A stretch of DNA of 27,572 nucleotides from Candidatus Iainarchaeum sp. (lineage in GTDB: Archaea > Iainarchaeota > Iainarchaeia > Iainarchaeales > DTGL01), in the NCBI GenBank assembly GCA_038886995.1, contig JAWALG010000011.1:1-27572 (forward strand), in the 5' to 3' direction. How positions within the stretch are numbered: position 1 is the first letter of the stretch; every line of letters begins with the position of its first letter. Made by a program: the position numbers and the translations under genes. Below the pieces are notes generated by a model, which did not search any database, was not told the DNA's origin, and worked only from the letters and a program-made list of their open reading frames with translations. Shown one piece after another: positions 1 through 27,572 of this stretch.

Positions 1-1
1 A

Positions 2-385
2 TCAGCAAGTGCTACGGCAAGCACCTACAACAGCACATACAGCACAAGTACCTATGCAAGCTATTCAAGTGCTTCAAGCACTTCTTACAGCACTTATAGC
101 ACATATCCACGAACATATTCTACCTACTCCACAGCTTCTACTACTTACACGCCAACATATTCAACTGCCGGCTACTCTTACTCTGCTTACTCTACATACA
201 CAAATTACTCTTACCCAAGCAGCTATTCTTACAATAGCTCTTACACTAACTATAAGCCAAGCTACACATACTCAAGTTACAGCAGCCACAGTTATCCAAC
301 TTACGCAGGCACATACTCAAACTACTCAGCACCTAGCTACTCAAATTACACCTACTCTTATTACAGGTACTCTTACAACAGCTAA
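2..385 (+). CDS. 3' end of a protein with a Ser/Thr/Tyr-rich low-complexity C-terminus (5' part outside window)
   Basis: Manual translation of frame +2 is open from base 2 to TAA at 383-385: SASATASTYNSTYSTSTYASYSSASSTSYSTYSTYPRTY...YSNYTYSYYRYSYNS*. Varied synonymous codons for S/T/Y fit a protein-level repeat. The listed 9..398 ORF is its shifted-frame shadow. Confidence 0.8.
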   Translation, partial: SASATASTYNSTYSTSTYASYSSASSTSYSTYSTYPRTYSTYSTASTTYTPTYSTAGYSYSAYSTYTNYSYPSSYSYNSSYTNYKPSYTYSSYSSHSYPTYAGTYSNYSAPSYSNYTYSYYRYSYNS

Positions 386-515
386 TATGTTTCTGTGAGC
401 AGCGCCCCGAGTGCTTTCAGTGCAAACATCATACTGTTGAGTATCTATAAGCAACTTTTAGCGTCTCAGTTGGCTAATGCTTAATTTAAAATTCTTTCTT
501 TTGGTTAGTAACTTA

Positions 516-521
516 GTGGTG
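516..521 (+). promoter_or_regulatory. Shine-Dalgarno-like site for glnA (with AT-rich TATA candidate TTTAAAA near 485-491)
   Basis: GTGGTG ends 4 nt before ATG 526. The same GGTG motif precedes adk, 7168, nfo, 17063, rpo12, rrp41, rrp42 and psmA. Confidence 0.5.
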
Positions 522-525
522 TTTT

Positions 526-2046
526 ATGCCAAAAAGCAAGAAGTTTAATTACTCAGCCAACTCGACAAAGGGTGAAATTGCAAATTTCCTTAAGAAAAGC
601 CCACACGCTTTTGATTCTGATGACCTTTGGTGTTTCGTGACAAAAAAAGGAATAAAGATGCTTAACCTCAATCATATACCTGCTGATGGGCGCCTTAAGA
701 CACTAAGCTTTTCAATAAAAAGCAGAGAACACTTTGAAAGAATTTTGGCTTTCGGAGAACGCGTTGATGGCTCAAGCCTTTTTCCCTACATTGATACTGA
801 AAACAGCGACCTTTATATTGTTCCAAAGATAAGCTCAGCTTTTGTGAATCCTTTTTCCACACTTCCAACACTGAATTTCATTTGCTCTTACTTTGATGGC
901 TCAGGCAAAGAGCCAGAGATTTCTCCTTCTTATGTGCTTAAAAATTCCATAACTTCTTTGAAGAAAAAAACAGGTTTGGAGCTCTTAGCAGCAGGCGAGA
1001 TTGAGTACTATTCCATAGTAAAAAAAGATCCTTATTTAATGTATCCATGCGCGCAACAAAAAGGGTACCATGAGAGCAGGCCTTTTGTTAAATCCCAAGA
1101 TATGAATGAAGAAATACTTTATGTTCTCCATAATATCGGCATAAACGCAAAATATGGGCATTCTGAGGTTGGCTTCATAGACACCGAAGAATCCACCTTA
1201 GAACAATTTGAGATAGAACTTGACTTAGAGCCATTAGAGGAAATGGCCGATCACATTGTTTTAACAAAATGGGTTATAAGAAATGTTGCCGCAAAATACA
1301 GCAGAGAAGTAACCTTTGCGCCAAAGCTTGCATTTGGAAATGCTGGAAGCGGCATGCACATTCATATAGCTGCCTTTAAAAATAGTGAAAATGTGCTAAT
1401 CGACAAAAATGAGGAGTTGAGCGATACAGCAAAGAGCATTATTGGCGGCCTTTTGAAGTTGGCACCGAGTATAACCGCTTTTGGAAACACTGTGCCTATA
1501 TCATACATGCGCCTTGTGCCTTACCACGAAGCACCAACTAACATTTGCTGGGGTGATAGGAATAGGACTGCACTTATAAGAGTGCCTCTCGGATGGCGCA
1601 AAATAAGATGTTTCAATGACGAAAAACGAAAATATAAGAAAAAACTAGTTGGGCATGCAACACAAACAATTGAATTAAGGAGCCCAGACTGCTCAGCGCA
1701 TCCGCACTTTCTGCTCGCGGCAATAGCGGTTGCCGCAAGGCATGGTTTGCTTGATAAGAATTGCATTAAGATTGCAAAGGAGGGCTATGTAAGCACGAAT
1801 GTTTTTAGGGGTGATAAGGAATTACGCGCAAAACTTTTGCAGTTGCCTTCCTCCTGCGCTGAATCAGCTTCTATGCTGAGGGCACATGCTTCTTTTTATC
1901 TCGAAGATAATGTTTTCAGTAAACGCCTTATCGAAGGTGTTGCCAAACAGCTCGAATCTTTTAAAGACACAAATTTCGTGGCTGAGATTCGAGGAGATGC
2001 CAAGAAAGCAAGGGATTTTGTATTGCAGTTCATGCATTGCGGCTGA
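526..2046 (+). CDS. glnA: Glutamine synthetase type I family protein
   Basis: DGSS motif, GEIEYY, HSEVG..EQFEIE, TFAPK..GNAGSGMHIH, SYMRLVP..EAP, WGDRNRTALIRVP, IELRSPD. Confidence 0.92.
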   Translation: MPKSKKFNYSANSTKGEIANFLKKSPHAFDSDDLWCFVTKKGIKMLNLNHIPADGRLKTLSFSIKSREHFERILAFGERVDGSSLFPYIDTENSDLYIVPKISSAFVNPFSTLPTLNFICSYFDGSGKEPEISPSYVLKNSITSLKKKTGLELLAAGEIEYYSIVKKDPYLMYPCAQQKGYHESRPFVKSQDMNEEILYVLHNIGINAKYGHSEVGFIDTEESTLEQFEIELDLEPLEEMADHIVLTKWVIRNVAAKYSREVTFAPKLAFGNAGSGMHIHIAAFKNSENVLIDKNEELSDTAKSIIGGLLKLAPSITAFGNTVPISYMRLVPYHEAPTNICWGDRNRTALIRVPLGWRKIRCFNDEKRKYKKKLVGHATQTIELRSPDCSAHPHFLLAAIAVAARHGLLDKNCIKIAKEGYVSTNVFRGDKELRAKLLQLPSSCAESASMLRAHASFYLEDNVFSKRLIEGVAKQLESFKDTNFVAEIRGDAKKARDFVLQFMHCG

Positions 2047-2052
2047 TTTTAA

Positions 2053-3069
2053 TCAGCTTATTGGCAGGTAAGTTAGCAAGGTAGAAGCTATTGCAAAATA
2101 AATAGCCAATGTTAAGACATCCTGCACAATTGTTGCAAAAGGCCCTGAGCCAATTGCTGGGTCTAGCCCAAGCCTGGTAAGGATTAGAATGATTGCAATT
2201 GGAACAAAAACTGCAACAAAACCGGTTAAGAACATTGAGAGCCCTAAAATAAGCGCTATAAAATAATTTTTTGACCATAAGATTGCAATTATGTAGAGCA
2301 ATAGCCCTAATATTGCTGAGATGCCAAAACCAACCTTTACCTCGCGTATAAGATATTTCTTGAGCACAAGCCCTCTCATTAATAAATCCCTTACAAAAAG
2401 TGTTTGTGTTTGTGTGCCAATGGCATCAGCCATGTAAACCATAAGTGGAACGAAAGCAGCAAGTATGAAATACTGTTTAAGCGGTTCCTCAAAAAGGCCT
2501 GTTATATTTGCAGCCAAAACGCCTCCTAATAATCCTATAATAAGCCAGGCGATCCTGGCATTTATCATTTTGCCCGCTGGTGCATTGAGGTTTTTTGCTG
2601 CAGAGCCATGGATTCCAGCCGACTTAATAAAGTCCTCTACATGCTCACTGTGTAGTATATTTAGTATTTCGCGTGATCTTACAACCCCTAAAAACTTGTT
2701 GTTTTTATCAACTATTGGTATCGATTTTAGATTGTTTTTAAGTGCGATGAGAGCTACTTCCTCTTGGTCGGTATATGGCCTTGCCTTTATTACATTTGGG
2801 TTCATTATTTCCTTAGCTTTCACCGTGTTGCCGCTTTTGAATATCTCCCTTGTTGAAAAAAGCCCAAGAAGGCAACCTTCTGCATCGACCACATAAATGT
2901 AGCTTATTGTGTCAAAAGTATTTGCTTTCTCATATAACTTTTCCTTTATCTCTGCAATTGTTTCTTCTGGCCCGACTGTGGGCACCCTCTCAGTCATTCG
3001 ATTTGCTGCTGCTCTTGGCGGATATTTTTTTACGGCTTGCGTTTGGTTGTTTTTCTGTGGTTCATCCAT
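2053..3069 (-). CDS. mgtE: MgtE-family magnesium transporter (CBS pair + MgtE membrane domain, no N-domain)
   Basis: CBS pair (YIYVVD..GCLLG; IPIVD..FLGVV), ARIAWL, GTQTQTLFVR, DPAIGSGPFATIVQD with the conserved Mg-binding Asp. Start placed at ATG 3069 rather than TTG 3150. Confidence 0.9.
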   Translation of the reverse strand: MDEPQKNNQTQAVKKYPPRAAANRMTERVPTVGPEETIAEIKEKLYEKANTFDTISYIYVVDAEGCLLGLFSTREIFKSGNTVKAKEIMNPNVIKARPYTDQEEVALIALKNNLKSIPIVDKNNKFLGVVRSREILNILHSEHVEDFIKSAGIHGSAAKNLNAPAGKMINARIAWLIIGLLGGVLAANITGLFEEPLKQYFILAAFVPLMVYMADAIGTQTQTLFVRDLLMRGLVLKKYLIREVKVGFGISAILGLLLYIIAILWSKNYFIALILGLSMFLTGFVAVFVPIAIILILTRLGLDPAIGSGPFATIVQDVLTLAIYFAIASTLLTYLPIS

Positions 3070-3191
3070 ATATGGAATAATATTGCCACCATTATTTTTA
3101 ATGGTTTCATTGAAGAACAAACAGAATGCAACAGGCAGTTCTAACAACAATTAAAAACATATTGTAGTTAGTTAAGTTCAAAGGTGTTTAT

Positions 3192-3866
3192 ATGGCAATG
3201 TATTTTGTTTTTATGGGGCCGCCGGGCTCAGGCAAAAGCACAATGGCTAAAAAGCTTGTAGAGGAGTATGGTCTGGCTCACTTTTCAACAGGCGATATAA
3301 TAAGGGAAAAAATAGCTAAGGACAAGAAGTTCAAAGAAATGTTTGAAGGTCTTATAAAAGAAGGAAAGCTTCTTGATGATGAAAACACCAAGAAACTTCT
3401 TCTCGAAAAGCTTAAACAGAGCAAAATAGAAAATGGCTTCATACTAGATGGCTACCCCAGGACGGTTAAGCAAGCAGAGGACCTGGGAAGCATACTAGCC
3501 GAGCTAAATGCAAAGCTCGATTTAGTAGTTTATTTTAGGTTATCTGAAAGTGCAGCCGTGGAGCGTCTTTCCAACAGGCTTTATTGCCCAAAATGTTCAA
3601 AGGTTTATAACCTTGCAAGCGTTAAACCAAAAAAAGAAGGCATTTGCGATGACTGTGGCTCTGAGCTTAAAGTCAGAGCAGATGATATGCCAGAAGCAAT
3701 TATAAAGCGCTTTCGCGAGTATGAGGATAAAACAAAGCCGCTTCTGCAGCACTACAAGAAAAAAGGCCTCTTAAAAGAAATAGATGTTGACGACGAAGTA
3801 GATGCAAATTATAAAAAAATAAAGTCAGTGGTGGAGCAGGTAAAGAAAAAGAAAAGGAAAAAGTAA
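3192..3866 (+). CDS. adk: Adenylate kinase (long Zn-LID type)
   Basis: GPPGSGKST P-loop, HFSTGDIIR, GFILDGYPRTVKQA, LID CPKC...CDDC, RADD. SD AGGTG upstream. Confidence 0.95.
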   Translation: MAMYFVFMGPPGSGKSTMAKKLVEEYGLAHFSTGDIIREKIAKDKKFKEMFEGLIKEGKLLDDENTKKLLLEKLKQSKIENGFILDGYPRTVKQAEDLGSILAELNAKLDLVVYFRLSESAAVERLSNRLYCPKCSKVYNLASVKPKKEGICDDCGSELKVRADDMPEAIIKRFREYEDKTKPLLQHYKKKGLLKEIDVDDEVDANYKKIKSVVEQVKKKKRKK

Positions 3867-3877
3867 ATAAGCCGGTT

Positions 3878-5578
3878 TCACTCACTCTGCTCCGGCTTCC
3901 CCCTTTTAGGATATTTTCTGTGTAGCAATGACTTTGCTTTCTTCGATCCCGGGCTTTGGAGAAATGTTTCATAAACCTTTTTTAATTCTGGGTTTTGGTG
4001 GCACAGCCTTATCTTTTTGCTTTCATCTATTGAATATACTGCCTTTGCCCTTTTCTCAATTGTTTCCCAGTCAACTGGTTTTGGCTGGCCACCGCCGCCA
4101 ATGCAGCCGCCAGGGCAGGCCATAACCTCCACAAAATCAAATCTTTCACCATTTTTTATCCTTTCAATTATCTCTCGTGCTTTTCCCAATGTGTGCACAA
4201 CCGCACCCCTGATCTTTTTTTCACCTATGTTTACCTCAAATTCTCTCAAGCTTTGTGTTCCACGGACTGGTTTTATTACTGGATCCGACATTTCTTTGTC
4301 TTCCATATAAAAGTGTGCAGTTCTTAGCGCGGCCTCCATAACACCGCCAGTAACTCCGAAAAGTGCGCCACCACCTGTGCTTTCGCCTAGAGGGCAATCA
4401 AAGTCAGCTGCCTTTAACTTTGCTGGATTTATTTTCCTTCTTTTTAGCAGTAACCCAAGCTCCCTCGTGGTTAGAACATAGTCAATGTCCTTATTTTGGG
4501 ATGCATTTATGCCAATGAGTTTGGCTTCCCTTTTCTTTGCAGTGCATGGCATTATAGAAACACTTATTATGTCATTGGGCTTCAAACCTATTTTCTCTGA
4601 ATAGTATGTCTTTATAAGTGCACCAAGCATCATCTGTGGGCTTTTAGTTTCCGAAAGCTTGCTTATAAGTTCGGGATAAAACTCACAGCAGAAATCAATC
4701 CAGGCAGGGCAGCAGCTAGTAAACATTGGCAAGTTGCCTTTTTTGAACCTCTCAACAAACTCCGTTGCTTCTTCTACGATGGTTAAGTCAGCAGAGAGGT
4801 TTGTATCAAAAACTGCATCAAAGCCAAGCTTTTTCAGTGCGGCAACAACTTGTCCAGTTATTATTGTTCCCGGTTCAAGGCCAAAGCATTCGCCCAAGGA
4901 GACCCTTACTGAGGGTGCTAATTGCACAACTTTAACCTTTCCCTTTGTTTTTAACGCATGCTCTACTTTGCTTACGTTTGATGCTTCTGTAATTGCATCC
5001 GTGGGGCAAAATAATGAGCATTGGCCGCAAGAAACACAGTTCGTGTATTTTAGCGGCTGGTTCTCACTGCCAACAACTATTGTTGAATATCCTCGCCCCA
5101 TATAAGATAGTGCATTTACTGTTTGCATTTTTGAGCATGCTTGCACGCATCTGCCGCAGACAATGCATTCATCCATGCTTTTCCAAACTGCTGTGCTTGA
5201 CCTATCTTTGTCCTTTACAACCTCGTGTTTATATGTTGGCTTTTTTAGTCCAACAATTCGCATCACCCTTGTAAGCTCATTGTCCTTTCTCAGAGTTTCC
5301 TTTGGCACAGTTGATGCAATAAGGTTTAATGCTTCTATCCTAAATTTTCTTATTATTTCAGAATTCGTAACTACTTGCATTTTATCTTCTGCAAGAGTGT
5401 CGCAGGCAGTTACTATTTTTCCATTGGCTTCTACTAAACAAACCCTACACCTGCCCTCAGGCCTTAGCATGCTGTGGTAGCACAGCGTAGGTATGTCTAT
5501 TTTGTTTGCCTTCGCTACTTGAAGTATTGTTTGGCCTTTTTCAAACTCCAATATTTTACCATCAATTGTCAGCGGCAT
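3878..5578 (-). CDS. hydA: [FeFe]-hydrogenase catalytic subunit (group A; N-terminal [2Fe-2S], 2x[4Fe-4S], H-domain, fused small subunit)
   Basis: PTLC..CRVC..TAC [2Fe-2S]; CIVCGRCVQAC and CVSCGQCSLFCP; H-cluster motifs L1 FTSCCPAW, L2 MPCTAKKRE, L3 EVMACPGGCIGGGGQP; APSVR; FGVTGGVMEAALRTA; C-terminal HQNP..Y..L..P..LLH. Confidence 0.96.
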   Translation of the reverse strand: MPLTIDGKILEFEKGQTILQVAKANKIDIPTLCYHSMLRPEGRCRVCLVEANGKIVTACDTLAEDKMQVVTNSEIIRKFRIEALNLIASTVPKETLRKDNELTRVMRIVGLKKPTYKHEVVKDKDRSSTAVWKSMDECIVCGRCVQACSKMQTVNALSYMGRGYSTIVVGSENQPLKYTNCVSCGQCSLFCPTDAITEASNVSKVEHALKTKGKVKVVQLAPSVRVSLGECFGLEPGTIITGQVVAALKKLGFDAVFDTNLSADLTIVEEATEFVERFKKGNLPMFTSCCPAWIDFCCEFYPELISKLSETKSPQMMLGALIKTYYSEKIGLKPNDIISVSIMPCTAKKREAKLIGINASQNKDIDYVLTTRELGLLLKRRKINPAKLKAADFDCPLGESTGGGALFGVTGGVMEAALRTAHFYMEDKEMSDPVIKPVRGTQSLREFEVNIGEKKIRGAVVHTLGKAREIIERIKNGERFDFVEVMACPGGCIGGGGQPKPVDWETIEKRAKAVYSIDESKKIRLCHQNPELKKVYETFLQSPGSKKAKSLLHRKYPKRGKPEQSE

Positions 5579-6690
5579 TTTCTCACAAACTCCTCTCTGA
5601 AGTGTCTAAGTGATGTCATTATGTGCAATGGCATTGATCTGCCCAAGGCACAAAATGATGCAGCAGATACAAAACTGCAAAGTTCCTCTAACTCCTTGAG
5701 GTCTTTCATTGTTGCCTTCCCAGAAGAAATTCTTTTAATATACTCTAAAATCCTCTTTGAGCCCTCGCGGCATACCATGCAATAACCGCAGGACTCATGT
5801 ACAAAGAATCTCTGTATGCTTTCACAAAGCTCTACAATTGAGTGCGTGTGGTTTACTACAATTATTGTCCCTGAGCCAAAGAAGCAGCCTCTTTCTCTAA
5901 CATTTTCTTCGGTTAACTCCATACACGGATCATATGGCATTATTCCTCCAGAAGCGCCAAAGCAAAGCGCTTTTGGTATGCCTATTGGCTTTGCTTCATC
6001 AACAATTTTCCCTAGCTGCTTGCCTTCATATATCTCAAAAACCCCTGGTTTTCCCAGGTCTCCTGAGAGAGAGCACAGACGCTTTTTCGGATCAAATCTC
6101 CCAAGAAATATAAGAGGCACCACAGCAAGGGTTTCAACATTATTAACAACAGTTGGCGAACCGAAAAGGCCTTTTTCAGCAGGATAAGGAGGTCTTTTTC
6201 TTGGCTCAGGCCTATGCCCTTCAATTGAGTTCAGTATTGATGTTTCTTCGCCACAGATGTATGCACCTTGCCCAATCACAGTTTTTATCTGAAGGCCTAT
6301 TTTCTCCATCATTGGCTTAGCTTCTCTTATTGCCCTCTTTATCTTGGGCAAAAAATGTTCGTATTCGCCACGGAGATATATGTATGCTTGCTTTGCGCCG
6401 ACAGCATAGCTCGCAATAATTATGCCCTCAACCACATTCAATGGCACGGTTGTCAATATAAGGCGGTCTTTAAATGTGCCAGGTTCACCTTCATCCGCGT
6501 TGCATATCACATAGTGTTCCCCTTGTGTCTTAGCACATATCTCCCACTTAAGGCCTGTTGGGAATCCTGCGCCGCCACGGCCTTTAAGCCCAGAGCTTTT
6601 CACTGTCTCAATAACTTCTGATGGGGTTTTGCTAAGTGCGATCTCAACGCCTTTGAGGTTTGACTCCGAGATTAGTTTTTTTTCTGTCAT
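5569..6690 (-). CDS. hydB: NuoF-like NADH/FMN-binding hydrogenase beta subunit, short form (373 aa)
   Basis: GLKGRGGAGFPTGLKW, NADEGEPGTFKDR, GAYICGEETS, NNVETLA, ESCGYCMVCREG..SFCALG [4Fe-4S]. Overlaps hydA by 10 nt. Confidence 0.93.
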   Translation of the reverse strand: MTEKKLISESNLKGVEIALSKTPSEVIETVKSSGLKGRGGAGFPTGLKWEICAKTQGEHYVICNADEGEPGTFKDRLILTTVPLNVVEGIIIASYAVGAKQAYIYLRGEYEHFLPKIKRAIREAKPMMEKIGLQIKTVIGQGAYICGEETSILNSIEGHRPEPRKRPPYPAEKGLFGSPTVVNNVETLAVVPLIFLGRFDPKKRLCSLSGDLGKPGVFEIYEGKQLGKIVDEAKPIGIPKALCFGASGGIMPYDPCMELTEENVRERGCFFGSGTIIVVNHTHSIVELCESIQRFFVHESCGYCMVCREGSKRILEYIKRISSGKATMKDLKELEELCSFVSAASFCALGRSMPLHIMTSLRHFREEFVRKCR

Positions 6691-7106
6691 TTGAGAGACC
6701 TCAAAAGCTCATCTATTTTTTTTGTAGTTACATTTGCGACTGGCTTTCCATCAACAAGCATGGCTGGTGCTTTGTCACAAAGCCCAATGCAAGAGGTTTT
6801 TCCTAGGTAGAACCTCTTGTCCTTCGTGGCTTGCCCAAGCTTTACTTTGAGTTTCTTTTCCAAGTATCTCACAATCTTTTCTGAGCCCTTCAGGTGGCTT
6901 GTGGGGCAGTCGCAGACAAGTATGCTGTGCTTTGCCCTTTTTTCAAGGGTTAGGAAAGAGTAAAAAGTAGCCGTACTGAAAACCTCACTCTCAGGCATGC
7001 AAACTTTTTTTGCAATTTTTTCAAGCTCTTTTTTTGAAAGCCGACCTTCTTTTTTTTGTGCTTTGCCAAGTTCGTTCAAAAGAAGTTCCTTATTCTTGCT
7101 TTTCAT
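6687..7106 (-). CDS. hydC: NuoE-like thioredoxin-fold [2Fe-2S] hydrogenase gamma subunit
   Basis: EVFSTATFYSF, VCDCPTSHLKGSEKI, TSCIGLCDKAPAMLVDG. ATGA overlap with hydB. Confidence 0.9.
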   Translation of the reverse strand: MKSKNKELLLNELGKAQKKEGRLSKKELEKIAKKVCMPESEVFSTATFYSFLTLEKRAKHSILVCDCPTSHLKGSEKIVRYLEKKLKVKLGQATKDKRFYLGKTSCIGLCDKAPAMLVDGKPVANVTTKKIDELLRSLK

Positions 7107-7167
7107 AAAGAAAAGAAAAACAGCAAAATATTTAAAGCAGAACTGTATTTATTTATGGGTGAGTAGG
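7107..7167. promoter_or_regulatory. Divergent promoter region shared by hydCBA and the membrane-protein gene
   Basis: TATTTAAA at 7129-7136 reads as a TATA box on both strands. It lies about 23 nt from the hydC ATG (leaderless spacing). GGTGA SD at 7158-7162 precedes ATG 7168. Confidence 0.55.
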
Positions 7168-7698
7168 ATGCAGTCCTTTTCCTATTCAAATTCAACTAAA
7201 TACGCTGAATTTTATAAGATGTTAGAAGGCCTTGGCTATGGGCTGTTTTGTTTCTTTTTGCCTTTCTTGCTAAGCCATTCGCAGCAGCAGCTTATTGTCG
7301 GCACTCTTGTAAATGCAATGCTTGTTTTATCTGCAATACGCCTAAGGATGCGCTACTCAATGCCCGCAATTTTTCTTCCTTCGTTAGGTGTTGTAAGTGC
7401 AGGCATGCTTTTCGGAAACCTCACTCAGTATCTTATCTTGCTTGTGCCTTTTATCTGGATAGGCAACTTTGCATTAGTTTCTGTCTTTAAGAAGATGAGC
7501 CGTAGGCCTTTTCACATAAGGGCTCTTTCAGCGGCTGCTTTGAAGGCCTCGCTTCTTAGCATCGCGACCTTTGCCCTTGTTCTTTTTTCATTAGTTCCTA
7601 GCGCGCTTCTGGTTCCAATGTCCTTGGTGCAGTTTGTGACTGCTTTGTCTGGCTCTGCTTTGGCATTTGCAATGCTTAAAGGCCTTAAATTAGCTTAA
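7168..7698 (+). CDS. Integral membrane protein (176 aa, ~6 TM), ECF transporter S-component-like
   Basis: Hydrophobic throughout. QQLIVGTLVNAMLV, LPSL, VPFIWIGNFALV and QFVTALSG resemble a recognisable S-component-like family. Start at SD-supported ATG 7168; the ORF track's 6997 start overlaps hydC. Confidence 0.65.
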   Translation: MQSFSYSNSTKYAEFYKMLEGLGYGLFCFFLPFLLSHSQQQLIVGTLVNAMLVLSAIRLRMRYSMPAIFLPSLGVVSAGMLFGNLTQYLILLVPFIWIGNFALVSVFKKMSRRPFHIRALSAAALKASLLSIATFALVLFSLVPSALLVPMSLVQFVTALSGSALAFAMLKGLKLA

Positions 7699-7709
7699 TT
7701 TGCAGTTAG

Positions 7710-8540
7710 TTAAATTTTTTCATAAGCTTTTTTCATCAGCATTGCGTCAAGCTCAATGTTTGGGCTTTCGCTTATAACTACGCCTTTGCAGTCAAATTGC
7801 TTTAAGGCCTTCAAAAGTTCTTTGTAGTTAAGGTCTGATTCTGGCAGATTGAGGTGGTTTCTCTCACCTTTTTCAGTGTAAGCTATGCCTGAAATATGGA
7901 TGTGCATTTCTTTCAGCGCTTCGCTTCCCAATGCTTTCTCTGTTTTTTCCAAGATCTCAGCAAACTCTTTGTATGAGTTAACCTTGCCACCGCTTCTCGC
8001 ATGCATATGTGAGAAATCAATGCAGGGCATAACTCCTTCGAGCTCAGCGCTAAGCGAAAGTATTTCCTCCAGTGATCCAAACTGTGAGCTTTTACCGGTT
8101 GTTTCAGGCCTAAGCCAAATCTTTGCATTATGGCTTTTAAGAAAATCTGCTGTCGCTTTTAACCAGTCCTTTATTCTTTTGTATGTCTCTGCTTGAGTTC
8201 TGCCTTGATAAAAGCCAGCATGGAAGCAGATGCTGAATGCGCCGCACTCATAAGCCCTTAAAGCGCTTTTCCTGAGGCGTTCCGCGCTTGCTTCCTGTTT
8301 TTCCTTTTCTGCAGAATTTAGGTTTATAAAGTAGGAAGCATGGCATGTAAGCACTACATCGTTGATTTCAGCAGTTTTTTTAACTTCAGCTGCGGACTTC
8401 TCGCTTACATTTATGTTCCTCACAAACTCTAATTCCATTGAATCCAAGCCCAATGCCCTGACCTTTTTTATCCCTTCAATTGTGTTGTAAGGCCTTGTGC
8501 TGAGAGGAATGCCAGCAGTCCCAAACCTTAACTTGTCCAT
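7710..8540 (-). CDS. nfo: Endonuclease IV / AP endonuclease 2 family (archaeal type)
   Basis: FGTAGIP, MELEFVR, HASYFINLNS, FHAGFY, RPETTGKSSQFG, DFSHMHAR, HIHISGI..GERNH, ISESP. GGTGG SD before ATG 8540. Confidence 0.9.
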   Translation of the reverse strand: MDKLRFGTAGIPLSTRPYNTIEGIKKVRALGLDSMELEFVRNINVSEKSAAEVKKTAEINDVVLTCHASYFINLNSAEKEKQEASAERLRKSALRAYECGAFSICFHAGFYQGRTQAETYKRIKDWLKATADFLKSHNAKIWLRPETTGKSSQFGSLEEILSLSAELEGVMPCIDFSHMHARSGGKVNSYKEFAEILEKTEKALGSEALKEMHIHISGIAYTEKGERNHLNLPESDLNYKELLKALKQFDCKGVVISESPNIELDAMLMKKAYEKI

Positions 8541-8551
8541 ACAAACCACCT

Positions 8552-9265
8552 TCAGCTTGCAACTTTATTGTTTTTCTCCTCTCCATTGTTCTTTGTGATT
8601 GCAATAAAGATTTCCCCAAAGAAAGTTTCTTGCCATAGGTTTATGCGTGCATCAGAGGCCAAAAACAAAAGGCATATGAAGGTTGTTACAACCTCGAGGA
8701 GTGTGCTTTTCTCTACAATGTGGGAAAAAAGCACAAGCCCTTGCTCATCTGCGCTATTGACAACCTTTTCATACACCTCTTCAATCTTTTTCCCAAGATC
8801 GTGCTTAAGCATCGTGGGCACATCTATTGCAATAATTTCTTTCCTTTCCTGAATTGCGCTTTTGCTTTTCGTTTTCTCAATAACTGCTTCAATCTCCTCA
8901 AGGAGCTCATCAAGCGTTACGCTGCGTTCCTTTATCCTGCTGATTGGCTTCAGCTCAGGCAACTCACCTATCTCTGGTAACTGTTCTTCTTCGGGCTCTT
9001 CAGTTGGCAACTTAATAGTGCGCGATTTCAGCTTAAGAAGAATTGCGCATGCAAGCATTGCATTTGCCGGAATTCTCAAATTGCTTTCCTTCATCTCTTG
9101 TATTTTTTGAAGGTATTTTTGTGAAAGCTCAACAATATCTATTGCCCACACATCCATCTTTTCTTTTTTAACAAGCTCTATAAGTATTGTTTTCCATGTT
9201 GGTTGCTCTATGAGGCCAACGAGATCAACATTTTTCTGTTCAAAGCCTGTGCCTTGTTCTTCCAT
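8552..9265 (-). CDS. scpA: Segregation and condensation protein A (kleisin)
   Basis: LIELVK..MDVWAIDIVELSQKYL, ANAMLACAILLKLKS, VTLDELL, TFICLLFLA..INLWQETFFGEI. Confidence 0.88.
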   Translation of the reverse strand: MEEQGTGFEQKNVDLVGLIEQPTWKTILIELVKKEKMDVWAIDIVELSQKYLQKIQEMKESNLRIPANAMLACAILLKLKSRTIKLPTEEPEEEQLPEIGELPELKPISRIKERSVTLDELLEEIEAVIEKTKSKSAIQERKEIIAIDVPTMLKHDLGKKIEEVYEKVVNSADEQGLVLFSHIVEKSTLLEVVTTFICLLFLASDARINLWQETFFGEIFIAITKNNGEEKNNKVAS

Positions 9266-9373
9266 GCTAAAAATATGCTTAAATGATATTTAAATGAGTA
9301 TGCAGCAGAGTTTTGTTTTGCTTTTTTCCTTTTAAAAGTTAGAATTTTAAAGTGCAGCCAATTCATCTAATAT

Positions 9374-10396
9374 ATGGATATTCTTTGTTTGTTAGTTTTA
9401 TTAGTAGCATCTTTGATTTTTCTCGTAAAAGCATCTGAGCTGGCAGTAAAATCGGCTGTTAAAATTGCGAAGATGCTTAGCGTTAGTGAGCTGGTTATTG
9501 GACTTACTATCATTGCTGTTGGCACATCACTGCCAGAGACAATTGCAGGCATCTTTGCAGCACTGCAAGGAAATGGTGACCTAATAATTGGAAATGTTGT
9601 TGGAGCCAACATGAGCAACCTCACATTAGTTTTTGGGGCAGCACTTCTTTTCTCAGCGATAAAGGTTGAAAGGTCAATTATTAAAAGGGATATTACAATC
9701 TTGGCATTTTCACTTGCCTTTCTCATGGCTGTAATGAGCATTGGGTTTACCGTTTCTTGGATTGACGGCATTGCACTTCTACTGATGTTCATTGCTTATG
9801 TTAGTTTCCTTTTCTTTACGATAAAAGGAAGCGAAAGGGAAAAAAACTTTTTAGATTTTATTCACTACTTCATAACAGCCAAGTACTTGCGTCACATTGT
9901 TTTGGGTAGCACATCAACACTTAAAAAAGGAGCCGAAAGCAGAGCAATTAAAAAAGGTCTTTTAAAGGAAATTTTAATCCTTGCAATATCATTAGCAGTG
10001 GTTATAACCAGTGCAAATTTTCTCGTGGACTCAGCAATTGGGGTTGCAGAAAAACTTAGCGTCAGTGCTGCTTTTATTGGTGCCCTTTTGGCGATAGGCA
10101 CAACATTGCCTGAGCTAAGTGTAACAATAAGCGCGGCAAAGCAAAACAAGGGCGGTCTCCTTCTTGGAAACATCTTTGGCAGTTGCATAACCAATACTCT
10201 TTTTGTTGTTGGCTTTGCAGCAGTATTTCGGGAGTTTCCAGTGTCCTATTTGGTTATAAATAAGTCAGCCATAGCCTTGCTTTTGATGATACTTATTGCC
10301 CTTTTGATCTTTGTTAAAAGAAAGCTTTCACGGAGGTATGCCATACTCTTATTTTCAGCGTATTTTGCATTTTTGCTCCTTTTTGCAGGTGCATAA
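9374..10396 (+). CDS. Calcium/sodium antiporter (CaCA family)
   Basis: Two alpha repeats: AVGTSLPE..GNVVGANMSN and AIGTTLPE..GNIFGSCITN; about 10 TM segments. Confidence 0.92.
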   Translation: MDILCLLVLLVASLIFLVKASELAVKSAVKIAKMLSVSELVIGLTIIAVGTSLPETIAGIFAALQGNGDLIIGNVVGANMSNLTLVFGAALLFSAIKVERSIIKRDITILAFSLAFLMAVMSIGFTVSWIDGIALLLMFIAYVSFLFFTIKGSEREKNFLDFIHYFITAKYLRHIVLGSTSTLKKGAESRAIKKGLLKEILILAISLAVVITSANFLVDSAIGVAEKLSVSAAFIGALLAIGTTLPELSVTISAAKQNKGGLLLGNIFGSCITNTLFVVGFAAVFREFPVSYLVINKSAIALLLMILIALLIFVKRKLSRRYAILLFSAYFAFLLLFAGA

Positions 10397-10399
10397 TGA

Positions 10400-10846
10400 A
10401 TGGCTGCAAGTTTTATTGAGCAGATCATGTATAAAGCTACTGAGAAAAAACTTGAAGAGCTGTGCGCAAAGAATGTAAAAACAGAGCATTTGGTTTCGCT
10501 TTCTCATGGCAGGACTGGCTCATATGACTTCTTTGCAGAGATAAACGGTTGCCTTTTCGGGTTTGAGATACTGTGCAGGCCAACTAAGGGAAAACTTAAA
10601 GAAAAGCTTGATTATTTGCCTTATGTTGACAGGTATGTTTTCGTAATACCTTCAAATTCCCTTAGCTTGTACAAGAGGAATGTTACCAAAGCTTTTGGGC
10701 CTGTTACAAGGCCTAAGTTCTTCCCCAGTGAGTTCAATAACAAAAAGATTTGCTTGTGGCTCTGTGATATTGAAAAAAGAAAAATAACTGTTTGCTCCAG
10801 GTTTAGTAAAGTAATGAATGTTTTGGTCAAAAAAGGCAATGATTAG
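10400..10846 (+). CDS. Hypothetical protein, PD-(D/E)xK restriction-endonuclease-like fold
   Basis: Pattern E..(GSY)D-FFAE..GFEI..K L..Y....D.YVFVIP. The canonical Lys after E-x is not present. Confidence 0.5.
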   Translation: MAASFIEQIMYKATEKKLEELCAKNVKTEHLVSLSHGRTGSYDFFAEINGCLFGFEILCRPTKGKLKEKLDYLPYVDRYVFVIPSNSLSLYKRNVTKAFGPVTRPKFFPSEFNNKKICLWLCDIEKRKITVCSRFSKVMNVLVKKGND

Positions 10847-10887
10847 CGCTTAGTTACATTTTTATTCTTTTCAGCGAAAAAGAAATT

Positions 10888-11307
10888 ATGCGCAGTGCAA
10901 AATTAACCAAAGATGACAGAAAACTTATTGAAAAAGCCCTTCATGTTATAATGGAAAACAGGTTAGAAACAAAATCAATATCTGCATCAGTTGGTGCAGC
11001 GCTTTTGTCCAAAAATGGCAAAAGCTTTGCAGCTACAAATATCAAAAATTACCTTTCTTCGCCAACATCAATTTGCGCAGAGCCAGCAGCAATAGCTGCA
11101 ATGTTTTCCTCAGGAGAGAGGAAAATAAAAACAATTGTTGCAGTTCATATGCCTGATAGAGGAAGCCAAAAATGGAGAATAATACAGCCATGCGGCGCAT
11201 GCAGGCACTTCATTAGCAGCTTCGGTAACCCCTGGGTAATAATATCAAAAACAAAGAAAGTTAAGCTGAAAGAGCTTTATCCCTTGGCTTTAAAACCTTA
11301 CAACTGA
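10888..11307 (+). CDS. cdd: Cytidine deaminase family (three-Cys Zn, tetrameric type)
   Basis: VGAALL..G, N, SICAEPAAIA, QPCGACRHFI, LKELYP. Confidence 0.85.
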   Translation: MRSAKLTKDDRKLIEKALHVIMENRLETKSISASVGAALLSKNGKSFAATNIKNYLSSPTSICAEPAAIAAMFSSGERKIKTIVAVHMPDRGSQKWRIIQPCGACRHFISSFGNPWVIISKTKKVKLKELYPLALKPYN

Positions 11308-11362
11308 CAAAAACTTTCTATGAAGCAAACTATTTTAATTTGCCCCAACAATTATTCTTTGA

Positions 11363-11435
11363 GGGCCCGTAGCCTAGTGGACAAGGCAGCAGCCTTCTAA
11401 GCTGCAGATCGGGGGTTCGAATCCCTCCGGGCCCA
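11363..11435 (+). tRNA. tRNA-Arg(TCT), intron-less, CCA not encoded
   Basis: Acceptor GGGCCCG/CGGGCCC, D-arm GCCT/AGGC, anticodon arm GCAGC-CT TCT AA-GCTGC, T-arm GGGGG-TTCGAAT-CCCTC, followed by ATTTT. Confidence 0.96.
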
Positions 11436-11533
11436 TTTTAGCAATACCTGTTTCGTCAAATAAGAATTCTAAAAAGGACAATTGACGAAACCAATTTAAA
11501 TATTCGGCTACAATTAATATTTAGGCGCTTTTT

Positions 11534-12247
11534 ATGACTGAGAAGCTTGCTGTTACAATGGCTGGCGAAATTGCCTTGAGCAATGACCCTGGCAGTAGCA
11601 TGAAAAAATGGCGAGAGATATTTGGGATAACGCAGACAGAGCTTTCGGAGCATCTTAAGGTTAGCCCCTCAACAATAAGTGACTATGAAGGAGGCCGCAG
11701 GAAAAGCCCAGGCATAGGTGTGATAAAGAGGTTTGTAAATGCACTAATTGAAATAGATACTAAAAGAGGAAGCCGCGTTATAAGGCAGCTCTTAAAGGAT
11801 TTTGATCCTGGTGAAGAAGCTTTTGACATACATGAGTTTACAAAGGCAATAACCGGAGCAGAATTTGCAAAACTAATAAAGGCAACTTGTATTGTGCATG
11901 AAGCTAGGTTAGCTGAAACAATGGTTTATGGATATACTTTCATTGACTCACTAAAGGTTATAATAGATGTTCCTGTGCATGAATACATGCATCTTTACGG
12001 AAGGACTCCAGAGCGTGCCTTAATATTTCAGAAGGTTTCAAACGGGCGCTCTCCAATGATAGCTGTAAAAATAGGGCGTTTCAGCACAGACATGAAGCCA
12101 GCAATAGTTGTTTTGCATGGCCCTGATGACCCAAAAAATATTGATGATGTCGCGAAAAAGATTGCAGAAACAGAAAGAATACCTTTGCTAGTTTGCAACA
12201 CACCGGTAAATGACATAAAACAGGCGCTAAAGAAGTTTGAGCTTTGA
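11534..12247 (+). CDS. Conserved archaeal XRE-HTH transcriptional regulator
   Basis: AGEIALSNDPG..KKWREIFGITQTELS..SPSTISDYEGGRRKSPG, YGYT.IDS, RALIF..VSNGRSPMIA, VVLHG. Confidence 0.88.
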   Translation: MTEKLAVTMAGEIALSNDPGSSMKKWREIFGITQTELSEHLKVSPSTISDYEGGRRKSPGIGVIKRFVNALIEIDTKRGSRVIRQLLKDFDPGEEAFDIHEFTKAITGAEFAKLIKATCIVHEARLAETMVYGYTFIDSLKVIIDVPVHEYMHLYGRTPERALIFQKVSNGRSPMIAVKIGRFSTDMKPAIVVLHGPDDPKNIDDVAKKIAETERIPLLVCNTPVNDIKQALKKFEL

Positions 12248-12252
12248 TTTGG

Positions 12253-12933
12253 CTATTTTTCTGTAGCTCTAAGCAGGTAGGTATGGCGCAACCGTTCTTT
12301 GCCATCTTTGTCAATGCCACGCAAAGTGCTCGAAGCTTTAAACCCAGTTTTGAACTTTTTTGCAACTGCCTTTGCAATCCTTTTTGCACTTCTGTTTGAT
12401 ATAACAAAGAGATCAACGCCTTTTTTGCTCTTACTTTTCTTTACAATATCTTCTTTTTCAATAGCAGTCAGAGAGTCTATAAAAGAAATAATACCTTCAG
12501 CATTTTTTTTGTCTGCCCTTATTTGTATTTCTGCTTCATAGTAAGCTGAGGCCTTTTTTATGCATTGATCACACTGCACTGGTTCATACTTTAATTCTAT
12601 GCTATATGTTTTCTCAACATTTTTTCCAAATGCCTTCCCTTTTACGAATACCTCTCCTTTGTAGCCATCAATGCCTTTTTCAATTTTTGCATCTAACGAT
12701 GGGCTCTCAACATAAAACTTCTTTATGTTTTCAGCCAAGATCGCCTTTAAGCTTTCATTGTTTTCCTTAACCCAATGCCTTTTTACGAATATTGCGCCGC
12801 AGCGCTTACATTTTTTTAAGTTTATTTTTCTGGGCACTGCTGCTAATTCATTTTCTTGGATATAGCAACTTTTGCATAGTTGGTTTATAAAAGGCCCTTC
12901 TTCAGAGCCACATTTTGGGCAGAAAAGCTTCAT
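12253..12933 (-). CDS. nmd3: NMD3-family ribosome biogenesis protein (compact archaeal form)
   Basis: CPKCG..LCKSC, CKRCG..W, CDQC..YYEAEIQIR, GVDLF, STLRGIDKDGKERLRHTYLLR. Confidence 0.85.
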   Translation of the reverse strand: MKLFCPKCGSEEGPFINQLCKSCYIQENELAAVPRKINLKKCKRCGAIFVKRHWVKENNESLKAILAENIKKFYVESPSLDAKIEKGIDGYKGEVFVKGKAFGKNVEKTYSIELKYEPVQCDQCIKKASAYYEAEIQIRADKKNAEGIISFIDSLTAIEKEDIVKKSKSKKGVDLFVISNRSAKRIAKAVAKKFKTGFKASSTLRGIDKDGKERLRHTYLLRATEK

Positions 12934-13724
12934 TTTGAGACACCAAAGTAGACAACTTGGTTAAGCACATTTTGGTATGTGAATATTACAACTAACAGCA
13001 GTCGTTCTATGAAGAATAGCACAATAAAAATTGGCTCAAAAACTGCAGCAAAAGAAAAACCAAGGGAAACTAATGCAGAAGCAAGTGATATAACTGAGGC
13101 ACCTAAAACCGTGCCTTTATTTTTCTTTACCAGTTTGAAATTATTCTTTAAGCACTCAGCTACCGGCTTATCTTCTAAAACTATTGTTGGATAAACGAAA
13201 TAAAATATTGCCACAATAAGAATGGTGCCCAGAAGAGTTAACAGACCCCCAAAGATAGCAGTGCTCAAGAAACTGCCACTAGCTTTAGCAAACTGCATCT
13301 GTGCGATGCTTATCGGCAAAGAAACAATTAGGACCAATGCAAGGCCGATTGGCACTATCCTGAAAGTGTTTTTTAGCGAGTTGCGGAATGCTTTTCCCAA
13401 TGAAAGCTTTTTTTTCTTGTAATATTCCCTTAGGAGGAACGGGTACATTGCATTTACAAGTGTGTCAATTACGAAAGCAATCAGTGTTATCACTGCTATA
13501 AGCATAAGCTGCCAAAATAGCGCAGATATTGCATAGAATTCTTCTATAGATGGCGTATCACCTTTTACCATGACTTCAAAAAGTGCTCCGTTATTTACAA
13601 GCAGTTGGGCTAGCCATAGCAGAGGTATGCTATAAATTACTGCAACAAAAATTTTTGGTAGAAAAAGTTTTGGTTCTTTAAGCATGAGTTTAAATGCTTC
13701 TCTCGTAAAAATTAAGAGGCCCAT
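12930..13724 (-). CDS. Multi-pass membrane protein of unknown function
   Basis: About 6 hydrophobic segments with 'SLGKAFRNSL' and 'PTIVLED..ECLKNNFKLVK' linkers. TGATG/ATGA overlaps with both neighbours. Confidence 0.75.
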   Translation of the reverse strand: MGLLIFTREAFKLMLKEPKLFLPKIFVAVIYSIPLLWLAQLLVNNGALFEVMVKGDTPSIEEFYAISALFWQLMLIAVITLIAFVIDTLVNAMYPFLLREYYKKKKLSLGKAFRNSLKNTFRIVPIGLALVLIVSLPISIAQMQFAKASGSFLSTAIFGGLLTLLGTILIVAIFYFVYPTIVLEDKPVAECLKNNFKLVKKNKGTVLGASVISLASALVSLGFSFAAVFEPIFIVLFFIERLLLVVIFTYQNVLNQVVYFGVSK

Positions 13725-14998
13725 CACTCACCAACTTTTATTGTCTTTCCAAATGCAAGTGCTTCAGCTTCTATGCCAAGATCGCTTCTTACCTTTTCTT
13801 TCAATGCATCTATCTTTTCTGGCTCTCCATGGACAATAAAGACCTTTTGAGGTGCCCATTTGTTTATTGCATGCAAAAGCTCATCTTGGCCAGCATGTGC
13901 TGAGAAATCAAACTTTCTTATATCGCACTTTGGCCTGTAATCTTTGCCATCAATGTTTATAACGCCCTCTTCTATTAGCCGCCGTCCCTGTGTGCCAACT
14001 ACCTGGTAACCAGTGAGGAATATTGAAGAGTTTTCGTCATTATAGAGGTTCTTTATGTAATTCATTACGGGGCCACCTTCACACATGCCAGCAGTAGTTA
14101 TTATTATGCATGGTTCCTCTATGGCTCTTTTTCTCTGCGAATCTTTCCTTATCCAAATCGCCTTTTCTAGTGCCTTCTTAAGCGCTTTTGGATCTTTCAA
14201 ATATTGCGGATAGCGCATTGTCAAGGCAGCTGCTTTTTGCGCCATACCATCAATGTATACTGGTGCATCTACTTTATACTCGCTTAGAACATCGATAAGC
14301 TCGTGTGACCTGCCGACTGCAAATGCAGGCACAATAGCTACGCCGTTTCTCTCAACCGTTCGTATGCACGCTTCGACGAATTCCTTTTCAATCTTTTGCC
14401 TTTTTGGGTGGCTAGTGCTGCCATACGTTCCTTCTATTATAAGGTAATCAACTTTACCTGTCTTAAGGTCAGCTTTTCTCAAGAGCCGTGTTTCCTCAAC
14501 CTTGAAGTCTCCAGTGTAAAGAAGTGATTTTCCGTCAAAGTTGAGTTTAGCCATTGAGGATCCAACAATGTGGCCAGCGTCAAAAAACTCTAGTGAAATT
14601 TTTTCTGTAATCCGAAGATTTGTTCTGTAACCTATTGGAAATGAAAACCTACGTGTGCGCTTTATATCTGCTTTTGAAAATTTAGCGTCGATGCCTTCAA
14701 TGCCAGCAATTTTTAAAGAGTCGTGCCACAGCATCTCCGCAAGGTCCAGCGTAGGCGGAGTCAAATATACAATTGGCTTATTTTTTGTAAAAAGGTGTGG
14801 CAGGTCTCCAGAATGGTCTAAATGTGCATGTGATATTATTGCAGCATCGAGTTGGGTTTGCACATGCAGCGGATACTCAGTTTCTTCCGGTGTCAGCTTT
14901 ATGCCCCTATCTAGGAGTATTTTGTCACCAACATCCAATAAAAAGCTGCTCCGGCCAACTTCGCCACAAGCGCCAAGCCCAGTAATCTTAAAAGACAT
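13724..14998 (-). CDS. Beta-CASP metallo-beta-lactamase ribonuclease without KH domains (aCPSF2-like)
   Basis: GACGEVGRS, SHAHLDHSG, AGHIVGS, YTGD, EGTYG, PAFAVGR, TAGMCEGG, FSAHA, VHGE. Confidence 0.92.
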   Translation of the reverse strand: MSFKITGLGACGEVGRSSFLLDVGDKILLDRGIKLTPEETEYPLHVQTQLDAAIISHAHLDHSGDLPHLFTKNKPIVYLTPPTLDLAEMLWHDSLKIAGIEGIDAKFSKADIKRTRRFSFPIGYRTNLRITEKISLEFFDAGHIVGSSMAKLNFDGKSLLYTGDFKVEETRLLRKADLKTGKVDYLIIEGTYGSTSHPKRQKIEKEFVEACIRTVERNGVAIVPAFAVGRSHELIDVLSEYKVDAPVYIDGMAQKAAALTMRYPQYLKDPKALKKALEKAIWIRKDSQRKRAIEEPCIIITTAGMCEGGPVMNYIKNLYNDENSSIFLTGYQVVGTQGRRLIEEGVINIDGKDYRPKCDIRKFDFSAHAGQDELLHAINKWAPQKVFIVHGEPEKIDALKEKVRSDLGIEAEALAFGKTIKVGE

Positions 14999-15114
14999 CA
15001 GTAATCCTCGCTTAAATTAATAAGAGATAAAAATAATAAGCTTAAAAAAGGAATCATTAATGAAAAATGAAAAACATAGAAACCAATAAATATGTCTTGC
15101 GACCTAAATTCCTT

Positions 15115-16599
15115 GTGAAGAGAGAAATATTTGCCTTGGCACTCATATTACTTTCTTCATCAACATTTGCAAAGATCCCGCGAATTGATTGCAATCTTGA
15201 AATAAAAGGCCAAGAGGCCCTGGCATCGATAGCGATTAACCTTTACTCTGAAACTCCCATAAATTATTTTTCAGTTGAGATGCCTTTTCAAGGCAGTCGC
15301 ATAATAAAAATCTATGATTCTATAGGCAATATAAAGGACTATAGCATTCGCGACGGAAAGCTATTTGTAAAGACAAATTCCTCTGCGAAGAGGAAAGAGG
15401 ATGTCTTGAGGATTGAAGCAGTATACAGAGGCCTTGAAAAGGAAGAATTCCTGCAAGCACGAGTCCTAGAGTTTTCTGTTGCTGCAGATGATAACACTGA
15501 GCTTTATTTTCACGCCTATGGCCCTATTTATGGCTTTGATGCAAGTGCCGGCTTCAAGGGATCTATAAAAGATGGTAAACTATTTTTGGTTGGCTCAGGG
15601 CCGCTTTATGTAAGATTTGTTTACTCTGACACAGGCCAAAAGTTTGGGCGCTTTGTAGTTTTCGAAAGTGGATCGCTCAGCAGTGCGCACCTGCGCGAGG
15701 TTTTCAATAAAGTTGAGGACTTATACTTTGTTGTCCCCAATACACTTGGCATAGAACCAGAGCAAGATACATTTGCTGTTGTCGTGCTTAGCGATATTGA
15801 TTACAATAGCAGGATTAATGGTTACAGCAGAGGAATATATCTGAATGGTGGCCTTATATTGGTCAAGGAAAGCGCACTGCTTGATAAGACAGCAGCTGTG
15901 CCTGTAATTCTCCATGAACTAACACATTGCTTCAATGCAAAAGCCCTTTCCTGGAATTCGAGCAAAGCTGTTTGGCTTGATGAAGGTCTTGCAAAATTTG
16001 TAGAGTATCTCGCTTCTAGGAATTTAGGCCTAAGGACGCCAAACCTTTTCCTTGGCGAGCAATCTTATGCCGAAGGGCGCTACAAGTATACTATTAAGCC
16101 ATCAGGGGATTTCAACGAGCTTTGGATATACTATGATGGAAACCTTACTTATATGTATGAATGGAACGCTGAGAACCCAGATAGAAGGTCTTTTGGTTAT
16201 GCATTCTCAGAGCTATTTGTAAGGGCTTATGTGCTAAAAAATGGTTTTGGTAAGATGCATTACGCTATGCAGTCATTTCTGAATGAAACGGAAAATGTTT
16301 ACGACTCGAGGGAGTTTACCGAAAAAGCGCTGAAAAAGCTAGGCGCTTCTCTAGAGCCATGCAAAGCCAGAGACAAAGAAACAATGATTGGCTGCATAAA
16401 TGAGTTGAACAATTTTTTACCCGATATACCAAAAGCAAATGTTACTGTTGCTGGGCCTCAGCAGTCGCAAAAAACTGCCGATTTTGACATTGCTTCGGTT
16501 AGGGCTAGAAATATAACTTACAAGTTTCGTGAACTCCATGAAAAAATGCAGCAGTTCTTTGAATCTGTCTTTGATGAAGCCGAGGTGCTTTTGCAATGA
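15115..16599 (+). CDS. Secreted gluzincin metallopeptidase (M1/MA-like)
   Basis: VILHELTH..WLDEGLAKF (HExxH + downstream E), YAFS. GTG 15115 begins a signal-peptide-like KREIFALALILLSSSTFA; alternative start ATG 15067. Confidence 0.75.
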   Translation: MKREIFALALILLSSSTFAKIPRIDCNLEIKGQEALASIAINLYSETPINYFSVEMPFQGSRIIKIYDSIGNIKDYSIRDGKLFVKTNSSAKRKEDVLRIEAVYRGLEKEEFLQARVLEFSVAADDNTELYFHAYGPIYGFDASAGFKGSIKDGKLFLVGSGPLYVRFVYSDTGQKFGRFVVFESGSLSSAHLREVFNKVEDLYFVVPNTLGIEPEQDTFAVVVLSDIDYNSRINGYSRGIYLNGGLILVKESALLDKTAAVPVILHELTHCFNAKALSWNSSKAVWLDEGLAKFVEYLASRNLGLRTPNLFLGEQSYAEGRYKYTIKPSGDFNELWIYYDGNLTYMYEWNAENPDRRSFGYAFSELFVRAYVLKNGFGKMHYAMQSFLNETENVYDSREFTEKALKKLGASLEPCKARDKETMIGCINELNNFLPDIPKANVTVAGPQQSQKTADFDIASVRARNITYKFRELHEKMQQFFESVFDEAEVLLQ

Positions 16600-17006
16600 A
16601 AGTTTCAGTGAGTTGTGCTGCTGATGTGTGCAAGGTTCCAAAAGATGCCGAGGAGGTTCACTTCACTAGGCCACTGCCGGTTGACGCAATAATTAAGCTA
16701 ATCAAAAAATGCAAGAAACTCAAGGGCATAACTATGAGCAAAAATTCCCATTCCCGGCTATCAAAAAAAGCAAAAAAACTCCTTGAGAGCAAAGGCATAT
16801 CTGTTGCAATTGTTTCTGAGCGTGGGAATGCGCTTAGAGTTCCGCTTTTGAAGATAAAAACAGCAATTGAGATGCGTCGTGACCACAGGCCTTTGCGCGA
16901 AATTGAGCAGGTAACAGGCATACCAAAGAGCACTATCCACTATTTGGAGAAATACTCCAAAAGAAAAAAGGTAAAAAGCCGTGGCCTGGTAGTTTATTTG
17001 AAGTGA
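16596..17006 (+). CDS. DUF1699-like basic protein with C-terminal HTH
   Basis: EEVHFTRP..IIKLIKKC.KL..I..S..SRLSK..KLLE..GI resembles DUF1699. PLREIEQVTGIPKSTIHY is an HTH. Confidence 0.6.
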   Translation: MKVSVSCAADVCKVPKDAEEVHFTRPLPVDAIIKLIKKCKKLKGITMSKNSHSRLSKKAKKLLESKGISVAIVSERGNALRVPLLKIKTAIEMRRDHRPLREIEQVTGIPKSTIHYLEKYSKRKKVKSRGLVVYLK

Positions 17007-17062
17007 TTAGCCATAAAGCAAAAAAATAAAAATAACAACAATTATCTTTATTAGGTGGTTTT

Positions 17063-17386
17063 ATGGCAGGAGAGCTCTATAAACAAAAAATAATGGAATT
17101 TACTCGCAAAGGCAACATTGATAGGGTTAAATGGCTAGAGAACATTGACAAGTATGTACTGACCACTTATGCTGAAAGAATTGCATGCAACGACAAAAGT
17201 GTAATGCAGGAGCTAATGCTACCTAGTTGGGTTACATGGGAACTGCTTTACGATTGGGCACTTATGAAAACACAGAAAAAAGGAACCCAGTGCGTTCTTT
17301 GCGGTAACCACTGCGAGGTTGGCATTGATTTCAACAAGAAGTTTATTTGCGAATACTGTTTCCTAAAAATAAAGAATATGAAGTAA
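17063..17386 (+). CDS. Hypothetical protein with C-terminal CxxC-x16-CxxC zinc finger
   Basis: CVLCGNHCEVGIDFNKKFICEYC. AGGTGG SD upstream. Confidence 0.75.
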   Translation: MAGELYKQKIMEFTRKGNIDRVKWLENIDKYVLTTYAERIACNDKSVMQELMLPSWVTWELLYDWALMKTQKKGTQCVLCGNHCEVGIDFNKKFICEYCFLKIKNMK

Positions 17387-17447
17387 TGGCTATGCCAATT
17401 TATGCCAAACTTGAGTCTTTTAAAATTATCCCTAAGTATGGATTTTT

Positions 17448-18146
17448 ATGATACGTGCAGTTGTGTTTGATTTAGACAACACTTTAGTGGACTTCATGAG
17501 AATGAAACGCGCAGCAAGCGAAGCCGCTGTAAGGGCCATGATTGAAGCAGGCCTACAGATAGATGAAGAAAAAGGCATTAAAATACTGTTTGGTATGTAC
17601 GAGAAGTACGGCATGGAAAACCAAAGCATATTCGACAGGTTTATCAGAGAGCTAAACGGCAAGATGGACTATGCAATGTTGGCAAATGCGATAGTTGCAT
17701 ACAGGAAAGCTAAGATGGGATCATTGACACCATATCCAAACACCAGGAAAACACTAATAAAACTCAAGTCGCTTGGCATAGGTTTAGGCATAGTAAGCGA
17801 TGCACCAATAAAGCAAGCATGGCTGCGCTTAGCCGAAATGAACCTCTGCGAATTTTTTGATGTTGTGGTTGCTCGCGGTCCTAAAGGAAAAATGAAACCA
17901 CATGCGAGCCCTTATAAGAAAGCACTCAAAGCATTAGGCCTAAAACCGCAAGAGGTTCTATTTGTTGGGGATAACCCGGCTAGAGATATTCTTGGTGCAA
18001 AAAAATTGGGAATGAGGACTGCCCTTGCGAGATATGGCCAAGTAGTGTATGACTCTGCTGTGGAAAAACCAGATTTTGAGCTCAAAGACATAAGCGAGCT
18101 TGTTGAAATAGTTAACTCACTAAATACTGATAAAGCAAATGGCTGA
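17448..18146 (+). CDS. HAD-superfamily hydrolase, subfamily IA (archaeal)
   Basis: FDLDNTL, IVSD, KP, FVGDNPARDILGAKKLGM. Confidence 0.92.
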   Translation: MIRAVVFDLDNTLVDFMRMKRAASEAAVRAMIEAGLQIDEEKGIKILFGMYEKYGMENQSIFDRFIRELNGKMDYAMLANAIVAYRKAKMGSLTPYPNTRKTLIKLKSLGIGLGIVSDAPIKQAWLRLAEMNLCEFFDVVVARGPKGKMKPHASPYKKALKALGLKPQEVLFVGDNPARDILGAKKLGMRTALARYGQVVYDSAVEKPDFELKDISELVEIVNSLNTDKANG

Positions 18147-18183
18147 GTGTTTGGCTTTAATCTGTGCGGACCTTCCACCACTT

Positions 18184-19155
18184 TTATTTTATTCTCGCAG
18201 AAGCCAGTTCTATGCACTTATTAATGATTTTATCAAGGTCTTCTGCTTTGCCAGTGAAAGAAGCAGCGGTTGCGTGGCCACCGCCACGACCCTCAAAAAA
18301 AAGAGGCAGTTTCTGAAATATGTCATCTGCAAGATCTAAGCTATAACTTTTTGCAAATAAAAAATCTGCTCTTCCAGAAACGCGTGCTTGTCCTTCGGTT
18401 ACACCACCAACAAAAGCCAAGTCAGCGCCGCAGCTTATTAACGCTTCAGCAGCCTGTGCCTCGAATGACCCTATGTTGCTCTTTGCAATTACTATATCGC
18501 CAATCCTTAATATCTCAACTTTTTGCAAGGCCTTCAATACAGCAATCTTTTCAGATATGTTCTTCTGCTGAGATGCCATGGCTAAAATTTCGTTAAACTC
18601 TTTGCCGCTAATCTTTAACATTTCAGATAATATTTCAAAGGTTTTTTTGCTTGCAAAAGAAAACCTATCGGTGTCGGAAATTATACCCAAAGCAATAAGA
18701 AGCGCTTGCTCTTCGTTTATCTCTATTTTCTCAGCCATTAGGAACTCGCAAAGCACTTCAGTAGTAGAGGCAGCATCTTCGATTATTAAGCTGTTTTCCT
18801 CATCCGCAATGGAATCCCGACTTCTTGTATGGTGATCAAAAAGGAATTTTTGGCAACCAGATCTGCGAACTTCTTCCTCAAAGCAGCCGAGCATTTCATA
18901 AGAATTAAGGTCAACAAAAGCCAGAACATCAAAAGTCGAAAAGTCTGGCTGCATAGAGTATGGTATGTCCAAGTAGTCCGAAACGTCCTTTGCTTTCTTG
19001 TTGATGTGTTCTGGCACAGCTATTTCGACATTGTTGTTTTTAACAAGTGCTGTGCGCAAAAGTGCTGCAGATGCTATAGCATCAACATCAGCGCCTTTAT
19101 GTGTTATAATAAGTATATTTTTGCCTTTAATTCGCAGAATATCTTTGGCTGCCAT
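18184..19155 (-). CDS. DHH/DHHA1 phosphoesterase (NrnA-like)
   Basis: THKGADVDA, VD, DHH, ASTTE, GIISDTDRF, SGRA, GGGHATAA. Follows pfdB in the operon. Confidence 0.9.
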   Translation of the reverse strand: MAAKDILRIKGKNILIITHKGADVDAIASAALLRTALVKNNNVEIAVPEHINKKAKDVSDYLDIPYSMQPDFSTFDVLAFVDLNSYEMLGCFEEEVRRSGCQKFLFDHHTRSRDSIADEENSLIIEDAASTTEVLCEFLMAEKIEINEEQALLIALGIISDTDRFSFASKKTFEILSEMLKISGKEFNEILAMASQQKNISEKIAVLKALQKVEILRIGDIVIAKSNIGSFEAQAAEALISCGADLAFVGGVTEGQARVSGRADFLFAKSYSLDLADDIFQKLPLFFEGRGGGHATAASFTGKAEDLDKIINKCIELASARIK

Positions 19156-19161
19156 TGGCAA

Positions 19162-19500
19162 CTACTCTTCTTTTTCTTTTGCTTCTATCTGCGACTTGAG
19201 CTTGTTTAGGCGGTTTATAAGGGAATCTTCCTGCTTTTGCATTGTATCTATCTTGGATTCGAGCTGTTCTTTAAGCTCTTTAAGTTCCTTTTCCGCATCT
19301 TTTGTGTTCTTTTCAATCATTATATTGCCAACCAACTTGTATACTTTTTCCTGCTTAGAGTCCTTTAGCTCACCTAAGGCGCTGTCAACGATAGCAAGCT
19401 GCATCTGAAGCTGCTGCTTCCTTGCGCCCAAGCTTAAGAGTTGCTCTCTGCTCTTTTGGAATTCAATGATTCTTTGCTGTTTTTGCTGTTCCTCAGCCAT
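19162..19500 (-). CDS. pfdB: Prefoldin beta subunit
   Basis: Coiled coils flanking ALGEL..VYKLVGNIMIE hairpin; canonical operon position. Confidence 0.92.
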   Translation of the reverse strand: MAEEQQKQQRIIEFQKSREQLLSLGARKQQLQMQLAIVDSALGELKDSKQEKVYKLVGNIMIEKNTKDAEKELKELKEQLESKIDTMQKQEDSLINRLNKLKSQIEAKEKEE

Positions 19501-19533
19501 CTAAAAACCTCCTATTTTGTTATTGGAAAATTA

Positions 19534-19776
19534 TCATCTGATTTCAGCTATTTTTTTTGCAAGGGATAAATGGGACATTATGGAACTAAATGATGCCCTT
19601 AGCGCATTTTTGTCTTCAGCTATTATAACTAATTCTATGCTTTTCCCCCTACAATTGAACTTTGTTTTTGAGCGCCTCTGTTGTAGTACAATATCAGGCC
19701 TCACTCCCCAATATAATATTTTTGCTTCCTCAGGGCTTTTAAACAGAAGCTTTAACTCAATGCCTTGCTTAGCCAT
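19534..19776 (-). CDS. pcc1: KEOPS complex subunit Pcc1
   Basis: F.S.EEAKI.Y..V.PD..RS....I.AED..ALRA..S; located between rpo12 and pfdB. Confidence 0.85.
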   Translation of the reverse strand: MAKQGIELKLLFKSPEEAKILYWGVRPDIVLQQRRSKTKFNCRGKSIELVIIAEDKNALRASFSSIMSHLSLAKKIAEIR

Positions 19777-19777
19777 C

Positions 19778-19909
19778 TCATCTCGCTTTTATCTTTTTTG
19801 TGACCTCAGGCCTTGCTTTTAGCACAACCCTATATGCGCAGTATGGGCACCTAACTTGGTCTTTTGGCATCTCAGCAAACTCTTTTCCGCATTTAAGACA
19901 TTTATACAT
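19778..19909 (-). CDS. rpo12: DNA-directed RNA polymerase subunit P (Rpo12), 43 aa; below the ORF-track cutoff
   Basis: Manual translation MYKCLKCGKEFAEMPKDQVRCPYCAYRVVLKARPEVTKKIKAR*. AGGTG SD upstream; directly follows rpl37ae. Confidence 0.93.
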   Translation of the reverse strand: MYKCLKCGKEFAEMPKDQVRCPYCAYRVVLKARPEVTKKIKAR

Positions 19910-19912
19910 TTT

Positions 19913-20296
19913 TTACACCTGCCCATCATCAACTTGTTTTTTCTCTTCAACTTTTTGCTTCTTTTGATTTTCTTCTTTTTCCTCTGGTTCTTGTTCAGGC
20001 TCCTTTTGTTCAATGAGCTCCTTAAGCAATGGCAAGAATGTTTTAGTGCGCACCATTTTTTTGACGATAGTACCTGACATTGTATTTGGGGTATATGCCC
20101 CACCTGCAAACTTTGCTTTGCACTTCCTGCAGAAGAAAATCCCTGTTGATATTCTTTTTACAGATTCTGACTCACATTTTGGGCAAGTATGCTTTTTTCT
20201 TTGTTTTGACTCAACTTCAACAACGCTTTCTCTTATGGCTTTTCCATATCTTGGCCCAAAACGGCCGGCATATTTTACTTTCTTTGTGTCTCCCAT
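19913..20296 (-). CDS. rpl37ae: 50S ribosomal protein L37Ae (eL43) with charged C-terminal extension
   Basis: AGRFGPRYG..R, CPKC..VKRISTGIFFCRKC..KFAGGAYTP. Confidence 0.95.
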   Translation of the reverse strand: MGDTKKVKYAGRFGPRYGKAIRESVVEVESKQRKKHTCPKCESESVKRISTGIFFCRKCKAKFAGGAYTPNTMSGTIVKKMVRTKTFLPLLKELIEQKEPEQEPEEKEENQKKQKVEEKKQVDDGQV

Positions 20297-20318
20297 ACGA
20301 CTCCCCCACTTTGCAAGT

Positions 20319-21125
20319 TTAGTCTTCTCCTGCTAAGACCTCCTTAAGCTTTGACCTCAGTTCTTCCGCCTTTTCGAATGCCATTTCAAGGCAGCTTTCC
20401 AACTCTTGTTGTGTAAACTTTCCGGCAAGCCCTTTCTGCAGAGCGCAGAGCTGCTTGCCCTCGGTTGACCCTATGGAGATCCTCGCGTCTGCTGCCTTTT
20501 CTTCACTTATAGCAGCATCTGCAACTATCGTATTCCCAATCTTGAAGAATGTTGTCAGCAACGGAAGGCAGCTCAACTCAAGTTTACCAGAATATTCATT
20601 TTTTACTATCTTGTCACCATCTATCTTTGGAATCTTTGCAGTAAGAAGTGCGCCAAGCGCTGCAAGTGAGCTTGCATCAAAAAGATTGCCAGCATCGTTT
20701 ACCACATAAACATCTATGGTCACGATCCAGGCCTTTGTGGCCTCTTCTATAAGAAGCTGCTTGAAGTCAAGCGCTTTGCTTTCCCTTATGCATCTGTCAA
20801 CTACCCTTGCAAGCTCTATTGAGTATTCATCAGGAGGCCCAGTTTCGAATATGGGCGAAGCCATTGGCGTGAACTCAGCACCAACACTTATTGAACCCTC
20901 ATCAGGAGAATCAGGATAAGGTGTGCCTATTTCCATCTTTATCCCAGCGATTACGTCTGTTTCTCCAATGTTAACACGGCATGAGCCATCAGCGTTCTTT
21001 GAAAATTTTGGTGTTATTGAAATTGGTCTATATTCCGTCAATGCTCTGCCATCCACTCTTTTACCTTTCGCAAGGTAGGCCTTTGCCTTTTCACCTTGCA
21101 GCTCAAATAAGATATCATCCCTCAA
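20319..21125 (-). CDS. rrp42: Exosome complex component Rrp42
   Basis: GKRVDGR..EYR, ADGS..V.IGET.V.AGIK..PYPDSPDEG, GPP..IELARVVDR.IRES, GNLFDA, QKG. Start at TTG 21125 after GGTGA SD. Confidence 0.93.
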   Translation of the reverse strand: MRDDILFELQGEKAKAYLAKGKRVDGRALTEYRPISITPKFSKNADGSCRVNIGETDVIAGIKMEIGTPYPDSPDEGSISVGAEFTPMASPIFETGPPDEYSIELARVVDRCIRESKALDFKQLLIEEATKAWIVTIDVYVVNDAGNLFDASSLAALGALLTAKIPKIDGDKIVKNEYSGKLELSCLPLLTTFFKIGNTIVADAAISEEKAADARISIGSTEGKQLCALQKGLAGKFTQQELESCLEMAFEKAEELRSKLKEVLAGED

Positions 21126-21915
21126 GGAAATCACCACCTTGTGGCTCTCCGCCACTGCTTTCAAGACATTCCATCTCCTCATTTAGGGCTTCTATTGCCT
21201 TTTTTTCTTCACCCTCGATGTGCTCATATTTTTCTTTTATTGCTTTCTTCTGAATTTCATATACCTGCATGCACCCATTTAGCCCTAATTGAAAAGCTTT
21301 TTTCCATTCATCTAAGGTTAAAAGGCCATCCATCTGAAGAAGAACAACCTCCTTGTTTCTTGGCAATATTGCCATTGGCATATCGACTGCGTCTTCAGCG
21401 TCTTCTTCCTCTTTGCACGGGTCCAATATAAGCTGCCCATTGGCACGGCCAACAGCGCAAGCAGGTACAAGGTCTCTCATTGGTATGCCTGCATCAGCAA
21501 GTGCAACACTCGCTGCTGTGAGCGCAGCACATCTTGTGCCAGCGTTGCTGTCGAAGAGATATGCATATATGTCAATTGTAGTGTTTGCGAACCTCTCAAC
21601 AAAAATTGCGCTTTCTAATGCTTCTCCAGATACCTTAGATATCTCTATTTCTCTACGCCCCGGCTTTGCACTCTTTCTTTCAGGTACTGAAAAGGTAGCC
21701 ATCCTGTACACGTAATTTACGAGTGCCTTTGTCGGATTTTGTATGTGTTGCGGCAATGCTTCTCTTGGGCCAAAAACGCCAACAATTGCCTTATTCTGGC
21801 CCCACTCTATATAAGCTGAGCCATCTGCCCTGGTAAGAACGGATGGCACAATTTTTATACTTCTAAGCTCATCGATCTTCCTTCCATCAGGCCTTTCATA
21901 ATTTGCTTTTTCCAT
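21115..21915 (-). CDS. rrp41: Exosome complex exonuclease Rrp41
   Basis: RPDGR..ELR, RADGSAYIEWG, FGPRE, YRMATFSVPERK, RREIEISKV, AGTRCAA, ALADAGIPMRDL, D-x5-D, LLQMDG. GAGGTG SD before ATG 21915. Confidence 0.95.
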   Translation of the reverse strand: MEKANYERPDGRKIDELRSIKIVPSVLTRADGSAYIEWGQNKAIVGVFGPREALPQHIQNPTKALVNYVYRMATFSVPERKSAKPGRREIEISKVSGEALESAIFVERFANTTIDIYAYLFDSNAGTRCAALTAASVALADAGIPMRDLVPACAVGRANGQLILDPCKEEEDAEDAVDMPMAILPRNKEVVLLQMDGLLTLDEWKKAFQLGLNGCMQVYEIQKKAIKEKYEHIEGEEKKAIEALNEEMECLESSGGEPQGGDFLEG

Positions 21916-21925
21916 ATACACACCT

Positions 21926-22552
21926 CTATTCAGATGATGCCTTTTCGCTTAGCATCTTCTGTATTTTAAGCGTAAGGTTGCCTAAGTGGGACTCCCTCTC
22001 TATTTTATCAATTGCCCTTTTAAGCAATTCAATCCCCTGTTCTGTACCCTTAACCCACAAAATGCCGTTCATACCCACAATTACTGAGCATTTAGTCCCA
22101 TTTTGAAGAAGCTTTATCATACTTGCGTTTTTGCCTATGATTCTTGGCACTTTGGTTGGTTCAACAAGTAGGATTTCGCCGCCGTAAAGAGCCCTCACAT
22201 TTGTTAGTGATATTTCATTAATCTCATTTATCTTTGATACTTTAGCGCTTATTATGCTACCTTTTCTTAGCGGAACCCTTATCTCTTCTTTAGGGATGAA
22301 TGAATAATAAAACGAGTTCACATCTACGGCATAAACTGAATATTCCTCAGATACAACGACACCTATTACCAAATCACCTACTTTTGGAATATACCTGCCT
22401 TGCAAGGCAACAACCCTGGCTATGCCTTTATCTGTTCTTGCAATTCCCACGGTTTCAGCATATATCTTGCCGTTTTCCATAAACACATGCTGCCCAAGCC
22501 GTAACCTCGAATCACTTATAAGCTCTCCAGGAACTACAACTTTGGATTCCAT
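21926..22552 (-). CDS. rrp4: Exosome RNA-binding cap protein Rrp4
   Basis: VVPGE, YIPKVGDLVIG S1 domain, KVPRIIGKNASMI KH domain, VGMNGILW, IERESH..LT. Confidence 0.93.
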   Translation of the reverse strand: MESKVVVPGELISDSRLRLGQHVFMENGKIYAETVGIARTDKGIARVVALQGRYIPKVGDLVIGVVVSEEYSVYAVDVNSFYYSFIPKEEIRVPLRKGSIISAKVSKINEINEISLTNVRALYGGEILLVEPTKVPRIIGKNASMIKLLQNGTKCSVIVGMNGILWVKGTEQGIELLKRAIDKIERESHLGNLTLKIQKMLSEKASSE

Positions 22553-23256
22553 CAAGATGCCTCCTTATTCAGAATTTTTATCTGTGCTTCTCCTTGGGTT
22601 AGTTTGCTTATCTTGTCTATTAGCTCTGCTTTCATACCAGCCGGAACCTCAAGTACAGCAATTAATGAACCATCTTTCTGCCATTCCTGCTTTTTTATTT
22701 CATAACTGTATAATATTGGGCTAGCACGCCCAGCATGGTTAGCAGGCACCTTTATTGCAATCTCAAATTTTTCAACAGATATTGGCAACACTCTGCTTAG
22801 CTGTTTTATTATCTTTGTTGCTTGCTCTTCTGCTGGCTCAAATTCATTTATCCCTATTTTTAGTTCATTGATTGCCGTTTCAATCCTTGCTGGTGGGTGC
22901 TGTGCGTTTGTTTGCGGGTTGTAGGCGTTTTTGCAAATTATCTGTATTATCTCATTCTTCTTTTTCTCACGCAACTCTCTTCTCTGTTCAGTGGTGAGTT
23001 GAATCTCCCCCTTTGTTATTATCCTATTTGCGATTTCTGAAATGTTATTTGTACCAAATGCGTCTTTTACTACATGTTCCGACTGCCTTTCGCCCTTTGC
23101 AGCGTCTTTAAAGACCTCGTCAATTGCAAGCAGTTCATCAGTGTTTACTTTTTTACCTTTTTTAACTTCCATGGCTAAGTTGGGGTCCACTAATATTTCA
23201 AACTTTTCACCCTTATAGGTGTAACGTGCTACCACAGCATTTTCAATCTTGACCAT
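22552..23256 (-). CDS. sdo1: Ribosome maturation factor SBDS/Sdo1
   Basis: GEKFEILVDP, VFKDAAKG, GEIQLTTEQRR, NPQT..HPPARIE, KQEW..DGS, VPAG. Confidence 0.95.
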   Translation of the reverse strand: MVKIENAVVARYTYKGEKFEILVDPNLAMEVKKGKKVNTDELLAIDEVFKDAAKGERQSEHVVKDAFGTNNISEIANRIITKGEIQLTTEQRRELREKKKNEIIQIICKNAYNPQTNAQHPPARIETAINELKIGINEFEPAEEQATKIIKQLSRVLPISVEKFEIAIKVPANHAGRASPILYSYEIKKQEWQKDGSLIAVLEVPAGMKAELIDKISKLTQGEAQIKILNKEAS

Positions 23257-23280
23257 TAAAAACCACGCTTTGAAGTAAAA

Positions 23281-24009
23281 TTACTTTGAAACTATGGCCC
23301 GAAGCTCCTTTGCTCCTAGTTTCGTGTATGGCTTTCCATCTTCAATGTATGCAAACTCCAAATTATTTATCTCAAATGCTTCGTTTTTTTCTTTTGTTTG
23401 TTTTATAGTATTAACTATTAGCTTTATGCCGTCTTCAAGTCCAATTTTTTCGCTGTATTTCTTTTCTAGGAAGTCCATTGCCTTCTTTTTGTTTCTACCA
23501 ATTGCGGTTGCCTTGTACTCTGCTAAAGCACCAGATGGCTCTGTTTCAAATATGCGCTTGTTGCCATTGTTTATGCCACCAATTATGAAGCTTATGCCAA
23601 AAGGCCTCATGCCAGCATACTGTGTAAAAACCTGCTTTATTGAGCTTATCTCTTTTGCAAGATATTCAACATCTATAAGTTCATCGTAGTAAATCATGTT
23701 CTCTTGGGCAAGTTCCCTTGCTATCTTTACTAGTCGCCTTGCGTCACCAACAAGCCCTGCGCTTATTGCACCTATGTGGTCGTCTATCTTGAAAAGCTTT
23801 TCAACTGATTCTGGTATCATGAGGTTGCTTGTTATTGCCTTCTCAGCACCGAATAAAACCCCATTTGCATATACAAGGCCTATTCCGAGAGTTCCTTGTT
23901 CAACTATCTTTGAGGCATATTCAACCTGATAAAGTCGCCCCTTAGGCGAGAACATTGTTGCTGCGCGATCATACGCAGACGCCATCTTTGCTCCTTCGTC
24001 TATATACAT
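23281..24009 (-). CDS. psmA: Proteasome alpha subunit
   Basis: YDRAATMFSPKGRLYQVEYA, KIDDHIG..AGLVGDAR, TQYAGMRPFG, EPSG..YKATAIG. GAGGTGA SD before ATG 24009. Confidence 0.95.
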   Translation of the reverse strand: MYIDEGAKMASAYDRAATMFSPKGRLYQVEYASKIVEQGTLGIGLVYANGVLFGAEKAITSNLMIPESVEKLFKIDDHIGAISAGLVGDARRLVKIARELAQENMIYYDELIDVEYLAKEISSIKQVFTQYAGMRPFGISFIIGGINNGNKRIFETEPSGALAEYKATAIGRNKKKAMDFLEKKYSEKIGLEDGIKLIVNTIKQTKEKNEAFEINNLEFAYIEDGKPYTKLGAKELRAIVSK

Positions 24010-24149
24010 TGATTTCACCTCGTTTTAAAACAAAGATTTTAAGCATAAAAAGTTGCCCCAACTGAAGAATTTATATATGATAATAATTTAAATGTTTTCC
24101 AATAGCCCGTAAATTCTTCCTATTTGAAAAAAAGCCCCATTCTATGAAA

Positions 24150-24938
24150 CTACTTAGAGTAAATCTTAAACTCTGATTGTATGGGGCATTTTTGACAATA
24201 ATGGTCATGGAGCCCTGCACTATATGTTCCTTCCTTGAAGGACACTGGACCAATTACAATTACTTGGTTCTGCTTTAATGGTGGCCAATACCTTTCAGTG
24301 TAAAATTTAAGCAGTTCGCCCTCCCTAGCAACTCTTTCCTTGTCAGTCATTATGTCAAAAGACCAATAATTTTGGTCGGTGTTCTTTACAATGAACCAAA
24401 CTTTGGTTTTTGGTGTTATATCAACTCTCGAGATAAGAGAATCTGCTTCAAAATCAATTATTCTGCCACTTTTAATTTTTGCATGCACTACATAGTCATT
24501 TCTGCTCCCTACAATTAAAACAGGCAGGTCCTTCCATTCAAAGTTTGCATTTTCTGTAGTGCATTTAATAGCATAAGCTTCGTTTTCTTTTATCTCTTTT
24601 GTGAAAGGGAATGACTCATTCGGATCAACAGGTTTAACGAAGTTTGACTTAATGTTGCCAGCGTTTGTGTATGGAAACATTAAGAATATGCATTGTTTTT
24701 CAGTATCATTGTTGAGTTCAAGCTCTAAATTGCCGGATGGTACAAAAAAAAGTTTGTGCTCCGCAAGCTGGGACGCCTTAATTGTTATCTTTACATTGTT
24801 TTGTGGGTTTGTCCACAAATTAAAGAAAAAAAGCGAAACTGCAAAAAACACAATGAAAATGAGTGCTAACTTTATTTTCTTTTGCCCAAAAAACTCTTTA
24901 AATTTGTCCAATTGCATATCTAAATTATAGCGCCCCAT
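24150..24938 (-). CDS. Membrane-anchored extracellular protein, possible degenerate cupredoxin-like C-terminal domain
   Basis: N-terminal basic stretch plus TM (LALIFIVFFAVSLFFF), beta-rich body, C-terminal VKNTD..F....L....F.EGTY..HDHYCQKC. Start could be ATG 24917. Confidence 0.65.
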   Translation of the reverse strand: MGRYNLDMQLDKFKEFFGQKKIKLALIFIVFFAVSLFFFNLWTNPQNNVKITIKASQLAEHKLFFVPSGNLELELNNDTEKQCIFLMFPYTNAGNIKSNFVKPVDPNESFPFTKEIKENEAYAIKCTTENANFEWKDLPVLIVGSRNDYVVHAKIKSGRIIDFEADSLISRVDITPKTKVWFIVKNTDQNYWSFDIMTDKERVAREGELLKFYTERYWPPLKQNQVIVIGPVSFKEGTYSAGLHDHYCQKCPIQSEFKIYSK

Positions 24939-24965
24939 TTTTTATTTTTTTGTGTTCTATTTAGT

Positions 24966-27473
24966 GTGAAAAACATGATGGGGCAAAGTAAGAGATTTGG
25001 TTTTAACTTTAAAAATACTCATAAAACTCAAATATTTTTCCTAATTTTGCTATTTTATGTCTTCGCGCTGCTAAGTTTTACTGGCCTTTCCTTTGGGCGA
25101 GTTATTGCTAATGGTAATGGCGGCGGTGGCGGTGGAGGCCAAGAACCACCCTCCGATTCACCCGTGCAGCCCCCCGATTCGCAAGAGCCGCCTGATAATT
25201 GCGAATGTCTTGATCATAGTGACTGTGGTGATTGGTGCTGCTTTGCTTGCGTTTGTGATCCCTGTGCTCCAACTTCATGCACTTCTAATTCGCAATGTGG
25301 TGGTGGCCTTTGCTGTATAAATGGTCATTGCCAGACATGCCCATCTGCTGGTTGTGATAGTGATGCTGACTGCCCCACAGGCCAATGTTGCCAAGGGGGC
25401 AGTTGCACTGCTTGCCCACCTTTAGGTTGCACTACTGATACTGAATGTTCCCCGAATTGCTGCATTAACAACACTTGTCAGCCGTGTCAGCAGCCACCCC
25501 AATGTACATCCGATGCTGACTGCCCCACAGGCCAATGTTGCCAAGGAGGCAGCTGTGTGTCTTGTCAACCACCCCAGTCATGTAGTGATCATGGTTATTA
25601 TTCTACTAATATTGAGTGCGTAAATGACAACAGAACCAGATGTAATTGCTTTGATGCCGTTAGGTGCAGGTCTGTTAATGTTTCCGGCTTAACATGTTTT
25701 AAATTTGATGGTTGCAACAACTCTGCTTGTGCTCCAGGCCAAGACAAATGCAAAGAATATGACTATTACAAAAGTGAGATTGAATGCATTATTGATAACC
25801 AATCTAACTGTCAGTGCTCAGATGCTGTAGATTGCCGTGTAGAATATGTTTGCACTAGAGTGATAAGGGATCCCGAAAGCGGCCCTGAGTGTGCTGCAGA
25901 GATTCAGTGTTATTCATATTCAGGATGCGCAAATTCAAGATGCTGCAAAGAAGAAAAAAAATGCAGGGAAAATTTTGTCTGGCTTTATGATAGCTGTAAC
26001 GGCCCACTTTACGAGGTAGACGATTGTTCAAGATATTCAAGCGCAGGCGATTGTAATATCCAAAGATGTCTTCAAATAACAACCAGCCCTACTTACAAGA
26101 AGACCTATAAAAGTGTAAGAAATGGTGTGTGCGTAGATTCTACTGTTAGCGGGGCTTATTGTACAACTAAAAGCTCAGAAGAGGATTGTGGCATCTCAAC
26201 ATACTGTAGCTTTGGCTGCTCTGAGCAATCAGGCCTTCCAAATTGCCTCCCAAAAGCAATAATAACATCAAGGCCTTCTTTGGAAGAATCTACCAGGACG
26301 ATAAATGTTTTTGAAAATAACAGAGTGGAGCTTTCTTGTTTGGATAGCATAGACCCCGATGGCAATATTTCAAAGTGTGAGTGGGAGATTGGCTCTGATT
26401 ACTATGACTGGATGAGAATAACAGTTAACGCCACTCTTGGTAGTACTAGCGTGAAGCTTAAAGCTTGCGATACTAGTGGCTCATGCGATTACGATTATGC
26501 GATAATAAATGCTGTGAAAAGAAGTGCAACTGACCCACAACAAGATCCAACATCAGAAAATATGCCGCCTTTGGCTTGTTTCGAGGTTTCACCTTCAAAA
26601 GGCCTTCCAGGCATAACTGAATTCACATTTGATGCCTCCTGCTCATCAGACCCTGATGCTGGTGATTTCATAACATCGTATGCATGGAACTTTGGCGATG
26701 GCTCCAAAGCATCAGGGAAAAAAGTAACCCATACATACTCGGATAATGGCTTACAATACACAGTTTACACTGTAACCTTGACTGTTTCAGATAATGGTAA
26801 GGACGGTACAAAACAAAAAATGTCAGGTCTTGCTATGAAAAAGGTTCTGGTTGGCAAAGAGGTTGAAACATTGCGATTAACTGCAAACCCAAACAATGGC
26901 TTTGCACCTTTGGTTGTTTTGTTTGTCGCATCCACCACTGATGGCAAAAATATTTTTACAAGCTATGATTGGGATTTTGATGACGGAATTACTAGAAGCA
27001 ATGGCTATGAGCTGTTCCACGCTTATCGAAGAAAAGGCACGTATTTGGCAAGGGTAATTGCCTCAAGCCCTTTGGGCTATTTTGCAGTGGGCTCTGCAGT
27101 GGTCAACGTTAGCGAAGCAAAAGGAATCACCAATTTGACTGTTAAGGACACCCATCTTTATGGTGTGGCAAGCATTTCAATAAAATGCACATCCTCCGAA
27201 ACTGTTTCGATTGAATTTGGCACAGAGAAAAACAAAATACGCCTCTCGGGCTTTCCATGTAATACAACATCCAATATAGGGCCTCTTGTTGAACCCGGCC
27301 AGTATACTATCAATGCGGAAATTGATGGCTGTGATGCCCTTGAATGCAGACGCTCTGCATCATTTTATGTTTCGCCTGAACTGCCCGAGGTAAAAACAGA
27401 TGAGATTAACACTGCGGCAGTTTTGATAGCACTGCTAATGGTCTTTTTTATTGCTAAGAGATCCGAGCACTAG
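24966..27473 (+). CDS. Secreted/surface protein: Gly/Pro linker, Cys-rich repeats, three PKD-like domains, C-terminal membrane anchor
   Basis: Signal-like hydrophobic N-terminus; C-x5-C-x3/4-CC-x3/4-C-x2-C repeats; SIDPDG..W, FDAS.SSDPD..YAWNFGDG, YDWDFDDG; tail AAVLIALLMVFFIAKR. Exact start uncertain (24966, 24975 or 24978). Confidence 0.85.
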   Translation: MKNMMGQSKRFGFNFKNTHKTQIFFLILLFYVFALLSFTGLSFGRVIANGNGGGGGGGQEPPSDSPVQPPDSQEPPDNCECLDHSDCGDWCCFACVCDPCAPTSCTSNSQCGGGLCCINGHCQTCPSAGCDSDADCPTGQCCQGGSCTACPPLGCTTDTECSPNCCINNTCQPCQQPPQCTSDADCPTGQCCQGGSCVSCQPPQSCSDHGYYSTNIECVNDNRTRCNCFDAVRCRSVNVSGLTCFKFDGCNNSACAPGQDKCKEYDYYKSEIECIIDNQSNCQCSDAVDCRVEYVCTRVIRDPESGPECAAEIQCYSYSGCANSRCCKEEKKCRENFVWLYDSCNGPLYEVDDCSRYSSAGDCNIQRCLQITTSPTYKKTYKSVRNGVCVDSTVSGAYCTTKSSEEDCGISTYCSFGCSEQSGLPNCLPKAIITSRPSLEESTRTINVFENNRVELSCLDSIDPDGNISKCEWEIGSDYYDWMRITVNATLGSTSVKLKACDTSGSCDYDYAIINAVKRSATDPQQDPTSENMPPLACFEVSPSKGLPGITEFTFDASCSSDPDAGDFITSYAWNFGDGSKASGKKVTHTYSDNGLQYTVYTVTLTVSDNGKDGTKQKMSGLAMKKVLVGKEVETLRLTANPNNGFAPLVVLFVASTTDGKNIFTSYDWDFDDGITRSNGYELFHAYRRKGTYLARVIASSPLGYFAVGSAVVNVSEAKGITNLTVKDTHLYGVASISIKCTSSETVSIEFGTEKNKIRLSGFPCNTTSNIGPLVEPGQYTINAEIDGCDALECRRSASFYVSPELPEVKTDEINTAAVLIALLMVFFIAKRSEH
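25362..25546 (+). repeat. Intragenic direct repeat, 35 bp exact, 150-bp period
   Basis: GATGCTGACTGCCCCACAGGCCAATGTTGCCAAGG at 25362-25396 and 25512-25546, within two copies of DADCPTGQCCQGGSC. Confidence 0.9.
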
Positions 27474-27490
27474 ATGCATCGGCCAAAAAA

Positions 27491-27571
27491 CTAAAATTTT
27501 AGCTCTTTCTTGAACTTCTCTTTTTTTCTCCTCAAAGCATGCAGAGTGCCGCTTGCCGAAAGTGTTTTTAT
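27491..27571 (-). CDS. pop5: Probable 3' end of RNase P protein Pop5 (Rnp2), truncated by the window edge
   Basis: Manual translation ...IKTLSASGTLHALRRKKEKFKKELKF*. The TL..SGT(L/I)..L motif is typical of Pop5 C-termini, and Pop5 normally lies upstream of psmA on the same strand. Confidence 0.6.
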   Translation of the reverse strand: MKTLSASGTLHALRRKKEKFKKELKF

Positions 27572-27572
27572 A

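Follow-up and report, generated by a model that had tools for sequence, protein, structure and literature searches.

A minimal archaeal hydCBA operon that lacks the parts known as needed for bifurcation and most likely serves NADH/H2 exchange

A coupled hydC-hydB-hydA gene set of Candidatus Iainarchaeum sp., a tiny DPANN-type archaeon, encodes an [FeFe] hydrogenase in which every part known as needed for bifurcation is missing and which, judging from its sequence, most likely exchanges electrons between NADH and H2. The product would be a cytoplasmic heterotrimer that couples NAD(H) and H2 directly and reversibly, with neither ferredoxin nor bifurcation involved, and that turns fermentative NADH into H2; to this reading we assign a probability of roughly 0.7. 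The assignment to NADH is qualified by the fact that the sequence here does not tell NADH from NADPH. In published surveys, archaeal enzymes of this type carry the label bifurcating. The window (i.e. the whole stretch of DNA analysed) is contig JAWALG010000011.1 of assembly GCA_038886995.1, 27,572 nt in length.

The gene set and its predicted electron path

The gene set, called coupled in the preliminary description of this DNA, consists of three overlapping minus-strand open reading frames at the place given there:

hydC, 6687–7106, minus strand: NuoE-like thioredoxin-fold [2Fe-2S] subunit, 139 aa (Pfam PF01257, 3.8e-36)
hydB, 5569–6690, minus strand: minimal NuoF-like flavoprotein, 373 aa (in Pfam only PF01512 and PF10589)
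hydA, 3878–5578, minus strand: group A [FeFe] hydrogenase, 566 aa (Pfam and TIGR02512)

According to the ORF coordinates, the overlaps amount to 4 nt (hydC/hydB) and 10 nt (hydB/hydA), from which it follows that the gene set is coupled, and in eight genomes of the family all three genes are kept at 60–85% identity with overlapping frames. HydA contains the Pfam domains Fer2_4, Fer4 (twice), Fe_hyd_lg_C and Fe_hyd_SSU, and scores 472.5 bits against TIGR02512 ('[FeFe] hydrogenase, group A', cut-off 405.95); against NF040763, a model with a non-diagnostic name, it remains under the cut-off (686.6 vs 765). The H-cluster motifs were said to be intact, and indeed L1 (TSCCPAW, 287–293), L2 (MPCTAKKRE, 343–351) and L3 (EVMACPGGCIGGGGQP, 484–499) are canonical, with all catalytic and cluster ligands in place. 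HydA also has the ligands of an N-terminal [2Fe-2S] cluster (C33, C44, C47, C59) and of two [4Fe-4S] clusters (C138–C148, C181–C191), and ends in a small-subunit-like tail, an extra C-terminal domain being absent. HydB contributes the FMN/NADH site and one [4Fe-4S] cluster (C301, C304, C307, C347), so that the remaining wire that had been proposed, from the flavin to the H-cluster, is complete as far as its ligands go.

By homology, NADH would pass a hydride to the FMN in HydB, from which single electrons would travel via the HydB [4Fe-4S] cluster to the N-terminal [2Fe-2S] cluster of HydA, reaching the H-cluster by way of both HydA [4Fe-4S] clusters. The [2Fe-2S] cluster of HydC would lie beside the flavin but off the main path, like N1a in complex I. 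HydC has the expected 2Fe-2S_thioredx domain with a non-canonical Cys pattern (C65-x-C67 ... C106-x3-C110), in which the canonical second Cys is Ser70. When aligned with long-type HydC from the same phylum, 7/7 short-type loci show a replacement of the canonical C-x4-C, and the homologue in another assembly of the genus (G053) has three of the four Cys. Given these changes, the HydC cluster may be altered or lost; the C-x-C variant is restricted to this family among the loci compared.

HydB and the published signs of bifurcation

The contrast between bifurcating and non-bifurcating HydB on which the preliminary description relied is a published one. In Losey 2020, bifurcating beta subunits are characterised by A/E232, M234, F367 and GGPSG, and non-bifurcating ones by T/S232, K/S/A234 and Y367. 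Schut 2022 places clusters B2–B5 in all true Bfu enzymes and describes them as missing from non-bifurcating homologues, while Furlan 2022 assigns the HydB C-terminal domain to all characterised bifurcating enzymes and to none of the non-bifurcating ones. This C-terminal 2x[4Fe-4S] domain is the proposed ferredoxin site. The sites that bear on these criteria are:

EGEPGTFKDR, HydB 67–76, 6463–6492, minus strand: Thr and Lys where bifurcating HydB has Ala/Glu and Met
GAYICGEE, HydB 142–149, 6244–6267, minus strand: Tyr instead of the Phe of bifurcating HydB
FGASGG, HydB 244–249, 5944–5961, minus strand: GGPSGG in bifurcating HydB
Missing His-cluster site, HydA 84–103, 5270–5329, minus strand: devoid of Cys and His and shortened by a 4-residue deletion, compared with T. 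kivui HydA1 (8a6t_A)

All three HydB motifs had been quoted before and were found again. They align with adegdpgafmdr, gagafvcgee and ggpsgg in A. woodii HydB (7q4v_B), and the first two with adesepgsfkdr and gagayicgee in Thermus Nqo1. The earlier view that a short beta subunit with T-F-K and Tyr is of the non-bifurcating type agrees with the states given by Losey 2020. FGASGG retains G-x-S-G-G and thus half resembles GGPSGG, which is a point against the non-bifurcating reading. A point in its favour is that the window HydB and Nqo1 both have Ser in place of a Cys, perhaps a ligand of the Zn hinge, that 93% of 28 bifurcating-type sequences retain.

Pfam finds only Complex1_51K and NADH_4Fe-4S in HydB, and neither Pfam nor the open frame yields an N-terminal [2Fe-2S] or a C-terminal 2x[4Fe-4S] domain, which bears out the description of a 373-aa NuoF core; the solved bifurcating chains, put earlier at about 600 aa, are indeed 599 (7q4v_B), 626 (7p5h_B) and 630 aa (8a6t_B) long. 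Since the open frame around hydB comprises 379 codons only, and the hydA start lies inside the hydB 3' end, neither a misplaced start nor a frameshift can conceal a further domain at either terminus. [quoted passage not shown] Its motif is missing in 8/8 short-type loci of the family and kept in 4/4 long-type loci of the phylum; in Woesearchaeota-type metagenome loci it is absent alongside a short HydB (6/6) and present in two loci with a 585-aa HydB. Without these domains, clusters and residues, HydB and HydA fall outside the definition of the Bfu core, and, with HydB on the wrong side of every published bifurcation criterion, the sequence supports the non-bifurcating reading.

Among 268 HydB/NuoF homologues (3 of 271 were left out as fragments shorter than 340 aa), 201 combine T-K-Y with the lack of a C-terminal Fe-S domain, the class to which the window HydB belongs, and 25 combine A-M-F with a Cys-rich C-terminal domain. 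HydB phylogeny, suggested earlier as a check, groups the short archaeal HydBs in one clade apart from the bifurcating-type sequences (101 sequences, support 0.97–0.98; 0.994 in a second tree). HydB occurs in 12 of the 215 genomes of the phylum: it is short in eight of them, all from one family, and long (587–647 aa, with both extra domains) in four from two other families, which cluster with a bifurcating-type sequence (support 0.997). At the 'diagnostic' positions, two same-phylum HydBs with the full bifurcating domain set show V/S and Tyr; the residue criteria, derived from only a few characterised enzymes, are therefore not absolute.

Electron carriers in the genome and competing readings

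The genome is 88.6% complete, with a contamination estimate of 0.84%, and encodes both GAPDH and pyruvate:ferredoxin oxidoreductase (POR). It also encodes an Mrp/Mbh-type group-4 [NiFe] hydrogenase, with both CxxC Ni-Fe motifs in the large subunit, and HypA. POR and the [NiFe] hydrogenase together give ferredoxin an outlet of its own. The Mbh large subunit occurs in 13/13 genomes of the family and in 0/5 genomes of the two families to which the four long-HydB genomes belong; this pattern of co-occurrence covers three lineages only, in which kin are non-independent. Neither Rnf, nor an Nfn-type Fer4_20 domain, nor a match to Ldh_1_C (lactate/malate dehydrogenase) was found in the genome. Glycolytic NADH from GAPDH would be disposed of as H2, while the ferredoxin reduced by POR would be re-oxidised separately by the membrane-bound [NiFe] hydrogenase. 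As H2 formation from NADH is feasible at low H2 only, the cell would need a partner that consumes H2, or else open surroundings poor in H2.

The same chemistry could run in the direction of H2 uptake, which we consider rather unlikely: HydABC would oxidise geothermal or Mbh-made H2 to form NADH and, together with Mbh, would cycle H2 so as to replace Rnf/Nfn as an energy-conserving ferredoxin:NAD+ oxidoreductase. The reported reversibility of Syntrophomonas wolfei Hyd1ABC fits this, as do the presence of Mbh and POR and the failure to find Rnf or Fer4_20/Nfn in the genome. Moreover, the sole run that covers most of the stretch, and that may come from its source sample, bears the label hot springs metagenome, a kind of setting in which H2 can be abundant. 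Against uptake, GAPDH is encoded and no lactate/malate dehydrogenase was found, so that a fermenter needs a sink for NADH rather than a source, and escape of H2 from small cells would make H2 cycling leaky. Five of the 13 family genomes have Mbh without HydABC, and Mbh is therefore independent of HydABC.

It is improbable that the operon is non-functional as a hydrogenase (an apo-protein, a relic or a protein with another redox role) for want of an H-cluster. HydE and HydG have no matches in the 88.6%-complete genome, and HydF has weak GTPase matches far under the cut-off, so that cellular activity of hydCBA is only predicted. However, no catalytic or cluster ligand is missing and the genes are conserved across the eight family genomes. 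According to Greening 2024, all maturases occur in only 5 of 130 hydrogenase-encoding archaeal genomes, another maturation route is suggested, and archaeal [FeFe] enzymes are active following artificial maturation. Transcripts of Woesearchaeota homologues have been seen in a lake.

Slightly less probable still is that coupling of ferredoxin and NADH (bifurcation or confurcation) is retained through an unrecognised site, e.g. the HydC cluster in its altered form, or with the help of a partner whose gene lies elsewhere. In favour of this, NADH and reduced ferredoxin are both produced according to the gene content, the residue criteria have exceptions, and archaeal HydABC is commonly taken as bifurcating, as had been stated: three papers place it in the bifurcating group A3, on the basis of gene order and HydA phylogeny, and their available text reports no bifurcation test for it. 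The clusters that are essential according to Schut 2022 and Furlan 2022 are all missing, and the His-ligated surface cluster of HydA is lost as well. The missing domains were not found as separate [2Fe-2S] or 2x[4Fe-4S] subunits in the 88.6%-complete genome, in agreement with the earlier reading, although such a subunit could sit in the unassembled 11%: PF01257 matches HydC alone, PF01512 matches HydB alone, and 2x[4Fe-4S] ORFs occur otherwise only as an MbhN-like subunit in the Mbh cluster and as the delta subunit of POR. In addition, ferredoxin is served by its own [NiFe] hydrogenase, and every characterised enzyme with the short-HydB architecture is reported as non-bifurcating, namely those of S. 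wolfei (which runs in both directions), S. aciditrophicus and a fungal hydrogenosome.

Finally, that a misassembly or a binning error placed bacterial DNA on an archaeal contig, as might be supposed because [FeFe] hydrogenases are mainly bacterial and the adjoining adenylate kinase is of the Pfam ADK family with a lid domain (the common bacterial form), is ruled out by unbroken synteny and non-aberrant, genome-typical composition, in a genome with the low contamination given above. The contig is archaeal and non-chimeric: it carries exosome Rrp4/41/42, SBDS, proteasome alpha, L37ae, prefoldin beta and NMD3, its tetranucleotide correlation with the genome is 0.936 (0.934 ± 0.06 for 245 other windows), and two other assemblies of the genus have the hyd block in the same gene order, with 28 of the 29 window genes (GlnA through hydABC to proteasome alpha) on a 115-kb contig of G051 and 21 of the 29 on the first 20 kb of a contig from G053.

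Relation to known systems

The proposed enzyme would act like S. wolfei Hyd1ABC, which likewise combines HydA with a NuoF-like HydB and a NuoE-like HydC. Both HydBs are short (407 aa in S. wolfei, 373 aa here), do without both the N-terminal [2Fe-2S] and the ferredoxin-like cluster domain at the C-terminus, and have the T-x-K and Tyr states. A Syntrophomonadaceae operon used as stand-in for S. wolfei (L033; HydB 407 aa, HydA 574 aa) shares 39% (HydB) and 41% (HydA) identity with the window. Differences are the shifted HydC Cys pattern, the archaeal host, the failure to find HydEFG, and an Fe count of 22 vs the 30 predicted for S. wolfei. [quoted passage not shown] The motifs DEGEPGTF and Y[IV]CGEET are characteristic of NuoF in general: a genome scan with them returned mostly NuoF-like loci that have no hydrogenase gene beside them, 67 of 80 being without an H-domain.

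The subunits are homologous to those of bifurcating HydABC (T. maritima 7P5H, A. woodii 7Q4V, T. kivui 8A6T), with which they share the core wire from flavin to H-cluster. T. kivui HydA1 is the best solved match of HydA (504 bits), and HydB scores 250–276 bits against the bifurcating chains. The latter systems have the HydB N-terminal [2Fe-2S], the C-terminal 2x[4Fe-4S] and the HydA His cluster, whereas the window has none of them, and at the diagnostic positions its HydB has E for D, T for A, K for M and Y for F. The best solved match of HydB is instead Thermus Nqo1 (283.7 bits; 438 aa, which makes HydB about 60 residues shorter). As in the NADH module of complex I, there is one flavin, one [4Fe-4S] cluster and an off-path [2Fe-2S] partner; unlike in complex I, the module is tied to an [FeFe] hydrogenase and not to a quinone module. 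A comparable combination of hydrogenase and plain NuoEF, with non-bifurcating-type NuoF features, is the hydrogenosomal Hyd-NuoE-NuoF of Caecomyces churrovis (mBio 2026), which by experiment forms H2 from NADH and not from NADPH or ferredoxin. That system is eukaryotic, its NuoF being traced to mitochondrial complex I, and archaea have 0 occurrences in the available text of that paper.

In the databases, the nearest relatives carry the names Candidatus Diapherotrites and Woesearchaeota. The DPANN 'group A3' HydABC (Huang 2021; Greening 2024) has the operon found in the window, the same HydA architecture ([2Fe2S]-2[4Fe4S]-H, subclass M3c) and a membrane-protein neighbour, and Table S2 of Greening 2024 lists an Iainarchaeota MAG with hyd6TM-hydC-hydB-hydA and this same subclass. 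Operon type and HydA architecture are thus already published, under the bifurcating group A3 label. These papers differ in their reading only (bifurcating/confurcating), against which the short-HydB sequence features argue; we found no paper stating an NADH-only reading of archaeal HydABC operons. Two features lie upstream of hydC:

TATA-box-like TTTAAATA, 7129–7136, minus strand: candidate spotted by eye, 22 nt upstream of the hydC ATG
Divergent neighbour, 7168–7698, plus strand: membrane protein of 176 aa with ~5–6 hydrophobic segments

The neighbour has zero Pfam and no significant NCBIfam matches and is HymD-like, with an ECF-S-component-like fold. Its gene is associated with the hyd operon: it adjoins hydC in the loci L006, L007, L013 and L016, with L102, L105 and L115 as further cases, and probably corresponds to the gene that Greening 2024 calls 'hyd6TM'. 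The TATA-like candidate, if real, would imply a leaderless or near-leaderless transcript.

Composition of the operon and of its HydB

The hydrogenase is encoded by three genes:

6687-7106, minus strand: hydC, 139 aa, with a thioredoxin-like [2Fe-2S] fold (Pfam)
5569-6690, minus strand: hydB, 373 aa, with only the FMN domain and the [4Fe-4S] region of NuoF (Pfam)
3878-5578, minus strand: hydA, 566 aa, with an N-terminal [2Fe-2S] domain, two [4Fe-4S] sites, the H-domain and a small-subunit-like tail (Pfam)

HydABC is predicted to be NADH-linked and non-bifurcating, with a probability of about 0.7, so that the reading proposed in the preliminary description is supported at the level of the sequence, by the domains and residues of HydB and by the lack of a spare subunit in the assembled genome. 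The coupling of the three genes that was described there is borne out by overlapping reading frames, the hydC stop and the hydB start sharing 4 nt, and hydB and hydA 10 nt. [quoted passage not shown]

HydB indeed has 373 residues and, following from the Pfam matches and the limits of its frame, neither the N-terminal [2Fe-2S] nor the C-terminal two-[4Fe-4S] domain, i.e. both Bfu-type domains are missing. Its NuoF core begins around residue 4 and the protein ends at 373 after the NuoF [4Fe-4S] region, with a C-terminal extension of 0 residues. The open frame offers just 6 more codons upstream and the hydA start lies inside the last hydB codons, and therefore the shortness of HydB is no annotation artefact. 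According to Schut 2022, the B2-B5 clusters occur in all true Bfu enzymes and are lacking in non-bifurcating homologues, and the C-terminal two-cluster domain of HydB is described in Furlan 2022 for all characterised bifurcating enzymes and for none of the non-bifurcating ones.

The residues point in the same direction. In Losey 2020, bifurcating enzymes have Ala or Glu at position 232 (T. maritima numbering), Met at 234 and Phe at 367, with GGPSG in the SLBB region and extra Fe-S domains, whereas the non-bifurcating NADH-dependent ones have Thr or Ser, Lys, Ser or Ala, and Tyr at these positions, no GGPSG, and fewer Fe-S domains in their beta subunits. The three HydB strings quoted in the preliminary description were all recovered (EGEPGTFKDR at residues 67-76, GAYICGEE at 142-149 and FGASGG at 244-249), which gives T, K and Y with FGASG and thus departs from the bifurcating pattern, agreeing with the non-bifurcating one in residues, in the lack of GGPSG and in the smaller number of Fe-S domains. 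In residue-by-residue alignments, the corresponding stretches are EGDPGAFMDR, GAFVCGEE and GGPSGG in A. woodii HydB, and ESEPGSFKDR and GAYICGEE in Thermus Nqo1. At a further position, where 93% of 28 bifurcating-type sequences keep a Cys, the window's HydB and Nqo1 both have Ser; this Cys is suspected to be a ligand of the Zn 'hinge' described in Furlan 2022. A point against the non-bifurcating reading is that FGASGG retains part of the GGPSGG pattern. Among 268 HydB/NuoF homologues (271 collected, 3 fragments below 340 aa dropped), T-K-Y (the residues at positions 232, 234 and 367) goes with the lack of a C-terminal Fe-S domain in 201, and A-M-F with a Cys-rich extension of the C-terminus by at least 55 residues in 25.

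A scan of the phylum found HydB in 12 of 215 genomes, which divide into two types: eight genomes, all from the window's family, have a short HydB (66-100% identity), whereas four, from two other families, have a long one of 587-647 aa with an N-terminal Cys-motif domain and two C-terminal CxxCxxCxxxCP motifs. These long forms carry either EGDPGAFMNR with GAFVCGEE, or EGDPGVFSNR with GAYVCGEE and GGPSGG. Given the latter pair, the single-residue criteria are not absolute, and the domain criterion is the firmer one.

In trees, the phylum's long HydBs cluster with one bifurcating-type sequence (support 0.997), and the short archaeal HydBs form a clade of their own (101 sequences, support 0.97-0.98, and 0.994 in a second tree), which lies amid T-K-Y sequences with weakly supported nearest neighbours (0.73-0.87); the HydB of a Syntrophomonadaceae operon standing in for S. 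wolfei Hyd1ABC joins it no nearer than at a deep node. This locus and alignments to solved structures took the place of the characterised S. wolfei, S. aciditrophicus and T. maritima sequences in the comparison. The midpoint-rooted tree does not give a single clean bifurcating clade, and for that reason reciprocal monophyly is not claimed. When 22 aligned short HydBs were used to scan a genome collection, the 80 loci recovered were all bacterial, owing to patterns common to NuoF, and the scan is uninformative on the distribution of short HydB; among its loci are 13 bacterial hydrogenase operons of the T-K-Y type, which serve for comparison.

Host genome and the search for missing subunits

The domains absent from HydB could in principle be supplied by separate genes, an objection raised in the preliminary description. 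In the assembled genome, PF01512 matches only HydB, PF02906 only HydA and PF01257 only HydC. A motif scan of all 8693 stop-to-stop frames of at least 40 codons turned up two further frames carrying a pair of CxxCxxCxxxCP motifs, namely an MbhN/NuoI-like subunit in a cluster on contig C16 and, on contig C20, the delta subunit of a pyruvate/2-oxoacid:ferredoxin oxidoreductase, neither of which is free to serve HydB. Separate genes for these domains are rejected for the assembled 88.6%, about 11% of the genome being unassembled.

Another objection raised there, a bacterial/archaeal chimera, is ruled out for practical purposes by archaeal neighbour genes, conserved gene order and a genome-like tetranucleotide composition, which leaves the non-bifurcating reading unharmed. 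The window is one full contig of an 866-kb, 38-contig genome (estimated at ~88.6% complete and 0.84% contaminated) and also holds archaeal exosome genes, SBDS, proteasome alpha, L37ae, prefoldin beta and NMD3. A 115-kb contig of the same-genus genome G051 has 28 of the 29 window genes in the same order, from glutamine synthetase through hydABC to a proteasome subunit, as do the first 20 kb of a contig of G053 (same genus) for 21 of the 29. The operon's tetranucleotide correlation with the genome is 0.936, versus 0.934 +/- 0.06 over 245 further windows of equal length. In the database, the nearest proteins bear the name Candidatus Diapherotrites (Iainarchaeota), and the next ones Woesearchaeota. 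No RNA dataset was listed as holding the window stretch.

Cofactors of HydA and HydC

Group A hydrogenases bind the H-cluster through the motifs L1 (TSCCPxW), L2 (MPCxxKxxE) and L3 (ExMxCxxGCxxGGGQP). All three are canonical in HydA, as first described: TSCCPAW at 287-293, MPCTAKKRE at 343-351 and EVMACPGGCIGGGGQP at 484-499. At 472.5 bits, HydA clears the 405.95-bit cut-off of TIGR02512, the model for group A [FeFe] hydrogenases. Motif L1 reads TSCSPGW in 11 of the 12 bacterial HydAs that have a T-K-Y HydB (loci L025-L086), versus TSCCPAW in the window. For the maturases HydE and HydG no match was found in the genome, and for HydF only weak GTPase matches, which counts against the reading; in Greening 2024 maturases are likewise missing in 122 of 130 archaeal genomes, with three more having an incomplete set, and another maturation route is proposed.

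Upstream of the H-domain, the Cys pattern C33-C44-C47-C59 / C138..C148 / C181..C191 fits subclass M3c of Greening 2024, i.e. an N-terminal [2Fe2S] followed by two [4Fe4S] and no (His)[4Fe4S]. The window's HydA has a short deletion and no Cys or His at the place of H-x3-C-x2-C-x5-C in its best solved match, T. kivui HydA1. This His-cluster motif is absent in all eight short-HydB loci of the family and kept in all four long-HydB loci of the phylum; it is likewise absent in all six Woesearchaeota-type metagenome loci with a short HydB, and present in the two loci with a 585-aa HydB. It is also absent in 47 of the best 120 HydA matches. The loss is no new observation, having been tabulated as subclass M3c ('[2Fe2S] - 2[4Fe4S]') in Greening 2024, which also lists an Iainarchaeota MAG of this subclass with hyd6TM-hydC-hydB-hydA.

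[quoted passage not shown] This is an anatomical difference from S. wolfei Hyd1ABC and not one of the proposed mechanism. In the Thermotoga enzyme, the His-ligated cluster joins neighbouring HydA protomers (Furlan 2022). It lies outside the core path from the flavin to the H-cluster, and that path is retained in the window's enzyme.

HydC has diverged as well. Its first NuoE-type [2Fe-2S] Cys pair reads VCDCPTSH (residues 64-71), with C-x-C instead of the canonical C-x4-C, as in all seven HydCs seen in the family; in G053 the sequence is SNCP, where the first Cys is lost too and three Cys are left. The readable Woesearchaeota-type HydCs keep C-x4-C. Judging by these ligands, the HydC cluster may be altered. 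By cluster count, the trimer of 1078 residues would contain ~22 Fe (30 Fe are predicted for S. wolfei Hyd1ABC). No other HydABC-type operon examined has so small a cluster complement, which makes the enzyme a compact candidate for studies of NADH-driven H2 production.

The best family match of HydA is NCBIfam NF040763, 'NADH-dependent [FeFe] hydrogenase, group A6', at 686.6 bits, under the cut-off of 765. The model was also tried on the HydAs of the Syntrophomonadaceae stand-in (L033), of four other loci (L036, L111, L103 and L109) and on proteins P0275 and P0283. His-cluster-less archaeal HydAs of the same architecture score 696-750 bits, all under 765, and a HydA whose partner is a 585-aa bifurcating-type HydB passes at 781. 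The name was rejected as support for an NADH-only enzyme and given no weight, because the model passes HydAs with either HydB type; being silent on bifurcation, it can mislead annotation.

Metabolic setting, precedents and neighbouring genes

A second hydrogenase is encoded on another contig of the same genome:

C16, 30-6272 (locus L119, outside the window): complete-looking cluster of an Mrp/Mbh-type group-4 [NiFe] hydrogenase
C16, 22050-22451: HypA, on the same contig

The cluster, with MnhB-, NuoK-, NuoL-, NuoB-, NuoC-, NuoD-, NuoH- and NuoI-like proteins, is by its sequence that of a group-4, Mrp/Mbh-type membrane [NiFe] hydrogenase (Mbh), and both Ni-Fe Cys pairs of its large subunit P0394 are intact (RVCGICNICH and DPCMSC). 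Hence, one small genome holds two hydrogenases of different superfamilies. Membrane enzymes of the group-4 Mrp/Mbh type are ferredoxin-dependent in characterised cases. Pyruvate:ferredoxin oxidoreductase and a GAPDH are present in the genome, and no match was found there for Rnf, for the Nfn/GltD Fer4_20 domain or for lactate/malate dehydrogenase. The Mbh large subunit occurs in 13 of 13 family genomes and in none of five from the two families to which the four long-HydB genomes belong; this co-occurrence covers three lineages and is meant as a description rather than as a statistical test. HydABC is missing from five family members that have Mbh, which makes HydABC accessory. Matches to the large subunit contain 1-4 internal stop codons in G051, G053, G050, G052, G054 and others, probably where the match runs past the true start, pseudogenes being the alternative.

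The simplest reading would be a division of labour, in which ferredoxin would deliver its electrons to Mbh and NADH to HydABC. Beyond this, the two enzymes of this family of DPANN archaea might jointly stand in for Rnf, with H2 as the link between them, and so set the balance of NADH and ferredoxin in a cell that has no respiratory chain; the widespread short-HydB 'group A3' enzymes of DPANN archaea would then be a distinct non-bifurcating subgroup, mislabelled in current hydrogenase classifications. This is an unlikely proposal. In such a pair, Mbh would turn reduced ferredoxin into H2 while pumping ions, and HydABC would recapture H2 to form NADH or, at low H2, run the other way and shed electrons from NADH as H2.

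Ferredoxin-independent exchange between NADH and H2 has precedents in other organisms, namely S. wolfei Hyd1ABC, S. aciditrophicus and a fungal hydrogenosome, the last being (mBio 2026) a third lineage in which the non-bifurcating criteria were recently confirmed experimentally. The operon type has been reported from Woesearchaeota and other DPANN archaea in Huang 2021, in Greening 2024 and, with transcripts, in a second 2024 paper, all of which label it bifurcating group A3. Full-text searches, which covered the literature outside subscription journals, found no paper applying non-bifurcating criteria to DPANN archaea. The gene family itself is already published; new here are the contrast between long and short HydB within one phylum, the association of a short HydB with loss of the His-ligated cluster, the shift of HydC ligands that is specific to the family, the rejection of a chimera and, for the assembled genome, of spare subunits, and the context of Mbh and pyruvate:ferredoxin oxidoreductase.

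For S. wolfei Hyd1ABC, H2 reached 17-40 Pa. If the short-HydB enzymes are NADH-only, their hosts could get rid of reducing equivalents from glycolysis as H2 only where H2 is very low, which would bind these DPANN archaea thermodynamically to H2 consumers or H2-poor niches and provide a testable reason for partner dependence. Reconstructions that count 'group A3' as bifurcating would then overstate the workable H2 pressures, and hydrogenase classification by gene neighbourhood only would need a check of the HydB domains.

The remaining features of the window considered here are:

7168-7698, plus strand: membrane protein gene, 176 aa, divergent from hydC
3192-3866, plus strand: adenylate kinase (Pfam ADK family with lid domain), convergent with hydA
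11363-11435, plus strand: tRNA-Arg (TCT), by ARAGORN and Rfam, the sole RNA gene in the window
19913-24018, minus strand: L37ae, Rrp42, Rrp41, Rrp4, SBDS and proteasome alpha, an archaeal information-processing run
24966-27473, plus strand: 835-aa protein with two PKD domains

The membrane protein gene is kept beside hydC in same-genus loci; two long-HydB loci have a homologue immediately upstream of hydC and co-directional with it, and three Woesearchaeota-type metagenome loci have one in divergent orientation. Pfam gives no match for the protein even at E = 10, and NCBIfam none that is meaningful; the Atlas offers leads to clusters named '[Fe] hydrogenase HymD subunit' (score 0.93) and to a fold like that of ECF-transporter S components (TM 0.82). 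The protein probably corresponds to 'hyd6TM' in Greening 2024, and its role may be to import a cofactor, e.g. riboflavin for the FMN subunit, or to anchor the enzyme. The ADK family with lid domain is the common bacterial type of adenylate kinase; this gene occupies the same place in G051 and G053, and is therefore regarded as resident, without a sign of foreign DNA. Prefoldin beta lies just upstream of the information-processing run, and the gene order is kept in G051. The 835-aa PKD protein, the only one of the 29 window genes unmatched in the fetched G051 stretch, is probably a surface protein.
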